56,105 nt of DNA. It comes from Candidatus Curtissbacteria bacterium RIFCSPLOWO2_12_FULL_41_16 (lineage in GTDB: Bacteria; Patescibacteriota; Microgenomatia; Curtissbacterales; GWA2-41-24). Shown here piece after piece: positions 1 through 56,105 of the stretch. The DNA is taken from the NCBI GenBank assembly GCA_001776545.1, contig MFBZ01000002.1, positions 1-56,105 on the forward strand. Reading direction: 5' to 3'. The first letter of the stretch is position 1, and each line of letters opens with the position of its first letter. The position numbers and the translations under genes are program-made. The notes beneath the pieces were generated by a model. It worked only from the letters and a program-made list of their open reading frames with translations. It did no database searches and was not told the DNA's origin.

Positions 1-43
1 AAATTTACGGTTTTGGTCAAATTACCAGAAGCAAAATTTAGTC

Positions 44-529
44 GTGCGATTATCAATCATTCTTTTGGCTTTAGCACTAGTCGCGATAGGCATTCTCTTC
101 ATTGCCTTCCTGAAGAATGGTTTTCCAAGAAAACAAAATAATTTTGCAAATAACAGTAGTTCTCCTGCAGGTATAATCAGCCAGTTGCCCCAAATTAATT
201 CAGAAGGGCTTGTTACTGTTAAGGTTTCACCAAGAGACTTATCGCAATCGGCAACAAATTGGGATTTTGAGATAGTTTTAGATACCCATTCGCAAAATCT
301 TGATCAGGACTTAGTTAAAGCCTCAATCTTATTTGATGACGAGGGTAATCAATTTATACCAGTCATGTGGGAAACCGCATCTGCCGGTGAAACAGAAGCG
401 CCGCAAGAACACCATCGCCAGGGAATTTTAAAATTCAAACCGATTTCTCCAAAACCTAGTTTTATTGAACTGAAAATACTCAACATAGGTGATATAGATG
501 AAAGAATTTTTAAATGGGAGTTAAAATAA
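44..529 (+). CDS. hypothetical membrane-anchored protein
   Basis: 161-aa ORF with a hydrophobic N-terminus (LSIILLALALVAIGILFIAFL) followed by a soluble domain. No family recognised. Confidence 0.5.
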   Translation: MRLSIILLALALVAIGILFIAFLKNGFPRKQNNFANNSSSPAGIISQLPQINSEGLVTVKVSPRDLSQSATNWDFEIVLDTHSQNLDQDLVKASILFDDEGNQFIPVMWETASAGETEAPQEHHRQGILKFKPISPKPSFIELKILNIGDIDERIFKWELK

Positions 530-557
530 CCCAGTAATTTATGAAAAAGTAGGATAT

Positions 558-1061
558 ATGATGCAAACAATTTTAAAAGTTATAATTTTTGCAGTCGCTT
601 TCGCTTTTGTCGAGGCGGCAGTTGTTGTTTATCTAAGGCATCTTTTGGGGATAGGTTTTACCCCTCCACATATAGATCGCAGCGAAATCTTATTCTTGAC
701 TCCAGGTATAGCCTTTTTAGAGCCTCAAACCGCCGTTAAAATAATTCAGGATACGACACTTCTTAACATAGAACGCTTAAGGGAAACGGCGACATTGTTA
801 ATGTTAGCTGCAATGGCAGTTATTGCCGGTAAAAAAATCTTAGAAAGAATTGCCTTTTTCTTTTTATCCTTTGGTATTTGGGATATTTTCTACTACATCT
901 TCTTAAAATTAACAATCGGATGGCCTAAAACCTTTACCGATCTTGATATCTTTTTCTTACTTCCAACCCCCTGGGTTGGTCCAGTTCTTGTTCCGATTGT
1001 AATATCTTCCATTTTAATCATCGGATCAGCTATGTATCTTCTAAGAAAAGGCGAGAGATGA
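558..1061 (+). CDS. integral membrane protein, function unknown
   Basis: 167-aa ORF with several hydrophobic segments. Its stop overlaps the next start (ATGA at 1058-1061), suggesting an operon with the downstream genes. Confidence 0.5.
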   Translation: MMQTILKVIIFAVAFAFVEAAVVVYLRHLLGIGFTPPHIDRSEILFLTPGIAFLEPQTAVKIIQDTTLLNIERLRETATLLMLAAMAVIAGKKILERIAFFFLSFGIWDIFYYIFLKLTIGWPKTFTDLDIFFLLPTPWVGPVLVPIVISSILIIGSAMYLLRKGER

Positions 1062-1711
1062 AGATAGTAAAATATTTTTTAATAATTTTAATTCCCCTGG
1101 TAATCATTTTAGGCAATTTTCAGTATTTAATCTTCAATCTTAAATTTTATAAGAATCTTTACAATCAAGCGGGAGTTTATCAGTCGTTCCCCGGGGGAGT
1201 GGTAGATGATGCTACGTATAATCTCCTTGGCTACTTTAGAGGAAAAAATAAACTCGATCACAATTTTTTCTCAAACCAGGCGATTTTGCACTTAAAAGAT
1301 GTTAAAGAAATAATAAATTTTACTTCTAGTCTTTTTTATTTATCCGCGGTTGCTGTTTTAGCTCTGTCTATTATTTTAATTGCCAGGAAGCAATCTAAAG
1401 CGTTAACATCCGCCCTTATTGTTTCATCAGTTATCACCATGATATTTATTATTTTGCTATCCATTCCTTTATTTTCAACATTTTCGTCCAACGGACGACC
1501 AGCCTTTGGCTGGGATTTTTTATTTACAAAATTTCATCAAGCGCTATTTAACAATGACCTCTGGCTTTTCTCGCCGGATGATAATTTAATAAGATTATTT
1601 CCCTCTGAGTTTTTCGTATTATTTGCCAATCAACTCGCAATGAATATACTAGTCACATCTGGGGTAATTATCATCAGTTCATTCCTGTTAAAAAAGAAAT
1701 TTTCAATTTGA
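1058..1711 (+). CDS. TIGR01906/DUF1461-family membrane protein, candidate lipoprotein intramolecular transacylase (Lit-like)
   Basis: 217 aa with N- and C-terminal TM helices. The segment FFSNQAILHLKDVKEII resembles the Fs..E..Hm.DVK signature of the DUF1461/Lit family. It sits immediately upstream of lgt. Confidence 0.55.
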   Translation: MKIVKYFLIILIPLVIILGNFQYLIFNLKFYKNLYNQAGVYQSFPGGVVDDATYNLLGYFRGKNKLDHNFFSNQAILHLKDVKEIINFTSSLFYLSAVAVLALSIILIARKQSKALTSALIVSSVITMIFIILLSIPLFSTFSSNGRPAFGWDFLFTKFHQALFNNDLWLFSPDDNLIRLFPSEFFVLFANQLAMNILVTSGVIIISSFLLKKKFSI

Positions 1712-1760
1712 AATTTGAAATTTTCATTGAAAATTGAAAAGTAAAAATTTAAAATTCGGA
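1705..1760 (+). repeat. period-7 degenerate tandem repeat filling the spacer upstream of lgt
   Basis: AATTTGA AATTTGA AATTTTC ATTGAAA ATTGAAA AGTAAAA ATTTAAA ATTCGGA in one register. It begins inside the TGA stop of the upstream gene and ends 1 nt before the lgt ATG. Confidence 0.75.
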
Positions 1761-1761
1761 A

Positions 1762-2520
1762 ATGTTACTGCGTTCAATAAACATCGGTCCACTAACTATC
1801 CATCTGTATGGACTCATCATTGCTCTATCGATCTACCTCGGCTGGTTGCTTGCCAAAAAAAGAGCTCATATTTACAAGATCCCTCAAAAAATTTTTGATG
1901 ATCCAATTCTTCTGGTTCCACTGGCTTTTGCCATATTTGGCGCTAGGCTTTATCATGTTTTGGATTTACGGGATTATTACTTGGCACACAAAAGTCTGAT
2001 ATTTGCCATTTGGAACGGGGGATTGGGGATTTGGGGAGCATTAATCGGCGCATTTATCGGCTTCTGGGTTATTTCCAAAGTCAAAAACGTCAACCTTCTA
2101 TCCATTCTGGATCTTGCGGCGCCTTCACTCCTTTTAGGTCAGTCGATCGGCAGAATCGGTAACTTCCTCAACCAGGAAGCTTTCGGTCCACCAACCGGCT
2201 TCCCTTGGGGAGTTTACATCAGTCCCGGGAATCGGCCAATCCAGTTCGCGAACTCCACCCGCTTCCACCCCACCTTTTTTTACGAAGCCGCAATCGATTT
2301 AGTCTTTTTAGTCCTCCTTCTTTTCCTCACTAGAAAATTAAGAATTTCCGGTCAAACATTTTCCCTTTATCTTATTTTCTACGCTACAGGTCGCTTTATT
2401 GTTGAATTTTGGCGAATTGATACTTGGGTTGTCGGTTCAGTCAAAGTTGCCCAGATTTTAGCAGTATTGACACTTATATTTGGAGTAGCCACCTTTATGC
2501 GAGCTCGGCATAAACCCTGA
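1762..2520 (+). CDS. lgt: prolipoprotein diacylglyceryl transferase
   Basis: 252 aa, polytopic. Lgt signature GQSIGRIGNFLNQEAFG and HPTFFYEA. Confidence 0.9.
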   Translation: MLLRSINIGPLTIHLYGLIIALSIYLGWLLAKKRAHIYKIPQKIFDDPILLVPLAFAIFGARLYHVLDLRDYYLAHKSLIFAIWNGGLGIWGALIGAFIGFWVISKVKNVNLLSILDLAAPSLLLGQSIGRIGNFLNQEAFGPPTGFPWGVYISPGNRPIQFANSTRFHPTFFYEAAIDLVFLVLLLFLTRKLRISGQTFSLYLIFYATGRFIVEFWRIDTWVVGSVKVAQILAVLTLIFGVATFMRARHKP

Positions 2521-2573
2521 TGTGTCAAGATAAAGACACCCCTGTGGTGCCTAAAATGACTAAGAAAGAAGAG

Positions 2574-2602
2574 TTGACAACCATTAGCACTCATGGTATG
2601 CT
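2574..2602 (+). promoter_or_regulatory. sigma70-like promoter upstream of lon (TTGACA-17-TATGCT)
   Basis: TTGACA at 2574-2579, a 17-nt spacer, and TATGCT at 2597-2602. It overlaps a CIRCE-like half site. Confidence 0.5.
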
Positions 2603-2611
2603 GTCTGCTAA
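2584..2611 (+). promoter_or_regulatory. CIRCE-like inverted repeat (possible HrcA operator)
   Basis: TTAGCACTC at 2584-2592 matches the CIRCE left arm exactly. The right arm GTCTGCTAA (2603-2611) matches GAGTGCTAA at 7/9, with a 10-nt rather than 9-nt spacer. Confidence 0.3.
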
Positions 2612-2782
2612 TCGAGTTTGACTCGATGCCAATCTCTCGATGTCACAATCAAGCATAGACAAAGCTGATACAATATAAAGGGAATAAGGGATCTATTATC
2701 CCAAATTTAGAAGAAATTTGGAAAGGAAGACAGTTACTCATAAGAGATCCCCAAATCGCCAAAGGCGATTAGGGGTGTTTAC

Positions 2783-5203
2783 ATGGCCATATTTTTAGAG
2801 AATCAAAAACCAAGGATAAAAAGTGAACTGCCAATTGTGCCTCTTCGTGACACTGTCGTTTTTCCGTCGTCCATGGTTCCCATCACCGTCGGCAGGCCAA
2901 AAGTTAAACTGGGCTTGGACAGCAGTTGGGCCACGGACAGACTTGCCGTTTTCGTTTCCCAGAAAAACCCCAGGATTGAAAATCCGGCACCTAACGATAT
3001 CTACGCTGTAGGAACAGTCGGCTTAATTAGAAGACTTTGGAAGGTTGAAAATGAATACAATCTGGCAGTTGAAGGATTAAGCAGGGTTTACCTTAAAGAA
3101 TTCAGTCAGATTGATCCGTATTTGGCGGTAAAAGTAGAAGAAATCCCGGAACTGACTCAAAAAACCGAAGAAACGGAAGCTCTCTTTAGAAATATTTTAG
3201 CCAAAATTAAAAGATATGGGGAACTTGGCGGAACTCTCACCCTGGAATCATCGATTCATATTTTTTCCACCGACGACCCCAACCAGCTTGTTGACATAAT
3301 TGCGGCCTCAATTGAGCTTAAGACCATTGATAAGCAACAAATCCTTGAAATGGTTGACACTAAAGCCCGGCTTGAACGCCTTTCCGAACTATTAACTCGC
3401 GAAATTAGAATTTTAGAAATTTCCTCAAAGATCGATACTGAAACGCAGGAAAGGGTAGGGAAAGTCACCAAAGAAGCAATACTTCGCGAGAAAATGAAAT
3501 CGATTGAAAAAGAATTAGGGGAGGACGAAGAAGGTCGCGAAACCACCGAGCTTAGGAAAAAAATCAAAGCTGCCGGTATGCCGCAGGAGGTTAGAAATAA
3601 GGCAGAAAAAGAACTGTCCCGGCTTGCCAGGATGTCATCTTACAATCCTGAATCTTCATACATTCGTACGTATCTGGAGTGGTTGGTCGATCTGCCCTGG
3701 ATCGTTAAGAATAGAAAGCCGGCTGACGTTGATTTCGCCGCCAAAGTTTTAGATGAAGATCATTATGGTCTTCCAAAAGTCAAGGAACGAATTTTGGAAT
3801 ACCTGGCAGTCCACAAGCTTGTCGGTAAGATCAAAGGCCCGATCCTTTGTTTTGTCGGTCCGCCCGGTACCGGCAAAACTTCGATTGGTAAATCTATAGC
3901 TCGTGCCTTGGATCGTAAATTCATCAGAGTTTCACTTGGCGGTATTCACGATGAAGCCGAAATCCGCGGCCACAGACGAACCTATGTCGGAGCGCTTCCG
4001 GGAAGAATTATTCAGGGGATTAAAAATGCGCATGCTAAAAATCCGGTCTTTATGCTTGACGAAATTGATAAAATCGGAGTGGACTTTCGCGGCGATCCAT
4101 CCTCAGCCTTATTGGAAGCCTTAGATCCCGAACAAAACAATTCTTTCTCCGATCATTATTTGGAAGTTCCTTACGATCTTTCCGATGCTATGTTTATCAC
4201 AACAGCCAATGTTTTAGATACTATTCCACCGGCACTCCGTGATCGCTTGGAAGTAATTGGTTTCCCGGGCTATACGGAAGAAGAAAAGTTCCATATCGCT
4301 AAGCAATTTTTGATCCCGAAACAACTCGAGGCCCATGGACTTAAAAAAGATAAAGTTAACTTTACCGACAGTAGTATCAAAGAGATTATTTCAAGGTACA
4401 CGAGAGAAGCCGGAGTCCGTGAACTTGAAAGAGAAATAGCTGCAGTCTTGAGAAAAATTGCCAGAAAATTCGCATCAGGAGCCGGCCAGAAAAAGATCAC
4501 CATTTCCCATAAAAAAATTCCGGCCTACATTGGACCTTACAAATTTACTAAAACAATTGCCGAAACTCGCGATGAAATTGGCATGGCCACCGGTCTTTCA
4601 GTAACCCCGGCCGGCGGCGAAATTCTTTTTGTGGAAGTTACCTTAATGGCAGGTAAGGGCCGTTTAATATTAACCGGCCAACTTGGGGATGTCATGAAAG
4701 AATCCGCCCAGGCCGCGCTTTCTTATGTCAGATCGCGCGCCAAAGTTTTAGGTCTGGCCGAAGATTTTGCCGCAAAAATCGATGTACATATCCACGTGCC
4801 GGAAGGTGCTGTTCCCAAGGAAGGACCTTCAGCAGGAATTGCCATAACCACGGCATTGGTTTCTGCCCTAACCAAAATTCCGACACGTCGCCAGGTTGGC
4901 ATGACCGGCGAAATAACACTGCGAGGTAGAGTTTTAGAAATTGGCGGAGTCAAAGAAAAAGTTTTGGCGGCTCACAGGGCAGGTTTGACTACGATAATTT
5001 TGCCTAAAGATAATGCTAAAGATCTTGAGGATACTCCTAAAAATGTCAAGCGCGACCTGCAGTTTATCTTTGCGGAGCATCTGGACGAAGTCCTCAAGGT
5101 TGCACTTACCCGCGCCTTGCCCACTGAGAAAGACTCCCAAAAGAAGGTCTATAAAAAGGCAAAAGAGACCCCGGTTTTACCGCTTGCTCAAACAGTAGCT
5201 TAA
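2783..5203 (+). CDS. lon: ATP-dependent Lon protease
   Basis: 806 aa. Walker [10 protein letters not shown], Lon N-terminal domain, and proteolytic serine motif [10 protein letters not shown]. Confidence 0.95.
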
Positions 5204-5224
5204 ATCGGGAAGAGCCCACAAAGG

Positions 5225-5253
5225 TTGCAAACTCGCCCAAAACTTTGTATCAT
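5225..5253 (+). promoter_or_regulatory. sigma70-like promoter (TTGCAA-17-TATCAT) for the pyrophosphatase gene
   Basis: Hexamers at 5225-5230 and 5248-5253 with a 17-nt spacer. The GTG start at 5268 lies only about 8 nt from the predicted TSS. Confidence 0.45.
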
Positions 5254-5267
5254 TTCTCAAAATAGTT

Positions 5268-7283
5268 GTGGATCTTGCAAGTGTTAACGTTTCCTTAGGC
5301 CTGCCTTTCGCGCTCGCCGCTTCGGTGGCGGGTATTTTGTATGGAGTAATCACCTCCTTCAAGATAGTCACTCAAGACGCCGGCAACACCAGGATGCGTC
5401 AAATTGCGGATAGCATTGCCCAGGGCGCCAGCGCTTATCTTGCCAGACAATACTCGGTTATCGCCGTCGTTGCCGTTTTAATTTTTGCGGCGATCTGGTT
5501 CTTTCTTTCTCTTAGCACTGCCATCGGTTTTTTGGTTGGAAGTATCGCCTCGGCTATTTCCGGTTTTATTGGCATGAATATTTCGGTAAGGGCCAATGTC
5601 CGAACTGCCCAGGCCGCTAAAGTTGGTTTGGCAAAAGCCCTTTCCACCGCTTTTGCCGGCGGTTCAGTGACTGGCCTTTTGGTTGCCGGCCTTGCGCTCC
5701 TTTCAGTTAGCGGTTTTTTTGGCGCTACCGGCGATCTTAAAAGTCTTATAGGACTGGGTTTTGGCTCTTCCCTTATATCCATTTTTGCCAGGCTGGGTGG
5801 CGGCATTTATACCAAAGGCGCCGATGTTGGCGCCGATTTAGTCGGCAAGCTTGAAGCCGGCATTCCGGAAGACGATCCCCGAAATCCTGCGACGATTGCC
5901 GATAATGTCGGCGATAACGTCGGCGATTGTGCCGGAATGGCCGCCGATCTTTTTGAGACTTATGCCATTACGTTGATCGCGGCCATGCTTTTAGGATCTC
6001 TTCTATTCCCGAATTCACTTGGCGCTATCATCTACCCCATGGTTTTGGGCGCGATAGCCATCATCGCGACGATTATTGCTACATTGTTCGTAAAACTTCC
6101 CAGAAACAAAAGCATTATGGGTGCTCTCTATGCTGGTTTAATTGTTGCGGCAGCCATATCTGCCCTTGGCTTTTACCCGGCCACTATAATTATGCTGAAT
6201 GCTAACGGGTTTTTTGATCCTTTTAACATTTATTTAACGTCGATAATCGGTATTTTTGTGACTTGCTTCATGGTTCTCATAACCGAGTATTACACCGCGA
6301 CTAAGTTTAAGCCGGTTCAGCAAATAGCCCATGCTTCAACAACCGGCCACGCCACCAATATCATTGCCGGTCTTGCGCTTTCCCTGCGTTCAACATTTTG
6401 GCCTATTATCGTTATTTCGGCAGGCATCTTAGCCTCGTTTGCCCTGGCTGGTTTATATGGTGTGGCCACTGCGGCAGTTTCCATGCTTTCTCTGGCCGGA
6501 ATTATCGTAGCAATCGATGCTTACGGTCCGATTACCGATAATGCCGGAGGCATCGCCGAGATGGCCGATCTCGAAAAAGAAGTAAGAGATGTAACCGACC
6601 CTCTTGATGCTGTCGGTAACACCACTAAGGCCGTCACTAAAGGTTACGCTATTGCCTCAGCCGCTTTGGCCGCCCTGGTACTTTTTTCGGTATATTCACA
6701 GGAACTTTCTACAAGGGGTGCCTCCGTTGAATTCACCCTCCAGGACCCGAAGGTGTTAGTCGGTCTTCTGATTGGCGCGTCGCTGCCCTTCTTATTTGCT
6801 TCCTTTGCGATGGAAGCAGTCGGCAAGGCCAGTGGGGCCATCGTTGATGAGGTACGTCGCCAATTTCGCGAGATCCCCGGGATCTTAACTGGCCGTGGTA
6901 AACCTCAATACGACAAAACAGTCGATATTGTAACCAAGACTGCCTTGAAGCTGATGGTTGTTCCCGCTCTCATACCCGTGGTCGCTCCTCTTGTTATTGG
7001 TTTGACATTGGGCAGCAAAGCCCTGGGCGGTCTTTTAATAGGTTCCATAGTTTCGGGAATATTTGTTGCGATTTCCATGACCACTGGTGGAGCTGCCTGG
7101 GATAATGCCAAAAAGTACATAGAAGCCGGAAATTTAGGAGGCAAAGGTTCGGAGGCTCACAAGGCGGCAGTCACCGGTGATACGGTCGGAGATCCGTACA
7201 AAGATACAGCGGGGCCGGCTATTAATCCCATGATTAAGATAATAAACATTGTCGCTCTTCTTTTAATACCTTTTTTAGTCTGA
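5268..7283 (+). CDS. hppA: membrane-bound H+-translocating pyrophosphatase, K+-independent type
   Basis: 671 aa, polytopic. Motifs [18 protein letters not shown] and [19 protein letters not shown] has Lys/Thr in place of Ala/Gly, the signature of K+-independent enzymes. Confidence 0.92.
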
Positions 7284-7287
7284 ATCT

Positions 7288-7986
7288 CTAATAAATTATC
7301 CTTTTTGGTCTTGCCGTGGAAGATGTTTCGGGAAACTCCGAGCTTGCCGGACTGGGAGTAGGGGTAGGTTTGCGCTCAAAAGCAGCGGATGTCGCAGTTT
7401 TAAACCTGTCTTTAATTCCAGGTTTAATGTTATCAAGCACCTTCACTGTTTCAATAAACCGCAAAACAGAAAGACTCAAATTTTCATCAAAATTATAACT
7501 ATCCCCGATAAGCTCCCACTTCTTGCTTATCGCGTATAATAAAACTTCGTGGTTTCTTAACCCTTCAGCTATTTCAAAAGTCACAACCGCCACATCTTGG
7601 TTTTGAGATCTCGCTTTTTCAATTTGTTCATTCATCTTAGTAAGCCTTTTGGAATAATCAACCAGTGCTCTGCTTGCCCTTCTTACGTCATTTTGGGAAA
7701 GCAAAATATAAGATTCTTTTAATCTTTTCCCGCTAACTACAAAATCGAATTTTGCCCTTTCCAGACTTGATGGTTGGAAAAACCTGTTGATTTTTTCTTT
7801 TAGGGAAATTACAAAATATAGAGAGTGGGACGGTAAAAATCGCAGTGGAGCTGTTTTGGCAAGAGCTTCATTTATTTGACCCTCCGTTGCCTCGGGTAAG
7901 GAATGGTCCTCGTGCGCGAAAACCGGCAAAATTGCCGTTATCAAAAACACCAGGAATACTAACAGGCAGGCTGAAACAAATCTCAT
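7288..7986 (-). CDS. secreted hypothetical protein (DUF5667-like helical domain, PT-rich C-terminus)
   Basis: 232 aa with a signal-like N-terminus (FVSACLLVFLVFLITAILPVFA). The family assignment is tentative. Confidence 0.5.
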   Translation of the reverse strand: MRFVSACLLVFLVFLITAILPVFAHEDHSLPEATEGQINEALAKTAPLRFLPSHSLYFVISLKEKINRFFQPSSLERAKFDFVVSGKRLKESYILLSQNDVRRASRALVDYSKRLTKMNEQIEKARSQNQDVAVVTFEIAEGLRNHEVLLYAISKKWELIGDSYNFDENLSLSVLRFIETVKVLDNIKPGIKDRFKTATSAAFERKPTPTPSPASSEFPETSSTARPKRIIY

Positions 7987-8103
7987 CTTTAGACTTACTT
8001 ATATTACCAAAATTCGAAGAATTTTGGAGAGGAAGAATGATGGAGCGTTTAAAGACTTTTGTCTTTAGCAAAAGTCTGACAAGCGACATCCATTCTGACG
8101 AAG

Positions 8104-8176
8104 TGGCTCCAACCGGATTCGAACCGGTGTTACCAGGTTGAGAACCTGGCGTCCTGGACCACTAGACGATGGAGCC
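8104..8176 (-). tRNA. tRNA-Glu (anticodon CTC)
   Basis: The reverse complement GGCTCCATCGTCTAGTGGTCCAGGACGCCAGGTTCTCAACCTGGTAACACCGGTTCGAATCCGGTTGGAGCCA folds as a cloverleaf. It has a 7-bp acceptor stem, anticodon stem CCAGG/CCTGG with loop TTCTCAA, and T-loop TTCGAAT. No CCA is encoded. Confidence 0.88.
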
Positions 8177-8291
8177 AAGAACTCGGCATCTGTCAGGTTT
8201 AACGTGATGGAGCCGAAACGAATCTAATTATACAGAGGTACTGGAAATTTTAAAAGTTTTATGATAAAATCACAGCTCAATAATTTTTAAA

Positions 8292-9116
8292 ATGCCCGAA
8301 ACCCTCTTAAAGTTTATTATTCCACAAAATCAGCCCACAACCCGCGAACACATGGCATTAGCAGGCTGGGAGCCTACCTTTATGCGTAGCCACTCTCGGG
8401 CCGATAGCTCACAAGCAGCTAATGAATTAAACATAGGCATAGTCAGACTTAGACATACAGAGAATAAATTTGGAATCATCCAGGTCAGATCACTGGCAAT
8501 TCCAGAAGCAATTGCTGATGGACGGTACGACGTTGGTCTTGTCGGATCGGATTGTGTGGCGGAAAAACCCAGCACCCGGTTTGAAGTTCGTGCTCAATTT
8601 TCCTATGGAAGGGTCTGGGACTCTTTACCTCCACGCTTAGAATTCATCGCCCACCCTGATTCTTCTCTTGGCTCTATCCAAGATCTTCAGCCGGGTTCAA
8701 TCGTCATGACAGAACGCCCACTTGTTACTAAGTCTTACCTAGAAGAAAAGATTCACCATCCAGTATTGATCTCAGATCTCGGAGAAGATCTTGTCGATTT
8801 TAGAGCAAGGCTCCATGAAGCAGGAAGCGTGGGGATTAATGTTGTTCCCGGATCGGTTCCAGCTCTCGTAGAACCGGATGGCTATTATGGAGTTTTAGTC
8901 AATGAGACTGGCGGGACAGCTCGCGATTATGGATTAAAAGTTATCGCCAAAATTATGGATATTCAAACATTATTAATTGCCAATATCCATACCCTTCAGG
9001 ACGCCGGCAAAAGAGAATTGATTTGCCGGTTCCAACAAGATCTAGAGGGTAGCTGGCAAGATATCGAGCGAGAGTCTCGCCAACTGCGAGGTGGGCCAGA
9101 AAGATCTTTCTATTAA
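8292..9116 (+). CDS. ATP phosphoribosyltransferase (HisG)-like protein
   Basis: 274 aa. Colinear HisG-like blocks: VRSLAIPEAIADGRYDVGLVGSDCVAE and PGSVPALVEPDGYYGVLVNETGGTARDYGLKVI...LLIANIHTL. No other his genes are in the window. Confidence 0.5.
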   Translation: MPETLLKFIIPQNQPTTREHMALAGWEPTFMRSHSRADSSQAANELNIGIVRLRHTENKFGIIQVRSLAIPEAIADGRYDVGLVGSDCVAEKPSTRFEVRAQFSYGRVWDSLPPRLEFIAHPDSSLGSIQDLQPGSIVMTERPLVTKSYLEEKIHHPVLISDLGEDLVDFRARLHEAGSVGINVVPGSVPALVEPDGYYGVLVNETGGTARDYGLKVIAKIMDIQTLLIANIHTLQDAGKRELICRFQQDLEGSWQDIERESRQLRGGPERSFY

Positions 9117-9184
9117 ACCTCCATTCTCAAAGCTTAAATTCTTGACCAATTTCTGATTTTGCAATAGAATTAACTCCTCATAAT

Positions 9185-9667
9185 TTGAACATGCTCATGA
9201 CTCAAAGAACCAAGAAATTTATCTTAACCCACGAAGGCTTGGTGAGCTTAAAGCGCGAATATAATGAGCTGATTGACATCAAAAGACCGGCAGTCACCCA
9301 AAGGATTCAGCGCGCCCGCGAATTCGGAGACCTTTCGGAAAACTCAGAGTACGATGCCGCCAAAGATGAGCAAACCCTTCTGGAAAGTCGAATCTCACAG
9401 CTTGAAGAGGTTTTGCGCAAAGCCCAAATCATTGAACCCGCCCAAAAAACCGACTTTGTGATTATCGGCTCGACGGTAGTAGTTGAGGTCGATGGAGAAG
9501 TAGATGAATTTACAATTGTAGGCACAATGGAAGCTGATCCTGCAAAAAGAAAGATTTCCAACGAATCGCCCGTTGGCGCTGCCCTTTTGGGTACCAAAGT
9601 TGGTGAGGTTATTGAAGTTGCAACAACCATCGTCAGGGCAAAGTACAAAATTCTGGAGATAAAATGA
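9185..9667 (+). CDS. greA: transcription elongation factor GreA
   Basis: 160 aa with the GreA motif FGDLSENSEYDAAKDEQ. The start could be TTG 9185 or ATG 9191/9197. Confidence 0.9.
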   Translation: MNMLMTQRTKKFILTHEGLVSLKREYNELIDIKRPAVTQRIQRAREFGDLSENSEYDAAKDEQTLLESRISQLEEVLRKAQIIEPAQKTDFVIIGSTVVVEVDGEVDEFTIVGTMEADPAKRKISNESPVGAALLGTKVGEVIEVATTIVRAKYKILEIK

Positions 9668-11022
9668 CGTCAGTTAAAACTTTTAAAGTCGATCAGGGAT
9701 ATTTAAATAAACTCACTGCAAACGAAAAGAAAATTTTGCCGTTTCTGATTGAGGCTGCTAAAAAGATTGATAAAGTTTTTCTCTTGCAAGAAAATAATAA
9801 TTTTAAAGGAGCCAATTTTTACCCTCATGATGCCACCAAAGAAGAGATTGAAGAAGCTGCCGCAGAGAATTCTAGAATTCTCTCGCCATTCACAGTGGTT
9901 GAGCGGGAAAAGTCTGGGAAATTAATCGATATTGATTATCATCTGAAATACTCAAAGTTACTTGCTCCGATTAGTAAATTACTACATCAGGCTTCAGCAG
10001 TTTGTGAAAACAAAAGTTTCAAGGATTATCTAGAGATTTTAGCCGGCTCATTAAGGGGCGGTTCTTATCAACAAGCTGATATTGCCTGGCTCAATGTTAA
10101 AAAATCCAATCTAGATGTGGTTATTGGTCCTCATGAAAGATACTCGGATAAACTGCTTTTTGTTAAGAAAGCATACCAGGGTAGTGTCGGAATCATTGAT
10201 CAGTCTCAAACTCAAAAAGCCAAATTTATTAGAGATATTTTATACACAACTACCGGGTATCGCCCGCACAGAATTGCTCCACCATCTATCGTAGAAATGC
10301 AAGTTCAGCGATGCTTTATTTTTGCTGGTTTTCTAGGAAGAGCTCTTTTCTCCCGACAACATCTTCCATCAGATGACGATACAACTGAAAGATACGGATC
10401 AAAAATTTTAGGATATCTATCGGCTATGGATTATAAGTTTGAAAAGCTGATTTATCCGATCTTTCGTGCGGTTTTTGAAAAAAGTTTTCAAGCAGGTTAT
10501 TCTCAAGATCTTCTAAGGCAAGGAAATTATTACTACATTCTCTTGGCCGCTATTGCCCAACAGCTTCACCGCTACCACAACTCAAGGACTAGACTTAAAG
10601 AGTTATTTCCTGTTATCGATGAGGCAAATACGGTTGCTTCAGGCATTGCCCATGCCAAACATCTTGTCTTGAAGGGTGTAATTAACCAAAAGGAATTAGA
10701 AGCTACGATGATTATTGCAATCTGCTGGATGTTCTCGGAATGGGTACTGTTCAAAAAAACCAATATCAGAGAGGATTATCTACGAGGCGATGCCTTAACC
10801 TTTAATTTTTTAATAAGACAAGGTGCTTTACAGGAGAAAGAAGGAATCTCTTGGCCCAATTTTGCCAAAATGTTTTTTGAAATGGAAAATTTAGCAGTTA
10901 TATTCACCCGTTTTCTCGAAGAAGGCGGCTATTTAGAGACACAGGAGTTTTTAGCTAAATATCTTTCATTTGATTCGTTTAAATCATTCGCTAAGCGGCT
11001 ACTTAAGATTAAGCCCCTCTAA
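9664..11022 (+). CDS. hypothetical protein, paralog of the downstream HExxH protein but lacking the HExxH motif
   Basis: 452 aa. The N-terminus LTANEKKILPFLIEAAKKIDKVF...ILSPFTVVER aligns with LSKNQRKILLSLVRAARRFGQLY...IISPYTIVSR of the next ORF. The equivalent active-site position reads IAHAKHL. Confidence 0.55.
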   Translation: MTSVKTFKVDQGYLNKLTANEKKILPFLIEAAKKIDKVFLLQENNNFKGANFYPHDATKEEIEEAAAENSRILSPFTVVEREKSGKLIDIDYHLKYSKLLAPISKLLHQASAVCENKSFKDYLEILAGSLRGGSYQQADIAWLNVKKSNLDVVIGPHERYSDKLLFVKKAYQGSVGIIDQSQTQKAKFIRDILYTTTGYRPHRIAPPSIVEMQVQRCFIFAGFLGRALFSRQHLPSDDDTTERYGSKILGYLSAMDYKFEKLIYPIFRAVFEKSFQAGYSQDLLRQGNYYYILLAAIAQQLHRYHNSRTRLKELFPVIDEANTVASGIAHAKHLVLKGVINQKELEATMIIAICWMFSEWVLFKKTNIREDYLRGDALTFNFLIRQGALQEKEGISWPNFAKMFFEMENLAVIFTRFLEEGGYLETQEFLAKYLSFDSFKSFAKRLLKIKPL

Positions 11023-11079
11023 ATAAATTAGCTTTTTACAAAAAGATAAGATAAAATCATTCTCTCAAGTAGCACTAAA

Positions 11080-12528
11080 ATGAACACTGAACGATTTTTA
11101 CACCCATTTTCCCCACAAGGGCGCTATCCAATAGGAGGAGGTAATGAAGGGCAATCAGCTCCACGCAAGTTAGAAGGCGGCAGTAATGAACTCTATACCC
11201 GGGAGTTTAAGCTTCCGTCCGAGGTGGAAGCTAGCTTGAGTAAGAACCAACGGAAAATTCTTCTGTCATTAGTGAGGGCAGCAAGACGTTTTGGACAGCT
11301 TTATACCGAGTATGATGATAAAAGTGATCCGAGGTTACCTTTTTATCCATTAGGAGTAAAAAAAGAAAGAATTCTTGACGCAGCCAAAAGCAATCCTGAG
11401 ATTATTTCCCCTTACACAATAGTTTCCAGATCGGAAAACGGCGTTTTAGTTGCTACCCCGATGCACAAGTTTTATCAAGATAAATTAAAGACCCTAGGGA
11501 TACTAGATCTTTTAAAACGGGCAGCTGATGCCGCTGGCCGCGGGAAAGACAAAGATATAAAATTGCAACGATATTTAAAAGCTAAAGCAAAAGCATTTGA
11601 GAATGGAGATTATGAAGGCGCCGAAAGAATCTGGCTGGAACGCGAAGATGAACCTATAATTGATATTGCTATTGGCTTTTACGATACCTATTCGGATAGA
11701 TTTTTAGGGATTAAATATTCTGCAGAAGCTTGGGTTGGAGTTCTAGATAGGCAATTAACCAGCGATACTCAGTGGTTTTCAGATTCATTTTTAAAATGGT
11801 GGCAACAAACGACAAGAAGGTCGGCGCCAAGAGCCAAAATGCGCATTGAGCATACCCGAATCCAGTCCGGTCAAGCCGCCAGATATGAATGGAGCGGCAA
11901 CAGTCTGCCTTGCCAATCCGGGTGGCGGGCAGCAATGGGTTCAAAATTTACCATTTTTAAGCCGGTTTTTGTAGATAAATTTCTTCATCAAAAGTTGCCC
12001 AACCTTAGAGATTTGATAGACACACGCAAAATCCAAGGCATTACCGATAGCTTTGTAAAGCTGGCCACCCTAAGAACACACATCGCCCATGAGATCGGGC
12101 ACTCCTTGGTACCCAGCGAGAATATTCAACAGCGTCTCCAAAAACATGCTGCTTGGCTAAAAGAACTTTATTGTGATCTTTTAGCACTTACCGGTTATAG
12201 ACGAGTAAAGGGTTTAAACCTTCGTGAAAGCGAAATCGCTCTGGCAATGCTTCTTTCAGAAGGCTATCTTGAATATCAAAATCAACGCAAGCGCCCTGAA
12301 TATCACAAGAAGAGTACAATCCTTTTAAACTACTTGCTCGAGGAAGGCAGTATTAGAGTCGAGGAAGGACATTTTACCTGGGAGGACACCGAAGCAGTTT
12401 TCAAAGGTATCGCCAGTTTACTTAAAGAGGTTCAAAAAATGCTAGAAGAAGGGAAATTCAGCGATGTACAGCAGTTACATGATAAGTACTTTGACCCCAC
12501 TATTTATAGACACTTCTTAATGAAGTAG
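11080..12528 (+). CDS. putative zinc metallopeptidase (HEIGH...E gluzincin-type motif; possibly DPP III/M49-like)
   Basis: 482 aa. IAHEIGHSL is followed 20 residues later by E in KELYCD. The family assignment is uncertain. Confidence 0.55.
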   Translation: MNTERFLHPFSPQGRYPIGGGNEGQSAPRKLEGGSNELYTREFKLPSEVEASLSKNQRKILLSLVRAARRFGQLYTEYDDKSDPRLPFYPLGVKKERILDAAKSNPEIISPYTIVSRSENGVLVATPMHKFYQDKLKTLGILDLLKRAADAAGRGKDKDIKLQRYLKAKAKAFENGDYEGAERIWLEREDEPIIDIAIGFYDTYSDRFLGIKYSAEAWVGVLDRQLTSDTQWFSDSFLKWWQQTTRRSAPRAKMRIEHTRIQSGQAARYEWSGNSLPCQSGWRAAMGSKFTIFKPVFVDKFLHQKLPNLRDLIDTRKIQGITDSFVKLATLRTHIAHEIGHSLVPSENIQQRLQKHAAWLKELYCDLLALTGYRRVKGLNLRESEIALAMLLSEGYLEYQNQRKRPEYHKKSTILLNYLLEEGSIRVEEGHFTWEDTEAVFKGIASLLKEVQKMLEEGKFSDVQQLHDKYFDPTIYRHFLMK

Positions 12529-12573
12529 CTTTCCAGAAAAAGATAATTCATCCTGTTTATCTTTGGATCCAAA

Positions 12574-12602
12574 TTGCATAATTTTCTTGCTTTACGTATA
12601 CT
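12574..12602 (+). promoter_or_regulatory. sigma70-like promoter (TTGCAT-17-TATACT) for lysS, giving a very short leader
   Basis: Hexamers at 12574-12579 and 12597-12602. The ATG at 12613 lies about 4-5 nt from the predicted TSS and no SD is present. Confidence 0.45.
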
Positions 12603-12612
12603 CTAAATCGGC

Positions 12613-14058
12613 ATGGAGCCTATCGAAAAACTGCGCAAAGTTCGTCTTGAAAAGCTTGAAAAAATCAGAAAACTAAAAATCGACCCGTTTCCTGCCAAAG
12701 CTCTTAAAAAGCAAACAATCGGCGAGTCTCTAAAATCGATTGGCAAAGAAGTCACAACAGCCGGCCGTATTATGGCCATCCGCAGCCATGGCGGATCGAC
12801 CTTCATGGATCTGGCAGACGAATCCGCCAAAATCCAACTGTTTTTATCTCAAGATAAACTGTCAATCGTCAATCGTGAACTGTTAACCCTACTTGACATA
12901 GGAGATTTTATCCAAGTTCGCGGCCGCGTCGGCAAAACCCAGGCAGGGGAGACAACCATTTTTGTTAGTGATTTTAAATTACTGACCAAATCGCTAAGAC
13001 CAATCCCTCAGTCTTTTTATGGTTTGAAGGATATCGAGACCCGACTTAGAAAAAGACATCTTGATTTAATTGTCAATCCGGAAGTTCGCGAGCTTTTCAT
13101 TAAGAAAACCAAATTTTGGCAATCTGTCCGTCAATTTTTACTCGAAAATGCCTTTTTAGAAGTCGAAACTCCGGCCCTTGAGCAAATTCCCGGTGGTGCC
13201 GATGCCCGGCCGTTTATAACCCGTCACCATGCCCTGAATCAGGATTTTTACTTGCGTATTTCCCTGGAGCTTTATCAAAAAAGATTATTAGTCGGCGGTT
13301 TTGAGAAAATTTTTGAAATCGGCAAGGTTTTCAGAAACGAGGGAATAGATAGCGGGCATTTACAGGATTATTTGCAAATGGAGTTTTACTGGGCTTACGC
13401 CGATTATGAAGATTTAATGGATTTTACCCAAAAATATTATCAGTTTATTGTCTATAAGACTTTAGGGACATCCGAATCGCAACATGGCGACAAGCTAATT
13501 GATTGGAGCAAAAATTGGCCCAAAATAGACTACTTGGATTCTTTTAAACAAGAAACAGGAATGGATTTGTCAAAAAAACCTAGCATTAACAAACTTTATG
13601 ATCTTGCCGAAAAAGTTGGTGCAAAACCAACCAAAAAATTAAGCGAGGGAAGACTTATCGATTTAATTTACAAAAAAGCGATAAGGCCAAAAATTATTCA
13701 ACCCACGTTTTTGATTAATCATCCTATCTTGTTATCGCCTTTGGCCAAAAAAAATCCGGCAAAACCTCAAACCGTCCAACGAGTTCAAGTGATAGCCGCC
13801 GGAACCGAGGTCGGTAACGGCTTTTCCGAACTTAATGACCCGCAAGATCAAAAAGAAAGATTCGAAGAACAACAAAGACTCAGAAAAGCAGGGGATGAAG
13901 AAGCCCAGATGTATGATCAGGATTTTGTCGAAGCCCTCGAGTATGGTATGCCCCCGGCCGCCGGTTTTGGCCTTTCCCAAAGACTATTCGCCGTGTTAGT
14001 CGACAAACCAATCCGCGAAACCGTCTTTTTTCCAACAGTTAAGCCCGGAAATAAATGA
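12613..14058 (+). CDS. lysS: lysine--tRNA ligase (class II)
   Basis: 481 aa. OB-fold N-domain, class II motifs (FRNEG, GLGLS-like GFGLSQRL) and typical LysRS blocks. Confidence 0.95.
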   Translation: MEPIEKLRKVRLEKLEKIRKLKIDPFPAKALKKQTIGESLKSIGKEVTTAGRIMAIRSHGGSTFMDLADESAKIQLFLSQDKLSIVNRELLTLLDIGDFIQVRGRVGKTQAGETTIFVSDFKLLTKSLRPIPQSFYGLKDIETRLRKRHLDLIVNPEVRELFIKKTKFWQSVRQFLLENAFLEVETPALEQIPGGADARPFITRHHALNQDFYLRISLELYQKRLLVGGFEKIFEIGKVFRNEGIDSGHLQDYLQMEFYWAYADYEDLMDFTQKYYQFIVYKTLGTSESQHGDKLIDWSKNWPKIDYLDSFKQETGMDLSKKPSINKLYDLAEKVGAKPTKKLSEGRLIDLIYKKAIRPKIIQPTFLINHPILLSPLAKKNPAKPQTVQRVQVIAAGTEVGNGFSELNDPQDQKERFEEQQRLRKAGDEEAQMYDQDFVEALEYGMPPAAGFGLSQRLFAVLVDKPIRETVFFPTVKPGNK

Positions 14059-14645
14059 AAAAGGAAGTACTCAAAAAAATTTTAAAAGTATTTTTGACAC
14101 TTCAGTGGGCCAAAGAACTTCCCCGCCAAGGATTTATCGCGCTCGGTTTTAAACGAAACGAAGCCGATTCGGTAGCGGCCCATTCATGGACCACGACAAT
14201 GCTGACTTACATGTTGGCAATGGAGATGGCGGGAGACGGCCAGAAGATTAACGTTGATAAAGCCATTAAAATGGCCCTTTTTCATGATATGGCAGAAACA
14301 ATAGTCGGTGATGTCGGAACCTTTGTGAAGGGGATGGCCAAAGGGGCCTTTGCGCCGATTGAGGAGGAAGGCCTCAAGTGGTTAGTTGCCAATCTTCCGT
14401 CTAGGAAGGAAATAACAGACCTTGTTAGTGAATATATGCGAAGGAAGACCCTGGAAGCAAGATTGGTAAAGGTTGCCGATAACTTGGATGCGCTGGCCCA
14501 GGCAAAAGGTGTGCCAGCCGCTGCCTCTGCGCTAAAATATTTTAAGGAAGTCTATCACATAACAAAAATACCCTGGCATAAAGAAGCGGTTGAGATGATT
14601 TTAAAAGATGAAGTGGTGCCGGAAAGGAGCTGGCAGAAGAAGTAA
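14055..14645 (+). CDS. HD-domain phosphohydrolase (YfbR-like)
   Basis: 196 aa with AAHSW...LFHDMAETIVGDV (H...HD...D). ATGA start/stop overlap with lysS. Confidence 0.75.
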   Translation: MKKEVLKKILKVFLTLQWAKELPRQGFIALGFKRNEADSVAAHSWTTTMLTYMLAMEMAGDGQKINVDKAIKMALFHDMAETIVGDVGTFVKGMAKGAFAPIEEEGLKWLVANLPSRKEITDLVSEYMRRKTLEARLVKVADNLDALAQAKGVPAAASALKYFKEVYHITKIPWHKEAVEMILKDEVVPERSWQKK

Positions 14646-14719
14646 ATAGTTAATCGTAAATCGTTAATGGGAAAACCCTGAAATCGCTATGAACGATAAA
14701 CTATAAACAATAAACGTCA
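14643..14719 (+). repeat. period-7 degenerate tandem repeat filling the HD-serS spacer
   Basis: Single register: TAAATAG TTAATCG TAAATCG TTAATGG ... AACGATA AACTATA AACAATA AACGTCA. Confidence 0.7.
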
Positions 14720-15981
14720 TGTTAGATATTAAATTCATCCGCGAAAATCCGAAATTAGTTGAGAAGAAGGCCAAGCAGAAAGGTTATCAGGTCGATATTG
14801 ACCGGCTTCTTACGGTTGATAAAAAGAGAAGGAAGCTGATAGAAGAAATCGATGGCTTAAGGTCTCAAAGAAAAAGGGTTGCTGAAAAAAGAGATGAGGC
14901 AAAAGGTCAGCTGATAAAAAAAGATTTAAGGGAAAAAGAAGATCAACTCGAAAGATATCAGGAGGAATTTTATACATTAATTCGCCAGATTCCCAATTTA
15001 CCCCTCGAAGATGTTCCGATTGGTAAGGATGAAACGGAAAATCAGCCGATAAGAAAATGGGGGGAACCAAAAAAATTCAGTTTTCCCGTCAAGGATTATG
15101 ATGAACTTGGAAAGACATTGGGAATTACAGATACCGAGACTGCGTCCAAAGTTACAGGGACAAGATTTGGCTATCTGAAAGGCCAAGGCGTTTTATTGGA
15201 ATTTGCCCTAATCCGGTTTGCTTTGGATTTGTTGACGAATGAGGGCCGGTTAAGAAAAATAGCCGGAGATCTCAACGCGAAACCTTTCATTCCCGTTATT
15301 CCTCCGGTTATGATCAAACCTCAAGTATTTGACAAAATGGCAAGACTCGAACCAAAAGAAGAACGATATTACATTCCTTCTGATGACCTTTATCTAATTG
15401 GCAGCGCCGAACACACACTTGGCCCAATGCATATGGAGGAGACACTCAAGGAGAAAGATTTGCCGAAAAGATATGTTGGTTTTTCGACTTCCTTTAGAAG
15501 AGAAGCCGGTTCTTACGGTAAAGACATCAAAGGAATTTTTAGGGTTCACCAGTTTGATAAATTAGAAATTGAGAGTTTTACAACCTCCGGGGATTCAGTG
15601 AAGGAGCAGGATTTTATCGTTGCGATTCAAGAACACTTAATGCGATCTTTAGAAATTCCTTATCAGGTAGTTGTGATCTGTAGCGGGGACATGGGCGGTC
15701 CGGATGCAAGACAAATAGACATTGAGGCGTGGTTTCCTTCCCAGAACAAGTATCGGGAAACTCACACCGCGGATTTAATGACAGATTACCAGGCTCGGCG
15801 GCTGGAAACAAAAGTTAGAAGAAATGACGGTAAGGTCGAATTTGTTCACATGAATGACGCTACAGTTTTTGCGGGCCGAACCCTCCTGGCAATTCTGGAA
15901 AATTATCAAGCTAAAGACGGTTCGGTTTTAGTGCCGAAAGTTCTTCAGAAATACACCGGATTTACCAAAATAACCAGCTAA
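14719..15981 (+). CDS. serS: serine--tRNA ligase
   Basis: 420 aa. N-terminal coiled-coil arm and class II core (FRREAGS, TLLAILENYQ). Confidence 0.95.
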   Translation: MLDIKFIRENPKLVEKKAKQKGYQVDIDRLLTVDKKRRKLIEEIDGLRSQRKRVAEKRDEAKGQLIKKDLREKEDQLERYQEEFYTLIRQIPNLPLEDVPIGKDETENQPIRKWGEPKKFSFPVKDYDELGKTLGITDTETASKVTGTRFGYLKGQGVLLEFALIRFALDLLTNEGRLRKIAGDLNAKPFIPVIPPVMIKPQVFDKMARLEPKEERYYIPSDDLYLIGSAEHTLGPMHMEETLKEKDLPKRYVGFSTSFRREAGSYGKDIKGIFRVHQFDKLEIESFTTSGDSVKEQDFIVAIQEHLMRSLEIPYQVVVICSGDMGGPDARQIDIEAWFPSQNKYRETHTADLMTDYQARRLETKVRRNDGKVEFVHMNDATVFAGRTLLAILENYQAKDGSVLVPKVLQKYTGFTKITS

Positions 15982-16084
15982 CTAAAATCCTTTTCCTCCA
16001 AAAGCTTTCAAAAGCCAGAAAGAATACCCGCGGAGGCTTTCTTTTGTTCTTGTCAAAAGACTGATATAATTCAAACGAAGAATT

Positions 16085-16243
16085 ATGAAATCAATCCTGT
16101 CCGAAGATGAGTTAAGTCTATTTAAAAAAAGCAATCGCGCAAGAAAACTATCCCCCAAAATTCACAAAATTGCTCACGAGTCAGGCAGGTCAACAAAAGA
16201 CTTATGGAGACGGATAGTAAAAGGGGCAAGTAAAACAAGATGA
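16085..16243 (+). CDS. possible small basic protein (52 aa)
   Basis: ATG 16085 to TGA 16241-16243 (MKSILSEDELSLFKK...). Below the ORF-track cutoff, no homology recognised. It ends 18 nt before the secA ATG. Confidence 0.25.
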   Translation: MKSILSEDELSLFKKSNRARKLSPKIHKIAHESGRSTKDLWRRIVKGASKTR

Positions 16244-16261
16244 CTGGTGAGGTTTCATAAA

Positions 16262-19204
16262 ATGCTCGGATTCTTAGGCCGTTTTTTAGATTCAAACGAA
16301 AAGCAAATTGCCAAGCTTCAACCCATTGTTGAGGCGGTAAATGGCCTTGAGAAAAACTTCCAAAAACTAACCGACGAAAAGCTTAAATCCAAAACCGCGG
16401 AGTTTAAATTGCGATGCCAGCGGAAAGAATCGCTTGACGATCTCCTGCCCGAAGCCTACGCGGCAGTTCGCGAAGCTTCAAGACGGACTTTGGGCCAGAG
16501 ACACTTTGACGTTCAAATCACGGCCGGCATCGTTCTTCATCAGGGCAAGATTGCCGAGCAAAAAACAGGCGAGGGAAAAACTCTAACCGCCTCTCTCCCT
16601 CTTTATTTGAACTCCCTTGCCGGTCGCGGGGTCCATCTTGCAACCGTTAACGACTATTTGGCTAGAATCGGTCTTGGCTGGATGGGGCCAATTTACAGCG
16701 CCCTTGGAGTTTCGGCTGGTTGCATCATGCATGAGCAGGCGTATATTTATGATCCAAAATATGAAGACAAGACCCAAACCGACTGGCGCTTAAGGCATCT
16801 TCGTCCGGTCGACAAAAAAGAGGCTTATGGCGTGGACATCACTTATGGGACCAATAACGAATTCGGCTTCGATTATTTACGCGATAATATGGTTTGGAAT
16901 CTTTCGGAGATGGCCCAACGCGGCCATCATTTTGTCATTGTCGATGAGGCGGACTCTATTCTTATTGATGAAGCCAGAACCCCCCTTATCATCTCCGCGC
17001 CCAGTTTTCAGGCCACCGACAAATATTACCAGTTCGCCAAGTTAGTTGAAGAGCTCTCCTCCGCCACCGATTATGTTATTGACGAAAAATTAAAGACAGC
17101 CAATCTTACCGAACACGGCATTAGAAAAGTCGAAAAACGTCTCGGCGTGGAAAATCTTTACGAAAAAGATTTTGCTGCGATCCATCACATTCAACAGGCG
17201 CTTCGCGCGAAAACGCTCTTTGCCAAAGATCGCGATTATGTCGTCAAAGACGGCGAGATAATCATAGTCGACGAATTCACGGGCAGGCTTATGCCCGGAC
17301 GCCGCTGGTCCGAAGGTCTTCACCAGGCGATTGAGGCCAAAGAAGGGGTAAAAATTGAACAGGAATCGCAGACTCTGGCTACAATTTCTTTTCAAAATTA
17401 TTTCCGCCTGTACGAAAAATTAGCCGGTATGACCGGAACTGCCGCCACGGAAGCCGAAGAATTCCACAAAATTTACAAGCTTGAAGTAATCGTTGTTCCG
17501 ACCCACAAACCGATGATTAGGGACAATATGCCGGACGTTGTTTATAAAACTGCCAAAGCAAAATTCACGGCAGTCGCGGTTGATGTGCAGGTCCGGCACC
17601 AAAAAGGCCAACCGGTTTTAATTGGCACTACCTCGATTGAAAAGAATGAATTTCTCTCGTCTCTTTTGAAAAGAAAAGGCATTCCCCACCAGGTTTTAAA
17701 TGCTAAAAATCATCAGAGGGAAGCGGAAATCATTTCCCAGGCCGGTCAGAAAAACGCGGTAACTTTAGCTACCAATATTGCCGGCCGCGGGGTCGACATT
17801 ATCTTAGGCGGTACTTCCCCGACGGACAAGCTTGGAAGACCCGAGACGGGAGGAGGCCAGTTTCAAAAATGGCAAAAAGATCACGATGAAGTAGTCGCGC
17901 TTGGCGGGCTGCACGTTGTTGGCACCGAAAGACACGAAGCCAGACGCATCGACAATCAACTCCGCGGTCGTTCGGGTCGTCAGGGCGACCCCGGTTCTTC
18001 CCGTTTTTATGTTTCTTTAGATGACGATATTATGCGGCTTTTCGGCGGTGAGGCAATTGCCAAAATTATGACCGCCTTCAAACTGCCGGAAGACACCCCC
18101 ATTGAACACTCAATGGTAGGTCATGCCATTGAAAATGCCCAGATTAAAGTGGAATCCCACAATTTCGATATCCGCAAGCACTTGGTTGAATACGATGACG
18201 TCGCCAATAAACAGAGAGAAATCATTTATGGAATGCGCCGTGATGTCCTGGAGGCTGCCCAGGATCAAAAGATGGCTCAAAAAATCAGAGAGGATATCCG
18301 GGCCAAAATTGATCGGGAGATCGAAAATCTCGTCATGATGCATGCACCCGAAGGTATTCAAAAACCTGAATATGAAAAAATTTTAAAAGAGCTTGCCGCC
18401 ATTATTCCCTTTGACGAGACTTCCCAGAAGAAATTACAAGAAGATTGCCAAAAAATCGAAAGTCCCCAAAAACTCGTCCAGTTTCTTAAAGGAGTCGTTG
18501 ACCAGGTTTACACAAACCGCCAGTCTGGTCTTGGCGAGGCGGTCGCCCGGGATATTGAAAAATTTTCGGCTCTTTCTGTTATCGATACTTTATGGATCGG
18601 GCATCTGGACTCACTTGATGATTTGCGTGATGGTATTGGACTTCGTGCCGCCGGCCAGCGCGATCCTTTAGTCGAATATAAGCAGGAAGCCTTTAACCTT
18701 TTCGAAAAATTAATATCCAGCATTGATTACGAAATAGTCCACCGCGTCTTCAAAGTTCAGATCCGCCAGGAACCGACCATTGAAAGAATCGAGGAGCAAG
18801 GGGTGGAAGTCCACCCGGAGGCGAAATTAACTTCCGATGATCAGCAATCAGCAGCAGATCAACAACACCTCCGAGGTGGAGGAATTGCCGCCGAAGGCGG
18901 CAAGGGACACCTCGGAGGTGAAGAGAAAGTTAGCGGTTTGGCGAAAGATCCCACGCAAATGTCCGACGAGGAACTCAACGCCGAAATCACCCGCCTCGAA
19001 GCTCTGGAAGCCCAAAAAGGTCAAATCTCCACCCCCGGGGTGGGCTTTGACTCCCCGGGGGTGAGCCCGTTCTCGCAGCCTATCAAAATCCCCAAAATCG
19101 GCCGCAACGACCCCTGCCCATGCGGAGCGATCAACCCACAAACCGGTAAGCCATACAAATATAAGAAGTGCGGAATGATCAATGCGCCACAGCATAAAGG
19201 ATGA
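16262..19204 (+). CDS. secA: preprotein translocase ATPase SecA with an extended C-terminal tail
   Basis: Canonical N-terminus MLGFLGRFLDSNEKQI at ATG 16262, preceded by GGTGAGG. Motifs KTGEGKTL and DEADSILIDEARTPLII, and C-terminal zinc finger CPCG...KKCG. The ORF track starts at GTG 16247. Confidence 0.95.
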   Translation: MLGFLGRFLDSNEKQIAKLQPIVEAVNGLEKNFQKLTDEKLKSKTAEFKLRCQRKESLDDLLPEAYAAVREASRRTLGQRHFDVQITAGIVLHQGKIAEQKTGEGKTLTASLPLYLNSLAGRGVHLATVNDYLARIGLGWMGPIYSALGVSAGCIMHEQAYIYDPKYEDKTQTDWRLRHLRPVDKKEAYGVDITYGTNNEFGFDYLRDNMVWNLSEMAQRGHHFVIVDEADSILIDEARTPLIISAPSFQATDKYYQFAKLVEELSSATDYVIDEKLKTANLTEHGIRKVEKRLGVENLYEKDFAAIHHIQQALRAKTLFAKDRDYVVKDGEIIIVDEFTGRLMPGRRWSEGLHQAIEAKEGVKIEQESQTLATISFQNYFRLYEKLAGMTGTAATEAEEFHKIYKLEVIVVPTHKPMIRDNMPDVVYKTAKAKFTAVAVDVQVRHQKGQPVLIGTTSIEKNEFLSSLLKRKGIPHQVLNAKNHQREAEIISQAGQKNAVTLATNIAGRGVDIILGGTSPTDKLGRPETGGGQFQKWQKDHDEVVALGGLHVVGTERHEARRIDNQLRGRSGRQGDPGSSRFYVSLDDDIMRLFGGEAIAKIMTAFKLPEDTPIEHSMVGHAIENAQIKVESHNFDIRKHLVEYDDVANKQREIIYGMRRDVLEAAQDQKMAQKIREDIRAKIDREIENLVMMHAPEGIQKPEYEKILKELAAIIPFDETSQKKLQEDCQKIESPQKLVQFLKGVVDQVYTNRQSGLGEAVARDIEKFSALSVIDTLWIGHLDSLDDLRDGIGLRAAGQRDPLVEYKQEAFNLFEKLISSIDYEIVHRVFKVQIRQEPTIERIEEQGVEVHPEAKLTSDDQQSAADQQHLRGGGIAAEGGKGHLGGEEKVSGLAKDPTQMSDEELNAEITRLEALEAQKGQISTPGVGFDSPGVSPFSQPIKIPKIGRNDPCPCGAINPQTGKPYKYKKCGMINAPQHKG
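18866..18920 (+). repeat. palindromic CACCTC-S-GAGGTG element pair inside the secA CDS
   Basis: CACCTCCGAGGTG (18866-18878) and its reverse complement CACCTCGGAGGTG (18908-18920) flank the inner hairpin TTGCCGCC-GAA-GGCGGCAA. Confidence 0.85.
19030..19064 (+). repeat. copy of the 35-nt palindromic element inside the secA CDS
   Basis: CACCCCCGGGGTGGGCTTTGACTCCCCGGGGGTGA is 30/35 identical to the intergenic copy at 32515-32549. Four of the five differences form two compensatory pairs. Confidence 0.85.
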
Positions 19205-20588
19205 TATTTTAAAATATAAATGGGTAGAGCCACAGGAACTTCTCGATAAGTGGTACGATTCACAATTGTCACTTTTTGCTCTTCATTCCACAAATAATCC
19301 ACTCCTTGAACTGATTGGTCAAAGAGAACTCAAATCACTGTGCCTGAATTTTAAATGGTATTACGATACTGAAGATTTAAAAGTTTGGTACAAAAATAAG
19401 GAAAAAGCCGTAAAGAACACCGCCTTAATAAATGAATTAAATATCAAGTCAAGAGAATATACACAAGAGGCAATAAAGTTAATAAGAAAACTTGAGAAAG
19501 CGAAAATGATAGACATAGATCTGATGGGGCAAGCCAGGAAAGTTTTAATCAACTTGTGGAATATTTTTATGATTGATTTAGGTAAATATATCGCTAAAGA
19601 AATCGATCTACGGCTTTCTAAACAAGGTTTTTCCAAAAACCAGATATCTCAAATTAAGAATTTATATTTTGAGAAAAATCCGAAACTAGCTTTTCAAAAG
19701 GGGGCAAAAGAGCTTGTGCTTATTGCAAATAAATATAAGAAAACAAAAGATAAAGACTGGCTTGAAAAGACAGTCGGACTATACCGGGATAAATATGCTT
19801 GGTTGTCTGTCAATGAGATAGATACCGAGCCTTTCACAGCCCAGGATTATCTAAAAGAAGTATTGGAGTTGATTAAAACAGATAGATTAACTAAGAAAAT
19901 GAAATCAACAGCTAAAAAGACTAGAGTAACGTTCAGTCTCAACCCTGAAAATAAGAAATATCTAGAGACCGTGTACCAGCACATATACCTGGATAATTAC
20001 GCTGCAGATTTATACGCCAGGCTCAATTATTTAGCGCAGGAGCTTATTCGTCAGCAATATGAACTGTCATTTAAAGATCAATCTTGGTATTCATTTGATG
20101 AACTTCAGAATTTAGTTAAAACTGGCACAAAACTTTTGTCGCAAGATATAGAAAAGCGTAAGAAACATCGTGTTATGGTCCAGATAAATAATAAGATAAA
20201 GGTATCTTATGACAGAAAAATATTCGATAATATATCTGGAAAAATCAGTAGTAGAAGCATAAAGAAACCAAGCCTTATTAAGGGTCAAACAGCCTGTATG
20301 GGATATGCAAAAGGGATTGTTAAAATAGTTTTAGGTGTTAAAGATATAGATAAAGTTAAGGAGGGGGATATATTGGTTGCGCAAACTACTCGCCCTGATC
20401 TTGTTATTGCGATGAGAAGATCAGCCGCAATTGTTACTGACAGTGGCGGTATAACTTCACATGCCGCAATAGTATCTCGAGAATTTGGAATACCTTGTAT
20501 TGTTGGCACCAATATTGCAACAATTGTTTTAAAAGATGGTGATTTGGTTAAAGTAGATGCTAATCGGGGAATTATAAGGATTATGTGA
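19182..20588 (+). CDS. PEP-utilizing enzyme mobile (swivelling phosphohistidine) domain protein
   Basis: 468 aa. The C-terminus GGITSHAAIVSREFGIPCIVGT is the PEP-utilizer His motif. The N-terminal ~370 aa are helical with no ATP-grasp motif recognised. Overlaps the secA end by 23 nt. Confidence 0.7.
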   Translation: MRHSIKDDILKYKWVEPQELLDKWYDSQLSLFALHSTNNPLLELIGQRELKSLCLNFKWYYDTEDLKVWYKNKEKAVKNTALINELNIKSREYTQEAIKLIRKLEKAKMIDIDLMGQARKVLINLWNIFMIDLGKYIAKEIDLRLSKQGFSKNQISQIKNLYFEKNPKLAFQKGAKELVLIANKYKKTKDKDWLEKTVGLYRDKYAWLSVNEIDTEPFTAQDYLKEVLELIKTDRLTKKMKSTAKKTRVTFSLNPENKKYLETVYQHIYLDNYAADLYARLNYLAQELIRQQYELSFKDQSWYSFDELQNLVKTGTKLLSQDIEKRKKHRVMVQINNKIKVSYDRKIFDNISGKISSRSIKKPSLIKGQTACMGYAKGIVKIVLGVKDIDKVKEGDILVAQTTRPDLVIAMRRSAAIVTDSGGITSHAAIVSREFGIPCIVGTNIATIVLKDGDLVKVDANRGIIRIM

Positions 20589-20634
20589 TACTTCCCTAAA
20601 ACATAAAGGGTAAAAGAATCCCCAAATTTTTTGT

Positions 20635-21498
20635 CTAACTCTTAAACGATTTACGATACCAATTTCTGACATCAACCACTCCTTGCGCGAAAACTGGCAT
20701 CTCCTGTATTGGCGTGGGTTCTCCGAAAGTTAAAGATAATGCTCGCGTACTATTGATTAAAATAGGCACCATCTGAATATTACGCCCGGTTTCCAAAAGG
20801 CGGCTGACAAAACCTGTCGCTTTCTCCGGAAACTCATTGTCATTTCTAAAAGTACCCTGAAGATAAATTATCCACGCTCCCTCCCTGTACAGATGTCTGA
20901 CTGCGGAAAATGGAAGTTTCTGATTGTTCAATATTTCTTTATTAGCGTCTAATCTTGGAATTTCAACCCTGGGCCAGTTTAAAGAATTACCGACTAAATC
21001 GTAAAAATAATCGGAGCCTGGAACGACCATTTCAAAACTTTTCCGAAAGAGTTTAAAATTCCACAGAAGGCCTCCCTGCATGATAACCATTGGTTTTCGT
21101 TTGACAGCCGCTATTTTCGATCTTTCCTCAAAAACTACAAGCGCGGTCTCAAAGTAAGACCACATATTATTAAGAGGCCCTTCTTTTCCTTTCGGATGGT
21201 TTGCGACAAAAATGACCGTACCTTCTTTTGGAATATTTTCCCTGCCGACTATACCAATTTTTGGTCTAACGCTCTCATAACAGGCTGCGATTTCCTCAAG
21301 AGAAACCTTCTTTTGTCCAAGCATTTTTATCACCACGCGCTCAATCCTTTTTTGTTCCACGCTACTCGGGTGCCATCCTTGGCAAAGAAAAAAGCAGACG
21401 GCCTTTGCGATGGCAGGCCTCAGCTCTTTTATTGCGAAGAATTTCCTGTTCCATTCTTGGGGTAGGGAATATCTGGGAATTGTCAGTCTTTCTGCCAT
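20635..21498 (-). CDS. hypothetical protein, weakly PlsC-like acyltransferase
   Basis: 287 aa. GTVIFVANHPKGKE resembles the NHxxxxD block with E in place of D. Weak call. Confidence 0.35.
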   Translation of the reverse strand: MAERLTIPRYSLPQEWNRKFFAIKELRPAIAKAVCFFLCQGWHPSSVEQKRIERVVIKMLGQKKVSLEEIAACYESVRPKIGIVGRENIPKEGTVIFVANHPKGKEGPLNNMWSYFETALVVFEERSKIAAVKRKPMVIMQGGLLWNFKLFRKSFEMVVPGSDYFYDLVGNSLNWPRVEIPRLDANKEILNNQKLPFSAVRHLYREGAWIIYLQGTFRNDNEFPEKATGFVSRLLETGRNIQMVPILINSTRALSLTFGEPTPIQEMPVFAQGVVDVRNWYRKSFKS

Positions 21499-21592
21499 TT
21501 AAGAAGAATATTCTAATACTTTTTAGCCCCCAAGCCAACCTCCCCGAATTACAAAAAAGCCATTATATTTAATATAATGCTAGAAAAAGTCA

Positions 21593-23110
21593 ATGAATTT
21601 CCTCCTTCTTATTTTTGCTGCCATCATTTTTAGGGTTTATCTGATTCTTCGTGATTCCGTTCCTTTTGCCTACGATATGGGCCGGGATTTACTTTGGGCC
21701 AAAGACATCAGTTATTATCATATCCCGACTTTAATCGGTCCTGCCGCCAGCATTTGGGGAATTTATTTTGGCCCGTTTTGGTATTACTTTCTTTCCATTC
21801 CGCTTTTCTTATCGGGTGGTAATCCACTTTCGGCCGTTTATGCCACATTTGCAACTATCGTTTCAACTGGTCTATTGGCCTATTTTTTATTTAAAAAATA
21901 TTTAACAAAACAATACGCGTTAATTTTCTTAACCATTATTCTCTTTAGCGCTGCCCTTATTAATATTTCCACCTTTGCTTTCCATGCCAATGTGTTGCCG
22001 CTTTTAACTCTGGTGACCGTCTACCTCTCTTTCTTATCGGTAGTCAAAAATCCGCTATTTCTTGCCGCCGGCTTTCTTTCAGTCAGCCTTATGTTTCATG
22101 CCGATCCGGCACCGGCCGTAGTTTTCACTTCTGTGCCTGTTTTTATCTTTCTTTACTTCAAGTTGTATAAAACAAAAGAACTTTTAAAACTTATTACTCT
22201 TTCCGTATTTGGATACATTGCGCCCTTCGCGCCGCAAATTTTTTTTGAAATTCGACATAATTTTTTAGAGACAAAATCACTTGTAGCCTATTTTCAAGGC
22301 AAAAATCCATCCCTTTCAGGCCAATTACCGCTTGTCCCGCGAATTGTCTCGCGGCTTGATCTTTATTTTGAATTTTTTAAATCTGGTTTTGCCCAAAACA
22401 ATTTTTTTGCTTGTTTATTTTTAATAATTATAATAATCGGAACTTTTCTTTTCCTAAAAACCAACAAAGATAAAAAATTATCAGTCCTGTTTAAAATTAA
22501 CCTTTATAGTTTTATTCTTACTTTCCTCATATTCACGATTTTTGTCACGGTGGAAATTAAAAACTGGTATCTTTACGGGGTAACGGTCCTTTTTGCGTTT
22601 TTGATAGTTTTTGCGCTTTACGGAGTAAGAAGTTATAAATTTGTTCTCCCCCTATTTTTAACAACTTATGTTTTTCTGAACATTTTGCCGTTTTTTAAAA
22701 AAGAAAGAATTGTAATCTCCAGATCCGATCCGGCCCAACTTACCAATCAGCTGAGTGCTCTCAACTTAATCTACAGTGATTCGGCAAACCTGCCCTTTTC
22801 TGTTTATACGTTTACACCGTCAATTTACGATTATAATTACCAGTATCTTTTTTGGTGGCAGGGGATAAAATTAGGGAGGGGGCAACCGGAAGATTTTGCC
22901 TATTTACCAAACGTACCTGATTATGTCAGAAACAAGGGTATTTATGCTAAAAATACAAAACCGACCGATACAATCTATTTAATCATTGAAAAAGGTAAAG
23001 AAAATGAATTTTATACTAAAGAAAATTGGCTTAAAAATTTTGACCGCTATCGGTTAATTTGGGAAAAGAATATCGGCAATGCCGTTATTGTCCAAAAAAG
23101 ACAAAAATGA
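21593..23110 (+). CDS. polytopic membrane protein, putative GT-C fold glycosyltransferase (ArnT/PMT-like)
   Basis: 505 aa with more than 10 hydrophobic segments and an acidic first loop (RDSVPFAYDMGRD). Translationally coupled to a GT2 polyprenol-phosphate sugar synthase. Confidence 0.55.
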   Translation: MNFLLLIFAAIIFRVYLILRDSVPFAYDMGRDLLWAKDISYYHIPTLIGPAASIWGIYFGPFWYYFLSIPLFLSGGNPLSAVYATFATIVSTGLLAYFLFKKYLTKQYALIFLTIILFSAALINISTFAFHANVLPLLTLVTVYLSFLSVVKNPLFLAAGFLSVSLMFHADPAPAVVFTSVPVFIFLYFKLYKTKELLKLITLSVFGYIAPFAPQIFFEIRHNFLETKSLVAYFQGKNPSLSGQLPLVPRIVSRLDLYFEFFKSGFAQNNFFACLFLIIIIIGTFLFLKTNKDKKLSVLFKINLYSFILTFLIFTIFVTVEIKNWYLYGVTVLFAFLIVFALYGVRSYKFVLPLFLTTYVFLNILPFFKKERIVISRSDPAQLTNQLSALNLIYSDSANLPFSVYTFTPSIYDYNYQYLFWWQGIKLGRGQPEDFAYLPNVPDYVRNKGIYAKNTKPTDTIYLIIEKGKENEFYTKENWLKNFDRYRLIWEKNIGNAVIVQKRQK

Positions 23111-23790
23111 AAGTCTCCGTGATTATCCCAAGTTATAATGAAGAACCAACGCTTCTGGCGATAGTTAAAAAAGTTCTATCGGTTCCAATACCTTACGAGA
23201 CGGAAATCATTGTAGTCGATGACGGGTCAGAGGACAACACTGCCCAAATTTTTGAAAATCTCATCGGCAATCCCAAAATAAAATTAATCACAAATCCCAA
23301 AAACCTTGGCAAAGGCGCGTCTATCATCAAAGCCCTAAAAATCGCGACCGGTGGCCTTATTCTAATTCAGGATGCAGACGGGGAATATGATCCGCGAGAG
23401 ATTCCCAAACTACTAACGCCATTTAAAGACAAAAAAGTCAAGGTAGTTTACGGATCAAGGGTTCTTGAGAAAAACCCGGTTTCACACTGGACTTTCAATT
23501 TAGGCGGAAGATTTGTCACGCATGTTGCTAATTTTTTATTTGGTACTCAAATCACCGATGAGCCAACTGGCTATAAAGTTTTCCGGAAAGAAGTTATCAA
23601 GAATTTAAAAATTAAATCTAAAGGCTTCGAGTTCTGTCCGGAAGTTACTGCCAAGGTTGCCAAAAAGGGAGTCAAAATAATTGAAGTTCCAATAAGTTAC
23701 ACACCACGCCCGGTCAGTCAGAAAAAAATTAAATGGCGGGACGGCCTGGCGGCAATTTATTATCTTGTCAAATACCGGTTAGTTGATTGA
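23107..23790 (+). CDS. family 2 glycosyltransferase, polyprenol-phosphate sugar synthase type (DPM1/ArnC-like)
   Basis: MKVSVIIPSYNEE...VVDDGSEDNT...QDADGEYDP. ATGA overlap with the upstream gene. The ORF-track TTG start at 23059 is judged spurious. Confidence 0.85.
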   Translation: MKVSVIIPSYNEEPTLLAIVKKVLSVPIPYETEIIVVDDGSEDNTAQIFENLIGNPKIKLITNPKNLGKGASIIKALKIATGGLILIQDADGEYDPREIPKLLTPFKDKKVKVVYGSRVLEKNPVSHWTFNLGGRFVTHVANFLFGTQITDEPTGYKVFRKEVIKNLKIKSKGFEFCPEVTAKVAKKGVKIIEVPISYTPRPVSQKKIKWRDGLAAIYYLVKYRLVD

Positions 23791-23845
23791 CCACTATTTA
23801 CAAAAAGCGTTTGACTTTTAGTCACCATGGAGAAATACTTAATTT

Positions 23846-24490
23846 ATGGGAAACCGCATAGTCCTCTCTCTATTTTTTTTAGTCTTGCTGTTCCTGGCGA
23901 TAGGAGGCAGGCGCTATATTTATTTTTCTTACCAACATTTAGGTCCCAAAATTGGCATCAATTTCAATAATATTGCCACAAAAGATTATGTAAATTGGAT
24001 AAAATTGCAGTCTGGGGAGTTTGAAAATACAAAAAGTGCCGTATTTTTGAATAAAAAAGCCGTCCCCAAAGACATGGTTGCCAATATTGACCCTGATATA
24101 CTTGGTCAAAACACCGCCAGTGATAACAAATGGATTGAAATCGATCTTTCCGAGCAACGATTATACATGAAGGAAAAGGACCGTACTGTTGGCAGTTTCT
24201 TGGTTTCGACCGGCAAATGGGCGCCGACACCGACGGGCCAGGGGCGCATCTGGACAAAACTCCGTTATGCCAGAATGACCGGAGGATCAAAAGCTCTCGG
24301 TACATTCTACGATTTACCTAACGTTCCATACACGATGTACTACGATAGGGGTTATGGAATTCATGGCGCTTATTGGCATAATAATTTTGGCCAGCCGATG
24401 AGCCATGGTTGTACTAATATGAGGCCTGAGGAAGCGGGCATCGTTTACAACTGGGCCCAGGTTGGTACCCGAGTCGTTGTCCGTCAGTGA
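23846..24490 (+). CDS. L,D-transpeptidase (YkuD domain)
   Basis: 214 aa with a signal anchor and catalytic motif GIHG...SHGCTNM. Confidence 0.85.
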   Translation: MGNRIVLSLFFLVLLFLAIGGRRYIYFSYQHLGPKIGINFNNIATKDYVNWIKLQSGEFENTKSAVFLNKKAVPKDMVANIDPDILGQNTASDNKWIEIDLSEQRLYMKEKDRTVGSFLVSTGKWAPTPTGQGRIWTKLRYARMTGGSKALGTFYDLPNVPYTMYYDRGYGIHGAYWHNNFGQPMSHGCTNMRPEEAGIVYNWAQVGTRVVVRQ

Positions 24491-24569
24491 GATTTGTTGA
24501 AAGATAGTGGTCGTTTGGATTTTCACTTTAATTTTGACTTAAGTATCTGATTTCTGGGATGATAAGCCC

Positions 24570-25343
24570 GTGAGTTATCTCTTGGCAATTTTAGCGGGCT
24601 TCGTTCAAGGCTTGACTGAATTCTTACCTGTTTCCTCCACAGGCCATTTAATAATTTTCGAGAATATTTTCCACATTTCCCAGGAAGATTTTGGACTGGC
24701 CTTTGACGCCTCCTTGCATCTGGGCACACTGCTGGCAATTCTAACCTTCTTTTTTAAGGATTATTTAAAAGTTCTTCATTTCAAAAACCGGCTTCTTATA
24801 AAACTTATAATAGGCACAGCGCCTGCCGCGATTTTAGGTCTTCTTTTTGAAAAGTCAATCGAATTTCAGGCAAGACAATTATGGGTTCTTGGCCTTTCTC
24901 TAATATTATTTAGCCCCGTCATGATTTTGGCGGAAATTTACGGTAAGAAGATCAAAAAAGAGACAAGTGTTACAATCCTCCAGTCCGTATTTATTGGCCT
25001 TTTTCAGTCTCTCGCTTTAATTCCCGGTATCTCCAGAAGCGGCGCCACCATCTCTGCGGGACTCTTTGCCGGCCTCAAAAGAGAAGAAGCCGCCAAATTC
25101 GCCTTTATGCTCGCGGGACCAATAATAACAGCGGCCGGCGCCAAAAAATTTCTGGATGTTCTTTTGAAAAATAATCTGGCGTCACAAGATCTCAACTTCT
25201 TTATTATAGGGATATTCTCTTCAGCCGTTTTCGGCTATCTCACTATCAAATACTTCATCAGATATCTTTCTTCAAAAACTTTATATCCGTTTGTTTTCTA
25301 TCGGATAATAGTCGGTTTAATCCTTCTGGCAGCTTACATATAA
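24570..25343 (+). CDS. uppP: undecaprenyl-diphosphate phosphatase
   Basis: 257 aa. BacA motifs LTEFLPVSSTGHL and PGISRSGATI. Confidence 0.9.
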   Translation: MSYLLAILAGFVQGLTEFLPVSSTGHLIIFENIFHISQEDFGLAFDASLHLGTLLAILTFFFKDYLKVLHFKNRLLIKLIIGTAPAAILGLLFEKSIEFQARQLWVLGLSLILFSPVMILAEIYGKKIKKETSVTILQSVFIGLFQSLALIPGISRSGATISAGLFAGLKREEAAKFAFMLAGPIITAAGAKKFLDVLLKNNLASQDLNFFIIGIFSSAVFGYLTIKYFIRYLSSKTLYPFVFYRIIVGLILLAAYI

Positions 25344-25406
25344 ATTCTGTCTCTTGCAAATAGGATATCAGCCCGAACTCTGCTCCTCTGATATAATTCA
25401 ACTGCC

Positions 25407-26501
25407 ATGGATCCGGTTTCCCAAATTACCGAACTTCGCGAGAGTTACGAAGTCATTGCCAAAAACTTTCAAAAAGAGCGAAAAATCAAAGAGCTTAAAG
25501 AACTTGAAGCTCGAAGTCTCAAACCCGATTTTTGGCAGGATGCCACAAACGCGCGAAAAGTCATGAAGAAACTTGCCGCCTTAAACCAGGAAATTGCCAC
25601 TTATGAATCGCTCGAAAAAGAACTCAAGGATTTAGAGTCAATAACCGGTCTAGAAACCGACCCCAGGATATCACAGTTAGCAAAAAAAGAAGTCGAAAAT
25701 CTGGCAAAAAAACTCGAAGGTCTGCAAACAAAAATGTTTTTATCCGGACCTCATGACGAAAATTACGCCATTGTCACGATCCATGCCGGTCAGGGAGGAG
25801 TTGAAGCTATGGATTGGGTAAAAATGCTCTCGCGCATGTACCAAAAATATTTTTCAAGACAAATTTGGGAATACGAGGTTATCGATGAAGTTCCCGGTGA
25901 AGAGGCTGGAGCCAAAACGGTATCAATTCTGGTCAAACAGGATTATAGTTATGGTCTGCTTCGGGGTGAATCCGGCGTGCACCGGCTGGTCCGTCAATCT
26001 CCCTTCAACGCCGCCAATCTGCGTCAAACCTCTTTTGCCCTGGTTGAAGTCATGCCGGAAGTCGAAAAGATACCAGAAATTGAAATTAAACCCGAAGATA
26101 TCGAATTTGAAGCCTTTCGTGCCTCAGGTCATGGTGGTCAGAATGTCAATAAGGTCTCAACCGCGGTCAGACTGAAGCATATCCCAACCGGTATTGTCGT
26201 AACCTGCCAGACACAAAGATATCAGGCCCAAAACCGGGAAAATGCCATGAAACTCTTAAAAGCCAAACTCTGGTCGATTCGTCAAAAAGAAGAAGGTGAA
26301 GCAAAAGAGAAATTAAAAGGCGGGCATGTCACGCCGGGCTGGGGTAACCAAATACGGTCCTATGTTCTTCATCCTTACAAATTGGTCAAAGATCTACGCA
26401 CAAACTACGAAACCGCCGATGCCCAAGGCGTTCTGGACGGCGATCTTGATGAATTCATCAAGCACGAATTAACACTGACGTCTTCAGGCGAAAAAGGATA
26501 A
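25407..26501 (+). CDS. prfB: peptide chain release factor 2, encoded in a single frame
   Basis: 364 aa with SPF tripeptide (RQSPFNAA) and GGQ ([11 protein letters not shown]). The full N-terminal helical region is in frame, so no +1 frameshift site is needed. Confidence 0.93.
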
Positions 26502-26565
26502 CATCACCACGTTCTGACGACTTGCCCAATTTAAAGCTATATTGATATAATCAAGTGTAAAAGAT

Positions 26566-27027
26566 ATGCAAGAGATTAAACTGTCCGGGACCAAAACTCA
26601 ACTGCGGCCTGTTCCCCAAAAGGTTAGTCTTTTAAAATTCCTGCCAGTCGCGATTATTCTGATAGTTGTCGCGACCGGCGCCACGACCGGACTCGTCTTT
26701 TCTTCAAGGAATAAAAATAGCCAGATTCAAACTAAAGCCTCAATCAGCGAGGAAAACCTGCCCAAAGAGCAGAGAGAATCTTTCACTCAAACTTTTCGGG
26801 ACCAGGCTGAAGGTACTGTAGAGAAAAATGATAAGTTGGACAAATATGCCCAGGGCACCCACAAATTGATTCGCCCCGGCGGTGAAAGCCAAACAGCCTA
26901 TTTGACATCGAGTGTTTTGGACCTGGACGAGTACGTCGGTAAGAAAGTTAAAGTTTTTGGTGAGACTTTCGGCTCTTCACAGGTTGGATGGCTTATGGAT
27001 GTCGGCAAAGTCGAGCACATGGAATAA
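26566..27027 (+). CDS. hypothetical membrane-anchored protein
   Basis: 153 aa with a single TM (FLPVAIILIVVATGATTGLVF). No family recognised. Confidence 0.5.
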   Translation: MQEIKLSGTKTQLRPVPQKVSLLKFLPVAIILIVVATGATTGLVFSSRNKNSQIQTKASISEENLPKEQRESFTQTFRDQAEGTVEKNDKLDKYAQGTHKLIRPGGESQTAYLTSSVLDLDEYVGKKVKVFGETFGSSQVGWLMDVGKVEHME

Positions 27028-27050
27028 TTCTAAAATTTTCCACTTTCCCC

Positions 27051-27737
27051 ATGATTCAGTTTGAACAAGTTACAAAAAAATATCCCAACGGACAAATAGC
27101 CCTTGAGGATATTAATCTAAAGATAGACGACGGCCAGTTCATTTTTATTGTCGGTCCTTCTGGCGCCGGCAAATCTTCACTTCTTAAACTGATAACTCGC
27201 GAAATCTTGCCCACCAGTGGTCAAGTTTTGATAAACGCGGAAAATACCCGCCAAATACCGGAAAGCAAAATCCCTCTTCTTCGCAGAAAAATCGGTACCG
27301 TCTTTCAGGATTTTAAACTGCTGATTAATCGGACCGTTTTTGAAAATGTTGCCGTGCCTCTGGAGGTTCTTTCCAGGAAAGATTCCGAGATTGAAAAGGA
27401 AGTCGCCAGTGTTTTAGAAAAGGTCAGCCTTCTTGATAAAGCGGATAATTTTCCGGTTCAACTTTCCGGCGGCGAGGTCCAAAGAACTGCCATTGCTAGG
27501 GCTATTGTGGCCAGGCCTCAGATATTGCTGGCCGATGAGCCAACCGGAGATCTTGATCCGCAAACTGCCCGGGATGTTGTTAAGGTTCTTGAAAAAATAA
27601 ATAAGGAGGACAAAACGACACTCATCATGGCAACCCACAATGTTCAGATAGTTAATCACTTCAAAAAAAGGGTGATATTTTTAAAAGGGGGTAAAATAGT
27701 AAAAGACGAAAAAGAGGGGAAATATGACACAGATTAA
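27051..27737 (+). CDS. ftsE: cell division ATP-binding protein FtsE
   Basis: MIQFEQVTKKY start. Walker A GPSGAGKSS, signature LSGGEVQR, Walker B LLADEPTG. Confidence 0.92.
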   Translation: MIQFEQVTKKYPNGQIALEDINLKIDDGQFIFIVGPSGAGKSSLLKLITREILPTSGQVLINAENTRQIPESKIPLLRRKIGTVFQDFKLLINRTVFENVAVPLEVLSRKDSEIEKEVASVLEKVSLLDKADNFPVQLSGGEVQRTAIARAIVARPQILLADEPTGDLDPQTARDVVKVLEKINKEDKTTLIMATHNVQIVNHFKKRVIFLKGGKIVKDEKEGKYDTD

Positions 27738-28596
27738 AAAAACCCTGAAACTCCTTCGAAGAAGTCCTTATCAGGCGCTTGCTGCGGCCCTGGCCATGAC
27801 CCTGACATTTTTCGTCGCCTCCATCTTCGTTATTCTGGTTATCGGTGGGCAAATCGTTCTAAATTACATTGAACAGCGTCCGCAGATTGTCGCCTTTTTT
27901 AAAGATGATGCCAGCCAGTCTCAAATTCGTCAAATAGAAGAACAGATAAAAGCGACCGGTTTAACCCGCGAAGTCAAGTATGTCACCAAAGAAGAGGCTT
28001 TAGCGATTTATCGCGAGAGAAACAAAGACGAGCCGCTGCTTTTGGAATCTGTCTCTAGCGATTTTCTGCCGGCTTCGCTTGATATTTCAGTAAAACGCGC
28101 TCAGGATATCGCCCAAATTACCCAAATCGTCAAAAGTAATCAAAAGGTCGAGAAAGTAGTTACCCCCGAAAATTTAGTCGAACAACTGGTCAAGTGGACA
28201 AAAACGATTCGCCTTGGGGGAATTGTTTTTATCTCTACGCTTCTTAGCGTTTCCTTCCTTATTATAATAATGGTCATCGGCATGAGAATTGCCCTGCGTC
28301 GCGATGAAATTTCTATTATGAGTTTAGTGGGCGCCACCCGTTGGTATATCGCGAGGCCTTTCTTTTTGGAGGGTGCGCTTTACGGTCTTGTCGGCGCCAC
28401 CATTGCCTCCTTTCTAATTTATGCCTTTCTCCTTTATTATTCCCCGAATATTCAGGAATTTTTGGGACCGATCCAGGTTTTTCCAATTTCGCCGCGTTTC
28501 TTTATTTATCTTTGGGCAGGCGAAGCGGCGACTGCCGCGGCAGTCGGCATTATCGGGGCAGCAATTGCCCTGTTTCGTTATCTTAAAATTAGATAA
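27724..28596 (+). CDS. ftsX: cell division permease-like protein FtsX
   Basis: 290 aa. One TM, an extracytoplasmic domain, then three C-terminal TMs. Overlaps ftsE by 14 nt. Confidence 0.88.
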   Translation: MTQIKKTLKLLRRSPYQALAAALAMTLTFFVASIFVILVIGGQIVLNYIEQRPQIVAFFKDDASQSQIRQIEEQIKATGLTREVKYVTKEEALAIYRERNKDEPLLLESVSSDFLPASLDISVKRAQDIAQITQIVKSNQKVEKVVTPENLVEQLVKWTKTIRLGGIVFISTLLSVSFLIIIMVIGMRIALRRDEISIMSLVGATRWYIARPFFLEGALYGLVGATIASFLIYAFLLYYSPNIQEFLGPIQVFPISPRFFIYLWAGEAATAAAVGIIGAAIALFRYLKIR

Positions 28597-28606
28597 TATT
28601 AAGATT

Positions 28607-29743
28607 ATGACTAAATACTTCCTGCCCAAGGTTGTGGCGTCTGCCCTAATCTCCTGTTTGGTTTTCTTGTTACCCCTCGCAGTATTTGCCCAGTCAGACA
28701 TTGATCGTTATCAGGAGATTCAAAAGAAGATAGCCGAAACTCAAGCCAAAATTGAAGAACTCCAAAAAACTGAAAGGGATCTTGCCACCCAGATCACCTA
28801 CATCAACAGCCAGATCAAATTGACCGAACTTAAAATAGAAGAAGCTCAGGCTACAATCGACCAGCTAGAGAAAGAGATTAATGTTTTGGGTTTCAGAATC
28901 GGCTACATCACCGATTCGCTATCCCGACTTGAAACTCTTCTAAAACAGCGAATCGTGGCTACTTACCAGCAGAGTTTTATCACGAATCTTGAGCTGATGC
29001 TTACCTCACACGATTTTTCCGATCTTATCCTGCGTCTTCAGTACATCAAACAAGTTCAGGAAAACGATAAAAAACTTCTTAGTAACTTACAGCAAACAAA
29101 AGCCAATTATGCCAATCAAAAAGACGAGCGTGAAGAAAAACAAACCAAAATCGAAACCGCCAAGAAGCAACTGGACACAAGCGTAGTGCTTTTGGCCAAG
29201 CAAAAGAAAGAAAAAGACGATTTCTTGACGTTAACCAAAAACGATGAAAGCAGATATCAGGAAGAATTAAGACGCCTCCAGGCAGACGCCGCTTCTATCT
29301 CGCAGGCACTCGGCAATATTGGCGCCAAAATCGGCACAGTAGGAAAAGGTGACATCATCGCTTCGGTCGGCTCCAGTGGTTGTTCAACCGGTCCCCATTT
29401 GCATTTTGAAGTTTTCACAGGTGCCAAAGTAGAAGGTGGCAAGATTATCGGCAGTCGTGTTGACCCTAAGCCTTATCTTGAGGATGCAAAATATCAAAAG
29501 CCGATCCCTAATTATCCCCAAAATGTCACCACCTGGTACGGCGAAACTTACTTTTTAGGAGTCCATACCGGCATTGATATTGCCGATCCTTTTGGCACGC
29601 CAATTCGAGCAATTGATGGGGGAGAAGCCTACTTTACCTCTGCTCCTTGTAGTTATAATATTCCTGGCGGAACTCCGCTCGGTAAAGGCATCGTCGTTGA
29701 CCACAAAAACGGCCTGGTTACCCTCTACTGGCACATTCCATAA
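28607..29743 (+). CDS. coiled-coil M23 (LytM-type) metallopeptidase, apparently circularly permuted catalytic domain
   Basis: Signal peptide MTKYFLPKVVASALISCLVFLLPLAVFA and a ~220-aa coiled coil. GSSGCSTGPHLHFEV lies upstream of HTGIDIADPFGTPI...VTLYWHI. The ORF-track start 28421 overlaps ftsX and is rejected. Confidence 0.85.
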   Translation: MTKYFLPKVVASALISCLVFLLPLAVFAQSDIDRYQEIQKKIAETQAKIEELQKTERDLATQITYINSQIKLTELKIEEAQATIDQLEKEINVLGFRIGYITDSLSRLETLLKQRIVATYQQSFITNLELMLTSHDFSDLILRLQYIKQVQENDKKLLSNLQQTKANYANQKDEREEKQTKIETAKKQLDTSVVLLAKQKKEKDDFLTLTKNDESRYQEELRRLQADAASISQALGNIGAKIGTVGKGDIIASVGSSGCSTGPHLHFEVFTGAKVEGGKIIGSRVDPKPYLEDAKYQKPIPNYPQNVTTWYGETYFLGVHTGIDIADPFGTPIRAIDGGEAYFTSAPCSYNIPGGTPLGKGIVVDHKNGLVTLYWHIP

Positions 29744-29752
29744 ATACGAGTA

Positions 29753-29816
29753 ACTACGAGGTCCGACCTGGTAATTGCCTGGTAATTGTAACAACCCCCA
29801 AAAGGGGTCGGACCCC
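29753..29816. repeat. REP-like hairpins with GGTC-S-GACC core plus a CCTGGTAATTG direct repeat
   Basis: ACTACGAGGTCCGACCTGG (29753-29771), CCTGGTAATTG x2 (29767-29788) and GGGGTCGGACCCC (29804-29816). Confidence 0.75.
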
Positions 29817-29913
29817 TAGCAATGATTTACACACCAGGTGTGTTTTACGTTTACACATCGGGATATTTTTTAATCATTGACAAAACCTAGCGAACTCTTT
29901 ATTTTTTGAGCTA

Positions 29914-30780
29914 GTGCCCAAAAAAGTTGTCTATCTTTTTGCTCTTATTTTCTTTCTACTTTTTCATCCGTCAGCCTTTGCCGCAACTGTAGTTATCAAT
30001 GAATTTTTAGCCAACCAATCATCAGGTCAAGATGAATGGGTCGAATTTTACAATCCAGACCACCTTGATTTGGCTGAATACTGGATAGATGATGATACTG
30101 ATTTCGGCAGTGATTCAGGCAACAGTTCTAAAAAACAATTAACCGCCGTCAGCTTAAATGTTGCCAATTCGACATTTCCTTACGTTACCTTGAGTTCTTT
30201 AATGTTTAACGATACTTGCAGTTCTTCTTGCGATTATGTTGTTTTATTTTCTGCGGATGGCTCAATAATTGACCAGTTTCAATATACTTCAGAAATGATT
30301 GAACAAGAAGGCAAAACAATCGGTCGTTCACCAGATGGTACAGGGGATATGGTGATTTTAGCTTCCATGACCCAAGGAGCACCCAACAGTCAAGCTGAGC
30401 CTTCGCCCTCATCAATCCCAACCCCCACACCCACGCCTGCCCCAACCCCTACCCCCACCCCTACCAAATCTCCAACTCCTACTCCTAAAACCACCCCAAC
30501 ATCAATTTTGACAAAATCGCCGTCACCCACACCCAAAAATTCTCCTGCGGTTTTAGGAGAAACCCAAGATAGCTTGCAATCTCCAACCGAAGAATCTACC
30601 CCAAGTCCATCCGCAAATCCAACCAGTACATCACCTTCCAAAACCAAAATAGCAGCAATACTTACCGGCTCTGGAGCAATCTTGATTGGGTTCTCTGTCG
30701 GATTTTACTTATGGTATAACAAGGTCCTGGCCAGGAAAGAAGAAGATCAAAATCAGCCTGATGAAAAAGAATCAAACTAG
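29914..30780 (+). CDS. lamin-tail-domain (LTD) surface protein with PT-rich linker and C-terminal TM anchor
   Basis: 288 aa, GTG start, signal peptide. LTD motif VVINEFLANQSSGQDEWVEFYNP, PTPTPTPAPTPTPTPT linker, hydrophobic C-terminus followed by a basic stretch. Confidence 0.7.
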   Translation: MPKKVVYLFALIFFLLFHPSAFAATVVINEFLANQSSGQDEWVEFYNPDHLDLAEYWIDDDTDFGSDSGNSSKKQLTAVSLNVANSTFPYVTLSSLMFNDTCSSSCDYVVLFSADGSIIDQFQYTSEMIEQEGKTIGRSPDGTGDMVILASMTQGAPNSQAEPSPSSIPTPTPTPAPTPTPTPTKSPTPTPKTTPTSILTKSPSPTPKNSPAVLGETQDSLQSPTEESTPSPSANPTSTSPSKTKIAAILTGSGAILIGFSVGFYLWYNKVLARKEEDQNQPDEKESN

Positions 30781-31141
30781 CGCCATTTTAGGTAGGTGGC
30801 CGCCTGTTTTTTTATGGGCGGCAGTTATTTTTGTTTTTTCCTCAATAGAGCAGGTTCAAGTCAGCCAGTTTTTTATTTGGGATTTTGTCGCCAAGAAAAT
30901 TGCCCATGTTACAGAATATGCGATATTTTTTGCCTTGTTATTTCGCGCGACAAACGGCAGATGGCTCTCGTCTTTTTTTCTGACAATACTCTACGCGTGC
31001 TCGGACGAATTTCATCAAAGCTTTGTCCCCGGCAGAACAGCCAGCCCCCTGGATTTGGGTTTTGATCTGTCCGGTGCTAATATAGCAAGCTATATAATAT
31101 GGAAGCTAAAACAACTTCGCCCCGGCAAACCCAAAAAATAG
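30761..31141 (+). CDS. VanZ-family membrane protein
   Basis: MKKNQTSAILG start at ATG 30761. HVTEYAIFFALLF...DEFHQSFVPGRTASPLD is typical of VanZ. Confidence 0.75.
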   Translation: MKKNQTSAILGRWPPVFLWAAVIFVFSSIEQVQVSQFFIWDFVAKKIAHVTEYAIFFALLFRATNGRWLSSFFLTILYACSDEFHQSFVPGRTASPLDLGFDLSGANIASYIIWKLKQLRPGKPKK

Positions 31142-31527
31142 CCCAAGAACTAGGAAAAACCTTAAAAAGCGGTGAGGTCATTGCCTTATACGGAGATTTA
31201 GGTGTCGGCAAAACAGTTTTCGTCCAGGGTTTAGCCCACGGCCTCGGCATTAAAAGAAGAATTCTCTCTCCGACATTTGTTTTCATGCGCTCTTACCCGC
31301 TTATCTTAAAAGGTAAACCTCTCACTTTCTATCATTTGGATCTTTACAGAGGACAAAGCATGCAGGATTTCAAGGCTCTTGGCCTTGATGAAATTTTCGA
31401 GGAAAATTCGATAGTCGTTTTGGAATGGGCCAATAAGATTAAAAACATTCTTCCCAAAAAACGAATCGATGTTTTTCTCAAGATAATCGACGAAAAAACC
31501 AGAGCAATCGAGATTAAAAAGTATTAA
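31099..31527 (+). CDS. tsaE: tRNA t6A37 biosynthesis ATPase TsaE
   Basis: 142 aa with LYGDLGVGKTVFVQG and FYHLDLYR. Confidence 0.88.
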   Translation: MEAKTTSPRQTQKIAQELGKTLKSGEVIALYGDLGVGKTVFVQGLAHGLGIKRRILSPTFVFMRSYPLILKGKPLTFYHLDLYRGQSMQDFKALGLDEIFEENSIVVLEWANKIKNILPKKRIDVFLKIIDEKTRAIEIKKY

Positions 31528-31576
31528 CACAAATTTTAGCCATGGTGTGATTTTGTGTTAAGTTTATAAATATCCT

Positions 31577-32146
31577 ATGGCAATAAGTAGCATAAAAAAA
31601 GCAGCAGCGATACTCAAAAATGGGGGAGTCGTCATTTTTCCGACCGACACCGTCTATGGCCTCGGTTGTCGTTTTGATAACCGGAATGCGCTCGATCGCA
31701 TTTATCGAATCAAGGGCACGCCCAAAACTCAGCCTTTTCCGATTCTGGTTTCCGCTGCCTCCCAAGTTGAAAAACTCGCTAACCTCAATGACGTTGCCCA
31801 AAAACTCATCGAAAAATACTGGCCGGGTGCTTTAACCATTGTCCTCCCCGGCTTGTCTACCAGTTCCAAACCGGGTTTGAATGCGGAAAAAATCGGTTTT
31901 CGTATGCCTGATTCTAGTCTTGTTCAATCACTTATCGAAAAAGTCGGTGTTCCGCTAATCGGTACTTCCGCAAACTTCCATGGCCACCCTGCTTCAAAAA
32001 CTTACCAAGATCTGGATCCGGACTTTGTTAAACTCGCAGATTTTACAATTAAAGGTAAATGCACTTTTGGTATAGAATCAACAGTTATAGATGCCACAAG
32101 TGATCCTTCCAGGATCTTGAGGAAAGGAGCCATCTCACTACGATGA
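31577..32146 (+). CDS. tsaC: L-threonylcarbamoyladenylate synthase (YrdC/TsaC type)
   Basis: 189 aa with GGVVIFPTDTVYGLGC, PILV, GTSAN. Confidence 0.88.
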   Translation: MAISSIKKAAAILKNGGVVIFPTDTVYGLGCRFDNRNALDRIYRIKGTPKTQPFPILVSAASQVEKLANLNDVAQKLIEKYWPGALTIVLPGLSTSSKPGLNAEKIGFRMPDSSLVQSLIEKVGVPLIGTSANFHGHPASKTYQDLDPDFVKLADFTIKGKCTFGIESTVIDATSDPSRILRKGAISLR

Positions 32147-32176
32147 TACGTATCATCGTAGTAAAAATAATTAAAG

Positions 32177-32503
32177 ATGATTTTAAAAATTGATACAACC
32201 AAAAGAGAAGAAGCCACGGTCGAGCTCAAAGATCCTAAAACCGGTAAAGCGGATAAACTAATCCAAAAACAAAAACTCGGCTCGCAAGTTCTTTTGCCAA
32301 TGATTGTCAAAATCTTAAAGAAAAACAAAGTGGATTTTAGCGATCTTTCGGCAATCGAAGTTAACCCCGGTCCGGGATCTTTTACCGGTACTCGCGTTGG
32401 AGTTGCCGTTGCCAACGCTCTCGGTTTTGCCTTAGACTTACCAGTAAATGGTCAAAAGGGTAAAATAGTTGTGCCCATATACGAAAAGTCAAAATTCGAT
32501 TAG
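32177..32503 (+). CDS. tsaB: TsaB-like protein, N-terminal half only
   Basis: 108 aa with the TsaB/YeaZ motif AIEVNPGPGSFTGTRVGVAVANALGFAL. It ends about where full-length TsaB continues for more than 100 further residues. Confidence 0.6.
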   Translation: MILKIDTTKREEATVELKDPKTGKADKLIQKQKLGSQVLLPMIVKILKKNKVDFSDLSAIEVNPGPGSFTGTRVGVAVANALGFALDLPVNGQKGKIVVPIYEKSKFD

Positions 32504-32514
32504 TCCACCAGTGT

Positions 32515-32549
32515 CACCTCCGAGGTGGGCTTTGACTCCTCGGAGGTGG
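32515..32549. repeat. 35-nt palindromic element (CACCTCCGAGGTG-GGCTTTGA-CTCCTCGGAGGTGG)
   Basis: 11-bp arms CACCTCCGAGG/CCTCGGAGGTG with a 12-nt loop. It lies 11 nt after the tsaB stop and is related to copies at 18866, 19030, 38177 and 53295. Confidence 0.85.
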
Positions 32550-32561
32550 AATAATTAGGCT

Positions 32562-33479
32562 ATGAGTAAAATCTTAGTCACCGGCGGAGCCGGTTTCATC
32601 GGATCATATGTCACAAAGTTACTTGCCGATTCCGGTCACAAAGTTGTCGTCTTGGATAACCTCTCTCACGGATTTGCCGAAAATATCGATCGTCGCGCAA
32701 AGTTTATTGCCGGTGACATTAAGGACAAGAACAAAACTAAAAAGGCACTGGAGGGGGTTGACGCAATTATCCACTTAGCCGGTTTAATCGTCGTCCCGGA
32801 ATCAGTCAGCGACCCGATTAAATACGCCGATAACAATGTTCTTGGCACAATCAATCTTCTCAATTGCGCCAATGAAACGGGTTGCAAAAAAATTATTTTC
32901 TCATCATCTGCCTGTGTTTATGGCACAGCGGATAAATTACCAATCACAGAAGATGCACCCGTCCGTCCGGACAATCCTTATGGGGCAACTAAAGCATCAA
33001 TTGAAGCGTTTTTACAAAGTTATCATGCGAACTTTGGTTTTGATGTCACAATTTTGCGCTACTTCAACCCTTACGGCCCCGGCAAATTGTATCCGCCGAT
33101 AACCCATGCCGTTCCCAATTTTGTAATGGCAACTTTGGCTAAAAAGCCCATCCCTCTTTATTGGCAGGGGAAGCAAATACGCGATTTTATTTATATTGAA
33201 GATTTAGCCCGTGCCCATATCGATGTTCTGAAATTGTCAGGTTTTAACGTTTTTAACATCGGCACCCAAAAGGGGATTAAGGTCAAAGATGTAGTTGACG
33301 AGATCTTTAAGATCGCAGGTTACAAAGTTCCCATAAATGATCTTGGCGCGCGCCCAGGCGACGTCCCCGCCAGCTTTGCCTCAAGCGCCAAACTGGCAAA
33401 AGCTGTCGGCTGGCGGGCCAAAGTCTCCCTCCCCGAAGGCCTCCGCCGCACCATCGACTACTACAGACAAAACCACTAA
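32562..33479 (+). CDS. NAD-dependent epimerase (UDP-glucose 4-epimerase-like)
   Basis: 305 aa with GGAGFIGS Rossmann motif and catalytic YGATK. Confidence 0.85.
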   Translation: MSKILVTGGAGFIGSYVTKLLADSGHKVVVLDNLSHGFAENIDRRAKFIAGDIKDKNKTKKALEGVDAIIHLAGLIVVPESVSDPIKYADNNVLGTINLLNCANETGCKKIIFSSSACVYGTADKLPITEDAPVRPDNPYGATKASIEAFLQSYHANFGFDVTILRYFNPYGPGKLYPPITHAVPNFVMATLAKKPIPLYWQGKQIRDFIYIEDLARAHIDVLKLSGFNVFNIGTQKGIKVKDVVDEIFKIAGYKVPINDLGARPGDVPASFASSAKLAKAVGWRAKVSLPEGLRRTIDYYRQNH

Positions 33480-33562
33480 CCAGATCCGCCTCCATAAAGG
33501 CACACCAAGTGACCCTTCTTGACCAAACCGCCTAGTCCTTCCGCTACACATTTTAAGCAACG

Positions 33563-34309
33563 AACTACGAGGTCCGACCTCGCAGTTACAGTAGTATAAT
33601 CAGATCATGCCTTCCAAACACTCAGTTAAATTATACATTGAGAACGGGATCTACCATGTTTACAACCGTGGTGTTGAAAAAAGAACTATCTTTCAAGATC
33701 ACGACTACAAAGTCTTCCTTCACTATTTGAAGCGCTATTTATCTGAGCCAAACAACGAGGTCGGACCTCGTTGGAAACTTCGGTGGAACCAAGGCCTCCA
33801 CGAGAAGTTGCATTTAATGGCATATTGCTTGATGCCGAATCATTTTCATCTGTTACTTAAACAGTTTTCAAAAGAAGCAATAACTACTCTCATGCGATGT
33901 CTTTCGAATTCGTACACCAAATATTTCAACGAAAAATATGATCGAGTAGGCCCCCTCTTCCAGGGGAAATTTAAGGCTGTTTTAGTTGAAAATGATAATT
34001 ATCTTTTGCACTTGACACGCTACATCCACCTGAATCCTATCAACCATCGAGAAAGTACTACGAGGTCCGACCTCGTAGTACTGGCAAAATTCAATTACTC
34101 AAGCTACGCCGATTACTTAGGAAAAAGGCATACTCAGTGGCTTAATGTTAAAGAGGTATTAAATTACTTCAATAACCCTACATCTCTCAATATCTATAAG
34201 AAACATTCGTATAAAGAATTCGTAGAAGATTTTGCTATTGATTCCGGTTCCGCACTTCAGGAACTAGTGATTGAATAGTAGCTACGAGAACTACGAGGTC
34301 CGACCTCGT
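33563..34309 (+). mobile_element. REP-RAYT unit: IS200-like tyrosine transposase gene flanked by and containing REP hairpins
   Basis: Hairpins at 33563-33587 (upstream), 33753-33773 and 34054-34082 (within the CDS) and 34293-34309 (downstream). All share ACGAGGTC-S-GACCTCGT, with CTAC/GTAG next to the stem. Confidence 0.8.
33607..34278 (+). CDS. REP-associated tyrosine transposase (RAYT, IS200/Y1 HUH family)
   Basis: 223 aa with YHVYNRG, HUH motif MPNHFHLLLKQ and catalytic Tyr block HLTRYIHLNP. Confidence 0.85.
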   Translation: MPSKHSVKLYIENGIYHVYNRGVEKRTIFQDHDYKVFLHYLKRYLSEPNNEVGPRWKLRWNQGLHEKLHLMAYCLMPNHFHLLLKQFSKEAITTLMRCLSNSYTKYFNEKYDRVGPLFQGKFKAVLVENDNYLLHLTRYIHLNPINHRESTTRSDLVVLAKFNYSSYADYLGKRHTQWLNVKEVLNYFNNPTSLNIYKKHSYKEFVEDFAIDSGSALQELVIE

Positions 34310-34331
34310 TGAAAACTCAAATTCTTACCGC

Positions 34332-34360
34332 TTGACAACTTATAATTATTGCTATAAAAT
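34332..34360 (+). promoter_or_regulatory. sigma70-like promoter (TTGACA-17-TAAAAT)
   Basis: Hexamers at 34332-34337 and 34355-34360, upstream of the ATG at 34423. Confidence 0.5.
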
Positions 34361-34422
34361 GCGCAAACTAGCTCAGATTACTGCCTTTCTACTGCCAACT
34401 GCCTCACTTAATTTTTATAAAA

Positions 34423-35025
34423 ATGCAATTAAGAAAACTTATCTACCTTCTATCCATTTTAGTTACGGTTATTTCATTTGTGGCTATTCTAAAAGTCACC
34501 TACGCCACAAGCGTCACTATTAAGGACAACGCTGCCGGAAGCCAGAATCAAGTCAATGTAGAATCTTCTGATCAGACTAATATTAACCAGAGCAATCAGT
34601 CAAACGTCAACAACAACGTTGACGTCAATTGCAACTCGGGACAAAACAGCGCCAGCGGCAATACCGGCGGAAACGGGTCGATCAGTACCGGGGACTGTAG
34701 CGCCAACGTGGGCATTTCCAATAATCTAAACAACAATCAAGCCAATATTAATTGTCCAAATTGCCAAACACCGACCCCGACACCAAAACCCTCATTACCA
34801 ACTCCCACTCCAATATCTCTACCAGGTCAAGGTGGTGGGCCATCAGCTGGAGGTGATGAGGGAGCAGCCAGTGGACCGTCAGGCGAAGGTCAAGCCACCC
34901 AGCAGGTACTTGCTGCAGCCGGTGTTGCCCAGAACGCGCTTCTTTCTTCCATCGGATTTGGGCTGATCATTTTTGGTCTATGGCAAGCTCAAAACGCACT
35001 CGCAAAAAGAGCGCAAAGGGTCTAA
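34423..35025 (+). CDS. secreted single-module Asn/Gly-rich protein with PT linker, LAAAG motif, TM and basic tail (candidate sortase substrate)
   Basis: 200 aa with a signal peptide. Module NVNNNVDVNCNSGQNSASGNTGGNGSISTGDCSANVGISN. C-terminus VLAAAG...LLSSIGFGLIIFGLW...KRAQR. Immediately upstream of the sortase. Confidence 0.6.
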   Translation: MQLRKLIYLLSILVTVISFVAILKVTYATSVTIKDNAAGSQNQVNVESSDQTNINQSNQSNVNNNVDVNCNSGQNSASGNTGGNGSISTGDCSANVGISNNLNNNQANINCPNCQTPTPTPKPSLPTPTPISLPGQGGGPSAGGDEGAASGPSGEGQATQQVLAAAGVAQNALLSSIGFGLIIFGLWQAQNALAKRAQRV

Positions 35026-35561
35026 AATTTCCAGCTTATACCCGTCATTTTCTCAGCCTGTTTTTGATTATACTGGGGGCTGGGATTATGCTTTTTACTG
35101 CCATCAGCAAAAGCGCAGCCCAAGTTCTACCTCAAAACGAACCCCAGCAAACTCAATTCTTGGAAAAACCAGCAAAACTCTACATCCCGAGACTTGCCAA
35201 AATTCTCTATATTTCCGACGGTCAAGTAGTTGACAACCGCTGGACTATCTCCGAAACAGGGGTCTCCTATCTTACGACATCGGCAATTCCGGGCCAGGTT
35301 GGCAACAGTGTCATTTACGGCCACAATCGCAATGAAATTCTGGGAGATCTGCCTCAAGTCGTAGATGGCGATCCCATCTATGTAATTTTAGAAAGTGGTG
35401 ACTTTGTCAAATACCAAGTTGCCGAAACCAAAGTAATCCAGCCGTCCCAAGTCGAAATTTTAAATCAATCGGCAGATTCAAGACTAACGATTTACACCTG
35501 CACCGGCTTTTTAGATACTGCCCGATTTGTGGTTGTGGCCAGGCAAGTAGGTCTGATATAA
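34980..35561 (+). CDS. sortase (class uncertain)
   Basis: 193 aa with an N-terminal TM, His motif VIYGHN, catalytic Cys motif LTIYTCTG, and Arg in RFVVVAR. Confidence 0.85.
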   Translation: MASSKRTRKKSAKGLKFPAYTRHFLSLFLIILGAGIMLFTAISKSAAQVLPQNEPQQTQFLEKPAKLYIPRLAKILYISDGQVVDNRWTISETGVSYLTTSAIPGQVGNSVIYGHNRNEILGDLPQVVDGDPIYVILESGDFVKYQVAETKVIQPSQVEILNQSADSRLTIYTCTGFLDTARFVVVARQVGLI

Positions 35562-35570
35562 TGACTTTTA

Positions 35571-37163
35571 GTGAAAAAACTGCTCCCCGCCTTTCTCGCT
35601 TTTCTGCTAATCTTTTTTATCTCTCCTGTTTGGGCGCAAACGCCCCCATTTTCCGTCAACAACGCCAACCGAGTTCCTGGCCAAATTCTGGTTAAATTTA
35701 AAAGCGGGACTTCCCAGAGTTTTATCAACGAAAATCTAATCAGATTTAATGCCAGAATTGCCTCTCGGATTGAAAGATTAAACGTCTTAGCGCTTAATGT
35801 CCCAATTTCTCAAGAAGATGTTATAATTTCTGCCCTTTCCAAAATTCCCAGTGTCGAATTTGCCGAACCAGACTTTGTCGCCAAAGCCCTTACCGCAACT
35901 TCCGATCCGTCATTATCCAGCCAGTGGGGCATGTTTAAAGTTGTGGCAGCTGCCAATCCCGACCCCAGCGCTTGGAATATTACAATCGGCAGCGCAACTG
36001 CAAAAATTGCCGTTTTGGATACTGGTATCGATCAAGATCATGAAGATTTAGCTGCCAAAGTTGTCGCCAACCAAAACTTCACGTCAAGCCCAACCATTGA
36101 TGATCTCTATGGCCATGGTACCCATGTCGGCGGCATCGCTGCGGCCATTACCAATAACGCAACAGGAGTGGCCGGCCTTGGCTACAACTCCTCCCTGATG
36201 AACGTAAAGGTGCTGGACGATAGCGGTTCCGGTTATTATTCATGGATTGCCAATGGCATTATTTGGGCCACAGATAACGGTGCCAAAGTTATCAATATGA
36301 GTTTAGGCGGATCAAGCGGTTCGTCGACACTTCAAAACGCCGTTAATTACGCGGTCGCCAACGGGGTAGTTGTTGTGGCCGCAGCCGGCAATAGCGGCAA
36401 TTCGTCTCGAACCTATCCGGCCTATTATTCAAATGTCATCGCGACTGCTGCAACCGACTCAAATGACGTCAAAGCCGGTTGGTCAAGCTATGGCTCATGG
36501 GTAGATGTAGCCGCTCCCGGGGTTAACATCTATTCCACTTTCCCGAATCACCCGTATCAAATCAATAAGGCGCTAAGTTACGATTACGGTTCTGGAACTT
36601 CCATGGCCACGCCGCATGTTGCGGGTTTGGCTGCTCTTGTTTGGGCAACAGGAATTTGCGCAACCAACACCTGTGTCAGGGCACAAATTGAAAATAATGC
36701 CGATGCAATCACAGGCACTGGCACTTACTGGACTTATGGCCGCATCAATGCTTATAAATCAGTCGGCGGTACGTCGCCAAGTCCATCGCCATCGTCAACA
36801 CCTACTCCAACTCCCACACCCACTCCAACTCCAACACCGGTACCGGCGCTAACCATGCGTGTTTCCGATATTTCTATGTCGTATACAGCAATTTGGAAGT
36901 GGCGTAATGTTTACACCAAAGTCACGGTTTTGGACCAAAACAATAATCCCGTCTCTAGCGCCAATGTCTCACTTACAGTAACCCTACCATCCTCAAACAC
37001 AGCAACCAGTTCAGGATCAACAGGCAGCAATGGGACTATTACCTTCAAGGTAAGATCCAAAGAAACCGGCACTTACACATCAACCGTTATGGGCGTCACC
37101 AAGACAAACTATACTTACGATGCGGCAAGCTCCATCACAACTCAAACAGTGTTGGTCATTTGA
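35571..37163 (+). CDS. secreted subtilisin-like serine protease (S8) with I9-like propeptide, PT linker and C-terminal beta domain
   Basis: 530 aa, GTG start, signal peptide ending VWA. Catalytic triad blocks VLDTGID, HGTHVGG, GTSMATPHVAG. PSPSPSSTPTPTPTPTPTP linker. Confidence 0.92.
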   Translation: MKKLLPAFLAFLLIFFISPVWAQTPPFSVNNANRVPGQILVKFKSGTSQSFINENLIRFNARIASRIERLNVLALNVPISQEDVIISALSKIPSVEFAEPDFVAKALTATSDPSLSSQWGMFKVVAAANPDPSAWNITIGSATAKIAVLDTGIDQDHEDLAAKVVANQNFTSSPTIDDLYGHGTHVGGIAAAITNNATGVAGLGYNSSLMNVKVLDDSGSGYYSWIANGIIWATDNGAKVINMSLGGSSGSSTLQNAVNYAVANGVVVVAAAGNSGNSSRTYPAYYSNVIATAATDSNDVKAGWSSYGSWVDVAAPGVNIYSTFPNHPYQINKALSYDYGSGTSMATPHVAGLAALVWATGICATNTCVRAQIENNADAITGTGTYWTYGRINAYKSVGGTSPSPSPSSTPTPTPTPTPTPTPVPALTMRVSDISMSYTAIWKWRNVYTKVTVLDQNNNPVSSANVSLTVTLPSSNTATSSGSTGSNGTITFKVRSKETGTYTSTVMGVTKTNYTYDAASSITTQTVLVI

Positions 37164-37216
37164 CATCCCTCTAATAAAGTTATATAAATAGCCTTGCCCT
37201 GCCCGATCTGACATCA

Positions 37217-37468
37217 ATGAATCAGACGGACAACGAATTCTCTACAGTTAAAATTACGCCCCAGCTACTTGCCCAAGTTATTGATGCTCTCAAGAATAAA
37301 GCGTATGGGAGTGTTGAAATCTACATTCAAAATTACCGGGTTGTCCAGATTACTGAACGAACTATTACCAAGGTACAAACTGCCAGAAGTTTTAAAAAAA
37401 TCATAACTGGCCAAAATGACAACTCGGTCAACAAGGTTCACTCAAGGCAAGTTGAATCTCAATTGTGA
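37217..37468 (+). CDS. YezD/DUF2292-like small protein
   Basis: 83 aa. LKNKAYGSVEIYIQNYRVVQITERT resembles the YezD core (GSV.i.vqdg.vvqie). Confidence 0.55.
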   Translation: MNQTDNEFSTVKITPQLLAQVIDALKNKAYGSVEIYIQNYRVVQITERTITKVQTARSFKKIITGQNDNSVNKVHSRQVESQL

Positions 37469-38094
37469 AAAAAATTCTGTTTCTACTGCCGATTTTTCTT
37501 TTGAGTTTTGCCATTTTCAAAAGTGCCTTCGCTAAATCTTCTTTGGAAGTTGCCACGGATCCCAGTTTTTCCAGTCAAACATTAAATTTTTCTCCCGGCC
37601 AAACAATTTATGTGCGGACGCTAGCCGGAAACGACGGTCGCGACAAACATCTTCTCAATCTGCGCGATAACCAATATAATTTTCTGCAAAGTTACGATTT
37701 AGCCAGAACAAGCGACAATCAGTTCTCCACAAGTCTTACAGCCCCCCAGGTCGAGGGCTATTATTCGCTTGAGGTGCAAATCGAATCGGGCAGCAATGTG
37801 GCAACTTCTGTCAAAACAATCAAGGTCGGCAGTCCCGCAAGTGCCAATGTCAAAGTCAATGTCAAAAGCGAGGTTAAAGGGCAGTCGGTGACTGTCAATG
37901 ACAACGCTGATAAAAACGATGCCATTCAATCTCCATCAGCAGGTCCTGCCGCACAAGACGCCTCAAACTGGCGATCGGTCCCAGATCAGGAATTACTTGA
38001 AAATCCCGATTTTACCTTTGGAGAGCCCCCAAGCTTCTTTTTGCAAATTGAACAGTTCTTTGCAAAAATTTGGGAAAGTTTTTGGCCGTTTTAG
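37465..38094 (+). CDS. secreted hypothetical protein
   Basis: 209 aa, GTGA overlap with the upstream gene, signal peptide ending SAFA. No family recognised. Confidence 0.5.
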   Translation: MKKILFLLPIFLLSFAIFKSAFAKSSLEVATDPSFSSQTLNFSPGQTIYVRTLAGNDGRDKHLLNLRDNQYNFLQSYDLARTSDNQFSTSLTAPQVEGYYSLEVQIESGSNVATSVKTIKVGSPASANVKVNVKSEVKGQSVTVNDNADKNDAIQSPSAGPAAQDASNWRSVPDQELLENPDFTFGEPPSFFLQIEQFFAKIWESFWPF

Positions 38095-38176
38095 TCAATA
38101 ACAATAAACTAGAAACCGGAAACTTGAAATCAACATACAACTCATAGTCATGTAAGCAGTTTCTTACTAAAACTTC

Positions 38177-38193
38177 TCCACCTCCGAGGTGGA
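38177..38193. repeat. single palindrome TCCACCTCCGAGGTGGA
   Basis: Perfect 8+1+8 palindrome of the CACCTC-S-GAGGTG family. Confidence 0.8.
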
Positions 38194-38215
38194 TTGAATA
38201 ACGGAGATTGGGAAC

Positions 38216-38243
38216 TTGACAAACAATAATTTTCATATATAAT
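38216..38243 (+). promoter_or_regulatory. sigma70-like promoter (TTGACA-16-TATAAT)
   Basis: TTGACA at 38216-38221 and TATAAT at 38238-38243. Confidence 0.5.
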
Positions 38244-38273
38244 TACCACATAGTTATTAATTAAAAGATACTG

Positions 38274-38303
38274 CCCAGCTGTCCAAAAAACGCTGGGTTT
38301 TTT
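38274..38303 (+). terminator. intrinsic terminator-like hairpin plus T6, 9 nt upstream of the next start codon
   Basis: CCCAGC (38274-38279) / GCTGGG (38292-38297) with a 12-nt loop, then TTTTTT at 38298-38303. Confidence 0.5.
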
Positions 38304-38312
38304 AATCGCCAA

Positions 38313-39050
38313 ATGTCACAAAACACAAAGCAAAAACAAACCCTAACTTTAAGTCCAGACTGGTTCACCATGTTTGTTTCCCAAATCGTGGATTATGGCG
38401 CCAAAGTTAGACAAAATAGTTTTAAGATGGTTGACTTTAAATCGCTCAATCCCTTCAAGAACGCCAGCGTTGACAAATTAACAAGTATTCTCAAAAAGGC
38501 AACCACCCTTGCCAAAAAGCGCGCACTGCTGCTGGTGCTTGTAATAGCCGCGCTTTCCTTATTTGCCATAGTCAGGGTTAAAGGTACGCCCCAAAATCCG
38601 CTAACTATTGCCGGTTCGCAAACTGACTTTTCACCCCAGACACAGATATCAGTTAATCGGAAATTTGAAATTCCGATTAGGAATGCAAAAGGCGCAGACA
38701 CCGGCGACAAACTGGCAGTAACACTAACAACCATTGACAGCTCCAAAAAAATTCTCATCCAAGGCAAGCCGGCAACCGCCCGCGACACCAAAGCCTTCCT
38801 TATCCTTAATTTGGAAATTGAAAATTCGATAACTAACCAGCTGACTGTCAGGCCGGTTGATTTTATCCGGTTGGTTGACGAACAGAACCGAAGCTTCGCG
38901 CCGGATGTGCACAACAATGAGGTTACGGTTGAACCGGTTTCCATTAAAAAAACCCGTGTTGGTTTTGTGGTTGATGAGGAAAAGAAGAATTTTAAATTCT
39001 TTTTTGGCGAGATAAGCGGCGAAAAGCAAACTATCGAAATCTCGATTTAG
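38313..39050 (+). CDS. membrane-anchored protein with DUF4352-like beta-sandwich domain
   Basis: 245 aa with TM LLLVLVIAALSLFAIV. FLILNLEIENSITNQLTVRPVDFIRLVD resembles DUF4352. Confidence 0.5.
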   Translation: MSQNTKQKQTLTLSPDWFTMFVSQIVDYGAKVRQNSFKMVDFKSLNPFKNASVDKLTSILKKATTLAKKRALLLVLVIAALSLFAIVRVKGTPQNPLTIAGSQTDFSPQTQISVNRKFEIPIRNAKGADTGDKLAVTLTTIDSSKKILIQGKPATARDTKAFLILNLEIENSITNQLTVRPVDFIRLVDEQNRSFAPDVHNNEVTVEPVSIKKTRVGFVVDEEKKNFKFFFGEISGEKQTIEISI

Positions 39051-39133
39051 TTTTATTTGTGTCTTGACAAGGCTGGACGGGCCCTGTTAAGCTTTAGCAA
39101 GCTAGAAAACTGAATAGTTTTTGAACCGACCGC

Positions 39134-39189
39134 AAACGGAGGTTTGTTTCTTAGGTCAAATGACCTAGGGGATAAACCTCCGTTTTTTT
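39134..39189 (+). terminator. strong two-tier intrinsic terminator
   Basis: Outer stem AAACGGAGGTTT / AAACCTCCGTTT, inner stem TAGGTC / GACCTA, followed by T7. Confidence 0.7.
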
Positions 39190-39280
39190 GAATTGCGAAT
39201 TGCGAACTATGAATCGCGAATTAATAAAAGTTTTCAATATTTCGAAGTTCATAATTCGAAGTTCAAATTTCTGAAGAAAG
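39190..39280 (+). repeat. period-7/14 degenerate tandem repeat upstream of the 39297 gene
   Basis: Single register: GAATTGC GAATTGC GAACTAT GAATCGC GAATTAA ... ATTTCGA AGTTCAT AATTCGA AGTTCAA ATTTCTG. Confidence 0.75.
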
Positions 39281-39296
39281 GGGGTGAAAACAAAAT

Positions 39297-40586
39297 ATGC
39301 ACAAACTTCTTTATAAAGCAGGTACCGGTCTCGCAGCAGCAGCAATAATTGCGCAGGGTTTCGCAGGTGTAGCTTTGGCAAGTTTAGACGTTGAAATCTC
39401 CGGAAACGGAGCAAACAGCGATAACACTGCTAACGTTGCAGTATCAACTGATACTCAAGTTACGCAGAATAACACCGCTAACATCACAAACAACGTCAAT
39501 GTCTCAGCAGACACCGGCGCAAACGACGCCAACAAGAATACAGGCGGAGATGTAGACATTACTACAGGCAATGCCACGACAACTGTTGGTGTTTCAAACA
39601 CTGCAAATTCAAATGTTGCAGACGTTAACGGATGTTGCCCAAGCGATCTAAACGTTAAGATTTCTGGAAACGGTGCTAAGAGTGACAACGATGCAAATGT
39701 CGCAGTCAAAAACAGCACATGGGTTGACCAGAACAACTACGCCAAGATCAAGAACAACGTTGACGTAGATTCCGACACCGGCAAGAACGATGCCAACGGC
39801 AATACAGGCGGCAGTGTATCCATCACAACCGGAAATTCCTCAAGTGACGTTGCTGTTTCTAACACGGCAAACAAAAACGTTGCAACAGTAGGCAATGGTT
39901 CCGGAGGCGGATCACTCTCAGTTGTTATTTCTGGAAACGGTTACAAGAGCACTAACACTGCAAATGTAGCAGTAGCATCTCTAACAGGTGTTCAACAGAA
40001 TAACAGAGCAAAGATCACCAATGACGTTGACGTCGATGCAGACACCGGCAAGAACGATGCTAACCACAACACCGGCGGAGATGTAGAAATCTTAACCGGC
40101 AATGCGGATGCAGAAGTTGATGTTTCCAACTTGGCAAACTTCAACTTTGCGGATGTTGATTCTTGCGGCTGTATTCTTGACGGAACCGTCAAAATAGCCG
40201 GCAACGGTGCAAAGAGCGACAACGACGCAAATGTAGCGCTTGCTAGTGCCAAGGTAATTGGCCAAAACAATGACTACTCTTGCGGTTACGGTCATAGAGG
40301 TGGAAACGACGTGAATTCTTCTTCTGAGAATGGTCACAAGTCTACACCATGCAATGACGTAAATGTCGATCTGGACACCGGTAAGAACGACGCAAACGGC
40401 AATACTGGCGACCCTGGTGGTGACCCATCAGTAACAACCGGTAATGCTGAAGCCGATGTAGTGGTCGAGACAACTGCAAATTCCAACGTTGTTGGAGATG
40501 CGGATTTCGATTTTGACTTCCCTGAGATAGATCTTGGCGGAAGTTCAGCGTCGCTACTTTTGTTGCTTTTGGCTTTCTTTAGCTAA
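39297..40586 (+). CDS. secreted protein of four ~89-aa Asn/Thr/Gly-rich modules with a hydrophobic C-terminus
   Basis: 429 aa, signal peptide ending ALA. Modules at nt 39381-39647, 39648-39914, 39915-40184 and 40185-~40510. Each contains SGNGA.S.N.ANVAV...Q.N.A.I.N.V.V..DTG.NDAN.NTGG.V.I.TGN, with Cys pairs at module junctions. Confidence 0.75.
   Translation: MHKLLYKAGTGLAAAAIIAQGFAGVALASLDVEISGNGANSDNTANVAVSTDTQVTQNNTANITNNVNVSADTGANDANKNTGGDVDITTGNATTTVGVSNTANSNVADVNGCCPSDLNVKISGNGAKSDNDANVAVKNSTWVDQNNYAKIKNNVDVDSDTGKNDANGNTGGSVSITTGNSSSDVAVSNTANKNVATVGNGSGGGSLSVVISGNGYKSTNTANVAVASLTGVQQNNRAKITNDVDVDADTGKNDANHNTGGDVEILTGNADAEVDVSNLANFNFADVDSCGCILDGTVKIAGNGAKSDNDANVALASAKVIGQNNDYSCGYGHRGGNDVNSSSENGHKSTPCNDVNVDLDTGKNDANGNTGDPGGDPSVTTGNAEADVVVETTANSNVVGDADFDFDFPEIDLGGSSASLLLLLLAFFS
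39381..40510 (+). repeat. four tandem ~267-270-nt coding repeats (protein modules)
   Basis: Module boundaries were read from the translation. The long antisense ORFs here are a by-product of the repeat composition. Confidence 0.8.
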
Positions 40587-40600
40587 AGAGCAAAATCCTA

Positions 40601-40669
40601 ATTCTTGGAGGCTTTGCCCAAAGGGTTGGAGTCTCAAAACAAGAACTCTGAGGGTAAACCTCCAAGAAT
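40601..40669 (+). other. long-range stem structure in the 3' region of the 39297 gene
   Basis: ATTCTTGGAGG (40601-40611) pairs with CCTCCAAGAAT (40659-40669), an 11-bp perfect stem enclosing 47 nt. No T-run follows. Confidence 0.5.
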
Positions 40670-40681
40670 GAAGGGGTATAA

Positions 40682-40716
40682 ATAACAATTGACATTTGAC
40701 AATTAACAATTGACAG
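40682..40716 (+). repeat. period-7 repeat ATAACAA TTGACAT TTGACAA TTAACAA TTGACAG
   Basis: Five units in one register, including three TTGACA hexamers. Confidence 0.75.
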
Positions 40717-40775
40717 GAGTTAATTTCCCGAAATTCTGCCCGCAAGATAAAAATACTTAATTAGGAAATACTAAC

Positions 40776-43049
40776 TTGATAAGATTTGTAAAAAAATTAA
40801 GAAAAGTTTTTATAAGCTGGGTGCTTGTTTTTGCACTTGTTTTGGGAACGCCTACTTTTGTATTTTCGCAGACTGCACCGGATCCCCTTACACCTCCTGA
40901 TCCGATAACTGCACCAGAACCATTGAATATTTCGCCGCCTCCTGCACCGACACCGCCGCCAGCGCCCACACCTCCGCCTCCAATAGTATTTCCATCGCCA
41001 AGCCCATTTCCGAGCCCCTCACCCATAGTTGCGCCTTCGCCATTGCCGACTACTCAGCAAACTTCAGGGTCAACAGACCAAAACCAAGGTTCTACTACCC
41101 AAACCAGAAATAGGAACAGCACAAACGAGGGCACAACCGCAAACAGCACGCCCACGGTTTCCGCGGACACAGGCCACAGTTCTTCGGGTAACACTGGCGG
41201 CAATACAGCCATTGCAACAGGCAACGCAACTGCAGCAGGTGTCATTACATCCACTGCAAATGGTGCGGTAGTAACAGCAGGCAGCGGTTCCTCATGCAGT
41301 GCCTGTGTTCCTTCGGCATCTGCGACAAACAGCGGAAACGGTGCCGATTCGACCAATAATTCTTCCGCTTCCACTTCAAATAATACGGATGTGGATATCA
41401 ACAACACCGCGGTTATTGTTAACAATGCTAATTTTGAAGCCGACAGCGGCCACAACAACACTTCTTACAATACGGGCGGGGACTCCGATATCATTTCAGG
41501 CGATGCCAATGTTTCGGCAACCGTAATTACCAACGCAAATTCCGTTAATTTGGGCATTTATGAATTTGATGTTGTTGATAACCACACAGGGGATATAATC
41601 TTGGGGCAAAATCTGGAAAATTGCGTAAACTGTACCTCCGGTTCAACTTCGGCAGAAAACTCGGGGAACGGTGCCGATTCTACAAATGATGCAACGGCTT
41701 CTTCAAATTCGACCACAACCGAAACCATAAACAATGATGCGGATGTTGTAAACAATATTAATATTGATGCCGACAGCGGTCACAATAAGGCAAATTACAA
41801 TACAAACGGCGATTCCAACATTACGACCGGTGATGCCAATGTTGTTGCCAATGTTGTAAACGCAGTCAACACAGTTGTAGATGGCGTTGTTTATACAGTC
41901 AATATCTTCGGCGATTTGGTCGGTAATATAATTTTGCCCGACCAAAACTCTCAGGCCGACAGTGGTTGCGACAATTGCTGTGGTGGCGATGTCTTGGCGT
42001 CCAACACAAACAATGGTGCAGACAGCACCAATACAACGACTGCCTCAGTATCTTCGACTTCAACAACAACTCAAACTAACAATGCCACTATCAATAACAA
42101 TTTGAACCTTGATGCCAATTCCGGAGGGAATCAGACAAGCTTTAACACAGGTGGCGATAATTTGGTTGAGACAGGGGATGTTTCAGTTGATGCCAATGTG
42201 ATTAACGTTGCCAACGTCAATGTTGCAGGAACAGCTTGTGACTCACCTGTTTATATGGTCTTTATTAACGACCCAAATGGTAACTGGCAAGGGCAAATCG
42301 CCGGAGCAGGTCCTGGAACTTATTTCTATACTTCGGATGGCCTCATTTATGTGGTTGGCGAAAATGGTGATTTAATCGCCGTTAATTCCGGCAATGGTGC
42401 GGGTTCAACAAGCACTTCGACTGCCACACAGTCCAGCGATACCAACATTACTCAGAACAATACCGGCACGATCACCAACAACATCAATATCGATGCCAAT
42501 ACCGGTGATAACCAGGCTTCTTACAACACGAATGGTGACTCAAGCGTTAAAACCGGTGATGCCAATATCTTTGTCAATGTCGTAAACTTTATTAACTCCA
42601 ATTTCTCCGGCCGCAAAATTGTCATGACTTTAGTTAACGTCTTTGGTTCTTGGCTTGGCCATTTCGTGCCGCCGGGATTTAGCGCGCCGACAAACCAGGC
42701 GCAGGGGGATAATCCTGACACATCCAGCCAATCACAATCAGGCGGTCAGCAAGGATCAGGCGGATCCGGTGGTTCATCCTCATCAACTTCGTCAGGATCC
42801 GGCAGTCAGCCAATAGTTGGTAGTATTGCCTCCGGCGCAAGTTCCGTCTTTACCGGACTGGTTGGTGGCGCAAGAACAGAAAAAATTGTTCAAGACGACA
42901 ACTCCATAGCCCTTGGTCTATCATCCAATGGTCAGGACAACCAAACACAAGAAGATTCATCACTTGGTTTCAAACTATTATTGTTTGCAATTCCGCTAAT
43001 TTTTATCGGGTTCTTTTTAAGAAGACTACTCGCGCGTTCTCAATCCTGA
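40776..43049 (+). CDS. large secreted/anchored protein: Pro-rich N-region, at least 5 Asn/Thr/Gly-rich modules, Ser/Gly-rich stalk, C-terminal TM plus basic tail
   Basis: 757 aa, TTG start, signal peptide ending VFSQ. Repeated cores such as ADSGHNKANYNTNGDSNITTGDANVVANVVN. CxxC-type junctions (SCSAC, NCVNC, GCDNCC). C-terminus FKLLLFAIPLIFIGFFLRRLLAR. Confidence 0.75.
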   Translation: MIRFVKKLRKVFISWVLVFALVLGTPTFVFSQTAPDPLTPPDPITAPEPLNISPPPAPTPPPAPTPPPPIVFPSPSPFPSPSPIVAPSPLPTTQQTSGSTDQNQGSTTQTRNRNSTNEGTTANSTPTVSADTGHSSSGNTGGNTAIATGNATAAGVITSTANGAVVTAGSGSSCSACVPSASATNSGNGADSTNNSSASTSNNTDVDINNTAVIVNNANFEADSGHNNTSYNTGGDSDIISGDANVSATVITNANSVNLGIYEFDVVDNHTGDIILGQNLENCVNCTSGSTSAENSGNGADSTNDATASSNSTTTETINNDADVVNNINIDADSGHNKANYNTNGDSNITTGDANVVANVVNAVNTVVDGVVYTVNIFGDLVGNIILPDQNSQADSGCDNCCGGDVLASNTNNGADSTNTTTASVSSTSTTTQTNNATINNNLNLDANSGGNQTSFNTGGDNLVETGDVSVDANVINVANVNVAGTACDSPVYMVFINDPNGNWQGQIAGAGPGTYFYTSDGLIYVVGENGDLIAVNSGNGAGSTSTSTATQSSDTNITQNNTGTITNNINIDANTGDNQASYNTNGDSSVKTGDANIFVNVVNFINSNFSGRKIVMTLVNVFGSWLGHFVPPGFSAPTNQAQGDNPDTSSQSQSGGQQGSGGSGGSSSSTSSGSGSQPIVGSIASGASSVFTGLVGGARTEKIVQDDNSIALGLSSNGQDNQTQEDSSLGFKLLLFAIPLIFIGFFLRRLLARSQS

Positions 43050-43132
43050 AAATATTAAATTAAAGCTGTAATTATCTTCTATGTATCTTCAGGATAAACG
43101 CGTTTGATAGTCTTTAGATCATTTTGACCGTC

Positions 43133-43161
43133 TTGACGCATTCATTGATACTTTTTACAAT
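43133..43161 (+). promoter_or_regulatory. sigma70-like promoter (TTGACG-17-TACAAT) for the nucleotide-sugar operon
   Basis: Hexamers at 43133-43138 and 43156-43161. SD GAGGTG lies 8 nt before the ATG at 43197. Confidence 0.55.
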
Positions 43162-43196
43162 TTGTGTGAAATTTTTTTTCACTGAGGTGTGGAAAG

Positions 43197-44441
43197 ATGG
43201 AAGAATTCTCGAAATTATTAAAGCTGATTGAAGAAAGAAAGCCAAAAATCGGCATAATCGGAGCCGGTTATGTTGGACAGTCCGTTGCCCGTGGTGCACT
43301 ATCAGTAGGTTTTGAAGTACTTTGTTATGATATCGACCGTTCCAAAATTACGTCTATCAATCATCAAGGAATAAAAAATTTGTCCGCGACGGACAAATTC
43401 GAAGACTTAAAACACCGCCACGTTATTTGCATTTGTGTCCCTACTCCCATTACCAAAAAAAAGAAACCAGATCTTTCAATCCTTACCAAAATTTTAACAA
43501 AGCTTGAAAATCAGCTGCAAATCGGTCAGTTGATTATCATTGAAAGCTCGGTTGCTCCTGGAACGACCAGAAATCTTGCACTTCCTATCCTCGAGCGCTC
43601 TAAGCTAAAAACTGGCGAGGATTTTTTCCTTGCCCACTCACCTGAAAGAATTGATCCGGGCAATTTTGATTTCACTATTCAAAATACCCCTAAAATCGTA
43701 AGCGGCATAGATGATAAATCAAAAAAACTTGCAATCGCATTCTATGGCACTTTTGTCCAAAAAATTGTTCCTGTTTCCACGGTCGAAGTTGCCGAAATGA
43801 CCAAAGTCTTGGAAAATACCTTTCGTCTTGTTAATATCAGTCTCATCAATGAAGTTGCTGCCTTTGCCAAGGCCAGCGGCATCGACATTTGGGAAGTAAT
43901 TGAAGCGGCAGCAACAAAGCCCTATGGATTCTTGCCCCATTATCCCGGACCGGGCGCTGGGGGAGACTGCATTCCGGTTTTGCCGTATCATTTAATCGAC
44001 GCCGCCAAAAAACAAAATGTCAAACTGAAAATTGTCGAGGCCGCAGCTCGCGTCAATGAAACACAACCCCAAAAGATAGCCCAAAAAGCGATTCAACTCA
44101 TAAATGGCAAAACTAAAAATGGCAGCCCCAAAGTATTACTAGTAGGTGTTTCCTACAAGCCGGAAATCGCAGATACCCGTCAGTCACCGGCCATCAAAAT
44201 TTGGCAACACCTTAAAAAATCCGGTATCTCTGTGGTTTTTCATGATCCCTATGTTAAACAAATCAACGGCTCAACATCTCAAAAATTAACCTTAAAAACA
44301 GTCGAAAGCTGCGATGTGGTAATAATTACAACTCATCATAAAAAAATTGCTTATCGCCAACTTTTGAAAAATGGAACTCCGATAATCGATACCAGAAATA
44401 TTTTCGAGAACCTCAATCACCCCAATATTCACAGGATCTAG
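43197..44441 (+). CDS. nucleotide-sugar 6-dehydrogenase (UDP-glucose/UDP-ManNAc dehydrogenase family)
   Basis: 414 aa with IGIIGAGYVGQ Rossmann motif and catalytic Cys block GPGAGGDCIPVLP. Confidence 0.88.
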   Translation: MEEFSKLLKLIEERKPKIGIIGAGYVGQSVARGALSVGFEVLCYDIDRSKITSINHQGIKNLSATDKFEDLKHRHVICICVPTPITKKKKPDLSILTKILTKLENQLQIGQLIIIESSVAPGTTRNLALPILERSKLKTGEDFFLAHSPERIDPGNFDFTIQNTPKIVSGIDDKSKKLAIAFYGTFVQKIVPVSTVEVAEMTKVLENTFRLVNISLINEVAAFAKASGIDIWEVIEAAATKPYGFLPHYPGPGAGGDCIPVLPYHLIDAAKKQNVKLKIVEAAARVNETQPQKIAQKAIQLINGKTKNGSPKVLLVGVSYKPEIADTRQSPAIKIWQHLKKSGISVVFHDPYVKQINGSTSQKLTLKTVESCDVVIITTHHKKIAYRQLLKNGTPIIDTRNIFENLNHPNIHRI

Positions 44442-44500
44442 TAAATTCATCTTGCAATAACCCGCCTTCTAATATAAAATATTGGCTCTGCCCCCAAATT

Positions 44501-45505
44501 ATGCGAATTCTTGTGACCGGCGGCGCCGGATTCATTGGCACGAATCTTGTTAGAAGCCTTTTAGAACAAGGTCACGAAGTTATCGTACTCGATAATCTGA
44601 TTACCGGTCACGTCAAAAACGTCCTTCCTTTTATTGCCAATCCGAGGTTTACTTTTATTGAAAAAGATATTATCAATCCTTTTGTCTCTGCCAAAAATGA
44701 AATCCTCACCGTTGACCAAATTTATCACCTTGCTTGCCCGACAGGTGTTAACAATCTTGGGTCACTTGCCGAGGAGATGCTTTTAACCTGCGCGATCGGC
44801 ACTAAAAATGTTCTTGAACTTGCGAAGGTCCATAAGACTCGTTTTCTATTTACCTCCTCATCCGAAGTTTATGGAGATCCGGAAGTTTCGCCTCAAAAAG
44901 AAGAGTACACTGGAAATGTTGACCCGACTGGTTTCAGAAGTCCATACGAGGAGGGCAAGAGGTTCGCCGAAAGTCTGATAATATCTTATGTGCGAAAATA
45001 CAATCTCGATGCCACAATCGTCCGCGTTTTCAATACCTATGGACCACAAATGTCCCCGAAGGACACTCGTGTTATTCCCCGACTCTTGCGCCTGGCTTTA
45101 ACTAAAAAGCCATTAACCATTCATGGAAAAGGTCTTCAGAGAAGAACTTTCTGTTATGTCGACGATTTTGTTAAGGGTTTAATTTTGGTAATGGGAAAAG
45201 GCAAAAAGGGTCAAGTGTATAACTTAGGATCTGAATCGGAATTTTCTATTATCGAACTTGCTCAAATAATTTTAGAAATGACCAAAACAAAAAGCACCTT
45301 TAAATTTACAAAGCGCCCCGCCCATGACCACCAAATGCGTCTTCCGGCATTAGAAAAGATTAAAAAATTAGGCTGGCGTCCCAAGACTTCTCTTAAGGAG
45401 GGCCTTAAAAAAACTATCAATTTACAGACGGAATCTGCAAGTCTTGTTCACAAAGACTCGATGGGCAAAAAGGAGGAAAAATGGCAGCAATACCCGGCTT
45501 TTTAG
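44501..45505 (+). CDS. UDP-glucuronate decarboxylase (UDP-xylose synthase-like SDR)
   Basis: 334 aa with GGAGFIGTN, YHLACP, SSSEVYGDPEVSPQKEEY, YEEGKRFAE. Confidence 0.82.
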   Translation: MRILVTGGAGFIGTNLVRSLLEQGHEVIVLDNLITGHVKNVLPFIANPRFTFIEKDIINPFVSAKNEILTVDQIYHLACPTGVNNLGSLAEEMLLTCAIGTKNVLELAKVHKTRFLFTSSSEVYGDPEVSPQKEEYTGNVDPTGFRSPYEEGKRFAESLIISYVRKYNLDATIVRVFNTYGPQMSPKDTRVIPRLLRLALTKKPLTIHGKGLQRRTFCYVDDFVKGLILVMGKGKKGQVYNLGSESEFSIIELAQIILEMTKTKSTFKFTKRPAHDHQMRLPALEKIKKLGWRPKTSLKEGLKKTINLQTESASLVHKDSMGKKEEKWQQYPAF

Positions 45506-46734
45506 GAATTCCAGGAATCAATGTTACATTCTGGAGTACTATCGGAGCCTTAAGATTTTTACAGGAAAAAATTTTGCACCACGAAAAGCAGACTAGATCT
45601 GAAAAAAACCTGACACGTTGGATGAAAAAAAATGTTGTTGCCGTTGCGATCGCCGCCCGAAACGAAGAACATGCCTTGCCTAGAACACTTAGATCTCTAA
45701 AAAATCAAGTAAGACCAAGAAACATCTTTGTGGCTTCCGATGGTTCACGAGATAACACCGCAAAAGTGGCCAGAAGGTTTCGGGTGAACGTTACGGAGCT
45801 TTATCCGAACCGAGGCAAAGCAGGCGCTTTGGTCAGCTTAATTGAAAAATTTAAACTTTTAGATAAGTATCTTTTTATTCTTTTTGTCGATGCCGACACT
45901 CATATTAATCGCAATTATCTTGTCGAAGCCATACCATTTTTTGCCGATCCTGATGTAGTCGCTGTTGCCGGTCACGGTAAAACTGCCTGGAGAAAACATC
46001 CTTATCCTTGCTGGAAAATGTTTTTTGCTTCTTACCGGGATCGTCTCTACAATTTTTTACAATACACAATTCGCTGGGGTCAAACATCCAAATGGTTAAA
46101 CGTTTCTCCAATTATTCCGGGCTTTGCTTCAATCTACAGAACATCAGCTCTTAAAAAAATCGACATCGCCACACCCGGATTGGTTATCGAAGATTTCAAC
46201 ATGACTTTTCAAATTCATCACAAAAAATTAGGTAAAATTGCCTATCATCCGAAAGCTTATGGCATTGCCCGCGACCCGACAAACTTTAGAGATTATGCAA
46301 ACCAAGTAAAAAGATGGAATCTGGGCTTCTGGCAAACCGTTATTAAACACGGTATTTGGCCAAGTATCTTCTCGCTTACTTTAGTTACTTTTGTCAGCGA
46401 GTCTCTTTTGACTGCCTTTGTCTTTTCTTTGTTTCCGTTTATTTTTGTAATTTTACTGGTTAAATATTTTGGCCAGTTTTTCCCCGAGCAAGTCACTCAA
46501 CTTGCTTTATCAGTCGGATCATATGTCACCTTGCTAGAAATTTTTGCCGTGTTCTTTATAGCCGATTATTTGATTACTTTTATTGTTGCCGTTTTTACCA
46601 GACGACCTCAACATTTATTTTACGGCCTGGGTTTCCCGTTTCTGCGTTTTGTTGATGCTATACTGATCCTTTGGAGTTTACCTTTGGCTTTTATTACCAA
46701 ATCCAAAGGCTCCTGGGTAAGCCCAAAACGCTAA
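45481..46734 (+). CDS. processive family 2 glycosyltransferase (PgaC/NodC/cellulose-synthase-like) with C-terminal TM bundle
   Basis: 417 aa with ASDGSRDNT, FVDADT, VIEDFNMT and the Q-x-x-R-W motif QVKRW, followed by at least 4 TM segments. Confidence 0.8.
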   Translation: MAAIPGFLGIPGINVTFWSTIGALRFLQEKILHHEKQTRSEKNLTRWMKKNVVAVAIAARNEEHALPRTLRSLKNQVRPRNIFVASDGSRDNTAKVARRFRVNVTELYPNRGKAGALVSLIEKFKLLDKYLFILFVDADTHINRNYLVEAIPFFADPDVVAVAGHGKTAWRKHPYPCWKMFFASYRDRLYNFLQYTIRWGQTSKWLNVSPIIPGFASIYRTSALKKIDIATPGLVIEDFNMTFQIHHKKLGKIAYHPKAYGIARDPTNFRDYANQVKRWNLGFWQTVIKHGIWPSIFSLTLVTFVSESLLTAFVFSLFPFIFVILLVKYFGQFFPEQVTQLALSVGSYVTLLEIFAVFFIADYLITFIVAVFTRRPQHLFYGLGFPFLRFVDAILILWSLPLAFITKSKGSWVSPKR

Positions 46735-46882
46735 ATGCCCAAAGATATGCCTTCTTGCTTTACTTGGTGGCGTTATTGCTGTTGAGTATGAAGCCAAAAT
46801 TGCAAAACTAATGGAAAAAGTTCTGCAATTTCTAGATCCCAGCAGCCCATAGGAGAGTTGCACCATCAGTCATAGACTTTGT

Positions 46883-47968
46883 TTACTTTCCAAGCTCTTC
46901 CCAGATTTTGGGATCCTCAGCGCCAATTCGCCAAATTGCAAATTTATCAGTGCCAAATTCATTCATGGCAATAAGCATTTTCTCGGTGATTGCTCTGGCA
47001 TTCTCAAACCAGATTTCTCGATCCTGGCCGTCTTTTTGATAACGATAAATGGCGGAGGATACTTTTTCGTCAAATTTTACAGACGGTGTTGCTTCGCCAA
47101 TTCGTGCTTGGATTTGGCCGAAGGTTAATGGTTCACCTTTCTTATTATCCCAGTCGTAGCCGTGTGTCGAAAGGCCAATAACAATTTTTTCGCCAGGAAT
47201 ATTTTTTACAGCATAGTTCAAAACCTGCCGCATCCAGGTCAAGGGCGCTTGGCCTCCCGGGCCGGTTTCGTCATCGTGTGCACCATACATCATGATTCGT
47301 ACCTCGTCGCTCACTTTACCCAGAGCTCTATAGTCTTGAGCCAAAGCCGATGGATTATCGTCATTGCCTACTCTGGCGAAAACAGTGACAGAAAACTTAA
47401 GATTATTTTCGTGTAAGGCCTCAGCTGTCTCTTCTACAAATTCCGAGAAAGCTTGCCTGTCTTTCGTTTTTAATGACTCTATATCGATATCCCAACCGAT
47501 AAAGCCTTCCTTTTTAGCTTCTTCAATCAGAGATTCAATAAATTTTTCTTGAATTTTGCCATCGTAAAGAAGTAGCGAAACCCTCTCAAAATCGAAGTCA
47601 TCGCCGATTTGCGGCATAATTGCTATATTTTTATTTTTAGCATTTTGTAAAAATTCTTTTTTGTAAAGCACTCTGTATTTTTCTAAGGATCCATCCGTTT
47701 CGATTCGGTATAAAACGGGTGTAAAAACACTCATTCTCTCGATAGATCTGGGAAGTGCCTCAAGAGTATTTTTTTCATCCCAATAGGCCGTCCAGCCGAT
47801 TATTTTGGCATCTTTTAGGGTCTTTTGGGGTTGTGTTTCCCCTATTGATGTGTTAGTTTCCGATTTCAATCCGGAAAAAATGTTTTGTTTGTAAAACACC
47901 AGCAATACGGCACCTATTAATAAAAGTAACAAAATTTTTTTTTGCGTATTCATCTTTTTAGTTGCCAA
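46883..47968 (-). CDS. GH18-like glycoside hydrolase, membrane-anchored/secreted
   Basis: 361 aa. GFIGWDIDIE matches the GH18 DxxDxDxE block. TTG start at 47968 is preceded by GGGGAGG at 7-nt spacing. An alternative ATG at 47953 makes an ATGA overlap with the upstream gene. Confidence 0.7.
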   Translation of the reverse strand: MATKKMNTQKKILLLLLIGAVLLVFYKQNIFSGLKSETNTSIGETQPQKTLKDAKIIGWTAYWDEKNTLEALPRSIERMSVFTPVLYRIETDGSLEKYRVLYKKEFLQNAKNKNIAIMPQIGDDFDFERVSLLLYDGKIQEKFIESLIEEAKKEGFIGWDIDIESLKTKDRQAFSEFVEETAEALHENNLKFSVTVFARVGNDDNPSALAQDYRALGKVSDEVRIMMYGAHDDETGPGGQAPLTWMRQVLNYAVKNIPGEKIVIGLSTHGYDWDNKKGEPLTFGQIQARIGEATPSVKFDEKVSSAIYRYQKDGQDREIWFENARAITEKMLIAMNEFGTDKFAIWRIGAEDPKIWEELGK

Positions 47969-49368
47969 ATTCTAACCTCCCCATCATCAAAGAACAAAAA
48001 ATATTTTTCACTAAGAGCCTTTTCGATTGCTAAAATTGAATCGAGAGAGAAACTGGTACCATCGAGTTCAACAAAATTAAAATATTCGTCGTCAATTGCC
48101 GCAAGGTAAGCAGGTAATCCTTCTTTGTCTTTAAAAGAAAAAACAAAAGGCCCCATGATTTGGTCAGATTTTATCTTATTATAGAAAGCCAAAGTTACCA
48201 CATCACCAGCTTCGGCCAGGATTTTATCATTTGGTGTGACTTCGGCTTTTAAGGCCCATACGGCTTTGTCGGTGTTGGGCCAGAAACTTTCTAATTCTCG
48301 AACTTTGGATGCTGAATAAAACAAATTGAAAGCAATTGCTGCTCCCGCAAGAAGAATTCCGGCTTTAGGATTTTTTTGGATGATTGTAGAAAAGAAAATG
48401 CCGACTAGGGGTAAAATGAAAATTAATGAAAGAAAACTATGTTGGGCCACAGACAGGCCCTCTCTTGCAACAAGATGGGCAATTAAAGGCAAAACGGATG
48501 CGACCGCCAAAAGAATGGTTAAGGCCCCTTTTTTCTTTTGCCAAAGCACAATTACGCCTCCCAAAGAAAACAGATAGGAGATCCACAAGTATTTCCAAAA
48601 ATTCTCCAAAATTGCCGAAAATGAAGCCATTTCTTTTAATGTTTGGCCCAAGGTAAAGTCAACTAAACTAGAAAAATTTATAATTAAATAAAACATACTT
48701 AAAAAAATCAAAGGCAACCAAAAATATTTGAGGATTGTAATCGTTGCGGCCCTCTCCTCTCTCTTTAAGTTAAGATAAATGGGTAATGCCAGTAAGAATG
48801 GGAAAAAGATTGCCACGATATATTTTGCTAAAAAAGCAAAAAATAAAGCTATTGCCGAAGATAGATATCGGAATCTATTGCCTTCTTGGAGAGCCTTTTG
48901 AAAGATTACTATCGCCATCAGAAAAATGGTAAAAGAAAGCATGTCATAAATTGCCAGCCTACTTAAGGCAATCGGAATTGCTGTGGTTGCCGCAAAAGTA
49001 GCTGCGATGAAACTAGTTATTCTGTTTGGCGCCTCTTCTTTTAAAAGATGAAGTTGGTTTGTGAATTTGTAAATCAGAAAAACGGCTGCTGTTCCCAAAA
49101 ATACGTTGAAAATTCTTGATCCCAAAATTCCTCCAATTTGGTAAAAAATTGCCGAAAGTAGCGGATAGAAAAAAGGCAAACCGCCAACCCAAGAAATAGA
49201 GTCGGCTACCTCACGGAATTGTCCCTCAAGAATTTTTTTCCCAAAAACTACGTAAATTGCTTCATCAAGAAAAGGCGAATTGTAATCAATATTGATAATT
49301 CTTACTACAAAGGCATAGAGAATAATCAAAGGAAGAATTAATGGAGAAAAATTGTTTTTAAATAACAT
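47950..49368 (-). CDS. polytopic GT-C fold glycosyltransferase (ArnT/PMT-like)
   Basis: 472 aa with more than 10 TM segments. The first-loop motif YNSPFLDEAIYVVFG is typical of the ArnT/GT39/GT83 type. Confidence 0.65.
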   Translation of the reverse strand: MLFKNNFSPLILPLIILYAFVVRIINIDYNSPFLDEAIYVVFGKKILEGQFREVADSISWVGGLPFFYPLLSAIFYQIGGILGSRIFNVFLGTAAVFLIYKFTNQLHLLKEEAPNRITSFIAATFAATTAIPIALSRLAIYDMLSFTIFLMAIVIFQKALQEGNRFRYLSSAIALFFAFLAKYIVAIFFPFLLALPIYLNLKREERAATITILKYFWLPLIFLSMFYLIINFSSLVDFTLGQTLKEMASFSAILENFWKYLWISYLFSLGGVIVLWQKKKGALTILLAVASVLPLIAHLVAREGLSVAQHSFLSLIFILPLVGIFFSTIIQKNPKAGILLAGAAIAFNLFYSASKVRELESFWPNTDKAVWALKAEVTPNDKILAEAGDVVTLAFYNKIKSDQIMGPFVFSFKDKEGLPAYLAAIDDEYFNFVELDGTSFSLDSILAIEKALSEKYFLFFDDGEVRIWQLKR

Positions 49369-50011
49369 TTAAAACCCAATCTTTTCCTTCATGGAGTAAA
49401 TAATGAACTGTTGAATAAGGATACATAGCGGTTAAATTTTTCTTGACATAAATATGCTTGATATTATTCTTTTCAATTTCCTTTAATCTTTCCTTGTTTA
49501 GATAATCTTTCGCGCCGACTCCGGAAAGATAAGTATCTGCCCCGTGTTTCTTACAGATATTTATCAAAAGTTCGTGTTTATTTCCAGTGACATCTTCATC
49601 TAAAACCACGGGGGTTTTAATTTCTAAAATACCGCGCAATGTTAAAATTGCTGCTAAATTTAAATCAACCAGTCTTTCCCAAGGACTCTCATAAATTTTA
49701 GTAAGCTCACCCATATATTCGTGGCCCTTACCCTTGGAATAAATAATTTCCAGTGATCGACGGTGCTTTTTTCGCCAATTAATCTGATTATTAATCTTTA
49801 CATCTTTTATTTTCTGGTTTTGAGATCCCACTACTGGCACTGTTAACCAAATATCGCCATTGGGCCCTTTAATTTTGTGTCTTTGTTGCCAGCCTTCCTG
49901 CTTTTCAAACTGCAGATTCGTAATAACCACAAACTTGTCTGCCTGCTTCATTTTAGAAAAGAAAGCTAAATTGGGTAAAAAATTAGGTTGGTGAGCCGCA
50001 ATTATACTCAT
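49358..50011 (-). CDS. WbqC-family protein
   Basis: 217 aa. The N-terminus IIAAHQPNFLPNLAFFSKMKQADKFVVITNLQFEKQEGWQQRHKIK matches the WbqC signature. Confidence 0.75.
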   Translation of the reverse strand: MSIIAAHQPNFLPNLAFFSKMKQADKFVVITNLQFEKQEGWQQRHKIKGPNGDIWLTVPVVGSQNQKIKDVKINNQINWRKKHRRSLEIIYSKGKGHEYMGELTKIYESPWERLVDLNLAAILTLRGILEIKTPVVLDEDVTGNKHELLINICKKHGADTYLSGVGAKDYLNKERLKEIEKNNIKHIYVKKNLTAMYPYSTVHYLLHEGKDWVLNVI

Positions 50012-50736
50012 TTATCAGATATCACTCTCCAGGCTCCAAAAGCTTCGGCATAATCGCTTCCGCACATTGCGCCTGCCAAAACCACCAAGGACTCAATAAT
50101 TTTGGAAGATCTTAGACTAGGTGCTTCTCTTAGTTGTGACTTATATAACTCGAGAGCTTTGATTTTTGCATCTACCTGGGTTCTGTCTAAAGGCACAAAA
50201 AAATTATTTGCAGAACTATTCTCTAACGTCCACATATCTGCCGGTACTTTATAAGAAAGAACGGCCGAAACAAAATGTTTTAGGCCCGGTTTGTTGCCTG
50301 CCGGTGCTGGCCTTAATGCCGCATGGGCTGCCGCCGCCACAATCCTATGATCTTGGTTATAAGAAGCAGGGGAGGGAAAGGTTACAACTGTAGGTTTTAC
50401 TTTCTCAATCGAAACTTTGCTATTTCTTTCAATCACATCCATCAATACTTTCTGTCCTAAAGTATCAAGCTTTAAATGATAGTCATTTCCTTTAAACTCC
50501 ACGCTATAATCGTCAAATTTTAAAAACTTCGCCACAACTTCAACTTCTTTCAATCTTTGGTCGCCAGTAGATAAACCTTCTTTGGTAAAATCTCTTGTAT
50601 CTCCGACCGTTAAAAAAAGCACATAAACCTTACCGCCAGCATCTTTAATTTTTTTGATCAGCCCACCACAACCAATAACTTCATCGTCTGGGTGTGGAGC
50701 AAGAACCAATAGCCTTTGTTTTTTTAATTCAAACAT
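50008..50736 (-). CDS. PIG-L/LmbE-family N-acetylglucosaminyl deacetylase
   Basis: 242 aa with LVLAPHPDDEVIGCGG and a downstream HxDH-type block (NQDHR). Confidence 0.85.
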   Translation of the reverse strand: MFELKKQRLLVLAPHPDDEVIGCGGLIKKIKDAGGKVYVLFLTVGDTRDFTKEGLSTGDQRLKEVEVVAKFLKFDDYSVEFKGNDYHLKLDTLGQKVLMDVIERNSKVSIEKVKPTVVTFPSPASYNQDHRIVAAAAHAALRPAPAGNKPGLKHFVSAVLSYKVPADMWTLENSSANNFFVPLDRTQVDAKIKALELYKSQLREAPSLRSSKIIESLVVLAGAMCGSDYAEAFGAWRVISDK

Positions 50737-50790
50737 CTTGTGAAAGGCAAAAATAACACTTTATGGGATAAATTTCAACCTGAATCACTT

Positions 50791-50848
50791 TTGATCTATT
50801 TTCACACACTTTGTCCGTCTTGACCTCCAAGATATAAACCCTTAAAAT
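50791..50848 (+). promoter_or_regulatory. promoter (TTGACC-17-TAAAAT) with conserved upstream box
   Basis: Hexamers at 50820-50825 and 50843-50848. The box TTGATCTATTTTCACACACTTTGTCCGTC is shared with 53371-53400. Confidence 0.55.
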
Positions 50849-50903
50849 TTTTCACAACAGATAATTCATACCTGCCTATGAAAATTCCCTGCCTGGCCAT
50901 CCA

Positions 50904-50952
50904 CATCCTTTATCCCTCATCCTTCATAATTCAGACTTCATACTTCATAATC
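50904..50952 (+). repeat. period-7 pyrimidine-rich repeat in the 5' UTR of the 50977 gene
   Basis: CATCCTT TATCCCT CATCCTT CATAATT CAGACTT CATACTT CATAATC in one register, directly upstream of the SD AAGGAAGGAGGTG. Confidence 0.8.
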
Positions 50953-50976
50953 CTAAGGAAGGAGGTGAACTCAATA

Positions 50977-51321
50977 ATGAAAAGATTGTTAACCAGAGTT
51001 GGCGTCGGGGTTACCGCAGCTTCAATGTTTGCGGCAGCTTTTGCTCCGGCCGCCGCTTTTGCTAATGGTGGTGGTAACAGTTGCGAGATTAAAAACAACG
51101 GTGCCTTTTCCCGCAACCGCTGCCGGATTACCGAAATAAATGTCCAGGTAACCAGACAGAACAACCGGGCCAGCATTTGGAACGGCGTTTTGGTGATTGC
51201 CAATACCGGCGGAAATGAGGCCAACGGAAATACCGGCGGCAATGTCGACGTCGACAGTGGCAATGCCACGGTTAATGTCAGAATTACCAATACCGTTAAT
51301 CAAGACAATACTGCTAATTAG
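50977..51321 (+). CDS. small secreted single-module Asn/Gly-rich protein
   Basis: 114 aa from ATG 50977, with SD GGAGGTG 8 nt upstream. Signal peptide ending AFA. Module ...VLVIANTGGNEANGNTGGNVDVDSGNATVNVRITN. The ORF-track start 50878 is rejected. Confidence 0.7.
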   Translation: MKRLLTRVGVGVTAASMFAAAFAPAAAFANGGGNSCEIKNNGAFSRNRCRITEINVQVTRQNNRASIWNGVLVIANTGGNEANGNTGGNVDVDSGNATVNVRITNTVNQDNTAN

Positions 51322-51333
51322 TATCGTCTTTCC

Positions 51334-51383
51334 AAAAAAAAGCCCTGCTCTCGGAATCTATTTCTTAAGGCCGGGCTTTTTTT
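51334..51383 (+). terminator. possible bidirectional terminator (A-run, AGCCC...GGGCT, T-run)
   Basis: AAAAAAAAGCCC ... GGGCTTTTTTT. The loop is large (about 27 nt), so this is a weak call. Confidence 0.35.
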
Positions 51384-51499
51384 AAAGAAAATTTCTTAAA
51401 CTTATCACTGATTACGTTTTAGACGTCGATCGTAGCATAAAACGTTATGTGTTGCTCCGAAGTAGAGATTTAAGTGTGTACGAATACCGCGGGGCTTTT

Positions 51500-52225
51500 T
51501 TATGGTGTCGGCGAAATCTCAGGTGAGGAAAAAGGGGAAGGCGACAAACTTGCCGAGGGAGTTGCCGAACCCGTTGCTATCCGCTCCAAAAGCCCGATTG
51601 CGCGGCCGCCAATCACATGAACCTTCTTGGCAATTAAATTATCACCAGACCAGTTACCAACAGCCGTCACCCGGTCTCCAGCTTTGATATTGCCAATGGT
51701 TGCCGCTTCCAGACCTTTTATTTTGATGATTGTCCCCTCAACCACCTCAACATTGTATCTCGGGTTATCCTTGATCGGATGTGAAACAACCAGTATATTG
51801 CCGTTAATCTCCCGTACTAGTCCATAAACAGCCCTTCTTCTTGTTTCAGGCTTTGCTGACTCGGTTGCCGATTTAGGCTTGACCAAGATCAAATTGGCCG
51901 AGCCGGTGGCATTTGGGTTGGCAAATGTCGCGATGCGGTCGTCTTTCTTAAGTTGAAAAGGAGTCAGTTTTTTCCCGCTTGGCTTCTCGATAATAGAAGT
52001 ACCCTGACCGGTTTTAACTTCTATTTTTTTACCCTTGTGTTCTATCTCGACCTTCCCCGGCTTAACATCATTTACTCTTCCTACATCGACATCAACCTCA
52101 TGCTTTTTTGTCTGTCCGGAGGCCGTATCCTTTACGCCTAAAACTTGCGTATAGGCCAAAGCGATAGATGGTGTAATCAAAACTGTTAAAGTAATTAAAA
52201 CGATAGCAAAAACTTTATCCTTCAT
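51500..52225 (-). CDS. secreted protein with DUF5666-like beta domains
   Basis: 241 aa with a signal peptide. Repeated G.V..v.g..l.v...-type segments ([15 protein letters not shown]...[23 protein letters not shown]). Tentative family. Confidence 0.5.
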
Positions 52226-52231
52226 CCTTAT

Positions 52232-52371
52232 TACTTATCACTTATTACTTATCACTTATCACTTATCACTTCTCACTTATTACTTCTCACTTATCACTTC
52301 TCACTTATCACTTCTCACTTATCACTTCTCACTTATCACTTCTCACTTATCACTTCTCACTTATCACTTAT
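52232..52371. repeat. 20-unit heptanucleotide tandem array (YACTTMT; CACTTATCACTTCT 14-mers)
   Basis: The units were counted one by one. Units 9-18 strictly alternate CACTTAT/CACTTCT. The array runs from 7 nt upstream of the ATG at 52225 (minus strand) into the TAA stop at 52368-52370 of the upstream gene. Confidence 0.97.
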
Positions 52372-53126
52372 AGCTCTTCTTCCCTCACATAAACCACCGA
52401 CCTGGTTTCGCTTGTTTCCTCATTATTGTCCCCAAAAGCCGTGATCGTGATGTCATTCGGTCCCTCGTCCAAAGTCAAAGTCCCGGAAAAATCGCCATTA
52501 TCGTCACTCTCATATGTTTCTTCGCTGCTCTCGGTATAAGCAGTCACCATGCTATCGGGGCTTGTTTTGCCTTCGATCTGAATCTGCGCCGAAGTTGTCG
52601 CCATTTGATCTTGCGGAGCCGCTATAATAAGCGATGCTTTCGGGCGTTCAACTCTGGTGGTAATTTCTTCCGGCACCGCTTTATTTCTTTGGCTCCACCA
52701 CCAATAGCCGCCTCCGGCAACTGCAGCTATCAAAATAATGAATGCCAATACCACCCCTGCCACCTTTGTTTTAGACGAGCCTTGCCCTTGCGTGTTTTCA
52801 GTGGCAACAGGCGGCGCTTCGTCAACCGGTATTTTGCTGGCCAGTTCCCCAGCAGGCGCTGACGGGGCCGATTCGGTCTGAGACTCACGGTCGAAGGCTT
52901 GCACCGTATCGCCTGTTGCGATAACCGCCGATTGTCCTGAGGGTTCGTCCGAGGGAGTCGAACCGCTGGCCGTCGTGTTGGGTTCGGGTGTAATGGGTGG
53001 TGTATCCGGCTGAGTGGGGATTTCCTCTGCCGGCGGACTCAGTGGTGATTGCGGTAAAGTTGGCTCAGTTTTTGTGGAATCATCACCCATGTAGTTAGAA
53101 TACTTGAGGTGAAAGTTGATTGTCAA
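52368..53126 (-). CDS. Pro/Thr/Ser-rich protein with central TM helix and C-terminal beta domain
   Basis: 252 aa from TTG 53126, with an alternative ATG at 53090. [25 protein letters not shown]. No family recognised. Confidence 0.5.
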
Positions 53127-53142
53127 TCGGGAGGAAAAGGTT

Positions 53143-53238
53143 TTGAGGGTCGGACCCTCAAAAAAACTATAGCGACTGATCTTTTAAAGGGTCCGACCCT
53201 GAGGAAAAGTTTCTTGGCCTTTAAAAAGGTCCGACCTT
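53143..53238. repeat. cluster of three REP-like hairpins (GGTC-S-GACC core)
   Basis: TTGAGGGTCGGACCCTCAA (53143-53161), AGGGTCCGACCCT (53188-53200) and AAGGTCCGACCTT (53226-53238). GAGGAAAAG is repeated at 53131 and 53201. Confidence 0.8.
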
Positions 53239-53294
53239 GAACAAAATTAGTTACTATTCTGAAAACCACGAGGTGAAATCAGTTGTGACTTTTT

Positions 53295-53353
53295 CCACCT
53301 CCGAGGAGTCCCCTTCGACTTCGCTCAGGGCAAGCAAGCCCACCTCGGAGGTG
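53295..53353. repeat. palindromic element pair of the CACCTC-S-GAGGTG family
   Basis: CCACCTCCGAGG (53295-53306) and CACCTCGGAGGTG (53341-53353) are separated by 34 nt. Confidence 0.8.
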
Positions 53354-53370
53354 TTTTGCAAGGAGAGTCT

Positions 53371-53429
53371 TTGATCCATTTTCACACCACTTCGTCCCAA
53401 TTGACACGTAGTTTTCATGGGTCTAATCT
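53371..53429 (+). promoter_or_regulatory. promoter (TTGACA-17-TAATCT) with conserved upstream box
   Basis: Hexamers at 53401-53406 and 53424-53429. The box TTGATCCATTTTCACACCACTTCGTCCC resembles the one at 50791-50819. Confidence 0.55.
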
Positions 53430-53476
53430 GGATTGAACACCAATTTCAGTCTGCATGCAAGTTACTGTCCGACTGT

Positions 53477-54661
53477 ATGCAGAACATATCTGCCCGACTA
53501 AACTCAAAAGTCCTTCTTTCAATAGCAACTATTTTTGCGGCCGCGGCCATCGTCCTCGGCGCTACTTTTGCTTTTTTCTCAGATACGGAAACATCCAAAG
53601 ACAATACATTTGTAGCCGGTGCTTTGGATCTTAAAGTAAACGGAGAAGATGATCCGTCACAGATCGTAAATATCACAGACCTGAAACCAGGCGACGATTA
53701 TCTTATCGATAAAACTTTATTGGTAGATTTTAACCCTGCCAAAATTTATGTCCATATCAAAGATATTGTTAATAATCAAGGCACGCAAACCGAGCCAGAG
53801 AATCTAGAGGAAGACAATACGCCTAAAAGCGACATCCAGAATTTCCTCACCTACGATCTTAAAGTTCAAGATGAAGTCATTATTTCGTTCCAAAACAATG
53901 TTCTCTTACCGGATGCTGTTTCCTGCTGGATCCCCCTCGGCCAAATTCCCGGTAATCAAAATGTTACCGTCACCCAAAGCTTTCACTTTGACGAAGACGT
54001 AACCAATTGGGCACAAGGTGACATCTTAACTTTCACCGAAGAATTCTTGGCTCTTCAAATTAACGACCCTACAATTCCCACAACCGGAGAAAATGTATGG
54101 AACCCCGACACAAAAAGCTGCGAACCCCCGCCTGTTATTGTCTCATGTGAACCAAATGACGCAATCTTTGCAAGCGGGTTTAGTAATGTTGCACAAGGCC
54201 TTCGAAAAGATGGCACTGCGGTTTTAGCCGATCGATCAGATCCAAACGACGCCACTGGAGCACCGCAAAGTCTTGGTAATCCAGACGACACGCCAGTTGT
54301 TGCTGGTAGTTTTTTCAGTTTAGGGTTCCCGCATGCTAATAACGGAAATGTTCCTGGCACTTTAGAACTTTCATTTAGCGAACCTTTCTTCCCGAATCCG
54401 AGCGGTTCCGATTTGCAAGTATTTGAGGTAACCGGAGGAACCTATCCCGAGGAGAGGGTTAGGGTGGAAGTAAGCCCAGACGGAACAACTTGGACGCTGG
54501 TTGCTGCTTCTGCTCTTCGCGACGCCCCAATTGAAATAAGCCCATTGACTTCTGCTCAATTTATCCGATTAACAGAAGCAAGCAATATCGCACCTTTCGA
54601 ATCAACTGCGGACGGATACGATCTTGACGCGGTTAAAGCATTTTGCACAGAAGCGGATTAA
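53477..54661 (+). CDS. TasA/camelysin (M73)-family protein with SipW-type signal peptide and ~190-aa C-terminal extension domain
   Basis: The start at ATG 53477 lies downstream of the predicted promoter. N-terminus KVLLSIATIFAAAAIVLGATFAFFSDTETSKDNTFVAGALDL is the SipW-dependent signal/TasA signature. The core ends ...QGDILTFTEEFLALQ. Confidence 0.75.
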   Translation: MQNISARLNSKVLLSIATIFAAAAIVLGATFAFFSDTETSKDNTFVAGALDLKVNGEDDPSQIVNITDLKPGDDYLIDKTLLVDFNPAKIYVHIKDIVNNQGTQTEPENLEEDNTPKSDIQNFLTYDLKVQDEVIISFQNNVLLPDAVSCWIPLGQIPGNQNVTVTQSFHFDEDVTNWAQGDILTFTEEFLALQINDPTIPTTGENVWNPDTKSCEPPPVIVSCEPNDAIFASGFSNVAQGLRKDGTAVLADRSDPNDATGAPQSLGNPDDTPVVAGSFFSLGFPHANNGNVPGTLELSFSEPFFPNPSGSDLQVFEVTGGTYPEERVRVEVSPDGTTWTLVAASALRDAPIEISPLTSAQFIRLTEASNIAPFESTADGYDLDAVKAFCTEAD

Positions 54662-54722
54662 GGATGGGATTTAGGATGAAGGATAAAGCCCAGTACCTTT
54701 TAGGCTTAATTACTAAACAAAC

Positions 54723-55037
54723 ATGTATTTTGTCTATCTTTTACAAAGTTTAAAAGACAACAAGTTTTATATTGGCCAAACAGAGAACGTCGTTCAGAGA
54801 TTAGCGATTCATAATTCTGGACAGGTCATATCGACAAAATCAAGGAGACCTTTCAGATTGGTTGGATATAAAACTTTTGATTTCCGGAATGAAGCACGTT
54901 GGTTTGAATATAACTTAAAAAATCACAGTGATAAAAAGAGAAAGTTTATAAATGAATTACGAAATAAAGGCCTCCGGCCACTCGGGTCTTGGAGAAAGGT
55001 CTCAGACCCGGAGGGCCTCCGGCCCGGAGGGAGGTGA
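54723..55037 (+). CDS. GIY-YIG domain protein (UPF0213/YhbQ-like)
   Basis: 104 aa with MYFVYLLQSLKDNKFYIGQTENVVQRLAIHNSG. The last ~25 codons are encoded by GC-rich palindromes. Confidence 0.8.
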   Translation: MYFVYLLQSLKDNKFYIGQTENVVQRLAIHNSGQVISTKSRRPFRLVGYKTFDFRNEARWFEYNLKNHSDKKRKFINELRNKGLRPLGSWRKVSDPEGLRPGGR

Positions 55038-55045
55038 AATAAAAA

Positions 55046-55984
55046 ATGGGAATAAACATAAATTCAAAAATCCTTTTGTCAGTCGCATCAATTGCTGCAG
55101 CAGCGGCTTTAATAGTCGGCGCAACTGTAGCCTTTTTTAGCGACACCGAGACATCAACCGGCAACACATTCGCCGCTGGCGAACTCGATCTTTTGGTAGA
55201 CAGCGAATGTCACTACTACCGAGTTGATACCAATCCAAGTCCATCACCATCACCAAGGTTACCGGGTTATGTAGATGTAGGTTGTGGAAACAATGGGACT
55301 TGGACAGAATCAGATCTTGTTCCAGGAGTCCACAAGTTCTTTAACTTTAACGATGTGAAACCTGGAGACAGAGGAGAGGATACAATCAGTCTCCATGTTG
55401 TAGACAACGATGCATGGGCATGGTTCTCGGTTACTGAAGAAGGGGACAGCGATGTCACTTGTACAGAGCCGGAAACTGAAAGTACTGATCCACAATGTGT
55501 TAATGCATCACCAGGCCCAAGCCTTACAGACGGTGAACTTCAAGAAGCTCTGGACTTTAATGTTTGGTTAGATCAAGGAGTAAAACCTGGCTTCCAAGGG
55601 AAAAGCAACGATGTAGGCGAAGGTGACAATATCTTTAATCAGGGTGATATCCAATTAGCTACGCCAGGGCCAATCGATGATCCGTCAGAACAATACAACC
55701 TTTGGCAGATTTTAGCAGGTGTGAGAGCAGGCCTAAATACAGCCTGTGATGGAGCTGACGACGATCCAGATGGTGACGGAGTAACAGCAGGCGCAGTTGG
55801 TCTTTGTCAAGGTTTACCAGACGACGGTCATCTAGTTGGAAGCACGACCTACTACTTTGGTGTAGGTTGGGAATTGCCTAGCGATACGGGTAACGAAGTT
55901 CAATCCGACAGTTTCGTGGCGGATATGGAGTTTAAGGTAGAACAATACCGCAATAACCCAAGTCCAAGCCCGTTCCCGATTTAG
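55046..55984 (+). CDS. TasA/camelysin (M73)-family protein with SipW-type signal peptide
   Basis: 312 aa, SD GGAGGTG 9 nt upstream. N-terminus KILLSVASIAAAAALIVGATVAFFSDTETSTGNTFAAGELDL, NDVKPGD block, and C-terminal QSDSFVADMEFKVEQ. Confidence 0.8.
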   Translation: MGININSKILLSVASIAAAAALIVGATVAFFSDTETSTGNTFAAGELDLLVDSECHYYRVDTNPSPSPSPRLPGYVDVGCGNNGTWTESDLVPGVHKFFNFNDVKPGDRGEDTISLHVVDNDAWAWFSVTEEGDSDVTCTEPETESTDPQCVNASPGPSLTDGELQEALDFNVWLDQGVKPGFQGKSNDVGEGDNIFNQGDIQLATPGPIDDPSEQYNLWQILAGVRAGLNTACDGADDDPDGDGVTAGAVGLCQGLPDDGHLVGSTTYYFGVGWELPSDTGNEVQSDSFVADMEFKVEQYRNNPSPSPFPI

Positions 55985-56105
55985 GTGAGTGATAAAGATA
56001 ACAGAATGGGCGGGGGTTACTGTCCTAAAAAGCACCTCCGCCCTTCGAGGCCAACTAATTGTCGTCTGAATTTTGAAAAGGGAGTTGAATGATTAAGCAA
56101 TTCAT

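Follow-up and report, generated by a model that had tools for sequence, protein, structure and literature searches.

How does a run of 7-nt repeats come to lie between the stop codon of one gene and the start codon of the next, and does it serve the genes on either side? This question is raised by two neighbouring minus-strand genes in the window (the whole 56,105-nt stretch of DNA analysed here). Our preferred answer, to which we give a probability of about 0.7, is that the run is a heptanucleotide microsatellite, born by slippage where the stop of one gene meets the start of the next in a conserved operon of two genes, both encoding secreted or membrane-anchored proteins, in an uncultivated groundwater host of Microgenomates type within the candidate phyla radiation (CPR). 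The junction consists of the following elements, in the order of the mRNA.

52368..53090, minus strand: gene 1, 240 aa, start ATG at 53090, stop TAA (52370-52368) inside the first array unit
52286..52369, minus strand: perfect 84-nt block, (AAGTGAT AAGTGAG)x6, specific to the dominant allele
52230..52371, minus strand: core heptanucleotide array of 20 units (YACTTMT at 52232-52371; mRNA register 52369-52230), unit order TGTGTGTGTGTGaGTTTaTa
52209..52229, minus strand: three degenerate units, AAGGATG AAGGATA AAGTTTT, in the same 7-nt register
51500..52225, minus strand: gene 2, 241 aa, start ATG at 52225-52223

Cutting the plus strand every 7 nt from 52232 to 52371 gave 20 consecutive units, all of which fit YACTTMT (CACTTAT, CACTTCT, TACTTAT, or TACTTCT), as the first-pass annotation had counted from the letters alone. 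On the minus (mRNA) strand, the units are AAGTGAT, AAGTGAG, or AAGTAAT, head to tail, and the whole reads CTAT-(AAGTGAT AAGTGAG)x6-AAGTAAT-AAGTGAG-AAGTGATx3-AAGTAAT-AAGTGAT-AAGTAAT. Tandem Repeats Finder reported both a period of 7 (22.6 copies, 52215-52371, score 221) and a period of 14 (9.8 copies, 52233-52369, 96% matches, score 246). The 14-mer AAGTGAKAAGTGAK, with at most one mismatch, has 19 overlapping matches in the window, every one of them within the array; shuffled sequences contained 0.09 matches on average, and none of 100 shuffles reached 19. Perfect CACTTATCACTTCT 14-mers had been counted as five; in the YACTTMT register five are indeed consecutive, and a sixth, at 52260-52273, had been missed. 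C is entirely missing from the mRNA strand of the array, which, as had been noted, carries stop codons in all three frames. With short units joined head to tail without spacers, far beyond chance expectation, the array has the make-up of a heptanucleotide microsatellite. Because the 84-nt (AAGTGAT AAGTGAG)x6 block is perfect, the latest growth must have proceeded in 14-nt steps, which makes this block the youngest part of the array.

The borders of the array were also as first described, with its start inside the gene 1 TAA (52368-52370) and the gene 2 ATG at 52225, except that six nucleotides (ATAAGG) rather than seven separate the last YACTTMT unit from that ATG. The degenerate units run on across the start of gene 2 and hold its ATG and first codons (MKDKV). 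From the stop of gene 1 to the start of gene 2, the spacer is 142 nt. The protein of gene 1 is disordered in its N-terminal part and combines a single transmembrane helix with a Glucodextran_B-like domain at the C-terminus; that of gene 2 has a signal peptide, a DUF5666-like core, and a Ser/Pro-rich tail, so that the initial description of the pair as secreted or surface proteins holds. The DUF5666 signal is weak (8 of 12 members of the gene 2 family), and no solved-structure relative of gene 2 was found. A scan of a genome collection for the gene 2 family returned three distant relatives of 34-36% identity, in Roizmanbacteria, in Gottesmanbacteria, and in a Clostridia MAG, which points no more than loosely to a Microgenomates affiliation; the named relatives of the gene pair are only Roizmanbacteria and Gottesmanbacteria MAGs. 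The window contains no 16S rRNA gene.

To collect further copies of the locus, the exact gene 1 and gene 2 proteins were looked up in public assemblies. An identical 142-nt spacer was present in seven further contigs (L003-L005, L142, L143, L145, and L146), and L001 carried the array allele of the window with one base change. This dominant allele came from GCA_001774835.1 and GCA_001775075.1 (NCBI), from JGI assemblies, and from k141 ENA assemblies, and thus from several assemblers and different samples. The flanks of the matching loci align to the window without gaps over 10-14 kb at about 99.5-99.9% identity. The seeming loss of gene 2 from scaffold L144 reflects a stretch of N, and a GIY-YIG gene (54723-55037) that had been considered a strain-specific insertion is gap-free in BLAST and merely uncalled in L001-L003.

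Other alleles were found between the same flanks. L007 has a 107-nt spacer of 15 units, in the order TaTTGTaTTMTGTTa (M = AAGGATG), with gene 1 and gene 2 on one contig, and it is the only contig that bridges a variant allele from flank to flank. L147 (from the sample of L007) and L006 (from a different run) break off within the array; their unit orders are different again, and only the 3' seven units (GTTTaTa) are shared with the main allele. Contigs that break off in this way could carry graph errors. All of the polymorphism was read from assembled contigs and not from reads. In addition, scaffolds L002 and L144 have N gaps within the array, and the short contigs L148 and L149 terminate in it. 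L007 and L147 represent two different partial arrays in one sample (ERZ27254759), which hints at heterogeneity of the array within a sample. As a control, the 4-unit arrays before serS (14646-14718) were identical in all four contigs checked, with 20 more reported as similar places. At the level of contigs, the number and order of units thus differ between near-identical genomes with constant flanks, as in a microsatellite, and no other site of the region appears nearly as variable as the long array. The first-pass annotation had predicted slipped-strand copy-number change here, and the 15 units of L007 and the other orders in L147 and L006, between flanks about 99.9% identical and without indel, bear this out. 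Since many samples share one identical dominant allele, the mutation rate of the array is not extreme.

We compared the junction with that of gene 2 homologues of 53-69% identity. In six lineages (P0002, P0003, P0005, P0015, P0016, and P0018), the last 4 nt of the Glucodextran_B-like gene are also the first 4 nt of the gene 2 homologue, an overlap that reads ATGA or GTGA (...gaattATGA..., ...ttGTGA...); GTGA is the junction in relatives L015 and L017. At this junction of the window, an overlap or near-abutment of this kind (-4, -1, or a few nt) is absent. The coding ends on both sides are conserved, namely MKxK at the start of gene 2 and EEL (followed by the stop) at the end of gene 1, and excision of the array from the window sequence restores GAGCT-ATGA-AGGATAAAG. 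In L017, the closest relative (69% identity), the junction sequence is cttAAGTGATAAGTAtt, in which AAGTGATAAGTA equals two copies of the unit of the window, with GTG as the start and TGA as the stop. L159 reads ttgTAAGTGAGcaac, with the proto-repeat TAAGTGAG. The seed TAAGTGA is therefore found at the junction of two relatives (L017 and L159), and the 20-unit array is absent from all related lineages. Neither terminal inverted repeats nor a transposase was noted on reading the sequence. These comparisons indicate that the 4-nt overlap and the MKxK N-terminus of gene 2 are ancestral, and that the array grew out of the sequence already present at the junction and is not a mobile-element insertion. 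Absence of the array from all relatives indicates, moreover, that the expansion is recent. The initial proposal that a recent neutral expansion would be both absent from relatives and free of length polymorphism holds for its first half only, because the array is polymorphic.

Different heptamers occupy the same junction in other lineages. The P0004 lineage (L157/L158) has a 59-nt spacer, CATTTGA CAATTGA CATTTGA CAGCTGA (CAWTTGA), and the P0007 lineage (L159) has a 41-nt spacer, CAACTAG CAATTAG CAACTAG CGACTAG (CAAYTAG); for the P0006 lineage, the length alone gives a 73-nt gap. In a neighbour-joining tree, the window and P0002, together with P0003, form the sister group of (P0004, (P0006, P0007)), and all outgroups have the gene overlap. 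This distribution suggests that unrelated heptamer spacers were born at this one junction at least twice and probably three times; alternatively, spacers arose and were lost.

Whether the two genes are still expressed together depends on signals in and around the operon, of which two lie outside the junction.

53097..53126, minus strand: promoter-like site TTGACA-18-TATTCT, 10/12 matches, a consensus match only
51334..51383, minus strand: hairpin between an A-run and a U-run, from folding, about 115 nt beyond the stop of gene 2

The 3' end of the promoter-like site is 7 nt upstream of the gene 1 ATG, so that the operon mRNA is probably leaderless or short-leadered, and the hairpin probably ends the two-gene operon as a (bidirectional) intrinsic terminator. 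Neither a promoter-like nor a terminator-like site was found in or beside the array, and the promoter-like matches in the region (4 versus 2.5 expected) are at chance level; a promoter or terminator inside the array was rejected on these grounds. From the promoter-like site before gene 1, the lack of a terminator-like site between the genes, and the hairpin after gene 2, we infer that gene 1 and gene 2 most likely still form one transcript, in which the array would be intercistronic RNA. The RNA of the array folds with a z-score of +1.66 (a minimum free energy weaker than that of shuffles), and the centroid leaves the array unpaired. The earlier idea that the array could tune transcriptional read-through thus found neither a site nor an RNA structure to act through. 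RNA that is free of C is a poor loading site for Rho, and the untranslated spacer therefore need not cause polarity.

Translation is a different matter. Termination-reinitiation coupling needs overlaps and is almost abolished by a spacing of about 20 nt in reporters in E. coli and Haloferax (PMC10666635, PMC6728339). Given this collapse at about 20 nt, a 142-nt spacer should uncouple gene 2, and the array very likely abolishes the ancestral translational coupling. As first reported, AAGG alone abuts the gene 2 ATG as a possible SD; this weak SD is not unusual, because most genes of the window lack one, and in many the start codon is immediately preceded by a -10 box. Initiation on open RNA independently of an SD is, to judge from these genes, probably normal in this organism. 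The occurrence of heptamer spacers at one junction in three lineages could mean that there is selection for uncoupling and not a mere mutational bias.

The course of events that we favour would begin with a gene 1/gene 2 overlap of 4 nt (ATGA or GTGA). A junction seed, TAAGTGA, would have grown by slipped-strand expansion to 20 units, the latest growth step being the sixfold 14-mer of the 84-nt perfect core. The product would be a co-transcribed 142-nt intercistronic RNA, C-free, unstructured, and rich in stop codons; gene 2, once uncoupled, would rely on de novo, SD-poor initiation on this open leader, and the ratio of gene 2 to gene 1 product would be set by the length of the array. We judge the expansion to be mainly the product of a lineage-wide bias towards heptamer slippage, with any tuning of expression as a by-product; adaptive tuning by the array is possible.

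A bias of this kind can be seen in the window itself. We scanned the window for repeat runs with at least 80% self-match, by period. Six runs of period 7 were found, all six in the intergenic 8% of the window. There were no runs of periods 4, 5, or 8-11, and periods 6 and 12 gave coding repeats only, which leaves period 7 as the sole non-coding repeat period. The runs other than the main array are as follows.

1696..1756, plus strand: period-7 array GAAATTT/TCAATTT/AAATTGA, spanning the stop of a Lit-like gene and ending 5 nt before the lgt start
14641..14716, plus strand: two short period-7 arrays, GTAAATM/GTTAATS and CNATAAA, filling the 73-nt gap from the stop of an HD-domain gene to the serS start
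40683..40716, plus strand: period-7 array ACAATTG/ACATTTG, of the same unit family as the P0004 junction spacer (L157)
50904..50951, plus strand: period-7 array CATCCTT.../CTTCATA, in the 5' leader of a gene for a 114-aa secreted protein at 50977

Three gaps are filled by heptamers from stop to start codon, namely those before lgt, before serS, and between gene 1 and gene 2, and two of the three precede housekeeping genes (lgt and serS). The units differ between all arrays of the window, and their strand sense is mixed; in the array at 50904-50951 the sense strand is the one rich in pyrimidines, unlike in the main array. The scan supports the earlier description of the long array as the extreme member of a set of period-7 spacers. 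Beyond the window, at least 120 metagenome contigs of 21-72% G+C contain (AAGTGAK)3, and 660 kb of contigs with AAGTGAK arrays contained 114 other period-7 runs compared with at most 24 for any other period from 4 to 13. AAGTGAK was found in 28 stretches of viral contigs and three composition-matched permuted heptamers in 17, 24, and 56. AAGTGAK as a special widespread element was rejected, since permuted units are equally common in viral contigs.

Heptameric repeats are over-represented in bacterial intergenic DNA, according to the passages of PMC4692102 that cite Mrazek et al. 2007, and the examples described include GGGAATC in Xanthomonas and GGGGAYT in Nostoc (PMC4692102). The array resembles these simple sequence repeats in having 7-nt tandem units that are confined to intergenic DNA, with period 7 over-represented and other periods not (Mrazek, Guo & Shah 2007, as cited in those passages of PMC4692102), and in varying in length and sequence between close relatives at the same intergenic position. 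The units here are rich in A, G, and T and unable to form G-quadruplexes, unlike the Xanthomonas and Nostoc repeats, and in contrast to the known heptameric repeats, the array can be followed back to its origin in a stop/start overlap. Our literature search found no report of heptamer repeats in Microgenomates-type bacteria. Cyanobacterial STRR sequences (Mazel et al. 1990, in the part of PMC4692102 that cites it) are similar in that several different heptamers occur in the non-coding DNA of one genome; however, in that account they are a few fixed units at many loci, whereas here, in another phylum, each array has its own unit, and AAGTGAK stands at a single locus of the 56-kb window.

TAACTGA repeats of marine Beggiatoaceae, cyanobacteria, and Bacteroidetes (MacGregor 2015, PMC4679880) likewise end a few nucleotides before a start codon, in the place of the ribosome-binding site, carry stop codons in each unit, and also precede housekeeping genes. 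The array shares this placement, as it ends 6 nt before an ATG that lacks a canonical SD. The TAACTGA repeats, however, keep to a single conserved unit throughout the genome, with 2-6 copies at each site (PMC4679880), whereas there are many unit types here, 20 copies at this junction, and the units are AAGTGAT, AAGTGAG, and AAGTAAT. The (ATCTTTC)n repeats of H. influenzae hmw1A/hmw2A are also 7-nt repeats of variable number upstream of a gene for a surface or exported protein; those of hmw are transcribed, and expression there depends on the repeat count (PMC12721329, PMC8262952). They lie in a 5' UTR and form, together with a G-rich region, a long hairpin cut by RNase III, whereas the present array is intercistronic, has no C, and is predicted to be unpaired (z +1.66, centroid open). 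Finally, translationally coupled pairs with a -4 overlap (ATGA; PMC6728339, PMC10666635) are what the orthologous pair represents in six relatives, and the unit of the array repeats GUGA; in the window this overlap is replaced by a 142-nt spacer, far beyond the limit of about 20 nt. The array is thus a microsatellite of an already known kind and departs from each particular family, in dispersal from STRR, in unit from TAACTGA, and in the hairpin from hmw.

The hmw system provides the model for the strongest of the other readings, in which the array is a selected contingency locus or rheostat, with the unit number tuning the amount of gene 2 protein relative to gene 1 as ATCTTTC does for hmw1A. 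We regard this as unlikely. The array is placed between two genes for exported proteins, where the number of units could alter expression, there are several alleles of length and order in near-identical genomes, heptamer spacers are found independently at one junction in three lineages, and hmw1A expression is inversely proportional to its transcribed heptamer repeat (PMC12721329, PMC8262952). However, heptamer arrays also precede the housekeeping genes lgt and serS and so are not specific to surface genes, a single allele is dominant across many samples, and the repeats have no hairpin partner, unlike those of hmw. The array is found in no relative, which argues against long-term maintenance. 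As for the reasonable suggestion in the first-pass annotation that the array could tune expression, its premise that the position matters for coupling is upheld by the six lineages with a 4-nt overlap, and a selected regulatory role left no sign: the array is absent from relatives, the heptamers at orthologous junctions are unrelated, and the unit is no commoner than permuted controls.

A relay of mini-ORFs is a still less probable reading. The GUGA units, each a GUG start over a UGA stop, generate overlapping five-codon ORFs (VISEK and VRSDK, each followed by a stop) with the next GUG every 14 nt, and ribosomes that terminate at the end of gene 1 might be passed along to the AUG of gene 2, so that coupling would be kept in attenuated form and the number of steps would set the gene 2/gene 1 ratio in discrete decrements. 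In the dominant allele, the chain opens with a GUG directly after the UAA of gene 1 and, nine successive steps later, ends 8 nt past the AUG of gene 2; six of the nine steps are -4 overlaps, a geometry that supports termination-reinitiation (PMC6728339); in allele B (L007), five steps end 5 nt before the AUG, and GUGA is the junction itself in relatives L015 and L017. This geometry is, however, automatic for any NUGA heptamer and can arise without selection. The relay breaks at AAGUAAU units, where jumps of +3 nt would be required, the junction arrays of L157 and L159 offer no continuous chain, and the product of nine efficiencies, each below unity, would leave little output. Experimental precedent was not found.

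That AAGTGAK serves as a set of multimeric sites for a DNA- or RNA-binding regulator, as has been proposed for TAACTGA repeats and shown for ToxR at the ctxAB TTTTGAT repeats, is highly improbable. Twenty near-identical, regularly spaced sites would suit such a regulator, as would the presence of (AAGTGAK)3 in the metagenome contigs and, in those 120 contigs, a crude excess of about 3:1 of the sense over the antisense orientation between co-directional ORFs. The orientation count is nevertheless biased by ORF calling, because the antisense strand of AAGTGAG is free of stops and GTG starts lie inside the arrays, and it was dropped as evidence. Against specific binding, AAGTGAK occurs nowhere else in the window, the units at orthologous junctions are unrelated, permuted control units occur at least as often, and the other arrays of the window have different units in mixed strand sense. 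An array collapsed or inflated by the assembler, as the N gaps (L002 and L144) and the contig breaks (L006 and L147-L149) might suggest and the first-pass annotation had allowed for, is hardly credible given eight other contigs from independent assemblies and several assemblers (seven with the identical 142-nt spacer, and L001 with one base change) and a longest perfect stretch of 84 nt, shorter than typical 150-nt reads and a 141-nt k-mer.

The preferred reading, a microsatellite born by slippage from the stop/start junction, gives the array no sign of a dedicated function, and the array by itself reveals no new regulatory mechanism. Its interest lies elsewhere. It extends the unexplained excess of intergenic 7-nt repeats to a Microgenomates-type CPR bacterium and provides a clear before/after case, in which a conserved ATGA/GTGA overlap has given way to a 142-nt spacer made from the junction's own sequence; also noteworthy are the unrelated heptamers at the same junction in two sister lineages. 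The alleles of about 13, 15, and 20 units form a natural series in which spacer length can be set against coupled expression. Taken together, these findings suggest that heptamer slippage routinely creates intercistronic spacers, and thereby breaks translational coupling, in compact genomes, and heptamer expansion may be how such small genomes repeatedly uncouple overlapping genes.

At the orthologous gene 1/gene 2 junction of related lineages, heptamer arrays of unrelated sequence were found on contigs L157 (P0004 lineage) and L159 (P0007 lineage):

L157 2001-2059, heptamer array at the orthologous junction
L159 415-455, heptamer array at the orthologous junction

The ACAWTTG unit of the L157 junction belongs to a unit family shared with a different locus of the window (array 40683-40716), and TTGACA hexamers are repeated within the array of this unit. 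The units holding the gene 2 start codon are heptamers of the AAGGATG/AAGGATA type. Heptamers of this type also lie directly 3' of the stop codon of the camelysin-like gene 53417 (window 54659-54690; TAAGGATGGGATTTAGGATGAAGGATAAAG) and, in reverse orientation, in the leader sequence of gene 50977 (window 50904-50925). The sole tandem runs in the window that are not of period 7 are C-rich repeats of period 6/12/18 (CAACCC, CAACTC, CCGCCGCC, and others) inside ORFs:

Window 30413-30465, C-rich repeat
Window 36796-36838, C-rich repeat
Window 40933-40981, C-rich repeat

Judged by composition, the products of these repeats are probably Pro/Thr-rich linkers within exported proteins.

Two families of small palindromic elements were recognized in the window. 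The 9-nt palindrome GGTCSGACC occurs in 9 copies (0.17 expected; 29760, 29806, 33571, 33759, 34064, 34297, 53148, 53190, and 53228), seven of which are intergenic, and is often embedded in longer hairpins (ACGAGGTCCGACCTCG). Three copies lie immediately 5' of the gene 1/gene 2 operon. GGTCSGACC is a REP-like element. The second family is CACCTCCGAGG, with seven copies versus 0 expected, mainly in inverted pairs separated by 12-36 nt (18866/18910, 32515/32538, 38179, and 53296/53343).

Genes for exported proteins are abundant around the operon (window 53417-54661 and 55046-55984; 3341-6137 of L001, a near-identical contig carrying the main array with one base change). This neighbourhood contains two camelysin/TasA-like (Peptidase_M73) genes, both with SipW-type signal peptides and with a GIY-YIG nuclease gene between them, and LTD-domain proteins are encoded past the window end. 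The motif TTTTCACAC(C)ACTTYGTCC, followed by TTGAC, is common to two sites in the window, where none was expected by chance, and both downstream genes encode exported proteins:

Window 50799-50816, + strand, motif 5' of the 114-aa gene 50977
Window 53379-53397, + strand, motif 5' of the camelysin-like gene 53417

The motif is possibly a shared regulator site overlapping the -35 box.

Many window genes have a TATAAT-like -10 box 6-12 nt 5' of the start codon and no Shine-Dalgarno (SD) sequence:

Window 21570-21592, 25380-25406, and 26540-26565, -10 box near start codon, no SD
Window 33585-33606, 35550-35570, and 53091-53126, -10 box near start codon, no SD

Strong GGAGGTGA-type SD sequences are limited to a few window genes (50977, 55046, 39297, and 45481). 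The close -10 boxes together with the missing SD sequences suggest that this organism commonly makes mRNAs with no leader or a very short one.
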